Positions 1-64,000 of a DNA stretch of 64,000 nucleotides are shown piece after piece (position 1 is the first letter of the stretch; each line of letters begins with the position of its first letter). A program made the position numbers and the translations under genes. The notes under the pieces were generated by a model. That model saw nothing but the letters and a program-made list of their open reading frames with translations. It searched no databases and was not told the origin of the DNA. Origin of the DNA: Monocercomonoides exilis PA203 (lineage: Eukaryota > Protista > Preaxostyla); the NCBI GenBank assembly GCA_001643675.2, contig LSRY02000031.1, positions 1,116,001 to 1,180,000 on the forward strand. The letters run 5' to 3'.

Positions 1-356
1 ATTTTCTTCAATTTTTGCACTATATTCATTCACCATCATTTCCAGCAGTCTTTTCACCCTCAAATGCACAGATTTCCTGCTCTTCTGAAAAAAAGTGAGA
101 ATTTTGTCTTCTTTCTCACTTCCACTGTTTTCAGCCAATTACAAAATTTGCTTTTCCAGAATTCTTTAAAAACAAGATATTTTCCAAATGTCTTCCCAAA
201 AATGCAGCTGTCATCTGCACTTCACAGCCGTTTCTCATGTTCACCACAACCAAGGAGATATTTTCCATTTCAATAATCGTTCATGTTCACAAGCTCTGTG
301 AAGGTGATGGATGGAAATATCTTCACTGAAAATAGAATTATAAAAAATACAACCAT
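1..356 (-). pseudogene. Possible decayed 5' end of a secreted/surface protein gene (continues off window)
   Basis: Minus strand from ATG at 356 reads MVVFFIILFSVKIFPSITF (signal-peptide-like), then Cys/Gly-containing sequence interrupted by several stops. No diagnostic motif was found. Confidence 0.2.
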
Positions 357-808
357 ATATTTGTCCACATTGGCCATTTTGGAAAGTGCATTTCATTCAA
401 AAATGTTTTTCATAAGTCATCTCGCTCAATTCCATCATCAATGCATCCTTGCAGCTGTCTCATTCCCCCATGCAAAATAGTAATATCTCCAATGGTAAAT
501 GTGTTCTTTACCTGTACATCAGAATTTGCTTTATTTTAAGATAAAAGTGATTATCATTATTTTATATATTTTTGTACAACACATTAAAGTGCGGAAATCA
601 TTCTGAGTTGAAATAAAATTTTTCAAAGAAAATTTATCAAAAATGTTTTTTTGGGATGAGAAATATTTCATTTTCAAAATTATTTAAAAGTTGACATTGA
701 TTTTTTTGTAATTTTCATCACCTAAAAGAAGATTGCAAGGAAAAAGAAAACTGAATCTTTTTTCAGTGTTATCATCTGATTTCTAATGAGTTTCTGTACC
801 TCAAGATT

Positions 809-848
<40 letters not shown>

Positions 849-1361
849 TATCCCAAACCCTTAAAAATTTTTTGCAAAAAAGAAACTTATTCGTTTTCCA
901 GAAACCCTAAAATAGGGAATTTTTAACAATATCCTTTGACCTATGATATCAATATAATCTAATATATTATTTTTGTTGAACTTAATCCAATATTTAGCGG
1001 TTTCATAATAAAAAATTTTCACATGCATTCTATTTTCCTATTTTGTCTCTCAGCGAAGTTAATAAGAAATTCCAAGCCATTTCTTCTTCATTAAATGAAA
1101 GAATCATCATTAAATTACCTTTCTTTTAAAATAAGATATGTTTCAGTCAAGAAGAATTAAGGTAAATGCAGAAGATAGGGGTACCTATTTTTTTTGTTTG
1201 ATCCTAGAAAAAATGGTTTAAACAACAACAAATGGATATACATGTTATATTCACATCACTTAAAGTGAAATTTATTTGCACATTTTTGCAAACAAATTAT
1301 GCTCATTTTTTCAGAAAATATGGGATTGATCAGTTTTCATTATCATTTGATCCTGACTGAA

Positions 1362-2389
1362 ATGGAAACAAATATATCTATTTCGAGATATTAAAGAATG
1401 TTTATGGACCTTGATTGCGCTAGGACGTAGTATCGAGTGCAATTACTTAATTGCTGTTCCAAAAAATGCACGAATTGTCAAAAACCAATGAATTTATGTC
1501 TTAATATTGGGAAGCGTTGCTGAATATGTAAAAATTGCAAAAGAAAAATAAGTGTTTATACGGACACTTCGTTTTTCATGTCAAAGATTGGGATATCAAA
1601 ACTTCTGCAACTTTTGCTTTAATTATATATGAAATTTAATTTCAAACAAATCTCGTATTTAGTAGGCATAAGCAGAGATACTGTTTCATATTGGGCAAGT
1701 GTTTCTCGAACAGCTGTTTTTAACACTGTTGCGAAAATGGATTTGACATTGAGAGGATCAGGGTGCATCGTTGAAATAGATGAAGCCGTTCTTTGCAAAA
1801 GATAATTCAAAAAAGGAAGGGACAAGCAACAAATATGGATCTTTGGAATGGTGGAGCGAAAAACTGATCGTAACCAAGGAAAATGTTTGATAGTTCGTGT
1901 CGAAAACAGAAAGAAAGAAACTTTTTTACCCATTATTGAAATTTTCGTAAATAAGCAGACAACAGTTTATTCTGATGAGTGGCGCTCGAATTCCTGTTTG
2001 AATTCTTTGGGTTTTAAACATTCAACGGTTTGCCATAAGTATCGGTTCAAAGATAAAATAACATCTGCTTGCATAAACATAATCGAAGGGCTTTGGAGTA
2101 AATTAAGAAGGTTTTTACCACGAACAAGTACAAGATTAAAATTCTTAGATAATTATTTGGCAAGTTTTATGATGGAAAAAACAAACCTTCACAATTTCAC
2201 GAGTATGTGAGAATGATTCATGATTTTGTTCCTACAAAGGAGTACGAAAATCAAAAGGAGCAAATAAGAGATTTTGTCGATGAAAACACAGAAACTGATA
2301 GCGATATAACTCGAACAGCTGAAGGTTCATCGGACGAGGATCTAGGAGCAGGTGATGTCAGTGATGCTTCTGAATACATTAAAAATTGA
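1362..2389 (+). pseudogene. Merlin/IS1595-type DDE transposase pseudogene
   Basis: One frame gives a zinc ribbon (CTNCQKPM...C*ICKNCKRK), an HTH region, then GCIVEIDE...KR*FKKGR...WIFGMVER...VYSDEW...HSTVCHKYRF...NIIEGLWSKLRR...YLASFM. In-frame stops lie at about 1392, 1428, 1521, 1620 and 1803, with a frameshift near 2190 into the acidic tail ORF 2207-2389. Confidence 0.9.
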
Positions 2390-2439
2390 ATTCTTTAATA
2401 TTTTTTTCACATTCACAAAATATCTCAAGAATTCACTCA

Positions 2440-2687
2440 ATATGTCTAAATTTTTTTGAAAAGTTCCTTTTGTTTAATTTGCAAATAAAATAAAAATTTC
2501 ACATTACTCTCAAATTTCTGTTCACATAGACCAAATTTTTCTGTGATGGAAACAAATACTTGATAATGATATTATATTCATTCTCATGAAATCTTGTGAG
2601 TGAAAACAGAAATCTGATCGAAATATTAAATTTTTATTTTGAATGAAAATTAAACGAAAGGAACTTTTCAAAAAAATTTAGACATAT
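2440..2687. mobile_element. Non-autonomous MITE-like insertion nested in the Merlin element
   Basis: 41-bp TIRs: ATATGTCTAAATTTTTTTGAAAAGTTCCTTTTGTTTAATTT (2440-2480) vs 2647-2687, with one mismatch. An exact 5-bp direct repeat ACTCA lies at 2435-2439 and 2688-2692. There is no ORF. Confidence 0.75.
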
Positions 2688-3269
2688 ACTCATTTATTTC
2701 CTTTAAACAGCATAGAAATTGTCAATGAAGCTTTTTGAGTACAAACAAAAATTTTTCTATTAAAAAAATTGGTACCCCTATCTTCTGCCCTTTCCAAAAT
2801 TAAAAAAGATTCTCAAAAAATGTGATTCTTTTGATCAAAAAAATTTCAAAAAAATTTTTTTAAATGTTTCCGCACATAATAAATTGCTTTAAATAGCAAA
2901 TATGATAATAATATAATGAAATAAATTGATTATATCGATTTTTGAATGTTCCGGTATAATACCCATATGCCTCTCCAATTCTGTAGAAAATATTCTCTCA
3001 ATGATCTCTCATCCTGTCAATGGGCATTTTTGTTCAAAAAATGTAATTCGATCAGACCTTCCATTACAAATAACAGAAAAAGACAAAGCGTTTTTTTTTC
3101 TCTGCAATTACGCTTCAAGAAAACTAAAAATTGAAAGAATGGTGTGAATACAGATATTTCTTTGGTAGTGCGAAGATTTTGTTCCATTTATTTTTTCTCT
3201 TTTGTTGCATTTTGGTTTTAATTTGAATGGCAATATCATTGTTTTCTGATTGTGATATTTTCTTCGAAA

Positions 3270-4669
3270 ATGCAGGAGAATGGTGCAACGAAAACATTTT
3301 TCAGTTTGTCAACATTTTTGCATTTGAATCGCTGATGAATGCATCATTTCTTTGTTTTTATTTTCAGAATTGTTTTCTGAGCTGGAAGATTGCAAAGAGG
3401 AAGAACAGAAAGTGAAAATCGAAGAGATAAATGGGGTAATTGATGGAATGGATAAAAGAGAGTTTATATCCATTTTCACAAAAGAACAGTTCGATAAAAT
3501 GTACAAGATGATTGAAGAAAATAAAATGTCGATGGAAAATGCCATTCTGATGTTGAAACACATAGGTTATCTGAAAGAACTGAAATTCATTAGCAATTTA
3601 AGTTTTGAAAGGTCTTTGCTAAGCAAAAGATTTGAGGAAATGATTGCTGATGGAAATGAGAAGAAATATACAAAGAACGAAAAACTTTTGGCTGATCTTT
3701 GGGAATGCCATCTCTTGAATAAATGCAATGTTACTTCAAATGAAACACTAAACACATACATACGTCGCCTTCTGAAAATTGCATCGAATAAAGAGGGAAA
3801 AGAAGAAATTAGAAAAGAAGTGGAAATGGCTTTACTTGCATTAAGCAATGTTAAATTTTATGTATGATTATTTCTGTTTCCTTTTTGATGTTATTGTTTT
3901 TGCCCATATTTTTTTTTGCAAGAGAATACTTAAAAAGCTGTATTTGGAAGAAATATCAGAAATCATCCAACATCATCAGAAGCATCGCAATCTAACTCAA
4001 CTTGCCTATCAATCAGCTTGGGGGTTTTTGATGAACAGATTTGACAATGAAAATAGCTTGGGAGATGCCATTGTGAATGAGCTTCATTTTGCGAGAGAAG
4101 CAGCGAGAGAACTTGAAGAGCTGTCGAAAGGTGTGGATTGGAAGAGAGGAAAAGAAACCAAAGAAGAATTCATTTTATTGAGATGGTTCAGAACTTTGGA
4201 CTCTTTCTTTTATTTATGCAAGTTGTGGAATGAAGAATTTGCTGGGCTTATTGAAAGCATTGTTCGGGTGCTTCGAACAGCAAAGGATAGTTACGGAGAA
4301 ATAAGCAAAAAATGTGCTTTTTCTTTAAGAAGAGCAGCAGATAGCACAGGCGTGAAAATTGAAGACTTGCTGAAAGGGGGAGCAGTTGGAGTTGTTTTGG
4401 AGGAAATTCAGCAATCAACAATTGATCACAAAACAGCATATGATTGCTTGAATTTTTTTTATTTCATTTCATGGCGAATGGAAGAAAAGGGGTATGACAA
4501 AATGAAAGAGGCAAAGAGAAAGATAACCAAAAGGGAGTTGTTTGAAAAGATGGAAGAAGAAGGGTATGAAGATACCATCGCAAGCTTTTACGGATTACTC
4601 CGTTTTCTTAATAAAAAATATGTTGATAAATTGCCGACGAAAATTTCAGTCTATTTTATGTATGATTGA
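3270..4669 (+). CDS. Lineage-specific alpha-helical (ARM-like) repeat-family protein, copy 1, 3 exons
   Basis: Model: 3270-3303, 3368-3861, 3923-4669 (GT-AG introns), giving MQENGATKTFFK-LFSELED...KEVEMALLALS...HRNLTQLAYQSAW...EKMEEEGYED. It is colinear with the paralogue at 53048-54514, with the same intron positions. Confidence 0.8.
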
Positions 4670-5330
4670 GAAAATGAATTGAATTTTGTAACTCAGATAT
4701 TTTATTTTTTTTCCCCCATCATTTCACAAAATACCCAAAATAATCGATTATTTATTGTGTTTTTGGTAAAAAGTGCATTATTTCTCTTCATTCAAGTGAA
4801 ATGAAACAACAAAAAAAGAGCATTCAGCAAATTGTTTAATGACTTCAATTCTCTCCCTTCATCCAATGTTTCATCAAAAAAAAAAAAAAAAAAAAAAAAA
4901 CATTCTTCAAATTCTGCGTTCACTCATTTGCATGTATTTTCTGGAAGCTTTCTTCTCTGCCTTTTCCAGTTGAAACTGCATTGCTTTCTTTGCGATGATG
5001 ATTAAAATGAGAAAGAAGAAGAATATGAAGAAAGATATTTTCCCTTTGTGCGCAAACTGTATTATTCGGAAAATAACTGAAATAAGTGGTATTTCATTGA
5101 AATCTTGGAGAAAAAAGGTATTTTCATAAATTATGATCCCATCAGAACAATAAATTTGAGTATTGCTTGAAGATTTCATTGATCGTCGAAACATTTCTGC
5201 TTCAATTGGCACTCAATCAGAAGAAACAATGAAGGCGTAAAGAAAATCTTTGGTAGACGAACTTCCTCAATGTTTCCTGTCGATCAGCTTTAATATAAAT
5301 AATTTGTGGCTTCCTTCATTATTTTTATAG

Positions 5331-5372
5331 TTTTTTTTCTTTTTCTTTCTCTTTCTCTTTCTTTCTTTCTAT

Positions 5373-5412
<40 letters not shown>

Positions 5413-5470
5413 CTAACTATCTTTTCTTTTCTTTTCTTTTCTTTTCTTTTCTTTTCTTTTCTTTTCTTTC
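5331..5470. repeat. Compound microsatellite (CT-rich, (CTAA)n, (CTTTT)n)
   Basis: Directly visible tandem CTAA at about 5374-5420 and CTTTT at about 5421-5465. Confidence 0.9.
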
Positions 5471-5899
5471 ATTGTCTTCAAACATTATCAAACCTAATCA
5501 TATTTGCATTTTTCTTTCTTTTTCTATCTTTTTCTGCTCAAATATTTTGATGTTGAATCGTTTTCATCAAAATTTTTGCTGTCACAGTCTTCTTCCTTAT
5601 TCATCTCTTTTCTTGTTTCATACTTTTTCTTTTCTTCTCTTCCAATCTTTCTCTTTCATTCTCTTCTTCCTCTTCTTCCTCTTCATTCTCTCTCTTCATT
5701 CTTCAAAACAATCACTTTTCCCCTTCTATTTCTTTGTTTCCCTTCAAATCCTCCTTCGCTTCTGTTATCTATTTGACATCCATCTGCACTTCCTTCTTCT
5801 GAAAAGAGCTGGTATTTCTTCGTTTTCTTCGTTTCTATCAACTCCTTTGCACTTTTGCCTTTTCCAAAAATTCCTTTTTTATTTTTTCCCTTTTTTTTT

Positions 5900-8350
5900 G
5901 CAGATAAAGGATTTCTTTTAATCATCTGCACAAACAAAGAAATTAATGCTATGTTTGACCAGCCAAACGAAGAAAGATGCTCAATTTCATCGAAAGTGGC
6001 TGAAAGATATCAGATGATCAATCAGCTTAAAATGAAGAATGCGAAGAAGGTGCAGAGGAAGGAGAAAGAGAAAGAGAATGAGGAAATGAAAGAGAAGAAG
6101 AGGAGGAGGAGGATGAAGAGGAAGAGGAAGAAGAAGAAGGAGAAGGAGAAGAAGGAGAAGAAGGAGAAGAAGGAGAAGAAGGAGAAGGAGAAGAAGGAGA
6201 AGGAGAAGATAAAAACGAAGAAACTGAACGAAGAGTCATACAAATTCATTTTCCATGAACAACCTTTGAATCCTCATCATCTGCAGTTGAAAAGAAAACT
6301 GTTTCTGAAGTAGAAAGATAATCTTTGCAAACAGCAGAAACTTCGCCTTGTGTATAGTCTGTTTTTCTGCTTCAGCCATACGATTCTTGTGAATGAACTA
6401 GAACTGCTGATGAGATTTCTTTGGCAAGCAAAAAAATAAAAGATGATTGAAGAAAGCAGATGAAGAAAGATGATATCGATGCAGGAGAGAGAGAGAGAGA
6501 GAGACACAATACGAAGATCAAAATGTTCACCACCAGCTGCTCTATCAGAGGCAGTCCCATTGTCAATCAGCTTGTCCATCTCTTTTTTCGAGCAGGATTG
6601 AGCTGCAGTCAGAATGACTCGAACAACTTTGAAGGGTTTCAGATATGTCTGTGCGATGAATAAGAAAAAGAACAGAAACACAACTTGAAGGAAAATGAAG
6701 CATCAGAAGTTTTAGAAGCAGCAGCGGCTTCATGTTCAATGACTCGCTTGGTGTTATTAGCACAAGCATCGTGTCTGCTTCTCGATGATTGAAGTGATTT
6801 TGACTACGTCTTTAGCTTTGGCTTTGGCTTTAACTTAAACTTTGGCTTTTGTTGTAGCAGAATAGCAATATCTGACTCGATGATATCACAAGCAATGCTC
6901 CTTCTGCTTCACAATTTGCATTATGCTCATTGTCTGTCCCATCTGCTCTTTCCTTCTCTCCTCAAGACAGTTTCATTGGATCTCAATCTGATTGCTTTTT
7001 TTAAAGAGAATCAGCAGCGTCTTAGTGATTTGCCTCCACACATTCACATTCTGCTCCATTTAAATGAACATATTCACCTGCTGAAATCGGCTTGTCCACA
7101 AAAGAGTATTCAGGCGAAAAATAAAAATTGGATAAAGTGCGCTGAATGAATGAGGAACGGTCCATTTGAAATTATTTATCCAAAAACACTCATTTTGTAA
7201 TTCAAATTCACCGCAAACACTTAAAATGCCTTCAGCGCTTCCTTTGTGTAATCCAATTTTGCTGTATCTGTGATTCTTCATGTTTGGCTCAGAAATGACT
7301 TCTGAGTGCTCCTCTTTCCCTTCATCCACAATTACCTCTGATGGAAGCAGAATTTGTTTGGCTTATTTATCTGCGCTTGGAAGAAGGCACCAGCTGCAGG
7401 TTGTTTGGCTGGATTTCAAATATCTCCGAAGTTTAAATCTGATTCAGTGAATTGGTTGTGTCGCTTCATTTTATCTTCCACATTGGCCACTGTAATAAAA
7501 TGAGAGAGATAAGACAACAAGTTCAGTAGAGAAGATTATTTTTCCTCTTTCTTGAAAAATCCCCAGTTCAGTTGTCAAGAATTCCGCAACGTTCGTTTAT
7601 GAACTGCAGAAATGGCATTTCTTCAACCGAAAAAGAATGTTTTAAGCTCCCCCTTTTGGAGCGGATTACAATGAAACAACGACACAATTTGCTTATTGTT
7701 TTTTTTCTTAATTCATCTGTTCTCCGCAAATAGGCTTGTCTTCTCGCCTTTTCTCTCTTCACCGCTTTCGCTTGCCCACTTTTCTGCGGCTCCTCCTGTC
7801 CAACCAGATTTTGCAATTGAACCGCTTGCTCATCGGCTTTCGCCATCTGCTCATTCATCGTCTGTCATGCTCTCATCTTCTGCCAGCTGTATAAAGAGTG
7901 TATATTTGATTCAACCTATGGAAGCTTCGTATAAAAGTCAAGCTCTACAAAGTCGAACTAAGCCTTTTTTAAGCTCTGCATAAGCTCCAGATGCTCCGAT
8001 GAAAATCGTTTCTCTGCCCCTTTTGTTACAAACTCTGCTTAGTTATCTTATTTCGTTGCTTATTCTGCTGTAGTCTCCAGCCTAAAGAGAAGTGTTTCAC
8101 TCCGTATATCATTTGGACACGAAAATATATAAAAACATCATATGACGAATGGACAGGTGTTGTTTATTTGCCTATACATCGAAGTTTGCAACAAATACAA
8201 AAGCTGATAAGAAAGCAAGCAGTTCGCTCTCATCAGTGGATATGTAAATTTCGATGATCGAAAGCATCCTTTTGATTAAGCAATTTCACAAAGGATGCAA
8301 ATTCTTCAAGAAGCGCAAGAAATTCTGAAAGATCAAACAGTTCAATAATA
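5900..8350. pseudogene. Degenerate coding-like region of unknown family, with a (GAAGGA)n low-complexity tract at about 6050-6210
   Basis: Higher GC than the flanks. Several short protein-like ORF fragments on the minus strand (6277-6681, 7060-7329, 7568-7858) are broken by stops. No recognisable domain. Confidence 0.25.
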
Positions 8351-10742
8351 GTTTTATGTTTTTCATTTAATTCTTTTGCCTCCGTTCAATCTTTGAAAAG
8401 TTCTTTGATATGTCAAACGAAAAAATGTGATAAAACAAACAGATGAATGAAATAATTAAAAAGATTGCAAAAATAAAACGCAAAAGAAAAATAAAATACT
8501 TTATTTTTTTAAAATCAATTTCAGTTTTTCATCTCAATTTTCAAGCATATAAAAGAAGTAAATTATAACAAAATAAAAATTAAAAGGATGTACATACCTC
8601 AAAAGAAAAAAATATTCACTAATCCTAACTGTTTCTCTTTGAAATAATATTTTGAATTTCTTTTAAAATATGTTGATTTCTTCTCGAAATATCAGGGGAA
8701 AGCCGAGCATATAGAAAGTTGCATTTTATTCCATTCAATTTCTTCAATAGTTCCTTTTAGACGCAAGTTTGAAACAAATGAATGGAGAATTTGACCCATA
8801 AAAATTTTATGACCTTTAAAATTTGAATATCTTTTCAATAATAAAAATTAAAAACAACAAAAAAATCAATGAAAATGGAAAAATAATTCGAAAATTGGGA
8901 AATATTATGAACATGCTTTTTTCATTTTTCAAAAAGTTGAGAGTTGCATCTTCAAAATCATTATAAAATTTAACAACACAAAATCCTTTTGATTAAAAAG
9001 AAAATAATCTTTTTTAGCTTCATATATTTTTTATTTTCATATATTCAACAATTTTTGGAAATGTTCAAATTTTATTACTAATACCATAATAACATATGAA
9101 TTCCAGAGTTTTTTCTTTTCCATATTCCGGAGTTTCATGAATATATTGAGGACTGTTTCATGATGAAACTTGCACAAAGAATTATTTATTTTACATTTTT
9201 TCATGAATGAAGAGGGAATTGTCAGTTTGTTCCAGTTATTTTTGTTTGAAGAAAATTGCTCATTTTGAAGGCAGATGAAGCACAAATATTTTTAATTACT
9301 TTCCCTCCTGCTCGAAAATTTGTATTTTTGCAGAAACTCCACTTTTATTGCAAACCCTTATGATATGAATGACAGAATGGATTGCTTATCAAAATATGAT
9401 TCATTCAATTTCATTCCAAGTGATTCCTGAGCAAAAATAATCATATAAAAAATTACTGCTTGTTTTTATATGTGTTTCTTTTTGGCCAATTTCATTTACT
9501 TCAGAAATGCTGCAATTGGTTCGAAAATCCAAAAGAAATGATTGTTATTCCAGACTCGAATCTGAAGGGAAAACAGACCCAGATCAAAAACAACAGAAGC
9601 GCCAAAGGAATTGAAGGTTTGATGCTTTCTTTTATAAAAATTATTTTTGATAAATGTATTTAAGGAAAGTTCTGTTCAGTTGTTAAAAAAATGAATTATT
9701 TTAATTATCGATCCAGAGAAACTCACAAATCCTTCTCCGATTGCACAAAGCTGTGAATGACATAACAACTCAATAGCAAAAATGGAAGTGTGGAATATAT
9801 TTTCTTAGAAAAGAGTAATTTCTATGATTGAGCAATCTCCAAATCTCCTCTTATTCATCAAAACACAATAACTAATGCTCAATAAATGCAAGAAAAGGCT
9901 TGTTTAAGACGCTTTTGAAGGATCAGGAAAATATCTGAAAATGGCAGAATTTCATTGGAATACTGGTCAAGAAAGCTCTGGAGCGAGATTGATTCAAAAA
10001 TTAATTGGAAATTAGAAAAATAAAGGTGAATAAAGTTCTGATGGAAAACATAATTTGCAACAAAGAAGAAGAAATTCTGAAAAACAGTAGATAAGAAATA
10101 GATGAAAGCAAAATGAGGATCATTTGAAGGAACAAATGAAGAAAAATCAGAAAAGAGAAAGAACAGAGGATGGTGAATCAAAATCAATTTCTTTCTGAAA
10201 AAACAGGAAAAATGGAATTCCAATAAAAAGAGTTGCAGGAAAATATAGTTTTGAATGCACGATGAAGAGTCGAAACAATTTTTACTGAATGAGGCAAAAG
10301 CAGTAATTTGCAGATTAAGATCAGCCAGATTTATTTCTTGGTATATTGATTTTTTTTATTTTCTTTTTTTGATATTTTTTTTCTCTGTTTGTATTTTTCA
10401 GGAATCTTTGAAATCAAGTGAAGAAAAAATGAAGATATCAGATGAAAGCCAACAATTTAACTAAAAAGGAGCTGAAGGGATGAAGAATTTCATTCAAACA
10501 GTATTTGTTGAAATAGACAAGAATCTTAATTATTGAAGAAAAAAATGAAAAAATCTACTGAAGATGGCAGTTTTTTGGAATTAATATTCAAATTGAATGG
10601 TTCAGAAAAATGGAGATAAAAGCAGTGAATTGAATATCGAAAATGGAATTTGTGCAGGAAATTATGTTTTTTAAATATTTGGACAGATAATGGAATATAA
10701 TCAAAAATATGGGATCATGAACCCATAATCATCACTGAAACA

Positions 10743-13700
10743 ATGATTCCCTTCATTTTACTTGTGTGTTTGTCCTCAATTGTTTGTGGCAAATACAGAA
10801 ACGACAAGCTGAGAAATGAATATGATCATTTCTATGTTCGTGGAATGGAGAAGCGTGGTATTTTTGTGAAGGGAAGTGTTGTTCGGATGTTCTGTGAAAT
10901 GCACAACTCGTCAGTTGAATTGAAGGGGATGTTGCTTGAAAAGCCAGATAATTGTGTGATGTTTGAAATAGGTGCAGGATCATTGCTGCAGGTTGAGGGA
11001 AGTGTGTTTGTGAGAAGCAATGAGTGGAATGGGAATTATGTGAGGAATGGAGGGACATGCTGGCTGATAAACACGACTTTGGGAATTGGGAATGGTCATA
11101 AATGTGGAATGATGGGGAGTGTGGTGAAGATGGAAGGGGGTGATTTGTCGATGTTGTTTGTGAGAAATAGTGAGTTTGAGGATGTTGTGTTTTGTGGGAA
11201 TGGATGCAGTTTTTTGAGAGATGGTTCAGGAAGTTTTGAATGCATTCAAAACTGTAGATTTGCGAATATCACAAAGAAATATTGTGAAATAGAGGAAATA
11301 CAAACTGGAAAAGAGAGGATAATGAAGATGAGCAAAATGGAGGATTGTGATGTTGAACGATCGATGAATGTGCTTGAAGGAGGGATTGTGAGTGGAACAG
11401 AAGGATCTGGTTCATTTTTGTGCAACAATTGCACATTTGTTCAGAATGAAAGAGTGGACCGGAGAGTTAGAAATACAGACAGACAGTCAACAACTCAAAC
11501 ACAGACATTTACGAACGCTGAATGGATTGGGTGCTCTGCTTCATGTGGTGGTGCACTATATGTTCATGACAATTCGAGTGCAACGCTGACAGTTGAGAAT
11601 TCGTCATTTGTGAAATGCAATGCAACATACGAAAGAGGAGGAGGGATATTTGCTTTGAACATTGGAGAATGCACTGTGAAACATTCCACGTTTGTTGAGT
11701 GCTATTGTGTGGCATCATCAAATAATGGAGGTGCTGGAATGGGAATTACAGGAATGACAATTCAAGTATTTGTTGATAATTGTCTTTTCAAAGACAATTG
11801 GTCTGGAAATGATGGTGGAGGATTGATAATTTTGAGTTCAAAGACAAACAAAACAAAAGATTGTGTATTGAATTGTTTATTTCAAAATTGCAGCGGAAAT
11901 AAGGCAGTGGATTCTGATGGAGGAGGTTATATTAGTTGGGGCGCAACAGATAAAGTTGTTGCTCATAGTTGTCTTTTTCAAGGATGTCATTCAGATTGGA
12001 GAGGAGGAGCCGTAAGTATCAGGACGGATGGATATAGTGGAAATCTTTTATGGTTTTGCTTTTTCAACAATAACACAGCACCATATGGCAATGACATTTA
12101 TGTTAACGATGACTCAACAAACTCCCAAGTTGCTTTCTGTTATTCCACAAGAACTGAAGGAGTTAGATATAATGCCAGTGGGAATGACAAAAGCAGCTGG
12201 CTTCCAAATGGAGGAAGAAGCAGATTTGTTGCTTCAAGAGAGAATCAGACAAATTCAAAAGACACATTCAGTTGTGGGTTGAATGAAAGTTGTGCATGTC
12301 TCACAATCAGCCATTGCCTTTCTCAAATGATTGTGGGATTTGTGGAGGAAATCAAGGTATTGAGTGGAACAGTTGTGGAAGGCAAAGGAGTTGACATTGG
12401 AGAGAAAACAATCTCTGTGAATGGGGCTTTGCCAGCTGGTTCAGCCATTGAAACAAAATTTGAGGGAAATGGATTGAGTCTGTTTTGTGTTGGAGCAGGG
12501 GAGTTGGTTGTGAGCGATCTGTCAGTGGTTCACAACACCTCATTTGAAAACAACAGGCAATGCAGACTGTTTGAGGTTGAGGGAAATGGGTTGATGGATG
12601 TGAAGAGAATGAATATTTCGATGGATTCAGCTCATTCAGAAGAGAGGCGCATTCAGAACTCACTTGTGAAAGTGGAAGGGGGAGAGTTGAAGATGCAAGA
12701 TGTGAGATGGGAACAAACATTCAGCACCAAGAGTGTGATATCACTTTCTCAAGAATCATCTGTGACATTGTCTCTGGATAACTGTGTGTTCAGCAACATT
12801 GTGAGAACAACAGCAGAATCATCGCTGATAAGTGTGGGTGAAGGGTTACATTCGATAACACTTGATGGATGCACAATTGATGGGTGTGGGAGTGAAGCCT
12901 CTGAGTTTGGAGGGGGAATGATGGCTGAAGTGGGAAGTGGGAGTTCATTGAATGTGAAAGGAGGCATTGTGAAGAACTGTTATGCCTCAGCCACTCAAGG
13001 GAGAGGAGGAGGGATTGGGCTGAAAGTGAAAGACACAAATACTAACTTTCTGATTTCATCAGGATTTGAAGGAAACAGGGCCAGATGGGGAAGTGATATT
13101 TTTGTTGACTCGATCGATCTGGAATCAACTGCAACAAGTGGGAAGATCACTTCATTGACTGCTTCATTGGAAACAAAGAGCAAGATGCAAGGATATGAAA
13201 ATGGGGATGAATCGTTCCCAATTCCACTGTGTATCTATTTGTGGAACAACTTTTCAGCACCAGCGTTTGTGGGAGGAGGATCATTGAGCCATGATTTTTC
13301 GAAGTGTGGATTTGAAGAGTTTCCGTGTTCATCCATTTTGAAGGCAGCCACAATCCACTTTGAAGGGGAGAAAAAGGACATTGCTCTTCTTGAGCCATTT
13401 GTCTTTGAGGAGGAATTGGGGTTGACTTCGAATGAATGGAGCATTGCATCCAAAGAGGATGAGATGAAATGCGATGTTTGTGATCAGAAAGAGGGAGCTC
13501 AAAGAGGATTGATTGAAAACACAGTTTCTGTGTCTGTAACTGGCATTGTATTTTCTTTGAAGAAATCGCTGACATTTCATGAAAGCGTGTTTGAGTGTCA
13601 TTCAGGGAAGCTCGCACTGAATGGATGTGGGATGGAAGGAGGCGCTGAGACTGTTTCGACAGTGTTTGTGAAGGCTGTTGGAGGGGTTGTGGAGGTGAGT

Positions 13701-16700
13701 GAGTTTGGATCAGAGAATATGAAAATTGGAGATTCATCGATATTTGTTGTTGAAGGGAATGATGAAAGTGTGCCTTCGATGAATATGACTCATTGTGATT
13801 TTTTGGAAATCACATTTGGTGATGGGAGTGTTGTCGAGTGCCACGAGGGGATTATAGAGAAGATATCAGGATGCACATTTTCATCGATCACTCGTTCAAA
13901 GGGAAGTGGAGGATGCATCAGCATTGTGAACAATGAGGATGATGATGATGAAAGAGATTTCAATGTGAAAATAAATGACTGCACATTTGAAGGGTGTGCT
14001 ATAACTGGAGAGGAGGGAACCGAGATTGGAGGAGGTGCACTCTTTTGTGAGGCATCTGCAAATACAAATCTTTTGATAAGTTTGTGTTCGTTTTATTGTT
14101 GCACAGCACCATACGAAGAGGGAAGTGTTGGATATGGAGGAGGAATAATGCTGAAGATGCTGAAAGAAGAAGCAATATATGTGATATCCTCACCAGTTTT
14201 TTCATCTGAGAAGCCGAACAATGCGAAATATGGGAAGGATCTGTTCATTTCATCTCCATCACTTGCCAAGAGTATCAAGAACGAAACACTTCCATTTGTG
14301 AAAGACAGACTGGAGTTGCTGACAGAAGACTCAATGAGGGGATATGATGGAGAAAACAAGGAGTGTGCAATCCCACTGATCTATTTCTGGAAATCGATCG
14401 GATCGAGCGTGCATATTGCAGAGGAAGGAAACAATGTGGTTGTGTGTGGCTTTCCAAATCTTCCGTGCCAATCTGTTGATTATGGGGTGAATCGTATCGG
14501 CAGTTCAGCAGTCGAGCAGATGATGATTCATAGGATTTGCTATGTGAGGAGTGTGACAGAGATGAATGGGATGAAGGTGGAAGGAACAAATATGGAATCA
14601 GACAAAATCCAATTTGCTCAAGCACTTGAAGGGAATGGAGATGCTGTTGTTGAATGCAAAGGGATTGTTCAATTCAAAGAAGTGGGAATGATGATTCACA
14701 GTTCCTTTGACAACGGAGAAAGCATCCTTATCCAGACAGGTTCAGAAGCAATCAAAACGAGTGTTATTGGATGCTCAATTCACACAATCGACAATGATGA
14801 AAGTGAGGTGTCATTTGTTCTGATCAGTGCCACAAAAGGAATTGTTTTGATTGAAAATACAGAAATAGCTGGATTCTTAACGATGCATGAGATAATGAGG
14901 ATATCAGCTGATTGTGTGACAACTATGAACAATGTGACGTTTGAAGATATTTCATTGAGCGGGAAAAGTGCAATTGCGATGAGTGAAAGTGTGATTCCTG
15001 GAAAAGGGAATGTTGATGAAGAAGAAATATGGAACATTCAATTTGATCAATGCACATTTGTGAATGTGAAGCACAATGTGTCAAGCAACCCCTCATTGCT
15101 TTGTTGTGATGTGACGAATGAAGTGAGATTGAAAATGGATAATTCGTCGATAAACAATTGTGGATCTACAAGCTCGAATGAAGGAGGAGGAGTGTTTTTC
15201 CTTCTCGATGAGAGGGGGAAACTGGAAGTGAATCACACAAATGTGATAGGGTGTTTCTGCTCGAATATTGGAAGAGGAGGAGGACTGTTTTTGAAATCAC
15301 AGAGTGTTGCACAGAAGGCATTGCCATTTGTGCTGTCGAACATCACATTCCTTCGGAATGTTGCATCGAAGGGGAGGGATGTGTTTGTGAAGTGCACAGA
15401 CCTTGATTTTCAGATAAGTGAGTCACAGTTCCTGATAAACTTTGGGGAGCCATTTGTGAGGGAGCTGGCGATATGGGGGTGCACAGCAGACAATTATGGG
15501 GATGAAGAGGATCTTCTGAGGAGGGTGTTTGTGTTCAGGAGCGAATTCATATTTGTTTCATCGATTGCGGAGAACAGCAGCGACAGCAAGCAGTGTGGGG
15601 AGATGAAGAGCACATGCTCATCGCTGAATGTTGGGGTGAGCCACATCATCCCATCGGACTATTCGCAGCTGTTTGTTTGGAATGAGACAGAATTGACTGG
15701 TTCATGCTCAGCTGAGAAGGTGACGATCAAGTCGATGGAGGCAAGCAGGAACGGGGAGATAAAAGTGAGAGAGATTGAGCTTGGGAATGAGGGAGCTGTG
15801 AGAACTTCGGAATCTGTTCGATTTGAGAAGGTATCATTTGTTTTTGGTGGAATGGGGAATGTTGTCTGCTCGTGCTTGATACACCAGCTGAATGGATCTC
15901 TCATTCTGGAATCCGTTTCATTCTTGTCAGAGAGCAGACCAACAGAGAATTCACAGACCCTTTTTGACTTTTCTCTGATTGTTGTTGAAGAAGGGTTGTT
16001 TGAGGCAGATCGATGCAGTGTTGTCCACTTGAGCTTCTCAAAGGCTGTATTTGAGATATTGCATTCAGAAAGGGCAACAATTGAGGATGTGGGAGTGGAT
16101 GATGTGGAATGCAAAAGTTCGTTGATTGAATGTGGGAAAAGTGAGAAAGTGAGCATTTCGAAGTTGGCAGCCTCAAACATTGACTTAGAAGAAAGGAGTC
16201 TGATCTCACTTGAAAACAGCCATCCATCACTCATTTTTTCATTGATAGTGTCATCATTCACAAACATCAGCCGATTATCATCTGGGTCTTGCATTGTTTG
16301 CACAAGTCAGCCGATGAGTGGATTTGAGATGTGCAACTGCTCTTTTCATGAGTGCACATCAGAGTCATCAAAGGGGAGCCAAGTGGCGATTGCATTGGCA
16401 GAGGAGATATTGATCGAATCGTGTATATTTGAGGGGAATCTTGCTTCAGGAACAGAAGGGAATGAGATCATTGATGAATTGTGCAAATGGAATGAATCAG
16501 TTGTTGACTTGTCAATGAGTGAAACAGTTGTGAGAGACACCACGATTTGCAACTCATCGAAGGGAGGGATGAGTGTGAGTGGAGGCACAATAATTATCAA
16601 AGATGGAAGATTTGAAAACAACAATCCTTCGATTGAGAATTACCCATCGGTCAGAAGAAACATTATTTGCTCAGATTCTGGAGCATTGAATGTTGTGAGT

Positions 16701-18503
16701 TTGAAAGGAGGAGATGGAGTGAAAGATAGCTCTTCTCTTTGGATTCTGAATGAGGGATGCAATTTAGAAGGAATTATTTCTGAAAGAGCATCTCCATTCT
16801 TCATTCCAGTGCTGGAGAGTGTTGAAACAAAGGAAGTGGGAGAAGAAGTGGAGATTGTGTTCAAAGGGAAGGAGCTGCTGCCATGCGACTTGTCATTCAT
16901 GGTTGTGAAGCAGATGGGAGAAGAAAAGCAGATTGAAAAATATGAGTTCGATGAGAGTGGATATGTGTCAGAGACCGAAGTTGAAGGGAGACTGCCAAAA
17001 GAGACGATAACGGAAGCAGGAGAAGGGGTGGAAGTGAGTGTGTGCATTCTGTTTGGGGATGGAAATAATCCATCATCAACTGATTCTTTCATCCTGAAGA
17101 ACAAGAGCGAATCAAAAACAAATGGAGAAGGAAAGCTTGCTGAAGGAGGAAAAGAAGGGAAATCGTATTTGTTGTTGATTGTTATTATCATGGCTTTTGT
17201 TCTTCTAATCATTCTGATTGTGGCAGTGATATTCATTGTTCGATGGAAGAAGGTCAAGAATGAAAACAAAGATCTGAAAGAGATTGTGAATGACACAGTG
17301 AAAAAGGATCCGAAACTGATTGAGATGGTGACGATGGAAATGTCACCTGAGGAACAGTGGAGGAGAGCTGAGAAAGATGCTGAGAAGAAGAATGAAGAGA
17401 GGATAAAGAAGAGAGTTTATGAGAAAAGCTTGGGACACTCAGAGTCATCAGAACATCTTTTGAGCGAGAGTGGATCAACTGAATACATCTTGGGAAGAGA
17501 TTCAGACAAGATTCCTGAATGGGCATTGGAGAAGGTTGAAGAAGAAGAGATTCGAAACAGAACGCCATCACCATCAGTATCTTCCACATGTTCAACTGAT
17601 TCAGATTCAACATTTGTTCGTGGTGAGGATCTGTGCCCGACCACTTCATCGATGTCAAACTTGGTGGATGCAATGGCCTGTTCATCACCTCATGAGAAGC
17701 TGATTGTGGATTTGAGGGATTCATTGTTCATGTTGTTGCATGGAAGGAACGAGAAGAAAGAGATGTCAATCGGCACTCTGCAGGAAAGGGAGATGACAGC
17801 TGCTCAGATCCTGTTCTGGGTTGCGAATGGAGCACTCCACTCATTTGACGAGATGGAAAACCCTCTTCAATCATTGAATAATCTGAGTCCTCACATTGTT
17901 TTGTTCTCGGAGCACATGGTTATCTGCATTGCCCTCCACTCCGATTGTTCATCAGGCTCCGACTCATCATCCATCTCTTCATTGAGCATTGTTTCTTCAT
18001 CCTCGAATATTTCAGTGATGAGTGAGAGATTCACCGACTCACCACCACCTTCATCAGCATTTGAGGATGAAAGTTTCAGAAAGGAGTGCCTAAGGTGGAA
18101 GGCACCTGAGCTGCAATTGAACAAGAAGATGGATGCTACGAAGGAGTCAGTGACTTTCTCGATTGGGATGATGTTGTGGGAGTGTGTGACGCTGGAGATC
18201 CCGTTTGGGGAGTATGAGGGAGTGGTGGCAGGGCAGAAGATAGTGGATGGGGAGAGACCAGACTTTTTGAAGACTGAAGGGAGCAATCTGGGTGGATTGA
18301 TCATTGCGTGCACTCGGACAGAAAGTGTGGATCGCATATCACTGGGAGATGTGAAGAGAGAGCTGATTGGGAACTTTCCACCAGGAGCAGCGATGCTCAC
18401 AATGACAGATGCATTGGGGCTGATGCAAGAGAGCGAAGGCAATGAAAGAGAATCCAAGGAAATTGGATCTGAAGACGAGTCTGAAAATATGAAAATTGAA
18501 TAA
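10743..18503 (+). CDS. Giant Cys-rich parallel beta-helix (polymorphic-membrane-protein-like) type I membrane receptor with C-terminal pseudokinase
   Basis: Uninterrupted 2586-aa ORF with a signal peptide (MIPFILLVCLSSIVCG) and repeated GGA(L/I/V)/GGG and FxxC/FxxN motifs. Four modules of about 350-380 aa each start with CGxxxxxC. A TM helix at about 17166-17240 is followed by RWKK. The C-terminus has kinase C-lobe motifs LRWKAPEL, VTFSIGMMLWEC and IPF...GERP, without HRD or DFG. Confidence 0.9.
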   Translation: MIPFILLVCLSSIVCGKYRNDKLRNEYDHFYVRGMEKRGIFVKGSVVRMFCEMHNSSVELKGMLLEKPDNCVMFEIGAGSLLQVEGSVFVRSNEWNGNYVRNGGTCWLINTTLGIGNGHKCGMMGSVVKMEGGDLSMLFVRNSEFEDVVFCGNGCSFLRDGSGSFECIQNCRFANITKKYCEIEEIQTGKERIMKMSKMEDCDVERSMNVLEGGIVSGTEGSGSFLCNNCTFVQNERVDRRVRNTDRQSTTQTQTFTNAEWIGCSASCGGALYVHDNSSATLTVENSSFVKCNATYERGGGIFALNIGECTVKHSTFVECYCVASSNNGGAGMGITGMTIQVFVDNCLFKDNWSGNDGGGLIILSSKTNKTKDCVLNCLFQNCSGNKAVDSDGGGYISWGATDKVVAHSCLFQGCHSDWRGGAVSIRTDGYSGNLLWFCFFNNNTAPYGNDIYVNDDSTNSQVAFCYSTRTEGVRYNASGNDKSSWLPNGGRSRFVASRENQTNSKDTFSCGLNESCACLTISHCLSQMIVGFVEEIKVLSGTVVEGKGVDIGEKTISVNGALPAGSAIETKFEGNGLSLFCVGAGELVVSDLSVVHNTSFENNRQCRLFEVEGNGLMDVKRMNISMDSAHSEERRIQNSLVKVEGGELKMQDVRWEQTFSTKSVISLSQESSVTLSLDNCVFSNIVRTTAESSLISVGEGLHSITLDGCTIDGCGSEASEFGGGMMAEVGSGSSLNVKGGIVKNCYASATQGRGGGIGLKVKDTNTNFLISSGFEGNRARWGSDIFVDSIDLESTATSGKITSLTASLETKSKMQGYENGDESFPIPLCIYLWNNFSAPAFVGGGSLSHDFSKCGFEEFPCSSILKAATIHFEGEKKDIALLEPFVFEEELGLTSNEWSIASKEDEMKCDVCDQKEGAQRGLIENTVSVSVTGIVFSLKKSLTFHESVFECHSGKLALNGCGMEGGAETVSTVFVKAVGGVVEVSEFGSENMKIGDSSIFVVEGNDESVPSMNMTHCDFLEITFGDGSVVECHEGIIEKISGCTFSSITRSKGSGGCISIVNNEDDDDERDFNVKINDCTFEGCAITGEEGTEIGGGALFCEASANTNLLISLCSFYCCTAPYEEGSVGYGGGIMLKMLKEEAIYVISSPVFSSEKPNNAKYGKDLFISSPSLAKSIKNETLPFVKDRLELLTEDSMRGYDGENKECAIPLIYFWKSIGSSVHIAEEGNNVVVCGFPNLPCQSVDYGVNRIGSSAVEQMMIHRICYVRSVTEMNGMKVEGTNMESDKIQFAQALEGNGDAVVECKGIVQFKEVGMMIHSSFDNGESILIQTGSEAIKTSVIGCSIHTIDNDESEVSFVLISATKGIVLIENTEIAGFLTMHEIMRISADCVTTMNNVTFEDISLSGKSAIAMSESVIPGKGNVDEEEIWNIQFDQCTFVNVKHNVSSNPSLLCCDVTNEVRLKMDNSSINNCGSTSSNEGGGVFFLLDERGKLEVNHTNVIGCFCSNIGRGGGLFLKSQSVAQKALPFVLSNITFLRNVASKGRDVFVKCTDLDFQISESQFLINFGEPFVRELAIWGCTADNYGDEEDLLRRVFVFRSEFIFVSSIAENSSDSKQCGEMKSTCSSLNVGVSHIIPSDYSQLFVWNETELTGSCSAEKVTIKSMEASRNGEIKVREIELGNEGAVRTSESVRFEKVSFVFGGMGNVVCSCLIHQLNGSLILESVSFLSESRPTENSQTLFDFSLIVVEEGLFEADRCSVVHLSFSKAVFEILHSERATIEDVGVDDVECKSSLIECGKSEKVSISKLAASNIDLEERSLISLENSHPSLIFSLIVSSFTNISRLSSGSCIVCTSQPMSGFEMCNCSFHECTSESSKGSQVAIALAEEILIESCIFEGNLASGTEGNEIIDELCKWNESVVDLSMSETVVRDTTICNSSKGGMSVSGGTIIIKDGRFENNNPSIENYPSVRRNIICSDSGALNVVSLKGGDGVKDSSSLWILNEGCNLEGIISERASPFFIPVLESVETKEVGEEVEIVFKGKELLPCDLSFMVVKQMGEEKQIEKYEFDESGYVSETEVEGRLPKETITEAGEGVEVSVCILFGDGNNPSSTDSFILKNKSESKTNGEGKLAEGGKEGKSYLLLIVIIMAFVLLIILIVAVIFIVRWKKVKNENKDLKEIVNDTVKKDPKLIEMVTMEMSPEEQWRRAEKDAEKKNEERIKKRVYEKSLGHSESSEHLLSESGSTEYILGRDSDKIPEWALEKVEEEEIRNRTPSPSVSSTCSTDSDSTFVRGEDLCPTTSSMSNLVDAMACSSPHEKLIVDLRDSLFMLLHGRNEKKEMSIGTLQEREMTAAQILFWVANGALHSFDEMENPLQSLNNLSPHIVLFSEHMVICIALHSDCSSGSDSSSISSLSIVSSSSNISVMSERFTDSPPPSSAFEDESFRKECLRWKAPELQLNKKMDATKESVTFSIGMMLWECVTLEIPFGEYEGVVAGQKIVDGERPDFLKTEGSNLGGLIIACTRTESVDRISLGDVKRELIGNFPPGAAMLTMTDALGLMQESEGNERESKEIGSEDESENMKIE

Positions 18504-20442
18504 AAACAATGGAAAAAACAAGAAAGGGAAGAGAACGTTGAATGAATAGATCAACAATTGGGAGATGAGGAAAGTGGATCAAAAAGAGGGAGAAATTGAA
18601 GCGGAAATTGAAGTTGGCTGAAAGGCAAAGGAGTTTGCAAAAAGAAAGTGTTTCAAAGAGAATTATTGGAAGGAACATGAAAAATGAAAAGCCAGAAAAA
18701 ACGAAGACTTATTCCTCATTGGCAAATAATCAAAAAAACAAAAAGCCAAATTGAAACAATACTTCCAGAAAGACGAACTTTCATAAATTTGGAAAAGATT
18801 AATCGATTCAGGGAAAATGACTGACCCTATGCATTTGCATGAGGAGCGACTTGCTAACTTAGCGAGTGTTTGAGTAAAGGGAAAATGCACGCTCAGGGTC
18901 AGTTCATTTTCTGTGATTTTGTTTCTTTTATTGTAACTCCGACTTTTGAATTTTCAACTGCTTTGTGCAGAAACAAATATTGTCATATTCATCATTTTTC
19001 ACAATCAGAGTTTTTGTTTGAAATATTTAATTTTTGTGTAGAAATAGACATTATCTTTATTATCATCATTTTTTGGTTTCACTTTGGTTTTCTATTCTTA
19101 TTAGAAAATCTTTATGTCTATTTTTTGTTCGTCTTGTTTGTATATATTCATGTTCCATATCAAAATTATTGTATTTTTATTGTTAGTGTTTCAAATAACT
19201 TTTTGTTTTCAACAATCACCAAATCTATTTTCAAAAAAAAAAAATCATAAATATCATTATTGTTTTTTATATTTACAATCATCAACACTTTGGAGAGAAG
19301 GTTTCATTGAAAAGGGTTATCGAGAAAATATTTCAGAATTTTTTATAATTCATTGATCATCTCTGACTTTACCCAACTCTCTTTGTGGTTCTTTGTTGAA
19401 TTTAGCATTGAAATCTCCTCATTTGCCGCTTTCATTTTTCTAATTTTTGAAATCGACTTTATAACCTTTAACAAATATATGTGAAGCACTTTGTTGAATA
19501 AAAATTGCAGATACATTTTCAGTTATAAAAATGCTTCCAATATTTTTTTGTAAAAAATTTTGAATTAAAACGTTGTTATGGTTCGACACTTCGATCCGAA
19601 AATTCCTGTTTTAGCTTTCATTTTTTTTCAAAAGAATATGAATGTAGTTCATTGCAATATGTGAGAAAAGTATGAAAGAGAATGAAGGGTTTTTGATGGT
19701 TTATTTGTTTAAAAATATGATGAAATTGTTGATCGCGCGAATATTGCAGAATATATTTCTGTTGATTGATCAATCCCTCTGAATTCAAATTTTGTTTCAA
19801 ATATTTTGTAAAAATTTGCTTTGTATTGCACTAATTATCTAATATTATATTAATTAATTTATTTTATTTTTATCAAATGCATAAATTATTAAAAGGATTT
19901 GAATACATTTTTTAAAGGTTTGGTTGAAAAATAAGACTTTAAAAAGTTGTGACTTGAAAATGTGATGAGACTTTTATATTTTTGGAATTACCGTCTGAGA
20001 ACGTTAATGATGGATTTTCTTGACTCTGACTTATTTAAATTTTTGAATATTTTTTGTTTTTGTGATTTTTGTTTTTCAAATAATATATTTTTTTGATATT
20101 TTTCTTTTATCTTATGTTATTCGATTTGTAGGTTTTAAAAAAATAGAAATTATTTTGTAATTTATTGATTATTTTCATTTCATTTTGGAAAAAAAGACAA
20201 AAGAAACACTCAGAAAGATAATTTTGGGATTTGATGATTTAATCAAAATTTTGATCGAAATGGAAAGCTTCAAGAAATAAAGATTAACAAGGTTATGTTG
20301 AATAAATATAAAAAAATTAAAGCAGGAAAACAAATAAAACGAAAATATCAAGAATAATAATCTAATGAAAGGAAACACCAAAATATATTATTCTATGAAA
20401 CAAAAAGATAAAATTCACTCTTAAAAAAATTCACCTTTGCGA

Positions 20443-21780
20443 CTATCGCGAATCTTCAGCTAAAAGCGGAATCCTTTCAATGCTTTCAGACTTCATCGAG
20501 GTATCTGGCCTATTTTCAGTCTCAGTTGGCTCGGAGTAATCAAACCAGTATTTCATTTTTATAACTCTGTTGTAGACAAGCATTGACAGCACAAGAACAG
20601 CAAAGCCGCCTGCTTGCATGTATGACCAGTTGGTCCATTTTTCTCCATATTGCGGATGGCCCGAATAGTAAATAATCAGCTGGGTGACCCAAATGAACAG
20701 CGTACGGAGAGCTTCAAAGATGGTTCTATGAACAGCTGTCAGCTCAGATGTGACAATCATCCCACCGTAGTTCAGAAGAAGGATTGAGATCCAATACAAA
20801 CCGCTGAACGCCAACAGCTTCCCGCTTGTGCACACTCGGTAAAATGTATCGTGTGTGTTTTCATATCTTCCATTGTCCGAACCAGGGATGAAGTGGAAGA
20901 TTGGAATGAAGCAGAAAATGCTAAGTATCATGCCCCAGAATCCTTCCATACCCACAACAACCAAAGGTGGTTGAGAAAGATCAGACAAAAGCAATTCTTC
21001 AACGATAATTTGAATTGCCTGAATCACTTGCGAGCCAATCACAAACATGCACCCCATTAATTGATATCCCCATCCTTTATATTCCGAGTCTTGATCATCA
21101 TCTCCTCCAATGACTGATGCAACTCCAACGAGAACGAGTGCAGTGCAGCAAAGAGCAACACCAATCCACTCGAAAGGTCTCAATTTTCTATGTCTGAAGA
21201 AGACAGTTAAGATGGCACTGAAAATAACCATGCTTCCTCGAAGCATTTGCATCACGGACACCTTAATAAAAATTAACCCTGTTGTCATCAACGTTGTAGC
21301 CAAAAGATCACATAATGCTGGAAGTGCGATCATAATTAAACCCTGAAAAAAAATGAAAAATGAAAATAATTTTAATAAAGCCTCGAAAAAATAAAAAATA
21401 TACGGTAACGTTGGATTTTTTATTTGTAGAAGAAGATGGAGATTGATCCCCTTCGTAACTATTGACTGAATAATCATTTGGATTTCTTTCACGTTTTGTT
21501 GGAATAAGAAGTTCAGATATTTGATACCACGGATAGCATATGGACATGGCGAAGAACATGAGAATAGATTGGTACATTGCTTTGCTAAATTTTTTCACTT
21601 GGCCATCCATTCCAGGAGTTTTTGTGTCGAGCATAAGTTTTGCTGCAACCATCGTACCTGTTCCAAATATCATCATCAGGGCAACTCCAACAAAAGCCTA
21701 AATATGCATAATATATAGATGTTTGAATGCATTTTGAAATAAATGATTTGAACCTTTTTGGTGAATTTCTTTTGAGCCAT
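20443..21780 (-). CDS. SLC35F6-like solute carrier (nucleotide-sugar transporter/DMT superfamily), 3 exons
   Basis: Exons 21780-21754, 21697-21404, 21342-20443. Motifs include Q-S-ILMFFAMSIC, LPALCDLLAT, SVMQMLRGSMVIFSA, QAIQIIVEE, VVGMEGFWG and TAVHRTIFEALRTLFIW, with many TM helices. Confidence 0.88.
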
Positions 21781-21897
21781 TTTTTGTTGATCAAGTACCG
21801 AAATAAACTTTTTCAGTGGTTGAAATACAATTGCAAAAATAGTTAATTATGTGTAAAAATAATATTCAAAAATTACTTGTTCAAACAAAAATGTGTT

Positions 21898-24629
21898 CTA
21901 TAATTTCTTCTTGGACATTCTTCCTTTCTTTTCTTTTAATTTACTATGCTTTTCCTCCTTTTCTTTTTCAATATGTTCCTTCATGGAACTAACAGATGTT
22001 CGTAATGCGTCTTGTTCTAAAGTCCCTTCCTCTTCTCCTTCTCCTCCTTCACCTTCACCTTCACCTTCACCTTCACCGGCTGTCTGTTCTAATTCTTCTG
22101 CATCAACCACTGCATCGAGTGGATCAACATCGGGTATTCCACGTGCTGCTCGCAATTCGATAGAAAATGCATTGGAAAACAGATCCTCTTCTGCCATTGC
22201 TTGTTGGTCAGCCATCTGAAATAGAAAAAGGAAAAGAAAAAAATGGGAGGAAGAGGAGGAAGATGAAGAAGAAAGAAGAAGAAACATAAAGTGTAATTAT
22301 AAAAATTCAATGATTGATTGGAATAAAGCATTTCATTTGAAGAAAAGATTGAATAATGCAGTTTATAATGAAACAACAGGGGGAATAAATATAAATGAAA
22401 AAATGAAGAAAAAAGAAATTAATAATAAAAAATAAATAAATAAATAAATAAATAAAATTTCTCATCCAGCAAGCACACCAATTGCAGCACAGCCGGCAGC
22501 CATCTCCCTCTCTCTTTCTTTGCTCTGATGTCTTCTCTCTGCAGCTCACTTCGGCTGAGCTGCTCGTGTGCTCGTTGAGCATCTGCTGCTTTGCGGGCTT
22601 CGAGACGCTCTTGTGCTTTCTGCTGGGCTTGGCGCATGAGATCTGAGAGAAATAGGAGAGGGAAGGAGAGAGGAGAGAGGAGAGAGGAGAGAGGAGAGAG
22701 GAGAGAGGAGAGAGGAGAGAGGAGAGAGGAGAGAGGAGAGAGGAGAGAGGAGAGAGGAGAGAGGAGAGAGGAGAGAGGAGAGAGGAGAGAGGAGAGAGGA
22801 GAGAGGAGAGAGGAGAGAGGAGAGAGGAGAGAGGAGAGAGGAGAGAGGAGAGAGGAGAGAGGAGAGAGGAGAGAGGAGAGAAGGTAAAAGGAAAAAAAAG
22901 AAAAGAGAGTGTTTTTATTGCAGTTAAAAAGAAGATTATTATAATAATAATTTTGCCATTAAAAAAGAAAAGAAAAGAAGCTTTCAAAGACAAACCAGCA
23001 GCCAAAGAGCGAGCGGTTTTCTTCTTTTCGATCTTTTCTGTGACTGAATTTTGCAGCCACGGCAGAAAAGTTGACTCAATTTGGTGTTTTGTGACAGTTG
23101 TGAATGGAATGGTTGAAGTGGAAGAGGAAGAGGAGGAAGAGGAAGAAGATGAAGCTGAAGAAGAGGAAGAGGAAGAAGAAGAAGAAGAAGAAGCAATTTG
23201 TGTCGCATGCTGATGAAACTTCTTCTGTGCAGCGATTCGAAGTGAGAGCATCTGCAATTGAAAATTTTATAAAATAAAATAAAAATAAATAGAAAATATC
23301 GATTAATCCACGATACACAGAGGACAATTGTGCAATGCAATAATCTCTCTGAAATAAAAAAAGCATTCAACGATTCAACACTCACTCTTTCTCTGTCTTT
23401 CTTAATTATTGTCTCCTCTTTTTTTTCTCTCTCTCTCTATCAATCAAACTGATATTCTTGCTTTGTGTTGCGACTGGATTCTCTTCTGAAGAACTGCTGA
23501 ATGAAGCATTTCTGCCTCTCTTTGTCTCTCTCTCCGCTCAAATTCCTGTTCTCTGCGCTGTGCTGAGTCTTCCCACCTCTCATTCTCAACAAGCTCTGCA
23601 TTCCGAAGATGCTCATAGTTGTCCTTAATAATAATAATAGTTATAATTATGATTAATAATTATAATTGTTGAATTTTTGTGTGAAGAAATTCAGAAAAGA
23701 AGAATATGATTGTAGTAAATAATTCCATAAAATAAATGGAAAAAAAATTATTGGAAGTAAAACCCTTCTTTCTCTCAATCTGGCCAGCTGAATGTCTTCT
23801 TCAAGTTCCAAATCAGCTTGCTGCAATGCTCTTCCAACCAAAATCTCTATAAATGGAACGACTTCATAATCAAAATCAAATAGTTCTTTGTCGTCCGTTT
23901 GTGTTGATTCATCTTGTCCGTATGGTGGAGGAACATATTCAGGCGTTGGTGGACGTTCAATTGGCGTTGGGGTAAGTTCGTCTCCTGGAATGATTTCATA
24001 AACATCATCTTCAAGCTCATTGTTGTTAGTCTCCATCTCGCGTGAAGATGATAATGAAGAAGAAACGGATTGTCTCACAGCATTTCGCTCAACTTTTTGC
24101 GTAAGAGAAGCTTATTATGCAGTTAATGAAATTTACAAATGTTTCATTTAATCAAAATTAAAATTTAAAAAAATATTACTAACATTTTCCGGTTGTTGAA
24201 GGCGAGCCTCTTGAACGAACATTGAGATTTGACTTTGGTTTCGTTGTTGAAGCCACTTTGCTACTGCGTGTCGCAAGAAATGAAGGTTGTTGCTTTCGTT
24301 CTGGTGCTTGGTGAACGAAAGATTTTTCGTGCAATTCTACGGGCTGAAATTTTGCAAAATATTTTGAAAAATAATCAATTCTTTAAAATCATATTTTCCA
24401 TACTCTTGAATAAGTGTTTCCTCGATAGATACGAGGATCACTCATCATATTTTTTGGTTTTCTGGAATTTGAAAATTTTTAGCGTTTGTCATGAAGAAAA
24501 AATATAACAAAAATAAAAAATTCTTGAAAATAAATTTCAATGAATATACTCATCGGGATTACGATAAGGAGCGAATCCTCCCACGGACCGCTTTGAACCT
24601 GAAGGTATTTGATTACTCATTGAGCCCAT
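21898..24629 (-). CDS. RSPH3: Flagellar radial spoke protein 3 (multi-exon)
   Basis: NMMSDPRIYRGNTY (about 24410-24450) and ERPPTPEYVP...STQTDDKELFDFDYEVVPFIEILVGRALQQA match the RSP3 family signature. These are followed by coiled-coil exons and IESTFLPWL. The start ATG at 24629 and the internal boundaries are approximate. Confidence 0.85.
22665..22880. repeat. (GAGAGGA)n 7-bp tandem repeat in an RSP3 intron
   Basis: About 30 perfect tandem copies. They read as a pure pyrimidine tract just upstream of the 3' splice site on the coding (-) strand. Confidence 0.92.
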
Positions 24630-24972
24630 ATTTAATTTTATCATCGAAATGAAACATCTTTGTTCAAAAACATTGCACTGTTGTGACAAGTTACTTATCC
24701 GACATTTGTGATCTGTTCTAAATGGAAAAGTGAATAAAAAAATGAATGGATTGATCTATCCATTATTAAAGTGTTGATTATTGAGTAAATTCTTTTGATG
24801 GAACCAGCGAAAAACACGTTTGTCATTTTTCTTTTTTTGAAATGCTTAATAGCATTCTTATGTATTTGTTATTGACAAATGTTATGATCTGCGAAACTCT
24901 TCTTTTTGAAATAAATTTTTCTCCGTCTTGTCAATCCCCTTCGTTTGTCCATTTTGAAATGCTTGAATTTGT

Positions 24973-27510
<2,538 letters not shown>

Positions 27511-27964
27511 ATCTTTCAATATATATATTTTTTTGGCAAAAAAATTAATAATTATAATTTTTTTTATAAAAAAGAAAGAATTGAAAAGAAAAAGAAATAT
27601 ATAAATTTAATAACTGTTTGAGGGTGCGCGTGGAGGTGATAATTGTTTTTGTTCTATTTTGCAAACTTGTGGTTTTCCACATTGTTAATACGCAAATACT
27701 TTTTTGGATGCTTTTCAAACTGTTGAATTGAAATTGAATATTGTGATACTTTCATCATACATTTGGGCTTTTTTTTTCTTTTTAAGCGAAAGAAGGGGGA
27801 AAATAAATATTTTTTTAAAGTAGTTTCCCAATTAAAGTTTTATATGGAATAAAAACGAAAATAAATTGAAAACAAAAATAACTCAAAATTTGTAACTGAA
27901 ATAACAATACGCAAAATTGAAATAAATATGAAAACGAATGATTTGAAAACGCATGAAGAGTGTC

Positions 27965-28604
27965 TCACGTGCAATGAGTCACTGTTTTACAGTTTCCATG
28001 AGAATCACATTTTTTCGTTGAAACGCATTTTTTTCCAAATTTGCTTGCTTTATCAAAGCTTCCAAAAGGGAAGCTAGATCCTCCAAAGTTAAATTGCGAA
28101 CCTCCAAAAGAAAAATGAAATCCACCGAAATCAGCAAACGGATTTCCATTTCCAAATGGATTCCATTCTGAAAATGAATTTTCTTCTGAAAATGAATTTA
28201 TTTTTTCTGTTGATCCCGTTGCATCATATTGTTGACGAGAAGTAGGATTTGAAAGTACTTCATAAGCTTCGCATGATGTATTCAAAAATGTAATTTTAAG
28301 TTTTATATGAATGAATAAATTTTCGCAGAAAAAACAAAAACGAACAAAAAATATATCATAAAAAGAAAATAATTAACAAAAAAAATTAAAGCAAACCATT
28401 TCCTATTTCTGCAAATTTCTCATTTGCATGCGGGTCATCCTTGTTTCTATCTGGATGCATTTTCAAAGACAATTTCCGATAAGCTTGTTTAATCTCAGCT
28501 TGAGACGCTGTTTTTGGAACACCCAATACTTTATAAAGATCTTTTTTCTTTTCCGCTCTTGAAAGCCCAAATAATAAAACAAAAAGAAGTAAATTAACAA
28601 GCAT
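27965..28604 (-). CDS. ER-luminal J-domain co-chaperone (ERdj4/DNAJB9-like), 2 exons
   Basis: Signal peptide [17 protein letters not shown], then the J-domain DLYKVLGV...HPD...FAEIGN|AYEVLS, split by an intron at about 28268-28397. A G/F-rich linker and a short Cys-containing C-terminus follow. Confidence 0.88.
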
Positions 28605-28840
28605 AAAATTACTGTAAAATAAATGCTTGTGATCTTATCCTGCAATAGTTTTATTGATGTTAATAAAAAATGTGATGAATGATTAATGACAAAACTTTTA
28701 TGTTCACAAACAATAATAATAAAATAATTTTATGAATATTTTTCTTTTAACCATATTTATATTTTGATGTTTGTTTTTGTTATTTTGTTTATAATTTTGT
28801 CTCTGATGCATCTATTAAACTAATTTTTCAAGATAAAAGC

Positions 28841-29969
28841 ATGATTGTTTTATTGTTTTTGATAGGGATATGTAATGCGTTGTATCGAATTGACGGACGT
28901 GAATACGACTTGACAAATCTTGCAAAATCTGGGTTTGTTACGCAATCATTTCTATGATTCTTAAATTTTAAAACGTATTCAGAACAGACTATTATAAATA
29001 TTCAGTTAATGATTCAACAGTTTTCTGGAACTTTCGTTCTGCAGTCAATCCACAAAAAATTGACTCTTGCTCAAATGAGGAGCAAACTTTTGTGGCATTA
29101 CAGGTCAAAAATGCTTCAAATCCCACGCATCTCAAAAATGCAGAGCAATGCTGGCCGATTGCTCATACATTACCGGAACGAGTTGAAGTCATTGGAAAAC
29201 ATGAAGGACTTCATTTTTATTGTATGTTATTGTGCCTTTTATATATTTTCATTTTATTTTGCTTTAAGATCATCACAACAGTGGAAATGGAGCATTTCAC
29301 ATATATCTCCGCTGCAATAAGAAGAAGCTGAGCATCGTTGGTTCAAAAATGTTTGGAGGGATATTTTTATTTGTTTTTATTTTTAACTATTTGAAACATG
29401 CACTATTGAAGATCCGAAGATGAGTGGAGTGTCGATTTTAACACGAAAAATGGATGCCCACTTCCCATTCCATTAAGCTTTGGAAGTGTTGCTCTGATCG
29501 TATTATCTTGTCTTCTTGCTCTTTATCTACTTGTTGGTATTTTCATACAAGTATGTCTGCTGCTTCGTTTTGAATTAAATAATTATGTTTTGTTTTAATT
29601 TTTTTTTTAAACTCATAGGCCGTGTTACATGGAAAGAGAGGACTAAAAATGCTTCCCAATTGGGAATTCTGGTCAATGTTGCCTGGGTTGGTGATGGTAT
29701 GCTTATTTTTTAGAATTAATGAACAATTTATTTGAATGACAATAATGTTTTCTTATGAATATTACATATTTTTTCTTGATAAAAATGTTAAAAAAAAATT
29801 TCTAACATTTTATTTTTATTAGGACGCATTTCGATTTATGTTCTCGCCTTGCTTTGGAAAACGCAAAGATTATGTGGATATTGATAAAAATGCAACTCCA
29901 ACACAAAATGTCCCTCCTTCAACAAATCCATATGATACAGCAGAAAGTGCTGAAATACATTCTTTATAA
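28841..29969 (+). CDS. Cation-dependent mannose-6-phosphate receptor / ATG27-like type I membrane protein (about 6 exons)
   Basis: MIVLLFLIGICNA signal, then IDGREYDLTNL, YYYKY..VFWNF, F.FNTKNGCP, a TM segment LSFGSVALIVLSCLLALYLLVGIF, and GKRGLKMLPNWEFWSMLPGLVMDAFRF, typical of the M6PR/ATG27 juxtamembrane region. A YVDI tyrosine sorting motif is in the tail. Confidence 0.8.
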
Positions 29970-30209
29970 ATATTGAATCGAATAAAACAAATCTAACAGT
30001 AGTTTATGGTTGGTAATCAATAAATTTCGAAAATTTGCAAAAATCATGAAGTAATTCTTCTCTCATTTGTATATATTGCGCTTATCTTTAAAAATTGTTG
30101 CTTCTCATTATGTATATATAAAGGCTTAAAGTCTGCATCTTTGCATTCATTTCATTTTCATTTTAACATATCCAAGATGTTCGCATGTCTCCTTTCGTTT
30201 TGGCTTAAA

Positions 30210-30829
30210 TCATTCGAGCATTGCTTTTTCGTACATTTCCTCTGAAATAGGTTTCTTTGGGATACATCCCATTGCTTCGCCAAGGCAAGCAGCAAGTTGA
30301 TGTTTACACTTGTTATTTTATTTAATGAAAAGTTTTAATAAAAAACAAATTAAAAAACCAACAAAATAAATTAAAAGATGGACTTCAAACTAACGGTGAT
30401 TCCTGCCTTAATATAACAGAAAACATAAATGACGGGCATGTGCAAAAATGAGTGAAACACAAATATTCTTCATTTTTCCCTTCCATCTGATTGAAATTTT
30501 TTAAATTTTCGTATAACAATTTAAGTAATGCAAACCTGATAAAATGATCTTCCTGAAGGGGCTAATAATTCTGTTATTTTACCTTCTTCTAATATTGTTA
30601 ATGCCTCCTGTGCAATTTTCTTGAAAATAAAGTAAAGCCTTTAAGTTTTAAATAAAACGAAGCAATCATATGTGATTTTGTCACAAATAACAAGTGAAAT
30701 AAAAATAATATTGATATCTCTGAAGAAACAATGAATAAACCCCAAAAGAATCTCATTTGTTAAACATCCATCATTCTCTTTAATTTGTTGAAATAATGCT
30801 CTTGCCGCAATTCCTACGATTGAATTCAT
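30210..30829 (-). CDS. ZSWIM7: SWIM zinc-finger protein 7 / SWS1 (Shu complex, homologous recombination), multi-exon
   Basis: Spliced product MNSIVGIAARALFQQIK...LTNEILL..AQEALTILEEGKITELLAPSGRSFYQ|MEGKNEEYLCFTHFCTCPSFMFSVILRQESPL|CKHQLAACLGEAMG. This shows the CxC...CxH SWIM motif and the PSGR motif of ZSWIM7. Confidence 0.85.
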
Positions 30830-30943
30830 AATTGCTATAATAGGTATCGAACGTTTGAAAGAAATTTGTTCTTTACAAGAAAAGCACACAAAAATAATTA
30901 TTCGACAAAAATCATAAAAGATTTTATGGGGCAAATATTATGA

Positions 30944-32046
30944 ATGGCACAAAGTGATTTTCAGCTTACAAAGAAGATAAGAGAGGATTTTGAAAAAGCC
31001 AAAGAGTGTGAAAACTTTTAATGATAATTTTTTGTTTTGATATCGTAAATATATTAGATTTGCTGAAGTTTGTGAATCCTATTTTTGTGATAATATTTAG
31101 CTTTTTTGAAGAGTACTCATAAAGAAGATATTGATTGGATAAAATCCAGAGTTTCATTGGTTGTTTCCTCTATTATGTGAGTAAGTGTTCATGATTGTTC
31201 GGCTAGACCGAGGATTTTGATGATTTTTTTGATAATTACATTTATGTTATCATAGCTTCAGGATTCAGGTTTATGCGTATATTTCTTTTTTTAACTTTAA
31301 ATTATGTGCAATTTTCTATTTTGAAAATGATTTTAGAGCCATGGTTGCTGCGAGAATTTCAAAAAAGTTATTTGAATGCAAAGGAGATATGGACAAAATG
31401 AGAGAAATTTTCAAAAACGAGAAAAAACTTCAGGCCATTAAGGATGTGTGGGATATGAAAAAGGATTGGTCTAAAATAAGATCTGTTTGCTGTTTATTAT
31501 CATATAAATACAGATATTTCCAAACTTAGACAATAACTGATGTAGATTCATTAAAGCAATTTCCACGAATTGGAGATATTGTTAAATATCATCTTGCTCG
31601 TAACATTGGTTTATCTACATCTTGTTTTATTTTGTTTATTGTAAAATTTTTGAATGTTTTTTTTTCTAAAAAAAAACGGGATAATTCAGGATTAATAAGC
31701 TGTGGAAAGCCAGATGTTCATCTTGTTAGATACTGTGAAGGTTATAATTGGTTTGTGATTTTATATAATAGAAGGCATTGAACTATTTTAATTTTGCAAT
31801 ATTGAAAAAACACTTCAAGTGATGATCCTCATGTTCTGATTAATGCATTATCAAAAGAAGTTTGTTGAATTTTTCGTTTCAAAAAGAAGGTATATATAAA
31901 GATTATTTGTAAAAATTTTTATATATCAAATAAAACAGGTGAACCTTCTGCCTGGAACTGTAGATTTTATACTTTGGATTTGGCTCAGCCATGGAAAAGG
32001 AACAAAAAAAGCTGCATGTTGCAATGGGGGATATCCTCTTCGATAA
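30944..32046 (+). CDS. HhH-GPD superfamily DNA glycosylase-like protein (Ogg2-like), about 8-9 tiny exons
   Basis: Spliced product: ...EDIDWIKSR..FFDNYIYVIIASGFR|AMVAARISKKL...|TITDVDSLKQFPRIGDIVKYHLARNI|GLISCGKPDVHLVRY...|VNLLPGTVDFILWIWLSHGKG. It has a helix-hairpin-helix (FPRIG), then HxxRNxG, DxH and DxxxW motifs. Confidence 0.72.
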
Positions 32047-32184
32047 ATTTAAGTATTCAAAAAATGCTACTTTATTCTTTTTTTTTTTAATATAATAAAA
32101 TATTTATTGATTTTTGTATAGTGAGTAATGGTAGAAAAGATTTTTTTTTTAATTTTTTATGTATATTTGGAGCAAAATTCTATC

Positions 32185-32220
<36 letters not shown>

Positions 32221-32305
32221 TTTTACTATCGTATCATTTCAAGTCTCACATTCTTATGGAGGAAAACATTCATAAAAATCAAAAATTATTGAACAATATT
32301 TGATA

Positions 32306-32627
32306 CACCAAAAATAACTCTAAGTCGAAAACTTTCATTCAAAGTCGAAAAAATTGCAAACGAAATCGAAAAACTTTCAAGAAAAGTCGGAAGTTAGAAA
32401 ATTTTCAAAATTTCGACAAGTTGACAAAATTCAATAAAAGTCAAAAAACATTTTTGTTGTTGAAACATCAACGATACTTATTATTTTAATGATTTTTCAT
32501 CGCTTTTTCAATATGTTTTTGCGCTTCCTTTTGTTCGAGTGCAAATTTATAAACATGAGAAGAATTCTGACATAATCTTTTCTCATTTCAATTGAATGTA
32601 CACTTCTTTTCAGAAAATTTTACAAAT

Positions 32628-32670
<43 letters not shown>

Positions 32671-34814
32671 GGAACCAATTTTCTGAAGAATGATGAGTGC
32701 AGTATTGGCTATCTTTTTTAGTGTTTTTTTATCATTAAATTCTCATCTCTTTCAAAATGAAGCAAATGTTTTAAGTCAAGTTTCGAATCGATAAAAAAGT
32801 TTATGTTTGGTTCGATATTGTCAAAATTTGCAGAAAACTTATTCACAAATATTGTGAAAAATATTTGGGATATTCTTTTTTAAAATTATAACTTTTTTCG
32901 CGGTGTTAATTTTTGTAAGGTTATTAGTAGGGTCAACTTTTTAATGGGGCTTTTTCTTTTATTGGCACTTTTTTTTTGTTTTTGCATGCCAGTCATTCAA
33001 TAAAACTTAATGAACCACAACACTCGGGCGAGGGTGTTTATAAAACAAATCCATTAAATTACAGGTTTGTTTTTTAAATTTTGTTTAATTTTCGTAGAGA
33101 TATGTGTGATTATATTTGAAATCAAATTTTTTCATTCAAAAATTTCAGTAAAAATATATTTCTGAAATATCAAATAAAGAAGTTGAAAAGTGAATAGGCT
33201 TATTGAAGACATTTTATTCTTTGATTTAAAAGAACCATTTGTTTTTAAAAACATTTATCATGCTTTTTTACTTTTGAAAAACAATTTTCTTTTATAAAGC
33301 TGACAATCTTTGAAAACTGATACCCCGAAAAAAGTTATGATTTCAAAAATAATCACCCATATAGCAATTTTTTATTTATTTTGAAGTGACTTTTTTCAGC
33401 CGAGGAAGCATTTCACAAAAATAAGAAATCCATTTTTAAAATCTACTAGCATTATCCTTTTTATATTCAAAATCTTAAGTTTAACAACTTGTTTTTTCTT
33501 TATTTTTTCACATTTCAATTTTATATCAACATGCGAATACAATTTTGAAAATTTCTTTGTTATTAAAATGAAGTGTTAAAAATAAAAATATGATATTATA
33601 AATACACACTCTTATTGAGAAGTGTGAAAAAGGTTGAACATAAAAACTTTCTATTTGCATCAAACAAATGAATGGTCACAACATTGAATGATCTGAGATC
33701 AAACTTATTCTATTTTGATGTGTTTGATGCAAATAGAAAGTTTTTATGTTCAACCTTTTTCACACTTCTCAATAAGAGTGTGTATTTATAATATCATATT
33801 TTTATTTTTAACACTTCATTTTAATAACAAAGAAATTTTCAAAATTGTATTCGCATGTTGATATAAAATTGAAATGTGAAAAAATAAAGAAAAAACAAGT
33901 TGTTAAACTTAAGATTTTGAATATAAAAAGGATAATGCTAGTAGATTTTAAAAATGGATTTCTTATTTTTGTGAAATGCTTCCTCGGCTGAAAAAAGTCA
34001 CTTCAAAATAAATAAAAAATTGCTATATGGGTGATTATTTTTGAAATCATAACTTTTTTCGGGGTATCAGTTTTCAAAGATTGTCAGCTTTATAAAAGAA
34101 AATTGTTTTTCAAAAGTAAAAAAGCATGATAAATGTTTTTAAAAACAAATGGTTCTTTTAAATCAAAGAATAAAATGTCTTCAATAAGCCTATTCACTTT
34201 TCAACTTCTTTATTTGATATTTCAGAAATATATTTTTACTGAAATTTTTGAATGAAAAAATTTGATTTCAAATATAATCACACATATCTCTACGAAAATT
34301 AAACAAAATTTAAAAAACAAACCTGTAATTTAATGGATTTGTTTTATAAACACCCTCGCCCGAGTGTTGTGGTTCATTAAGTTTTATTGAATGACTGGCA
34401 TGCAAAAACAAAAAAAAAGTGCCAATAAAAGAAAAAGCCCCATTTAAAAGTTGACACTAATTGAGAAATGATGTTGTGTTAAAACGTTTCATTCAACACA
34501 ACTATTTCAAGAACAAATGTTTTTCCTTTTTCCAAGATGAAAATTTTTCAACACATCTTTTTTCTTTTTTGTGGTTATTTGCCAATATTCAAAGAAAATT
34601 ATTCATATCGAGAATTATGAATAAAAAAATATCATTTCAAAAATAATCACACATTTTTATAATAAAAAAACAAACATTTTCTTCTCTTGAATTATCTTTA
34701 TTAAACATTTATTTTTCATTAATAGAATTTCGATTTCGATTGAAAGTTTTTTGATTTCGTTTAAAAGTTTTTCGATTTAATTGATTGATTTTCAACTTTG
34801 AATAATTTTTGGTG
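32306..34814. mobile_element. Old degenerate inverted-repeat element enclosing the large palindrome
   Basis: 32306-32380 aligns without gaps to the reverse complement of 34740-34814 at 56/75 positions (hand count). The arms are built from roughly 20-22-bp subrepeats of the type AATCGAAAAACTTT. Confidence 0.55.
32932..34455. repeat. 1.5-kb palindrome / foldback element: 735-bp inverted arms, 54-bp spacer
   Basis: Left arm 32932-33666 is the reverse complement of right arm 33721-34455, with spacer 33667-33720. The only mismatches seen are at the outer tips. It extends to TA...TA at 32928/34459 with one more mismatch. Non-coding. Confidence 0.95.
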
Positions 34815-35263
34815 AAATGGGACAATATTTTTGCAATTATGAAAAAAACTGAGATTTGTTCAAAACTTTTTCTCCAAACTTATCATTATAAATCTTTCAT
34901 TTCCATGTCAAAAAAATATAGAAAAATTCTAAATTTGAGAAAAAATGTTTATATGAGTTGAATGGAACAAAATTCAGAAAGCAAAAAATTTCATCCCAAA
35001 TATTTATCAAAAAAGGATTAGATCAACATTTTATTTTGATAATCTCTAAAGGAAACATAACATTGAACAAAACAAATCTTGTCCACATCCTATTACGTGC
35101 TCTTTCGATAAAATTTTTAACTAATAATTTAACAAATTATATGATTTTTCATTTATAAGCTTTTTTTGAAATATTTAATGGATCTAACCTAAAGTTGATT
35201 TTTTCTTTTTGAGATCATATTGTTTTTTGTTATTTGTGGTATTAAACGGAACTGCAAATCACA

Positions 35264-37279
35264 ATGACAGATGATCAGCTGCAAAATGAAGAGGACATTG
35301 CTTTAGAGCAAACTATGAGCCTTAAAACAAAAAGGAAGCGTTCATTACGTCTTGCTTCAACAACGCCTCCTTCTTCTCCACAACATCGACAATTTTCCAT
35401 TGAAGATAGTACAAACGAGAGAGTCGAATTAAAGCCTCAAAAGACAAGAAAAATTGAGCAAGAAGATATTGGAGGAGTTATTATATCATCGGAATCTGTT
35501 GCACAATCTTCTGTTCCTTTGCCAAAATCACCACCTTTAAAAAGACCACACATTACAACATTTTATGAAAAAATACAGAGTAAAAAGAGAACTCAACAAG
35601 CAGGAGCTCCTCCACGTCCGAATTCTCCGCCATTTGTTATTCATACTTCTACTCAACTTCCAGTTGTTACACCTCATCCAGGAAGAAATCCTTTTGCTGT
35701 TCAGAATAGTAAATCCATTGTCCTTTCTCCTCCTCAATCACCGTTGCTTTATCAAGCAGCAACAACAAATTCAACGCACGTTTCATCTTTCCCCGTTATT
35801 TCAAACAGTGGATCTCAACAGAAAGGTTCACAACAGGTACCTTTGTTGCAGTCATCTTCAAAGCACCAAACACAAGCACAGATACATGCAACAAGGCAAG
35901 CTGCTCTAACACAACATATTTCGAACGAACAAGCACAATTTCCTCATATTCACAAAGGAAGCGATAAAGTGAATGAAAATGATAGTTCAAAGTTTGCTTT
36001 TCAAACTCCAATTCAGAGGTCATCATCAGATGGCAAAAAAGCCGGAGAAACTTTTGAGGCCAGAGGAAATCATGAAAGAACCAAAGATTACGCCGCAAAG
36101 GAGCAGCAAGTGCCCAAAGAAGAAGTGCGCAAGGCGAGCCAGCAGCAAGCGAAAGACCGCATTCTTTTTTCGCCGTCTTCATTTCAGCTCACGCCGGCCA
36201 TTCACCAAGCAGCTGCACATTCATTTCAGACAGCCATTTCACCACAGACACAGACACAGACACAGACACAGACACCTTCAATAACAGCAACACAAACACA
36301 AACACAAACACAATCAATTGCACAGTCAATCACACATTCAATGACACAGCCACAAATACAGACACAAATGCAGACACAAGCACAGGCGCAGTTCCTGGCG
36401 CCGCTGCAGATCCAAACAGCACAGGGCTCAAGTAATAATAATAATAGTAATAGTAATAGTAGTAGTAATAATAACAATACTGCTTCTAACAATGTGCATC
36501 AGGCATTTGACGAGTCAGAGATTGCATCGTTGAAGGCTGCGATTCAGTCGTTGATTGTGTGTTTATTTTATGTATTTTGTATTTCTTTTTTTCAAACAGT
36601 GGTTTTGGAGATGGAGCATAGAAGAACATTAATTAATTAATTTATATATTTCTGAAGAAATTTTTTTTCTCCATTTTTCTATTTTCTATTTTCTATTTTC
36701 TATTTTCTTTCTTTCTTTTTAACTTTTAATCTTTTCTCAATCCATATATCTTATCCCTTACTCAACAGGCCGAGAAAGAAGTACTTGAAGAAAGAGCGAA
36801 GAAAATTGAAAGAGAAAAAGCAGAAGCCGAACGAGAGAAAGAAGCTGTGCAGGACGAATTGACTAACACATCACTGACACTTCGGACTTGCATAGAAGTT
36901 TGCATTTTATTTTATTTTATTTTATTTTATTTTATTTTATTTTATTTTATTTTATTTTATTTTATTTTATTTATTTATTTCATTCTTCGTTATTTGCTTT
37001 ATTCGTTCGTTCCTTCTTTTCTTTCATTCTATCTTTCATTTATCCATTCATTTTTCTTTCTTTCTTTTTCTTTTCAATTTTTTTCGTTTTCCACTTTTCT
37101 TTTTAATGATGAATCTTATTCTTCTTCATTTTCTTAGCAAAAAATGGATATTGCTCGCAAAAGCGAGCAAGCTCAAAAACTGGTGTGAAAAATAGCATTT
37201 TTTCGTTTCGCACACATATATTTCATAAATTTTTTCTTTTCTTTTCTTTTCTTTTCTTTTCTTTTTTAAAACTTAAAAA

Positions 37280-37318
<39 letters not shown>

Positions 37319-38433
37319 ACTCACTCACTCACTACAACTTCACAGATGAACCAGAAGTTGTGTGAAGAGGTGATTATCGTAGCCACAATGGAAGAACAAC
37401 AAAGAAGAGCTGCTTTGCGTGAAACAGATCAAAGACTGGGATATGTCACTTATCAAAGGTGTGTGATGTGGAGTTATATTTGGGAATTTATTTTGAAAGT
37501 CTTTTTATTTTTTTTTATATAATTTTTATTTTATTTTTCTTTTATTTCTCTTATTTTATTTTCTTTGCCTTTCTCTTTATTTGTTTCTAACACACTAAAA
37601 AAAAAAAAAACCCTTATTTGTCTTCTTCTCTTCTTCTTCTCTTCTTCTTCTTCTCTTCTTCTTCTTCTCTTCTTCTTCTTCTCTTCTTCTTCTATCAGAA
37701 TTGGCTCAACAGGCACAGAAGTCTGGGTCGATGGCAAGCATTTCCGTGACTTGATGATCCAAAAAGAAGAAAACGAACGAAAAATTGCTCTTTTGAAAGA
37801 GGAAGAGAAGATGATTAAGCAAAACATTTCTTCGATTGCTTCTTCTTCTTCTTCTTCTTCTTCTTCCTCATCTTCTTCATCTTCTTCCACATTCACTTCA
37901 TCAATATCATCATCATCAGCATCACCTTCACCATCACCTTCATCACCTTCATTTCATTCGTCGTCATCATCATCTTCCTCTTCTTCCTCATCCTCATCAT
38001 CATCTTCCTCCTCTTCTTCTTCTGTTTTCCCTTCTTCCTCTTCTTCTCCTGCTCCTTTTTCGCTTTCTTCTTCCTCTTCTGCCATCACTTCTGCTAACAC
38101 AACACCCACAAATTTGTCTCGAAGCAATTCATTTCAATCAGGTGTGAGGAATTTAAGAGGAAAAGAAAGAGAAAGAAAAGAAAGAAAGAAAGAAAGGAAA
38201 AGAAAGAGAAAGAGAAGAAAGTTATTATTAATGCTTATTAAAAATTCTATTGCTTTTTGTATCAAATAATATACACTTTGTAATGATTCCTTTCGTTCAA
38301 CCTCTTTAATATTCTTTTCCCTCAATTTCTTTCTCAATCAATTTATTATTTTCCCCTTATTCTTCTCCTTCAACTTCTTCTTATTCTTCCTCCTCCTTCT
38401 CCATTATTCCCCTTTCTTTTTCCCTTCGCTTTA

Positions 38434-38482
<49 letters not shown>

Positions 38483-41320
38483 CTTTCCCTCCTTCCCTCC
38501 CTCCCTCTCTCTCTTTCTCTTTCTCTCTCTCTTTCTCTTTCTCTCTCTTTCTTTCTTTTCCTCTCTCATTTTATTTCTTTATTTCTTTCTTTCTTTCTCT
38601 TCATTCAGTCATCCAATCAGCCGAGTTATACATCCAATTGGATTGTGTTCAAAGAGAGCTGAGAGAAAGGCAGAAGAAGACTTTGCAATTGGAACAGAAG
38701 CAGATGAAGTTGGAGGCAAAAAAGGAAATGCATATCAGAGAGACAAGGAAGGCGAGGGAAGAGGTATGAGAATGAAGAAGAAGAAGAAGAAGAAGAAGAT
38801 AATGAAAAAGAAAGAAAGAAAGAAAGATGAAAAGAAAAAAATTTTTTGTGAAAATAAAGTTTTTTTTCTTTTTGAGCAATAAAGTTTGTAATTTTGATTT
38901 TATTTTTCTTTTATTTTTGTGATTCTGTTTTTTTCGAACTTTCATTCTTCATTTCTCTTCCCTTTTTATGTTACCATTTCTTTCTATTATTTATTTATTT
39001 GTTTATAATTTTTATTTTAATTATTATTATTCTGTTTTTTCTCTCATTCATTTATTTATTCATTCATAAATTTATTTATTTATTTTATTCCATCCCAAGC
39101 TCTTCTCTTCCTTCACCGTTGGCTCCGTCTTCCTCCGCCGCTACATCATCCTCAGCCTCATCGGCAGCGGAGGTTTTTCTTCTGTCTACAAAGCGCGAGA
39201 CATCGAAAACAACTGCTTTGTCGCTCTGAAGGTGCATTCGATGCAGCGAGGGTGGAATGCGGAGAGGAAGGAGAACTATGCAAAGCACGTGGTGAGGGAG
39301 CTGACGATACAGAGGGAGTTGAAGAACAGACATATTGTGCAGTTGATAGATGTGCATGTGATGAACGAGGATATCATTGTGGCAGTGTTGGAGTACTGCG
39401 AAGGGGGAGATCTGGAAGGGAGGATGAAGCAGAGGCTGGTGGAGGCGAAGAGGAAGATGGAGGAGGAGAAGGAGTGGAGGAAGAGGAAGGAGTGGGAGGA
39501 GGAGGAGTTTGGGGTGGAGAGAAGAGAGAGGGAAAGGGAGAGGGAAAGGGAGAGGGAAAGAGAAAGAGAAAGAGAGAGAGAAGGAGAAAGAGGAGAAAGA
39601 GGAAGGATGGTGATAGAGGAGGAAGGAGTTAACAGTGGGAAAATGCAAAGGCAGATAATTGCACCAACGGCAACTCATTCAATGGTAGGTATGATGGATG
39701 AGAGAGAAAGAAATGCTGATGATAAGAAGCAGGCTATGCAATCATCATCATCATCTTCATCTTCTTCCTCTTCCTCTTCTTCCTCTTCCTCTTCCTCTTC
39801 CTCTTCCTCTTCCTCTTCCTCCTCTTCTTCAAATATCAGCAGAAGTGGTTATCTAAATGACAATGATAACAATGATAATAACAATGAAAATAATAATTAT
39901 AATAATCACAATGCAAAAGAATCTTTTTATAACCACAACCACACTTATAGCAGTAGTTCAGCAGAAACACTTCTCTTCAGTGAAAGTGAATGCCGAAGCA
40001 TCATTGGGCAAGTGATGCTTGCTCTTGTGTATCTGTCCCAACAGAAGAGGCGGGTGATCCATTATGACCTGAAACCGGCGAATGTTCTGTTTAAAGAAGG
40101 GAACAGGGTTTTGATATCTGATTTTGGCTTGTCGAAAGTGATGGAAGGGAGCGAAGAGAGCGATATTGAGCTGACGTCACAGGGAGCAGGGACGTATTGG
40201 TATCTGCCCCCTGAGTGTTTTGTGCAAGGTGTGTGGTTTTGAGAGAAAATATGTAAATAAATGAATATGTTAATAAATGAACATATGAATATGAATATGA
40301 ATATATATTTGTGTGTGAGAGGGAAGAAGGAAAGGAGTGAGAGAAGGAGAAGGAGAAAGAGAAGGAGAATGATTGATATCATTGCGTTCAAATAAAGTTC
40401 TGGATTTTTTCTATTTAATAATAGTAAAACTTTTATATCAAATTTATATTTTTTTTGTTTTATCACTTTTATTAATAATAATCTTATTTATAATTGCTTT
40501 TTTAATTTATTCACAATTATTCTTTTCATCTTCATCATCACTTTCCCTTCCCCCCTCCCCCCCCTTCCTTTAGCCGCACCTCCCCCCACCGCTCCGATCT
40601 CCTTCACCCTCTCCCCCTCTGCTCTTCCATCCCCCGCTTTACCTCATCAGCCTTCTTCTCTTCCATTCAATGCCAACAAAATCGAGCCCAGAATAAACAA
40701 CAAAGTGGATGTGTGGTCGGTTGGAGTGATTCTCTTTCAGCTTCTCTTTGGGAAAAGGCCGTTTGGACACACACAAACACCGCAGAGCATTTTGATCAAT
40801 AGAACAATTCTGAATGCGTTTGAGGTGGAGTTTCCAGATACAAGGAGGATTTCGGAGGAGGCGAAAGTATGTGTTATGCTATTATTTATTATTCAATATT
40901 CATTGCTATTGCTATTGCTATTGCTATTGCTATTATTTATTTATTTATTTATTAATTAATTAATATTTTTTTATTTTGATTGCTTGATGTAATAAATTTA
41001 TAAATGCTAATATTTTCAATATGAAAAATTATCACTTTTTTTCCCCCTTTCATTTTTCATTCTTTTCTTTTCCTTTTTTTTTCTTTTCCAACTTTTAACT
41101 CTAATTATTATTTCAATCAACCAAACAGGACTTTATTCTCCAGTGTCTCAAATACAACCCGTCTCAAAGGATGGATGCAGTCACTTCTCTTTCCCACCCT
41201 TTCCTTTCGCCTCTCACCCACATCCCAAAAGAACTTGTACCAGCAACCACAATTCCGACTCCTCCTTCTTCGCCTCCTCCTTCCTCTTCTTTCACTTCAT
41301 ATGTGTCAACATTTTCATAA
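35264..41320 (+). CDS. TLK: Tousled-like kinase (multi-exon, long low-complexity inserts)
   Basis: TLK-specific RLGYVTYQR|IGSTGTEVWVDG and HIRETRK are present. The kinase reads RYIILSLIGSGGFSSVYKA...ALKVH...WNAERKENYAKHVVRE...IHYDLKPAN...SDFGLSK...ELTSQGAGTYWYLPPECF...INNKVDVWSVGVI...GKRPFGH. The last exon is 41129-41320. Confidence 0.92.
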
Positions 41321-42395
41321 AACGGATTAATTTCTTTCTTTTCTTTTCTTTCTTTCTTTTTTTTTTTTTCTTTTCTTTTCTTTTCTTTTCTTTTCTTTTC
41401 TTTTCTTTTCTTTTCTTTTTATTTCCTTATTCATGAGTCTTGTTTGAATTTGTTTTGTACTTTTTAAAAAATGAAGATTGTATAAATATATATCTATTTT
41501 TTTCATGATTATGTAATTTATTTTTAATTTTGTATTTTTTATTATGGCTTAGAGCTCTTAAGATCATTCTTTTTTTTTGTTTTTATCAGAAAATATATAA
41601 TTCTTATTGTAACATATTTGATTAAATGTATCATCCAAATGCTGTTTAATTATCCTCCGCTTCAATTCTGTTTTCTTTTCTTTTCTTTTAATTTGCAGAT
41701 CTCGTGCAAAGTTAATTTAGACACAGAAAATAATCGACTTTGAAGAAATTAAAATTGTAATTATTTTTAAGTAATTATCTTTAATGAAAAAACGGAGAAA
41801 TTCGAAAAGAACAAAATTTCTTCACAGTTAAAGACAGATTGTTTTAATTATCATTATTTTTTTTTCCCCATCAAAACCAAATTGAAATGGTTATTCTTTG
41901 AAGAAATAAATTGGATTAATGATAAGCATTTATTCACAAAGAAGAGAATGGAAAGTGAATAAGAAAGGCAGTTATAACTCTCTTTTTATTCATTTCAAAT
42001 CATTAACAATAAAAATTTGCTGGTTCTTCAAACTAAACAACTAGTAAACTTTTGATTTCAATTTTTTTTACAAGATAAATCCAAAATTCATGAACGCAAT
42101 TGTTATTTTCACCAAAGTGAATACCTATCAGAAAAAATAGCCGACAATAGAAACAACAACCTCAGTCATAAAAAAATCCAAATGAACGTTGAAGAATAAG
42201 AAATCATGAGCTGAATTGAATAAATAGGATAATAAATCTATTGTGAAATGGATAAATAAATAAAATAAAATAACAATAACAATAATAACAATTAAACAAA
42301 GATTAAAATAAAGAAAAAGAATAAAAAAATATACACCTTATTTTGTAACCTTATGGAAATTTTGTGAATGAAAACAAAGATATAGAAAAGAAAGG

Positions 42396-42444
<49 letters not shown>

Positions 42445-42806
42445 AATTTAAAAATTAAAAGATCAAACTGTAGAATTCCAAAATTAAAAATTCCAATAAA
42501 AATAAAATAAAATAAAATAAAATAAACTCACAATTTACATATTGAAGTGTCTTATAAATATTTTTAGATCTGTATAATTCATCTTCATTATTTTTTATTA
42601 AAAAAATTTTTTTTTCAATTTTCAAACAAAAAATGGAGAATAAATAAACAAGTTAATATATAAACAAAATAAAACTTTTCAAAAACAAGTGATCAAATAA
42701 AATAAAAATTTAATTCAATTCAATTCAACCCATCCCAACTTAACCAATCCCAACTCAATCTTTCTCAATCAAATTTCACATAAAACTTCACATAAAAACT
42801 TCATTT

Positions 42807-45800
42807 TTACTCCTTCTTTTCTTCTTTTTCTTCTTTTCCTTCTTCTTCTTCTAATTTATCCTTATCAGAATTATCTTCATTTCTTCTCTGCTCTTCTCTT
42901 GCTGCTTTTGTGGCTGACAACAAGAAATGCTGCAAAAGCAACAGATTTCGCTTATATTCAATAGACCTGTTTTGTTGGTTTAGATTTTTATCAGAAGAAT
43001 TAGAAGAAGAATTAGATTTATCAGAAGAAGAAGAAGAAGGAGGAGGAGGAGGAGGAAGAGAAGAAGAATTAATAGAAGAAGAAGAATTATCAGTAATATT
43101 ATCTGAAGAAGAATTTGAAGAATCATTAGAAGAAGAAATAGCAGAATTAGTAGAACCATCGCATTTATTCATAACATTTCTGCATTTACCAGAAGAAACA
43201 CCTGAAAGACGATAATTATTATTATTAATATTATTATAATTATCATGATCATAAGAACGACTAGAATACATAGGAAAACGAAGAAAATCGGGAAAATCTG
43301 ATTGATAATAGCCATTGCTCGTATCAATATCACCATAGATGTTTATATTACTATCATTGGATTCGCTATCATCATCATTATCAGAAGAAGAAGAAGAAGA
43401 AGAAGAAGAAGAAGAAGAAGAAGAAGAAGAAGAATGAGAAGAAGAATGAGAAGAAGAAGAAGAAGAAGAAGAATCTTTAGGAATCATAAGCTTTTTCAGT
43501 GTTTCCATTGCTTCTCTGTATTCCTGTGGAAAACCTGCATATTCATCTGAATTTTGTGTTTGTGAAGAAGAAGAAGAAGAAGAATTTGATGATGAAGATA
43601 AGGAAGAGGAAGAGGAAGAGGAAGAGGAAGAAGAAGAAGAAGAAGAAGAAGAAGAAGAAGATGTTGATGATGAATTTGAAGAATTAGAAGAAAAAGAATT
43701 AGAAGAACGACTTGAAGCAGTTGCAGTAGTAGAAGATGATGATATTGATGATGAAGGATTAGAAGAAGAAGAAGGTGGAGGCGGAGGAGGAGGAGGAGGA
43801 ATATGAGATGAAGGAAATATGAAAGAATAATTCTGATGAGGAGGAGAAAAAGAAGGAGAAAGAGAAGAAAAAGAAGGAATATGAGAATTATTTGAATTCA
43901 TTCCAAAATTAGTTCTAAATATATCTTCAACTTTAATATCATCATCATCATCTTTACAAACATAATTATAATAATATTCATTTATTTCTTCTTCAAAATC
44001 TTCTTCTCCTTCTTCTTCCCCTTCCCCTTCCCCTTCCCCTTCTTCTTCTTCTTCTTCTTCTTCATCTGCAATAATCGAAGCTAAAGAAGAACTAAATGAA
44101 GAATTCAAAGAAGAAGGAGAAGGAGAAGAAGGAGAAGGAGAAGAAAGAGGAGGAGGGGTGGAAGAAGGAGAAGGAGGAGGAGGTGTGTCTGGAAGAGGAA
44201 TGGAGTTATGAGAGAAAGAAATGCTTGAAGGGACAAAGGGAATTTTGGATGGGTCGAAGATGGGGGAAGAGAAGGAAGGGACATAACAAGGGAAGAAAGA
44301 AGGGAAAGAAGAAGAAGGATGAGAAGAAGAGGAGGGGGAAGAAGAGGAGGAGGAAGAAGAAGGATTTGACGATGATGATGATGAAGGTTTTGAAGAAGGA
44401 AGAGAAGAGGAAGGAGAAGGAGAAGAAGAAGATGATGAAGAAGAATTAGAATTAGAATCAGTAGTAGTAGTAGAAGAAGAAGATGAATTTGAAGAAGAAT
44501 CAGAAGAAGGAGGAGGAGGAACATTCGGATAAGCAACACGAGGACACGGAGGATTCGAATTAGGAGGGTAATAAGTGATTCCTTTGATGCTGAATTTGAA
44601 GTTCTTTGACAACCCAGGCATTCTTAAATGTCCTATCTGTTGGTTGCTGAAAGGAGGAGGAAAAGTAAATTTGATCGGTTTTGGCTGAGTTTCGGTTGTT
44701 TGTGAAGAATTAGAGGAATTAGAAGAATTAGAAGAACAAGAAGAACAAGAAGAATTTGATGATTTTATTGGATTTGTTGGATTTCCTAAGTTTGTTTGGT
44801 TCATTGTATTTATTGAGTTTATTGATTCCTTTGTGGAGTTATTAGAATTGCATTCAGAATAAGAATAAGATGGTTGTTTGCTTGATTGATTGGATAATTC
44901 ACTTGAAGAAGAAGAAATAGAAGAAATAGAAGAAGAAGAAGAAGAAGAAGAAGAAGAAGAAGGAAGAGGAGAAGAAGAAGATAGTAAACGAGTAGAATAA
45001 GGTTGATGAATGTTGTTTGGCTGTGCTGAAGAAGAAGGAAAAGAAGAAGAAGAAGAAGAAGAAATAAAAGATTTAGATGAATTAGAAGCATCATCATTAT
45101 CAACAGGGGAAGAATTATCTGAAGAAGAAGTTTTTGTTGAAATTGCAGCTGAAAATAAAGCGGATAATGGAGAAGATATGGAAGAAGAATTGGAAGAAGG
45201 ATGAGAAGAATTAGTAGAAGAAGAATTAGAATTAGAAGAAGACTGATTCAATGAAGAACGAGCTGTGACTGCAGCTAAACGCTCTAAGGCCATTCGAAAG
45301 GCTTGTGAAGCAGAAATATTAGAAGAAGAAGAAGAAGATGATGATGATGAATTTCCTTTGTTCTGTTGTTGTGTTTGTGTATTTTTACCTTGTTCGGATT
45401 TGTTTTTCGATTTTTTGTTCTTTTTGGATCGTTTTCCCTTTTTAACTGAATTTTCTGGTTTTTCAGAGATAGAAGAAGAAGAGGAAGAAGAAGTAGAAAT
45501 TGATTGATTAGTTTGCTTGTAATTATCTGAAGAAGAAGAAGAAGATGAAGACGAAGGAGGAGAAGAAGATGAACAATCACTCAACAATTTTTGCTCTCTT
45601 TCACTGTTTGCTCCGTTATTTGCCATCGATTTAGCCTTCGCCTCATTCTCAATCGTACTTTCTGGCTGTGTTGGATCTCTTTTCTCTTCTTTCTTTTCTT
45701 TTCCCTCAAAATATTCCTTTTTTTCTTCATTTTCTTCATTTTCTTTGTTTTCTTTATTTTCCTTTTTCTCTCTGTTCTTCTTTGCAGATAGCTCTTTCTC

Positions 45801-46670
45801 GGTCCTCCCATCGATTCGTATCGTGGGCAACTCCTTCATCGCATTGCACTCATTGTAAATAAGCGAGCGGCTGACTGGATCATGTATCTCTATGTGCGGT
45901 ATTTCAGCACCGGAAGATGATATTTCTCTAACAGTGCGCTGTTGGATAGAAGAAGGAGAAGGAGGAGAGGGAGAAGAAGAAGAAGAAGAGGAAGGAAATA
46001 GTAAGTGAGGCTGTGCCTGGCTTGATGGCTCCTTTGAACTATTCATATGCTTTTGATCCAAACTGCTTGCTTTTGCAGAAGATCTTTGAGGTGAACAGCT
46101 GCTCGTTGGGGATAAACTTTCACCAAAATGACGTGTACGTTCTGAACCAATCAAACCAATCCAATCCAAGCTCACACGATCGAGCGATCTGTAAAGAAGT
46201 GCTTCTGAATCTGGCTGAGAATATCCACCAAATATGCTTGGATGCGGCTCTATTTTAGTGTATGCTGATGAAGATATTTTTTCATCCAACATTATATTAT
46301 CATTCATATCTTCGTTTGCATCAGAAGCATCATGCTCAATTTGTTTTGACGAATTATCTTTCTTTGCAGTTGTTTCAAGAGAAGATCTATTCACTTTTTT
46401 GTTGGAGTATTTACTATCTTGCTTCATTTCATCCATCTTTTCTTGATCCCCATTTTTAAATCCAAGATGAATAATAACGCCATCTGATACTTTATTAGAT
46501 GCAAGAGTGCCATTTGAAAGCACCTTTCCGTTGAAGATCAATGTTTGCTTGTTTTCTGGAACAGAAATCTTAAAAGCAATCTTTTCTTTAAGTTGTTCAA
46601 CTGTTTCCTTCTCTTCACATTCAATTGCACAAATATTTGAACCATATGAATAACGAACTGAGATCTTCAT
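42807..46670 (-). CDS. Ubiquitin-like-domain protein with long Ser/Pro/acidic low-complexity body
   Basis: 1287-aa ORF with an N-terminal UBL domain (TVEQLKEKIA...QTLIFNGKVL..TLASNKVSDGVIIHL); the remainder is poly-Ser rich. The terminal GAGTAA could be a splice donor, so the 3' end is uncertain. Confidence 0.75.
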   Translation of the reverse strand: MKISVRYSYGSNICAIECEEKETVEQLKEKIAFKISVPENKQTLIFNGKVLSNGTLASNKVSDGVIIHLGFKNGDQEKMDEMKQDSKYSNKKVNRSSLETTAKKDNSSKQIEHDASDANEDMNDNIMLDEKISSSAYTKIEPHPSIFGGYSQPDSEALLYRSLDRVSLDWIGLIGSERTRHFGESLSPTSSCSPQRSSAKASSLDQKHMNSSKEPSSQAQPHLLFPSSSSSSSPSPPSPSSIQQRTVREISSSGAEIPHIEIHDPVSRSLIYNECNAMKELPTIRIDGRTEKELSAKKNREKKENKENKENEENEEKKEYFEGKEKKEEKRDPTQPESTIENEAKAKSMANNGANSEREQKLLSDCSSSSPPSSSSSSSSSDNYKQTNQSISTSSSSSSSISEKPENSVKKGKRSKKNKKSKNKSEQGKNTQTQQQNKGNSSSSSSSSSSNISASQAFRMALERLAAVTARSSLNQSSSNSNSSSTNSSHPSSNSSSISSPLSALFSAAISTKTSSSDNSSPVDNDDASNSSKSFISSSSSSSFPSSSAQPNNIHQPYSTRLLSSSSPLPSSSSSSSSSSSISSISSSSSELSNQSSKQPSYSYSECNSNNSTKESINSINTMNQTNLGNPTNPIKSSNSSCSSCSSNSSNSSNSSQTTETQPKPIKFTFPPPFSNQQIGHLRMPGLSKNFKFSIKGITYYPPNSNPPCPRVAYPNVPPPPSSDSSSNSSSSSTTTTDSNSNSSSSSSSSPSPSSSLPSSKPSSSSSSNPSSSSSSSSPSSSSHPSSSFPSFFPCYVPSFSSPIFDPSKIPFVPSSISFSHNSIPLPDTPPPPSPSSTPPPLSSPSPSSPSPSSLNSSFSSSLASIIADEEEEEEEEGEGEGEGEEEGEEDFEEEINEYYYNYVCKDDDDDIKVEDIFRTNFGMNSNNSHIPSFSSLSPSFSPPHQNYSFIFPSSHIPPPPPPPPPSSSSNPSSSISSSSTTATASSRSSNSFSSNSSNSSSTSSSSSSSSSSSSSSSSSSSSLSSSSNSSSSSSSQTQNSDEYAGFPQEYREAMETLKKLMIPKDSSSSSSSSHSSSHSSSSSSSSSSSSSSSSSDNDDDSESNDSNINIYGDIDTSNGYYQSDFPDFLRFPMYSSRSYDHDNYNNINNNNYRLSGVSSGKCRNVMNKCDGSTNSAISSSNDSSNSSSDNITDNSSSSINSSSLPPPPPPSSSSSDKSNSSSNSSDKNLNQQNRSIEYKRNLLLLQHFLLSATKAAREEQRRNEDNSDKDKLEEEEGKEEKEEKKE

Positions 46671-46851
46671 TTGGAAAGAAAAATATCACTTTGAACACAA
46701 ATTTGCAAATTGATCAAAAAATACAAACAAAGGTTATTGACTTTTATTCATTGAAAATTCACAAGAACCTTGCAAATTATATTGTCGCATGTTGAACAAT
46801 GGTGGAATGATGATTGGAAAAACTTTTATACATTATTCGAAAATTTCCAAA

Positions 46852-49800
46852 ATGGAAAATGAACAAAAAACGCCTCAATCGCTGTGTAAGCTGTCTAAAG
46901 CAGCGATATCTGAAGCACATCTTCATTCATTTAACAACAAGATGACGCTCAGCGATTTTGAGGAAGGCTTAGAAATTGGAAGTGGTTCATATGCAAATGT
47001 TTGAAAATAATTGATTTGTGATTTTCATGAAATTCATAACTTTATGATTTCATAATTTTTGTATTTAATTTTATTCAAGGTGAAAGTTGTGTCAAATAAG
47101 GCTGATGGAAATACATATGCTCTTAAAGTATTCAACAAATACAAAATAAAAAAATTGAACAAACTTCCAACAATTGAAACTGAATTTAACATAATGAATC
47201 GACTTTATCATCCAAACATAATAAAACTTTATGCTACATTTGAAGATAAGAGAACTATTTGTTTGTTATCCTTTAAAGCTAAAAATATATCACAATTCTT
47301 TTTTAAGCGCTTTTACTTGAACTAGGACTTGATAACTTGCTATCACTTTATTCTGAAGAATTTTTCGTATGAATGTTATGATTTGATAATTATTTTATTG
47401 ATTGCTGTTTTACATCACAGGATCACATAACTTATGATATTATTCAATTTTGTGCTGCAGAAATTCTTCTTGCAATCGAACACTTGCACAACGAAGGGTT
47501 ATTTTTCTTTTATTTAAATTGGAAATCGATGATTGTAATTCTTTTCTTATTTGTAGAATACTGCACCGAGATTTGAAGCCAGAAAATGTAATTATTGGAA
47601 TGAACGGCCATTTGAAACTCACTGATTTCGGTACAGCCAAGGACATCCGAGCAGAGCGGCAGCGAGTGTTGGCAGAAGCAGAAGCAGAAGCAAAGCAACA
47701 AAACAAAGATAGCCAAGGGAACAACTCTGATCCACACAAGAATTCATCATCATCGTCCACCACTCTTCAATCCCCACTTTCTTCTTCCTCCTCCTCCCGC
47801 CGTTCAGTCCGCATCGCCGCCACATACGTCGGCTCTCCACATTATATATCACCAGAGGTGCTTCTGTCAAAGGGGGCAACAGAAGCGTCAGACATGTGGG
47901 GGTTTGGCTGTGTGCTGTTTTTTCTGTGTGCAGGAGAGCCTCCGTTTGAAGGGGAAAGCGATTGGGATGTACAGAAGGCGATTGTGGAAGGGACGGTGAT
48001 ATTCCCAGAGGAGGTGGAGAGGTGGAGAGAGAGGTGGAAGGAGTGGGCAAGAGAAGAGAGGGAGAGGGAGAGGGAGAAAGAGAAGGAGAAGGAGGAGAAG
48101 AAAAAGGAGGAGGAAAAAGAAGAAAAAGAGAAAGAAAAAGAGAAGAATGGATCTTTGACTGAAGAAGAAAAAGAAGATTGCAATTCACAAACTGAAATCA
48201 ACAGTAACAACTCTATAACAGAAGATTCTGAAGAGCCTATAAATAAATCTGTAAATGCTCCTTCAACTTCTTCTTCCTCTTCCTCTCATCCAACTCTTAT
48301 CCCTCCCTTCCCCCCATCCCCTCCTTCTCCTTCTCCTTCCACTTTATTCTTCACTCCAGCTGCAGCTCACCTCATTTCTTGCCTTCTTTCTGTTGACCAA
48401 ACAAAGCGATATTCAGTCAAAGAAGCGAAAAAACATCCGTTTTTCAATGGAATTGACTGGGAAACGCTGTCTTTTTCGCCTTCTCCTCTGCAGAATTTAG
48501 TGGAGAAGATAAGAAACGAAGGATTTTGGGGAGAAAGAGAAGAGGAGGAAGGGGAAGGGGAAGCGGGAGGAGGAGGAGGAGGAGGAGGAGGAGGTGTGAT
48601 TAAAGAATGGATTGTGGGGAAGAATGAAATAAATGATAATAATCCATTGAACGAAGAGGGGTTGGTGAATGAAAGAAAAGGAGATATTAATACAGCAATG
48701 AAAGAGAACGAGATGAAAGACGGATTGAATGGGATGCATGACAAAGAAAAAGGACGTTCATCATCATCTTCTTCTTCTTCTTCATCACCTGCTTCTTCCT
48801 CTTCCTCTGCTTCTTCTTTCTCAAATTTGAACGCAGCAAATAATTCCATCACCTCCAAAGATAATGTTGACACTCAAAATTCTTCAATTTCATCATCATC
48901 ATCATCATCATCATCTTCATCATCTTCTTCTTTCACACCCTCAAACACCTCTCAAACACCTCATTCTTCATTCATACCTTCAATTTTGCTTACACCCACT
49001 GCACATCCTAATGATATAACACCATCAACCACATCCACATCCACATCAATTTCTTCTTCTTCTTGTCATCCTCTTCCTCCTTCCTCTTCCTCTTCTTCTT
49101 TCTCCTCTCTCTCTTCTCTTTCTTCTTCTTCTTCTTCTTCTTCTTCTTCTTCTTCTTCTTCTTCTTTCTCTTCCACTTCTTCATCTGCTCAATCGCAACC
49201 ACCAAAACTCCGCACATTTCACTTCTATCCCCATCGTCGCCAACAACCACACGCAACTTCATTCTCTTCTTCTTCAAATTCTTCTTCTTCTTCTTCCTCT
49301 TCTTCTTCGTCTTCTTCCTCTTCTTCCTCTGCTTTGTCTTCTCTCTCCTCCATCAACAGCTCTTCTCAGCCTCATCCAACAATGCCTAAAACTTCAGGTT
49401 TTGTGAATCCATCTTCTTCAACTTCTTCTTCTTCTTCTTCTCATTCACTTCAATCTCCTCTTCCTCCTTCCTCTTCCTCTTCTTTTGCTTCATGTCACAG
49501 CAATCTTTCGTCCATCCCTTCTTCCATTCCTCTCCCAACAATTCACTTCTTCTCACCTTCCACATCACCCACTTCCCCTTCTCATAATTCTTCTTCTTCT
49601 TCTTCTTCTTCTTCTTCTTCTTCCTCCTCCTCCTCCTCCTCCTCCTCCTCCTCTTTCTCCTTCCCTTTCTCTCCCACCTCTTCTCCCAACACATCTCCTT
49701 CTATTTCTCCCTCCACCACTCCTCCAACAGTCCCTCTTTCTCATTCAATTCCTCATTCATTCCCTTTCACCCAGCCTTCTTCGCCAACCGCCTCTTCTCC

Positions 49801-51085
49801 TTCTCCCTCTCCTTCTCTCGCCTTCTCCAACCTCAGACGCTCAGCTTCTTACAGCAATTCATCATCATCATCATCTTCTTCTTCAACATCTTCTTCTTCT
49901 CCTTCTTCTTCCTCTTCCTTTTCTTCGTCATCTCCTTCTTCATCCTTCTCTTCCCCTTCCCCTTCCTCTTCCTTTTCTAACCCTCGCCATTCTGCCCCTT
50001 CCAGAAACAGTCCTTTTCCTCAGCCTCAATTCGTCGCCCTTTCAAAGCCCAAAGCATCAAAATCACTTCAACAAATACACTTTGCTTCATCTGGCTCTTC
50101 TTCATACACATCTTCTTCATCATCCTCATCTTCTTTTCCTTCTTCTTCCAATTCATCTTCGTCATCATCATCATCTTCTTCATCTTCCTCCTCTTCCTCT
50201 TTTTCTCCTTCACTAGTGCCAATTTCTTCCTCTTCCTCTTCCTGTTCCTCTTACACATCTTCTTCTTCTTCTTCTTCTTCTTCTTCTTCTTCTTCTTCTT
50301 CTGGCCTTCTCACTTCTCCATTCAAACACCGTTCAATTTCTCCTTCATCTCCCACCCCTTCCAAACCAGGTGGTAATATTTCTTCATCTTTTTCTTCCTC
50401 TTCCTCTTCTTCCTCCTTTTCATCATCATCATCTTCTTCTTCTTCTTCATCTTCTTCTCCTTCGCCGACAACTTCTCCTTCTCTGAGCACACAGGCTAAT
50501 TCATTTGTTGCACTTTCTTCTCCTTCGCTGGTGCCAAATTCTTCTGCTTCAGTAATTTCTTCTTCTTCTTCTCCTCCTTCGACTTCTCCTTCATTAGTCC
50601 CAAATTTCACTTCCTCTTCTTCCTCTTCTTCCTCTTCTTCCTCTTCTTCCTCCTCCTCTTCTTCTTTAAATCCAATCCCTCCTTCCCTCTCATCCCTCAA
50701 CCAGCATTCCTCTCTCTTGGCCTCTCCCTTCCAAGCACAGCCAGTCAGAAAGCGCACTTCTTCTGTCTCTGTCATTTCTTGCTATTCTTCTCAAACGGGA
50801 CACCACAATTCAGCGATTGCGCATCAAGGAGAGATTGAAATAGGACAGAAGGAGGAGAAAGAGAAAGAGAAAGAGAAAGAGAAGGAACAGAGAAGAATGA
50901 CGAATGAAGCAGAAACGGAGGAAGGAAGTGAAAGAGACAAAGGGTTTGAGTTGCCTAGCGGAGGAAGTGGAAGTGGAAGTGGAAGTGAAGGAGGGAAGAA
51001 GGATGAGCAGAAGGAGAAAGGAGACGAAGAAAGCTTCGATAAGATGAAAGCTGCTCTTTCGAGAAGAAGAAACACGAATTGCTGA
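46852..51085 (+). CDS. PDK1-like AGC Ser/Thr kinase with very long Ser-rich tail (5 exons)
   Basis: DFEEGLEIGSGSYAN|VKV...YALKVFNK..IKKLNK...LYHPNIIKLYATFED..|LLLELG..|FCAAEILLAIEHLH.|ILHRDLKPEN...HLKLTDFGTAK...YVGSPHYISPEVL..SDMWGFGC...KKHPFFNGIDW. The start could be 46789 or 46852. Confidence 0.82.
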
Positions 51086-51329
51086 AGAAAAATGAGATTT
51101 TGAATTTTGAATTTTTTCATTTATTTTTATTTCTTGTGTGTTGTTTGAAGTGGAAGGAAGATATCAGTTTTTGAGAACTTTTTTTCCGTTTGAAAGATTT
51201 TATCCTCTTCAGATTTTTCTTTCATATGCATCAGCAAATAATCTGACCCATTTCAACCACTCCGTTTTTATATTTCTCCGTTTCATTCATATTTCCTGAC
51301 AACTGTGTTATTTTCCCTATAAACAATGC

Positions 51330-52490
51330 TTATTTTCCTGTTATTCAGCCAACCCTTCTTTGATGCCATTTCCTTTATCAGAGCTGTTGCCGTTCCTCAT
51401 CTTCTTAATGTTCATGCAATTGGGCTGATGACAATTGCTTCATCATTGCCATCGAACACGTTAAGAGCACATTTTTTGTCTTTCCATCTTCATCCTCCTC
51501 ATCCACTTCTATTCCACTGCGCTGTATTTCTCTTGCTGCTCCGGCTGTTTGTGTGTAGTCCTGAGAAGGAGTCGAATGGATTCTTATCAGTCCTGCCACT
51601 GAAGGAACTCCAGCACACGCCCTTCAAACTGAAGAAGACATCATCAACAGATCGAGCAGATGAAAGATCAATCGAAGCACGCTCACCACATCTGCTGCTC
51701 CAACTGCAAAAGAATATGCTCCCCCACAAACTCGATGCCCATTTTTCTTTGTTCATTTTGTTCATTCAGAAAGCAGCAGAAGAGAAAAATTCGGAGGAGA
51801 GGAATCGTCTCTCAACGATGTAACATTTCAAATCCAACTCATCATGGCACGATGTGATATAATTCTCCAAATGATTCAATCTCTTTCAATGATGAAGAAT
51901 GAAGATCGAATGATGAGCAGTTGCCTTGGCCAAAACATTCTGCAAATGGAATTGATGTCCAATGGTACACTCGCATTGCGATGTTCCAGAAAGGTTGATA
52001 ACAGAAAGAAATGGAAAAATAAATACTCATTTTCTGAAGACTGATCCAGACTTTTCTGTTCTTTTCAGCTGAAAACAAAATGACAAAGGAGGAGAGAGAG
52101 AGGAGTTTGGCTCTGAGAGAAGCGAGCGAAACAGAAGAAGGGAAGATAAGGAGGAGGGGGGTGGGGGAATGTGTTCATCGATCCAACAGCGCAATAAAAC
52201 AAACAGAGAGACAGAAAATGTCACTTCCTCCAAACATATGGAATATGGGTTCTTCCACATTTCCCTTCTGCTCTCATTTTCAATCAACATTTGATGTCTA
52301 ATCCATTCATTCTAATCTGAGAGACAATTCTTTTTGATTCCTTTTGCTTGTGAAAGGTGTCTCAAAGAGCTCTGCTCAAAGCATGTGCCTATTCCACATG
52401 GGATGTTTGTGATGTTAGTTTGATTTTTTTTAGGGAAGCCTTCTTTGGCTGTCTCATGGACTTCATTTGGTGGAAAGCACAAGTCATTCA
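51330..52490 (-). pseudogene. Possible decayed remnant of a receptor-pseudokinase family C-terminus
   Basis: Higher-GC, protein-like but stop- and frameshift-riddled sequence. The fragment at about 51930-51990 reads ...ECTIG / IPFAE in adjacent frames, resembling WECVTLEIPFGE of 10743-18503. Confidence 0.25.
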
Positions 52491-52743
52491 TCAAACAAAA
52501 CCATCACATTGACATTCATTTCGTTTTGTAATTTCTCATTTTGAGTTCTCTCTTTGAAGATTTCTTGTCTTTCACATCTTCAGAATTGAATTGTTATCTT
52601 TTGGTTTCAAAACAATCTCTTTCGTCTTCATGTCGAAATTGAAGGACACTTTTTTTATAGTGCTTTCGTTCTCATGAAAACGTTTGTGAAATAAGTGAAA
52701 TGTTTGTTTTGATGAATAATTTTGCATTTATTGTTGTTTTCAT

Positions 52744-52782
<39 letters not shown>

Positions 52783-53047
52783 AATATTTGAATTTGTCAA
52801 TAAGATTTATTTTTTGACAACACATTTCACATTCTTTTTTTATTGTTATCATTTTTTGTGTCAGATCAAGAATTCCAAAATAAGAGAGTTCGTTTTGAAG
52901 AAAAGAAACATACCTTGTGCATATCTGCATTTCATAATTGGAGACTTTTGTTTACAATTTCGTTTGAGGAAGAAGCAGTTATTCTGAGATTCAGCACCAA
53001 ATAAAGAGTTCACATTTGCGATTAAAGCAGAACAAATAACGAACGAA

Positions 53048-54514
53048 ATGAATATCTCTGTGATTGGCAATGAAGTTGATGAATTGCAAGAGCCAACCCC
53101 AACCGAAAAGTTTTTGAGTCTGTGCATTGTTTTTTTATCGTAATATTACTCAACTGCATGCTTTTTTTTTTTCAAATGATTCTTGAAGAAATGTTTTGTG
53201 AGCTGGAGCATTGCACAGAAATTGAACAGAAACGGATAATCGAAGAGATGAATAAAATTGTTTATGAAATGAATGAAGAGGAATTCAAGTCTGTTTTCAC
53301 GAAAGAACTGTTTTACAAAATGAACAAAATGATTGAAGATAAGAAACTGTCAATGGGAAATGTGCTTTTATTATTGAAGCATGTTGGATATTACAAAGTT
53401 CTAAAAAATACATGGAAACGCAGCTTTGAAAAATCTTCGTTGTGCCAAAGATTCGAACAGATGATAATTGCGGAGAGCAAAAAAATGGATGAAAAGGATG
53501 AAAAACTTCTTGTCGATCTTTGTGAATGCTATCTTTTGTTATACAACGGAGTTCCATCTTTGGATTTGATTTTACTGTGTATTCCTAACCTTCTTAAAGT
53601 TGCATTGAAGAAGGCAGAAGACGAGGATACCCAAAAGGAAGTGGAAATGGCTTTACTATGTTTGAGTCGCATTGATGATGGAATTGTATGAGAATTTCTA
53701 TTTCCTTTTTGATATTGTTGAATTGCATTTTCCTCCTTTTTAAAAAAAGGTTATAAGACCAAAATTGTATTTGAATGAAATCAAAGCTATCATCAAATAT
53801 CACCAAGAACACAGAAATCTGACACGACTCGCCTATCAGTCTGCTTGGCGTTTTTTGTTTTATCGATTTTTCAACGACAAAAGCTTGGAAAAAGTGATTA
53901 CAAATGAACTACGTTTTGCAAGAGAAGCAACAAGAGAATTGGAAGAACTGACAGCACGTATGAATTGGAAGAGAAAAGAAGAGGAAGGAAAAAAAGAAAA
54001 GGAAAAAGTGTTTATAATAATGAGGTGTCTCAAAACAATAACGTCTTATTTTCACTCATTCAAATTGTGGAATGAAGAATCTATAGGGCTAATTAGCATC
54101 ATTGCAGATATATTTCGGGCAGCAAAAGACAATTACGGAGAAATATGCTCCTTGTGTATTGAATCCTTTCAATATGCTACAACAAACAAAACTGTCAAAG
54201 TTGATGACTTGCTGAAAGGCAGAGCAGTTAAAGCGGTTTTGGAGGAGATGCAGAGGCCAACATTGAATGACGAAATGGTATTTCAATGCTTTATATTTTT
54301 TTTCGTATTATCAAGACGACTGAATGAAGAAGAGAATGAAGCAAATGGAAAAGAGGCAAAAAGAAAAGAGGCAAAAAAGGAGATATATGAAAAGATGGAA
54401 GAGGATGGATACGAAGATGTGGTAACAAGCTTTCACGAAAGACTGGATTATCTGAACAGAGAATTTTTTGAAGAGTTATCGTTGATTATTTCCGATTATT
54501 TTGTGAATGTTTGA
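53048..54514 (+). CDS. Lineage-specific alpha-helical (ARM-like) repeat-family protein, copy 2, 3 exons
   Basis: Model: 53048-53117, 53189-about 53685, about 53750-54514, giving MNISV...PTEKFLK-MFCELEHC...KEVEMALLCLS...HRNLTRLAYQSAW...EKMEEDGYED. It is a paralogue of 3270-4669. Confidence 0.82.
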
Positions 54515-55700
54515 AGAAATGAAATGTTTCAAATTTTGTTTTTTCACAATATCAATTTTTCTTTTGGGAGTTGTTTCCTTCACCAGCAAACGGTTGTTTG
54601 CAGCCTTATTCAATTGTAATTTTTATTGGATTGACTGATAAATTGTCAGCCAACGATGTAAATGTTTGAGGAAATGAGAGATTTTATTTATTCCAAACTC
54701 AAAAATATTTGTTTTTCTTTTCTTTTCGTTATCTCACAAAAGAGAAAACAAACAGTCATTCGAAGCCTTTTTTTTTAAATCTTTTTTGAAGATTTTTTGA
54801 AGATTTTTTTTGAAGATTTTTGCACCTTTTCAAAATGAAATGAAGCTAAAAGAAGAATAACATATAACTGTTCGATTATCGTTTCTCTTCACAAATCTCT
54901 TCCCCACATCAAATGCACTATTTATCACAAGCATAGCGATTTCTTCATTATCCTGCACTCTGCTTCTCGTTCAACATCTTTAAATAGCTTCTTTCATTCG
55001 TTCATTCAATTCATTTTGTAATATTTTGCATTGTCTTCTTTTGATGTTCGACATGTTGCATTGGTTTATTCATAAAGAACGGGCCAAAAATTTGATAAAA
55101 GAAGGAAAAAAAGAGTCGTCTCGGGTTCAAACAGATGACATGCAATTCAAAAAATTATTGTGAAGATATTTGTTCCAATCAGCTCGAACTTCTGATTAAT
55201 CTTTCACGTAGATTTTTTTGCATTTTGCGTGCATCGCATTATTAACAAAACGAACGATAAAGATAGCAATTTTTAATGAGCATAATTTATAAAGATATTT
55301 AAAAAACCTCTAAAGAAGCCATATTCAATTCTTTTTTTGATTCAAAAATTTATCATCAAATGTTTTATGAAAATTTCGGAAGAGATTTCGTGAACATTTG
55401 ATAAAAATGAAGCTTGATGCAGACCCGTTCAGTTGTTTCAAATTTTTGAATTGACAGAGATGGATAAAAAAATAAGACTAATTTTTTTCTCATGCTAACA
55501 TGTGAAAAGTTCAAAAACAAATTTCGAAAAACAATGATTAGCATTTTTTGAATTAATTCCATATGTCAATTTTTTATAATTATAATTGTTTATTAATTGT
55601 CTTTTTTTTTTTTTTTTTTTTTTCAATATTAATTTCTTTTATTTTGTAATGACATAATTGATCGATTCTTTTTAAAAAACTCACAAAAACCCATCTTATT

Positions 55701-58700
55701 ATGCTTGTGCGAACTTCAATACTCACGATCAAGTTGTTGTTTGTGATTTCTTTGTGTTGTTCCGAAAAGGGCACAAGCAGCAACAAATTCCAAGGGGTTA
55801 GAGAATATTCTTCAAAATTCAAGTTTCGATTTGAAGATGATGCAGAGAAGCACAGCATCACCAAACGCAGCTTGGAAAATAGTTTTTCTCAGGTGTGGGT
55901 TCCATGTAGAAACTCAACAAGCGTCCTCAGTTCGAAGTGTGAAAAATGGATGAAAATGCGATCAACGGTTTTATCCTGCATGAAAATGAAAAACACAAGC
56001 GCGAATTTAAAAGAATTGGAATTCCGCCAATATGTTGATTTGAGTGTGATAGAAATGGATGGATGCGAAAAAGTGATTTTGTTTTCATGTGTTTTGAAAC
56101 AGAACGGGAAAAGTGGAGCGAGTGAATTTATTGTGAACAATGGCGAGTTTTATCTTCAAAATGTGAAGATGGAACTGGATGAGCAGAATATGATTCAACA
56201 CTCGATTGTTTCAGGAGGCGGTGAAAAGGCAGGATTTCTTCTGAGAAGAGGTGCATATTTTGATGGTTGCTGTGCTTCATCGATATGTGTTTGCTCTCCA
56301 TCTCCATTTTTGTGCAGCGAGAAGCTGGAGATGGCAGAGGTGACGGATTGCCTTTTCTGCAACATCACAACGCACCACAACGGGAAAGGGTGTTGCGACA
56401 GGACGTTACAGAGAAGCGTTGTGGAGAACTGTGAAATAGAGGGATGCGAGGATGTGTTTGGGGGGAGGATAGTGAGTGGCGCGAGAGGAAATGAGTTTTC
56501 TGCACGAAATACAACATTCTGCAGAATGACAAGTGCCCACCATGATTCGCATTACACCACGCCCTTTGACGAGTTCACAACAGGAGAAGTCTCGTTTGTG
56601 AACTGCGATTTCGAAAACTGCAGAAGCACAAGCCACGGAGGAGGGGCGATCTGTGTCGGAGGAACAGCCTCACTGTCTGTTCAGAGGTGCACATTCACCA
56701 ATGTTTCAACAACAGTTGGCAGAGGAGGAGCAATCAACAGCTATTCGACAAGTTCTGTTGAAATAAATGGAGCAAGTTTCACAAGATGCTCGAGTGATGG
56801 TTTCTTTGGTGGTGCTTTAGCAGCTATTAATTCATCTTTGTCCATGGGTTTATGTATTTTTGAGCAGTGTTCATCTTCATATGGAGGTGCCATTAATGTG
56901 GAATATCAAAGTTATCTCAGAATTATTGGCACAAATTTTTATAACTGCAAAGCAACAAATCAATGTGGAGGAGCTGCTCATTTGTTCTGTCCATTTGAAA
57001 CAGTAAACTTTCTGGAAAACGAGCTTATCTTTTGCTCATCTGTAACACCGGGAGGAGGAATTGACATATATGATAACACAAGAAAGAAAAATGTTTCATT
57101 TAAGCATTGCTTATTTATATGTAATGAAGTTTTCGGTAATAACAAATATGGCTTTGATGTTTATTTTGGAGATGGATTTTCTTCAATGGTAACTTCAGAA
57201 TGGATAACTGATTCATATTCAATATCCAATAAAACAAAAAGAATATGTTTGTGCAATTTTTATTCATTCGCTTGCGAAAATCCAACATTCCATGATGAAT
57301 GGTTGCCAGTGAGTTCTTCCGAAATGAACAGGATTATTCTTGTGGATGTGAAGCAAAGCACAACAGAATCCACAGGCGATTATTACCTGTGTGGGGCTGT
57401 GTCGCATGAATGCAAGACACTGAAATACGGTGTATCAAGATGGGTGGATTGGCATCATGAGCTGATCAGGGTGCGAGGGGGAACATACGAGGAGAGCGAG
57501 ATGGTGATTGCGCAGATGAATGTTATGATAGAGCCGAACAAAGACGAAAATGAGGAGGAGGAGACAGTGACAGTTGTGACGAATGCAGTTGGGCATGCGA
57601 TGTTTGAAGTGGAGAGTGGATCGATGCAGATGGCTGGGATGATCCTGAAGCACACCATTTCGAATGAATGCCAGCAGGCGTTGCTGGAGATGAGCGGCAA
57701 AGGATCAGAAGTGAGCTTTCTGAGGTGCGAGATCATGTCTGCAGCGACAAGTGCGGTTGGGCAGCATTCGTATTTTGGAGTGAAAGCTGGAAAGATGAAG
57801 ATGGCGCAATGCACAGTGAAGAACATCGAGCTGGAGAATTGTGGGGTGATTGAGTGGGGGAATGGGGGGATGGTGGAGATGGATGGAAGCAACTTCTCTA
57901 ATATCACGCGCAGAGAAGGAAACGGGGCAGTTGTTGGGAAGAATGGGGGAGCAACAGAGAAAGTGTGGATTCAGAACATCAGCGTGAAAGACTGTGTGTG
58001 TCAGAAAGGGAACGGTGGGGGAATTGAGGTGGTGGTGGAGAATGGGTGTGATTGTGGAATTGGGGGAGCAGGGATGGAGGCAGGATTTGAGAGATGCAGA
58101 GCAGAAGAAGGAAGTGGAAGTGGAAGCAGAAGTGAGACAACAAATGAAAAAACGAGCGGAGGTGGAAACAGGAATGAGGCAGAGGAGGGGAGGAGAGGAT
58201 GTGGAGGAGGGATATGTGTGAGAGTGTTGGGAGAGGAAGCAGGGTTCAAGATTGGGGCTATTCAATTTTCCGGAAACAGTGCAGCACACGGGGAGGATGT
58301 GTGTGTGTTTGCTCCGCATCTGGAGAAGGTTGTGACAAGGACAAGCTTTGGATATTACTCTGAGAGAGGGGAGTTCAGTATTGAGAGTGCAGAGGGGATG
58401 AATGACGGATTGCGTGGAGTGTGGGTGCCGCTGGTGTTCTATCTGAGAAGCAGAGAAGGGAATGTGTCAGTGGGAGAAGATGGGACAGATGTGAGGCCCT
58501 GCGGGTTTTCGGAGTATCGGTGTCTGAGCGTGGGATATGCACTTGGACAGCAGTCAGATTGCCACCAGGTGCTGGTGTGGGGAAGCTATCAGCTGAACGA
58601 GAGCCTTGTGCTGGATGATGAGAAGGGATATGTGTGGAGCGGGACAGAAGACATGAGCAAGATGAGGATGGTGGGGAGCAGCATGGGAGTGAACGGGATT

Positions 58701-61700
58701 ATTGAAGTGAAGACGAGCGCCAGACTGAAGAAGTTGAGCATGACGGTTGGAGGGGCTCTGCCATCGACACAGCGAAGTGTGATTATTGTGAGCAATGCGA
58801 GAGCCAGCTGTGTGATTCAAGATTCGTGGATTGGCCCGGAAAGCAGCGTTGGGGAGATTGGGTTTTCGATATTGGTTGTCGAAGCAGGGCAATGCACAGC
58901 ATCGGGCATTACTTTCGAGAAACTGGAGTTTAGTGATCGGGCGATGATTGGATGCTCAGGATCTGGGTCAAAGCTGATCATGAGTACTGTGAGGATTGAG
59001 AATGTGAAATGCAGGAACACAAACGGAGTGATGAATGTGGATGCGTCAGCAGAGCTGACTCTGAGCAACACGACAGTATTGGGGATGGAAAATGGAGGCA
59101 ACAGCGAGTCTGTGATTATTGGAAACCGAGCTCGGCTGGTGATGATAAGCGGGGTGAGTGTGAGTGGTGTTGGGTTGGAAGCAGGAAACGGCGGGGTGGT
59201 GAAAGGAACAATCGGGAGCGGACAGAGGCTGTGTGTGGAAAACAGCAGTGTGAATGGGGAGTGCATGAAAGGGAATGGTGGAGGGATGGAGCTGAGGCTG
59301 GAGAAAGGAGGAGTGGTTGAGATTGGGATGAGTGAGAATGTGGCATTTGCGGGATGTCGGGCTGTTGCTGCGGCAGGAGCCGGAGGGTTTGGAGGAGGGA
59401 TGCATGTTGTGCTTGCTGGTACAGCAGATGATTTTGTGGTGAAGAAAGCAGAGTTCACAGGATGCAGCGCAAGCAGGAAGGGGAGCGGGATGTTTGTGAA
59501 GGCGCCTCTGCTGTCAAAAGTGATCAACAGCACAACAATCGGGTTTGGGCCTGACCTTGGGGATGAAGAAGGGCTTGCTGGGGTTGAAGGGGGCGATGAG
59601 TCGTTTTATGTGCCGTTGGTGCTGTATCTGCGGGGAGAACCAGATGTGGTTGCAGTTGGAGGAGGGAATGCGAAGGATTTTGATCGGTGTGGGTATTCGG
59701 GCTATCCGTGCCAGACAATGGATTTCGCATTGGACAGGTGGCAGCAAGACAGAGGTTTGACATGTGTGGTCGACAGGTCGACGAGTCTGTCATGCGAGGT
59801 TGGTTTTCGAAAGGGGAGGTTCAGCATTGAAGGGAAAGAGCAGAAAGCGGTATTTGTGGTGAATGAGAACTCGGAAAAGGCTCAAGAAGGGATGATTGAG
59901 CAGAGTGCAGAAGAGACCAACATGAGCAGGATGGAGTTTAGTATGCCACAGCAACTGAATGGCCGAGTGGCGCTGGCAAAGTGCATTGAAGGGTTGATGA
60001 GGGTTATGGAGTGCAGTGTGAGTGTTCGGCTGTCGACGAACATTGAGTTTTCAGTTTTTGTTGTTTCAGGAGGAGAACTTGGGCTAGTGGGTTTTAGGGT
60101 TGATGATGTGATGTTTTCAGGAGGATGGATGGTGAGGGTGATGGGGATGGGAATTGGATCAATGAAGGGATGCGAGGTCATTGATGTGCAGAGCGCAGAA
60201 AGCAAGGAATTATTAGAAGTGAGGGATGGAGGGGTGATGAGAGTGGAGAACACAACTATGGAAGGTGTGGCGGATAGTTTTGGATCGGCAATAAGTGACA
60301 AGAAAGGAAAGGAGGTTTCAGTGAAGAACAGTTCTATATGTGGGATGTGGAAGGCAGAAGGGAATGGAGGGATGATAGAAGGAGAAATAGAAAATGGAAT
60401 GAGGATTGAAGTGAGTGGGGTGAGGGTGAGGAACTGTGGAAGCAAAGCGGGATGTGGCGGGGGGATGAGGATTGTTTTGAAGGGGAGTGGAGAGTTTGAG
60501 TGCAGCAAAATGGAGGGGTTGAGTGAAGAGGAAATGAGGATTGCGGAGTGTGGGGCAGAAGGGAGTGGAGCGAACGAAGGGTGCGGAGGAGGATTGATGA
60601 TTGAGTGTGTGGAAGGAGGAAGTGGCTTCGCCTTGAAGAGTGTAGTGTTTGGAGTTGGAGAGGAAGAAAACAAAGCGAGCAGGGGAGGGAAGAATGTGTT
60701 TGTGAAAGGAGAAGGTCTTCGGGGGCTTGTGAATGTGGAATCATTTGGGTTTGAGTTCATGAAGGAGGTTGGGGGAACAGACCTGAAGGAGTTAGAAGGA
60801 TGCGAGGATGGCTTGGAAGGGATAGTGATTCCGCTGGTAATGCTGTTTCGAGAGGCGCCGGAGCGATGCTATGTGGGCGAAGATGGAGAAGACACATACG
60901 AATGTGGATTCAAGGATTATATGTGCGAAACAATAGAATACGGGGCAGAGCAGCGTTTTGGTGGGAAGAAAGCAATGATGAGGCTGGACAGGTCGTTTGT
61001 GATAAGAAATCGGATAGTGGTTACTGAGCAGGAGATGGAAGTTGATGGGGAAGTGAACGGGTCAGTGATTGCAGTTGAAGGAAGCAAAGGGGATTCAGGA
61101 GATGGAGTGATTCTGATTGAGAATGCAGCAGTATTTACTGGCCTTCAGTTTTCTGTTGGAGAGCTGTCTGATGTGCCACGAAAGTGCCTGTTTGAGTGCA
61201 GTGGAGGGGAGTTGGCCCTGACAGATTGCTCGATTAACGCTCAGTCAGGAGAAGGCTTGGGAATGGTTGAATGTGCGAATGGAGGAAAAGTGAATGTCAT
61301 GAGACTTCGACTTTGCGATGTGGAATTAGGATCGGTGGGAGCAATTGAGGTGAAGGGAAACGGGAGCACAGGAGTTATTGAGTGGAGTGTCTTTGAAGAT
61401 GTTAAGACGAGAGGAAAGGAAGGGGTGATAGTTGCGGAAGAGGGTGGACATGTGGAAGTGATGAACAGTTCAGTGAATTGGTCTTCATTTGGGGACAACA
61501 GTGGTGTGCATGTCAGCGAAGGAGCATCAGGGATAATTGTAAAGTGCAACATGAGCGAGCTGAGGAGGGAAAACAGGGATGGAGGAGGAGTGAGTGGGGT
61601 TGCAGGAGATGGAAAGAAGATAGAGGTGAGAGAATGCGAGTTTTTTGATGTGAAGTGCTTGAGAGATATGGGAAAAGGAGGGAGTGTGAGTGTGAGAGTG

Positions 61701-64000
61701 AGGGGAGGAGGAGCACTGGAGTTTGAGGGGAATAGCGTTGGAAAGAGCATGGTGAATGAAGAAAGCGGCGTTGGAGGAGGGGTGTATGTGAAGTTTGATT
61801 CGGAGGAAGGGGTGTACTGGATGAGATACGACAGATTTGAGGAGAACAAGGCGAGTGTGGGAAGAGATGTGTATTTTGAGTGTGTGGGTGCAAGCAAGAT
61901 GTTGAAGCAGATGCGATGGGTGGACACGGCTGATGAGGACGAAGAGGAGGAAGAGAAGCAGCGGCTGTGGGTGTATGACAGGAGCAACGAGCCAGTAATC
62001 AATGTGACGATGTTTGCGTTTCTGTTTCCGGCTGGTGCAGACATACTGTTTGTGGATAAAGGCGGGACCAATTTTGAGGAGTGCGGAATACAGGCAACGC
62101 CGTGCAAAGATGTGTCGTTTGGGTTTGAGAAGCTGGGAAGCACGCGAACAACGATACGGATTGTGGAATCGGCAGCTGGGAAGAGCGAGATGAGACAGAA
62201 GGATGAATCGTTGACTCTGCAAGGGAAGAACAAAGCCGAAGTTGCAACTGTTCTTCGGATGGAAGAAAATGGGGGCTTTGTTGTTGAGGGGAGCAGAAAG
62301 ATGGAGCTGAGTGTCCAAAGACTGCAGGTGGTTGTCTGTGTTTCTTGGGCGAAAGAAGCTGTGTTTGGAGTTGGAGGAAAGGGGGCAGTTTCTGTGCAGA
62401 ATTGTTCAATCTGCGGAGAATTGGGATCAACTTTAAGTGGAGTGGGGAATGGATGGATTGGGAAAGGAAGTGGAGGGGAGATAAGTTTTGTATCGGTGAA
62501 TTTTGAGCAAATGGAATTGGGAGCAGGATGCGGAGTGGCAGAGATGAAAGATGGAAAACTAATTGTGGAGAAGTCTAACATGAGTGGGCTGTGCGGGAGC
62601 GTGGGAGGGTTGATCTGCGGGAGGGGAGAGAGCGATGTGAGTATTCGGGAGACAAATGTGAAGGGATGCAGAGTGTTCGGTGGAAGTGTGGCAAGAATGA
62701 GTGGTGTGTCGCAGATAAAGGTGTGGCAGGGAAGTTTGATTGAAGAGTGCAGGTCCGATGAGAACATGGATGGAGGTGGGATGTGGTGTGAGCTTGTTGG
62801 AGAAAGCGAGGTGATGATAGAGGATTGCAGGTTTTGCAAGTGCATGCTGACGAAAGATAATGGAAGAGGGGGAGGAGTGTTTTTGGATTTGCAAGAGAGT
62901 GCAAGCAATAATTTTGCGTTCAAAAGAGTGACATTTGAGGGGAACACAGGAGCCAAAGGAGAAGATGTGTTTGTTGTGAGCAAATCCTTGAATGAATCGA
63001 TCATAGCAGATCGCTTTGTTGATGTATCTGGGGCTGAGGAGGGTTCTGTCCGGGCAAAGATTGCAGGAATAGACAGTGAGTTTTTTGTGGAAGAGGCGAT
63101 TGATCTGTATGAGTTTCTTGTTGAGCGCAGGTTGGGAGAGATCAGAGTTGGAGAGAAAGGATACGACTTTGCAGGGTGTGGAACAGACAAGTATCAGTGC
63201 AAAACACTATGGAGAGGATACAGAAACATTGATGGATTGGCAGCGAAAAAGAGGCTGTTGATGGATGGAGAAGTGTATGCAGAAGAAAGCTACGATCTTT
63301 CATCATTTGAAGTGAGTTCGATGCAGGACCAGGAGGAGTCTTGTGTTCGGATTCAATTGAAAAATGGAGAAGGGGTGAACGAATGTGTGTTTGGATCGTC
63401 CACAGTGCTGGAGATGAAGTGGATTGTGTTCAAATATGAGGAGTCATTGGAAGCGGGAGCGGGATGTTTGGTGTATTCCAGTGGCAGCAAGCTGACTTTG
63501 AATCGAAGCCGATTTGAGAATATGACAAGAGGAAATGTGAAGGTGACGTTGGTGAAGTGTTCGAGTGGAGTAGTGATGATGGAAGAATGCGAAGTGTTGT
63601 GCCAGGAGTTTGAGAGTGTTCCGTTTGCGCTTTGGAGCGGAGCGGAAATAGAAGGGTGTGTATTTGATGGTTTGAGAACGCGAAAGAGCATGAAAGGTGG
63701 GGCGATATATGCAGTGCTTGGAAAGGATGGGGTGTTGAAGATGGAAAACAACACGATAGCGAGAAGTGAGTGCTCGAGGAGCGCAGGGAGAGGAGGAGGG
63801 GTGTATGTGGACAGTTTGGAGAGTGAAGCTGAAAAGCCATTTGAGTTTTGCAGAGTGCTGAAACTGGAAGGGAACGAAGCAGCAAGAGGGAAGAACATGT
63901 TCATTGCAGGCAAAGACCTGAATAAAAGTGTGAACAGAGCATCGTTTGGGTTTGAGTATGAGTTAGCTTTGGAAGACAGGAATCTGTTTGCAGGAAGAGA
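55701..64000 (+). CDS. Giant Cys-rich beta-helix surface protein, same family as 10743-18503 (3'-partial, >2700 aa, runs off window)
   Basis: ATG 55701 starts MLVRTSILTIKLLFVISLCCS (signal-like). The same frame reads as family sequence wherever checked, up to the window end (...ELALEDRNLFAGR), and the ORF track has no stop-terminated ORF in this frame. It has GGA(I)/GGG motifs and CGxxxxxC module starts at about 57388, 58500, 59688, 60903, 62082 and 63177. Confidence 0.9.
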   Translation, partial: MLVRTSILTIKLLFVISLCCSEKGTSSNKFQGVREYSSKFKFRFEDDAEKHSITKRSLENSFSQVWVPCRNSTSVLSSKCEKWMKMRSTVLSCMKMKNTSANLKELEFRQYVDLSVIEMDGCEKVILFSCVLKQNGKSGASEFIVNNGEFYLQNVKMELDEQNMIQHSIVSGGGEKAGFLLRRGAYFDGCCASSICVCSPSPFLCSEKLEMAEVTDCLFCNITTHHNGKGCCDRTLQRSVVENCEIEGCEDVFGGRIVSGARGNEFSARNTTFCRMTSAHHDSHYTTPFDEFTTGEVSFVNCDFENCRSTSHGGGAICVGGTASLSVQRCTFTNVSTTVGRGGAINSYSTSSVEINGASFTRCSSDGFFGGALAAINSSLSMGLCIFEQCSSSYGGAINVEYQSYLRIIGTNFYNCKATNQCGGAAHLFCPFETVNFLENELIFCSSVTPGGGIDIYDNTRKKNVSFKHCLFICNEVFGNNKYGFDVYFGDGFSSMVTSEWITDSYSISNKTKRICLCNFYSFACENPTFHDEWLPVSSSEMNRIILVDVKQSTTESTGDYYLCGAVSHECKTLKYGVSRWVDWHHELIRVRGGTYEESEMVIAQMNVMIEPNKDENEEEETVTVVTNAVGHAMFEVESGSMQMAGMILKHTISNECQQALLEMSGKGSEVSFLRCEIMSAATSAVGQHSYFGVKAGKMKMAQCTVKNIELENCGVIEWGNGGMVEMDGSNFSNITRREGNGAVVGKNGGATEKVWIQNISVKDCVCQKGNGGGIEVVVENGCDCGIGGAGMEAGFERCRAEEGSGSGSRSETTNEKTSGGGNRNEAEEGRRGCGGGICVRVLGEEAGFKIGAIQFSGNSAAHGEDVCVFAPHLEKVVTRTSFGYYSERGEFSIESAEGMNDGLRGVWVPLVFYLRSREGNVSVGEDGTDVRPCGFSEYRCLSVGYALGQQSDCHQVLVWGSYQLNESLVLDDEKGYVWSGTEDMSKMRMVGSSMGVNGIIEVKTSARLKKLSMTVGGALPSTQRSVIIVSNARASCVIQDSWIGPESSVGEIGFSILVVEAGQCTASGITFEKLEFSDRAMIGCSGSGSKLIMSTVRIENVKCRNTNGVMNVDASAELTLSNTTVLGMENGGNSESVIIGNRARLVMISGVSVSGVGLEAGNGGVVKGTIGSGQRLCVENSSVNGECMKGNGGGMELRLEKGGVVEIGMSENVAFAGCRAVAAAGAGGFGGGMHVVLAGTADDFVVKKAEFTGCSASRKGSGMFVKAPLLSKVINSTTIGFGPDLGDEEGLAGVEGGDESFYVPLVLYLRGEPDVVAVGGGNAKDFDRCGYSGYPCQTMDFALDRWQQDRGLTCVVDRSTSLSCEVGFRKGRFSIEGKEQKAVFVVNENSEKAQEGMIEQSAEETNMSRMEFSMPQQLNGRVALAKCIEGLMRVMECSVSVRLSTNIEFSVFVVSGGELGLVGFRVDDVMFSGGWMVRVMGMGIGSMKGCEVIDVQSAESKELLEVRDGGVMRVENTTMEGVADSFGSAISDKKGKEVSVKNSSICGMWKAEGNGGMIEGEIENGMRIEVSGVRVRNCGSKAGCGGGMRIVLKGSGEFECSKMEGLSEEEMRIAECGAEGSGANEGCGGGLMIECVEGGSGFALKSVVFGVGEEENKASRGGKNVFVKGEGLRGLVNVESFGFEFMKEVGGTDLKELEGCEDGLEGIVIPLVMLFREAPERCYVGEDGEDTYECGFKDYMCETIEYGAEQRFGGKKAMMRLDRSFVIRNRIVVTEQEMEVDGEVNGSVIAVEGSKGDSGDGVILIENAAVFTGLQFSVGELSDVPRKCLFECSGGELALTDCSINAQSGEGLGMVECANGGKVNVMRLRLCDVELGSVGAIEVKGNGSTGVIEWSVFEDVKTRGKEGVIVAEEGGHVEVMNSSVNWSSFGDNSGVHVSEGASGIIVKCNMSELRRENRDGGGVSGVAGDGKKIEVRECEFFDVKCLRDMGKGGSVSVRVRGGGALEFEGNSVGKSMVNEESGVGGGVYVKFDSEEGVYWMRYDRFEENKASVGRDVYFECVGASKMLKQMRWVDTADEDEEEEEKQRLWVYDRSNEPVINVTMFAFLFPAGADILFVDKGGTNFEECGIQATPCKDVSFGFEKLGSTRTTIRIVESAAGKSEMRQKDESLTLQGKNKAEVATVLRMEENGGFVVEGSRKMELSVQRLQVVVCVSWAKEAVFGVGGKGAVSVQNCSICGELGSTLSGVGNGWIGKGSGGEISFVSVNFEQMELGAGCGVAEMKDGKLIVEKSNMSGLCGSVGGLICGRGESDVSIRETNVKGCRVFGGSVARMSGVSQIKVWQGSLIEECRSDENMDGGGMWCELVGESEVMIEDCRFCKCMLTKDNGRGGGVFLDLQESASNNFAFKRVTFEGNTGAKGEDVFVVSKSLNESIIADRFVDVSGAEEGSVRAKIAGIDSEFFVEEAIDLYEFLVERRLGEIRVGEKGYDFAGCGTDKYQCKTLWRGYRNIDGLAAKKRLLMDGEVYAEESYDLSSFEVSSMQDQEESCVRIQLKNGEGVNECVFGSSTVLEMKWIVFKYEESLEAGAGCLVYSSGSKLTLNRSRFENMTRGNVKVTLVKCSSGVVMMEECEVLCQEFESVPFALWSGAEIEGCVFDGLRTRKSMKGGAIYAVLGKDGVLKMENNTIARSECSRSAGRGGGVYVDSLESEAEKPFEFCRVLKLEGNEAARGKNMFIAGKDLNKSVNRASFGFEYELALEDRNLFAGR

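Follow-up and report, generated by a model that had tools for sequence, protein, structure and literature searches.

Why does one segment of about 260 codons, lying at the same position in two giant receptor-like genes of the gut protist Monocercomonoides exilis, differ so sharply from the rest of the gene? M. exilis is a commensal flagellate and a model eukaryote without mitochondria. Both genes, here called A and B, lie in the window, that is, the whole stretch of 64,000 nucleotides that was analysed. The genome assembly searched (82.3 Mb, 101 contigs) agrees with PMC8767320. The features needed are the following.

10743-18503, + strand: gene A, receptor-like and complete, 2586 aa, with a signal peptide, ectodomain, TM helix and kinase-like tail (PF07714 in paralogues).
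55701-64000, continuing past the window edge, + strand: gene B, giant and receptor-like, an open frame covered by RNA-library contigs.
56421-56519, + strand: upstream anchor of gene B, VENCEIEGCEDVFGGRIVSGARGNEFSARNTTF (VENCEIEG...ARNTTF), kept across subfamilies.
57300-57308, + strand: downstream anchor WLP, the end point of the head domain, the GC3 trough and the divergent block alike.
56361-57350, + strand: head domain, a predicted right-handed parallel beta-helix with GGA/F..C coils (AF2 pLDDT 81, pTM 0.84).
57351-58850, + strand: first stalk module, also beta-helical in the AF2 model and with Foldseek matches like those of the head; GC3 0.5-0.7.

The frame of gene B encodes 3908 aa and is composed of a signal peptide, a beta-helix ectodomain, a single TM helix and a cytoplasmic tail. 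Its stop lies at the equivalent coordinate 67425, downstream of a 1-nt insertion relative to the paralogue, and the tail is shortened by a 1-nt frameshift relative to the closest paralogue, C64. Matches were annotated MONOS_* proteins of M. exilis of 2,400-3,000 aa (83 proteins, best E-value 8e-189), mostly with PF07714, and by this homology the genes belong to the giant beta-helix receptor / TKL (pseudo)kinase family of M. exilis. Sequences and AF2 models gave the same architecture for the family: a signal peptide, beta-helix ectodomain, one TM helix and kinase-like tail. No recognisable catalytic motifs were seen when the sequence of the tail was read, and Pkinase was matched only at an E-value of 0.1. 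The TKL kinases are the largest gene family of M. exilis, with 332 members (PMC6759080), and the giant receptors are part of this family, which appears in print only as the largest "tyrosine kinase-like" family of the organism. Scored head matches in the genome number at least 110-150, out of 1,173-1,585 first-look candidates per query, and most of them sit within open frames of 2,500-4,200 aa. The segment is N-terminal in giant type-I receptor-like proteins and therefore forms their membrane-distal head, which presumably binds ligands.

In gene B, 260 codons separate the upstream anchor from WLP, and in gene A, 253 codons lie between the anchors MEDCDVERS...NNCTF at 11337 and WLP at 12198. 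The original prediction was exact in its anchors, in the 260-codon interval and in its GC counts of 13/60 (57061), 29/60 (56401) and 33/60 (58021). It also held that only the GGA / F..C scaffold is common to the two genes between the anchors, which was borne out by an identity of just 25%. The segment is not an intron, as had been stated, because no stop interrupts the frame, and contigs from the RNA library of an independent study (2024) are colinear with it over 55717-57849 with 0 differences; the intron reading was therefore rejected. A search for an overlapping antisense ORF or a known RNA found neither. The Foldseek matches listed for the head are overwhelmingly beta-helix or beta-solenoid proteins, such as capsule depolymerases, PL6 lyases, tailspikes and the PfbA adhesin, with probabilities up to 0.99 and TM of only 0.2-0.39. 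Stacked three-strand coils in the predicted structure, together with the matches to solved beta-helices, argue for a right-handed parallel beta-helix.

Base composition was claimed to drop sharply between the anchors. This drop is real, synonymous, well beyond chance and family-wide.

56700-57299, + strand: GC3 trough of gene B; no other 200-codon window of this gene is as low (0.225 vs the gene mean of 0.491).
11700-12299, + strand: GC3 trough of gene A, homologous to that of gene B and the lowest window of the whole gene (0.245 vs a mean of 0.418).

When synonymous codons were shuffled within each amino acid, 0 of 1000 shuffles were as low in either gene (z -8.5 in gene B, z -5.5 in gene A), and the head GC3 expected under stalk codon usage is 0.425 against 0.238 observed. 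By these results the dip is not due to amino-acid composition, an explanation on which the prediction would have foundered. GC3 is lower in the head than in the stalk for 16 of the 18 tabulated amino acids (Gly 0.14 vs 0.38, Glu 0.13 vs 0.46), and the rank order of amino acids by GC3 is preserved despite the shift; against the N-terminal region, Gln and Asp are exceptions to the lowering. Silent sites of the head lie at or below the composition of non-coding DNA (GC3 ~0.2), against an enrichment of G/C-ending codons in the rest of the gene. The bias works at the DNA or RNA level and not via amino-acid content. Codon usage specific to the fold was also rejected, since the stalk module is likewise a beta-helix, yet has a high GC3. 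The trough is present in 27/27 aligned paralogues (mean GC3 0.16-0.31 over gene B residues 314-523 vs 0.40-0.50 in adjoining sequence) and a weaker form of it is seen in the short paralogues of other subfamilies that consist of the head alone. Two Streblomastix strix homologues align at the repeat level only, at many positions. The trough has persisted in subfamilies whose silent sites are saturated with changes, and this requires a force that still acts to keep it. GC3 was not correlated with variability or with silent-site divergence (rho -0.13 and +0.15 in two tests), and the trough as a by-product of either was rejected.

The second peculiarity of the head is found when gene B is compared with C64.

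56972-57293, + strand: knife-edged divergent block of gene B vs its closest paralogue C64, 114 differences in ~330 nt without gaps (pS 0.66, pN 0.26).

Over more than 12 kb, the two genes share ~98% identity, with the block as the exception: it differs by 35% and its flanks by ~2%; outside the block, differences stay at ~2 per 100 nt from 55749 to past the stop codon, and across 56949-57348 the gapless counts per 100 nt are 33, 32, 32 and 16. Within the block, differences at codon positions 1:2:3 are 32:25:57, and dS is 1.6 (saturated) with dN of 0.31, compared with a flank dS of 0.03-0.05. The resulting dN/dS of ~0.2 implies that most changes were filtered over a long functional history. Each member of the pair carries a lesion, a TAA inside the block of C64 and the 1-nt frameshift in the tail of gene B, so part of the pattern may be decay. 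On the 3' side of the pair, AT-rich non-coding DNA is also 97-98% identical for 820 nt or more, which suggests a recent segmental duplication. The genome has just three matches to the block. The closest relative of the gene B block, an inverted gene B copy aside, is the C64 block with 55% aa identity, and all others have 37% or less. A candidate orphan donor for the gene B head at C27:1199122-1199391 was rejected, as it is the end of that inverted near-identical copy at a contig end; with 0-1 mismatches and a few indels, the copy is a fold-back of the assembly or else a duplicate of very recent origin.

Similar comparisons were extended to other subfamilies; these nucleotide analyses take in the initial 3-4 kb of 27+16 copies and, for the B/C64 pair only, the whole gene.

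11733-12183, + strand: divergence peak in the gene A subfamily (16 copies), mean pairwise nucleotide divergence 0.22-0.28.

The L007/L013/L025/L029 subfamily behaves like B/C64, with 25-47% divergence vs 3-8%. Elsewhere in the 4 kb compared, divergence in the gene A subfamily is mostly 0.06-0.19, with three other patches of 0.22-0.28 (11283, 11463 and 14493), and the N-terminal 140 residues, as well as several stalk stretches of this subfamily, vary as much as the head or more. The tip had been called hypervariable: sharp divergent blocks do occur in B/C64 and two other subfamilies, but the head is not uniquely variable. Likewise, the proposed distal domain on a constant stalk survives as a discrete distal beta-helix domain, whereas the stalk itself varies. 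The mean dN/dS of the head is 0.4-0.5, there is no pervasive positive selection, and a site-wise parsimony count gave just 2 candidate codons per region. Head distance stays at ~0.15-0.21 regardless of whether flank distance is 0.03 or 0.25. Variable sites with singletons only make up 0.29 in the head vs 0.46-0.48 in the flanks of the gene A subfamily, and 0.20 in the head vs 0.22 in the stalk of class I; multi-allelic sites are commoner in the head in both sets. Between L013 and L029, the head differs by 18% of nucleotides (pS 0.36) and the alignable upstream intergenic DNA by ~7.5%. Since the head is more diverged than intergenic DNA, simple escape from homogenisation is insufficient.

The tip was predicted to have a history of its own, and this agrees with the 35%-divergent block in a 98%-identical pair and with incongruent trees of head and stalk. 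In AU tests, the tree of each region (head, stalk and N-terminus) was rejected on the data of the other regions (p <=7e-6). The three trees reject one another, so recombination acts everywhere, and its breakpoints, which had been expected at the anchors, extend beyond them. A PHI-like test was significant in the head, N-terminus and stalk of class I and in 3 of 4 regions of the gene A subfamily (first stalk segment, p 0.13); it gives no support to the head as a recombination cold spot, a reading that was rejected. L029 is itself a mosaic with L013-like flanks and an L025-like first half of the head. The orphan tip-only cassettes that were envisaged as donors are absent from the genome for either head of the window: a genome-wide search gave no donor copy above 55% aa identity for gene B or 83% for gene A, and the best matches were full-length genes. 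Arrays of truncated head-only copies do exist in the genome for another subfamily. Neither block variant shared a significant excess of 12-16-mers, as templated patches would, with ~200 kb of other family DNA. No template repeat like that of a DGR was found either; the block has its three genome matches only, and 34/114 of its differences are without adenine. DNA contigs of 2016 and 2022 and RNA contigs of 2024 have zero alternative letters in the block, although contigs hide rare variants.

From these results, it is plausible, with a probability of roughly 55%, that old diversity of the head is shuffled among copies by recombination and gives mosaic blocks, and that the silent-site bias is a separate, family-wide property. 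Ectopic recombination or gene conversion among paralogues would keep most of the gene similar within a subfamily, while head segments would retain or import deeply diverged variants, resulting in sharply bounded mosaic blocks. Neither a dedicated mutator nor a programmed switch would be required. We infer that recombination together with selection for diversity produces the blocks; however, because the mean dN/dS of the head is only 0.38-0.47, selection for diversity stays a proposal. Among the three causes originally offered, cassette exchange fits best in the form of patchwise exchange or retention between paralogues, but no donor cassette exists for either head. Two further points weigh against the recombination model. 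If B and C64 arose by recent segmental duplication, the block would need a donor, and there is none in the assembly. The trough does not correlate with variability, and therefore this model leaves the trough unexplained.

A single process would account for both trough and block if GC-biased gene conversion (gBGC) were differential, which we consider rather unlikely. Conversion tracts would start in the conserved scaffold and fade on entering the diverged head, so that the scaffold is homogenised and GC-rich while the head decays to AT equilibrium and keeps old variants. Such a process would fit the U shape of the trough, whose gradual shoulders of ~100 codons centre on the variable zone, and the shift of nearly all amino acids with their GC3 order kept. 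GC1 and GC2 of the variable head columns are lowered as well, indicating a W/S bias at the DNA level; third positions of the head are near non-coding composition; and knife edges are expected at the end of homology. However, local divergence and GC3 are uncorrelated, and these correlation tests lend no support to the exclusion from gBGC that had been put forward. The equally variable N-terminal region and the stalk patch at 14493 hold a GC3 of 0.4-0.47, and the recombination signal is equally strong inside and outside the head. The scaffold excess is mostly G (G3 0.268 in the scaffold vs 0.093 in the head, C3 0.191 vs 0.145), a pattern not predicted by a symmetric W-to-S bias.

Selection on the mRNA is unlikely. 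A/T-ending codons and weak RNA structure over the first beta-helix domain entering the ER would make translation slower or smoother while the folding nucleus of so long a solenoid forms. The trough does follow the domain rather than position or variability, recurring in the short head-only paralogues, and conserved and variable head columns are alike low (GC3 0.27 and 0.28). Housekeeping genes of the window use G/C-ending codons (GC3 0.54, e.g. the AAA ATPase), so that A/T-ending codons may be slow. Silent sites of the head are free to change, and composition alone is held. On the other hand, the GC3 of the stalk modules is high though they are also beta-helices, codon-level selection does not predict the lowered GC1 and GC2 of unconstrained head columns, and the trough edges are gradual, not domain-sharp. 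This explanation treats the variability of the head as a separate matter.

It is doubtful that the conserved AT-rich composition of ~600 bp marks the head at the DNA level for preferred breakage, error-prone repair or patch exchange. If it did, hundreds of receptors would have a germline-encoded, composition-targeted diversification of their ligand-binding tip, and the GC3 trough would represent either its signal or its footprint.

Targeted AT-biased hypermutation of the head, analogous to somatic hypermutation or a diversity-generating element, would make both divergence and AT richness and is very improbable. In its favour, the silent divergence of the B/C64 block is ~35-fold over its flanks, the genome has no donor for either block variant, the L013/L029 head is diverged beyond adjoining intergenic DNA, AT pressure is seen at every codon position of free columns, and four-fold sites of the head (~0.18 GC, from the per-amino-acid table) are more AT-rich than non-coding DNA (0.26-0.34). 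Against it, the block keeps a dN/dS of 0.2 despite a stop codon in one partner, private variants are fewer in the head than in the flanks and shared or multi-allelic ones more numerous, head distance does not grow with flank distance, the knife-edged borders are unlike promoter-distance decay, a third copy resembling a template repeat is missing, the changes are not adenine-specific, and the contigs of 2016, 2022 and 2024 are unchanged. The few private variants, the signatures of purifying selection and the identical 2016-2024 contigs thus disfavour this second of the causes offered.

New in this analysis are the GC3 trough and the knife-edged block. The largest family of M. exilis, so far recorded only as "tyrosine kinases", consists here of giant receptors, and old, patchwise-shuffled variation in their outermost domain points to an extensive recognition repertoire that may be directed at bacteria, host surfaces or other cells. 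Identifying the force that keeps the trough would bear on what sets base composition within genes, be it gBGC, mutation bias or translational selection.

The head resembles the chlamydial Pmp proteins, in which GGA(I,L,V)/FxxN repeats build the coils of a beta-helix (PMC11166332). Both have coils of ~25 residues with GGA and F..C/N motifs in a right-handed beta-helix and form large paralogous families of surface proteins, and distant bacterial matches to the head carry PF02415. In the head itself, no Pfam match to PF02415 was found at E-values up to 0.1, and TIGR01376 gave an E-value of 0.13 (12.1 bits vs a cut-off of 15). Unlike Pmp proteins, the M. exilis proteins are eukaryotic type-I proteins and not autotransporters; the autotransporter C-terminal beta-barrel is absent, and the C-terminus is a TM helix with the cytoplasmic kinase-like tail.

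With Plasmodium var, trypanosome VSG, Anaplasma msp2 and Borrelia vlsE, variant surface genes that diversify through segmental gene conversion, the family shares a variable exposed region with more conserved flanks, mosaic junctions, incongruent trees and, elsewhere in the M. exilis genome, truncated head-only arrays. In M. exilis, by contrast, nothing indicates switching, a single expression site or donors for genes A and B, the sequence is stable over the 2016-2024 data, and these genes of a commensal flagellate encode receptor-like proteins whose tail is of a signalling type. The immune-receptor-like or variant-antigen-like system first suggested is accordingly not favoured, as nothing points to programmed switching.

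In immunoglobulin V genes, codon bias reportedly differs between the hypervariable and framework parts (Wagner, Milstein and Neuberger, 1995), and in both cases the variable part of a coding sequence departs systematically from its remainder in the choice of synonymous codons. The V-gene bias places mutator hotspots, whereas the M. exilis head has a uniform A/T shift over ~200 codons, with no mutator indicated. Compared with the plant S-locus receptor kinase, LRR receptor-like kinases and R genes, the M. exilis ectodomain is a chain of beta-helices rather than LRR or S-domains, the tail is without recognisable catalytic motifs, and positive selection is not evident. What they have in common is an ectodomain, TM helix and kinase-like tail in large clustered families, in which variable patches of the ectodomain adjoin sequence homogenised by gene conversion.

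The two giant receptor-like genes of the window, genes A and B, both contain an AT-rich head bracketed by an upstream anchor and a WLP anchor (WLP at 12198 in gene A and 57300 in gene B); the remaining ectodomain downstream is referred to as the stalk. On recount, both anchors, WLP, the 260 (B) and 253 (A) codons between them and the GC counts of 13/60, 29/60 and 33/60 were all exact. The observation is confirmed and extended, and its interpretation as a diversified receptor repertoire is partly supported. What is new is a family-wide, domain-specific trough of GC3, a knife-edged ancient block within a 98%-identical 12-kb gene pair, and tests that argue against a mutator.

Features discussed (window coordinates, forward strand)
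10743-18503: gene A, complete, 2586 aa, with a signal peptide, a long ectodomain, one TM helix and a kinase-like tail
55701 to beyond the window end: gene B, 3908 aa to the stop codon once the next 5 kb is included
56972 (first difference) to 57291-57293 (last difference, two codons ahead of WLP): block divergent between gene B and C64, its closest paralogue, on contig 64

Protein matches of the head carry MONOS_* names of Monocercomonoides exilis. The published genome papers go no further than listing the family as the largest one, the "protein tyrosine kinases" of the TKL group (PMC6759080), and it overlaps "unclassified repeats" (PMC8767320). A search of the literature on M. exilis yielded nothing on gene conversion, hypervariability, beta-helices, Pmp or receptor kinases. 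Matches to the head were found at no fewer than 110 genomic sites, about 70 of them within open frames of 2,500-4,200 aa. On the contig of the window (contig 27), gene A's subfamily forms a large chromosomal cluster between 152 kb and 939 kb, comprising at least 14 copies with 84-90% nt identity in the first 4 kb. In some paralogues, one extra module of ~1.2 kb is inserted at window 13206-13241, at about gene A residue 822, and DNA matches begin or stop at query 2494-2499, at this insertion point. Compared with C64, whose frame runs on through the kinase-like tail, gene B has a 1-nt insertion within a C-rich stretch, followed by its stop codon. This insertion, at an equivalent window coordinate of ~67318 (~3318 of sequence L050), truncates the kinase-like tail, and C64 has an in-frame TAA inside the head block (2241-2243 of L002, the fetched sequence with the C64 copy). 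These lesions, one disabling each member of the pair, may be real decay or long-read errors.

GC3 of gene B falls from ~0.55 to 0.18-0.27 over 56691-57320 and returns to 0.55-0.67, with no decrease in GC1 and GC2; the AT dip is a third-codon-position effect. When synonymous codons were shuffled within each amino acid (1000 shuffles), the lowest 200-codon window of gene B's 3908 codons (56700-57299, GC3 0.225) had a z of -8.5 and was reached in 0/1000 shuffles. The lowest window of gene A was 11700-12299 (GC3 0.245, z -5.5), and both windows stop at the WLP anchor. Among 27 aligned paralogues of several subfamilies, only 25-35% identical to gene B in the head, mean GC3 was 0.16-0.31 across B residues 314-523 versus 0.40-0.50 on either side, and the trough is therefore a family-wide, domain-specific property. 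Short head-only ORFs from another subfamily showed a weaker trough at the homologous domain. The dip cannot be put down to amino-acid composition: the head GC3 expected from stalk codon usage was 0.425 and that observed was 0.238. Head GC3 was lower than stalk GC3 for 16 of 18 tabulated amino acids (Gly 0.14 vs 0.38, Ala 0.13 vs 0.32, Phe 0.11 vs 0.35, Glu 0.13 vs 0.46), and amino acids ranked by GC3 fell in the same order in both. Third positions of the head (A.34, C.15, G.09, T.42) resemble the non-coding DNA of the window (GC 0.23-0.34); in the stalk and in housekeeping genes, G/C-ending codons are enriched, G-ending above all. At 57300-64000 and in paralogue stalks the coding strand is very G-rich relative to C (GC skew 0.4-0.8; G3 0.27-0.36), and this skew gives rise to a spurious 649-aa antisense ORF at 61241-63190.

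Because silent sites of the subfamilies are saturated, any inherited composition would have been lost, and the trough must be actively maintained. Head GC3 was equal in conserved and variable columns (0.27 and 0.28), and GC1/GC2 were also reduced in the variable (free) columns (0.40/0.35 vs 0.48/0.45). The U shape with gradual shoulders, together with an effect at all codon positions, suggests a W bias at the DNA or RNA level. Candidate causes of the trough are AT-biased mutation, GC-biased conversion that is locally reduced, and selection that favours AT-rich mRNA where the first-folding domain is encoded. The fold itself is rejected, because the head and the first stalk module are both modelled as right-handed beta-helices, yet the latter has high GC3. 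Variability is also rejected, since window-wise divergence was uncorrelated with GC3 in gene A's family (rho -0.13; 0.04 in the ectodomain), as was silent-site divergence in class I, another paralogue set (rho +0.15); no overlapping gene or known RNA was found, and these too are rejected.

Gene B and C64 show ~2 differences in every 100 nt between 55749 and a point at least 820 nt past the stop codon. Across 56949-57348 they show 33, 32, 32 and 16 differences per 100 nt with no gap. In the block, pS is 0.66 (dS ~1.6), pN 0.26 and dN/dS ~0.2, versus a pS of 0.03-0.05 in the flanks. Upstream of the head, in the N-terminal 400 codons (55752-56969), pN is 0.028 and pS 0.032, and this ratio of ~0.9 points to near-neutral or adaptive evolution; the ratio is ~0.25 in the 3' 2,200 codons. 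Among four copies of one subfamily (L007, L013, L025 and L029), divergence is 3-8% in the flanks and 25-47% in a 630-nt block. In gene A's subfamily (16 copies, 4 kb compared), divergence was 0.22-0.28 at 11733-12183, coinciding with GC3 of 0.18-0.28, and mostly 0.06-0.19 elsewhere; three further patches also reached 0.22-0.28. In 100 close pairs, the head had pS 0.35 and pN 0.16 and the stalk pS 0.27 and pN 0.085. Head dN/dS was 0.4-0.5, with replacement excess at only 2 codons. Thus, the head is hypervariable relative to its immediate flanks, sometimes dramatically, but it is not uniquely variable: the first ~140 residues are as variable (pN 0.18, dN/dS 0.5-0.6), and stalk residues 864-1000, 1254-1450 and 1728-1924 of full-length proteins in gene A's subfamily are more so. 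The stalk is therefore not constant, and strong conservation in these proteins was found only in the cytoplasmic tail.

AT-biased hypermutation had been proposed as an origin of the head divergence. Five results favour old, selection-filtered variation instead. First, the block combines dN/dS of 0.2 with saturated dS, despite a stop codon in one partner. Second, its differences fall on codon positions 1:2:3 as 32:25:57, with scaffold residues conserved. Third, head distance is not proportional to flank distance, being flat at ~0.15-0.21 over flank distances of 0.03-0.25. Fourth, singleton-only sites are rarer in the head than in the flanks of gene A's subfamily (0.29 vs 0.46-0.48) and about as frequent as in the stalk in class I (0.20 vs 0.22), and multi-allelic sites are commoner in the head in both sets. 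Fifth, the same block is present in 2016 and 2022 DNA contigs and in 2024 RNA-library contigs from an independent study, although contigs can hide rare variants. Its presence in RNA-library contigs shows that the mosaic did not arise by chimeric assembly and makes transcription of gene B probable. Three observations fit less easily: gene B and C64 remain similar within AT-rich 3' non-coding DNA, a pattern suggestive of recent duplication; the block has no donor; and the L013/L029 head is more diverged than the adjoining intergenic DNA.

A test for recombination breakpoints at the anchors had been suggested. Maximum-likelihood trees of the head, stalk and N-terminus (20 genes) each rejected the other two topologies (AU p <=7e-6). 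A PHI-like incompatibility test gave significant results for the head, stalk and N-terminus of class I; in gene A's subfamily, three of the four regions tested were significant, the exception being the first stalk segment (p 0.13). These results indicate that recombination among paralogues is widespread; head and stalk trees are indeed incongruent, but recombination is not limited to the anchors. L029, for example, has flanks and upstream intergenic DNA in common with L013, but in the first half of the head its nearest relative is L025.

Apart from gene B itself, the block of gene B is present only in a near-identical, inverted copy at the end of the contig, ~19 kb past the window end (contig 27, 1198174-1199392; L031). 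This copy covers the head and first stalk module of gene B with 0-1 mismatches and a few frame-breaking indels of 1-2 nt, and reflects either a fold-back artefact of assembly or an inverted duplication that arose very recently. The next relative is the block of C64 (55% aa identity); all others are at most 37%. For the head of gene A, identity to other copies, mostly full-length genes, does not exceed 83%. Head-only ORFs (dozens, 430-750 aa, often in inverted pairs with identical scores) are arrayed on contigs 42 (~125-700 kb), 80, 71 and 53, and are 75-88% identical to each other and to the heads of their own subfamily's full-length genes. They belong to a subfamily unrelated to the heads of genes A and B, for which no orphan donor cassettes were found in the genome.

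The coils of the head are similar to chlamydial Pmp repeats (PMC11166332). Distant bacterial matches to the head carry PF02415, but profile cut-offs are unmet and the architecture of the M. exilis proteins is not that of an autotransporter. In the oxymonad Streblomastix strix (L048/L049), large proteins consist of the same GGA-type coils throughout and match the head at many positions, indicating that the repeat type predates the split of the two species. For genes A and B there is no sign of expression-site logic, of switching or of a donor set. The closest functional analogues are families of receptor kinases whose ectodomains have variable patches and families of surface antigens diversified by segmental gene conversion.
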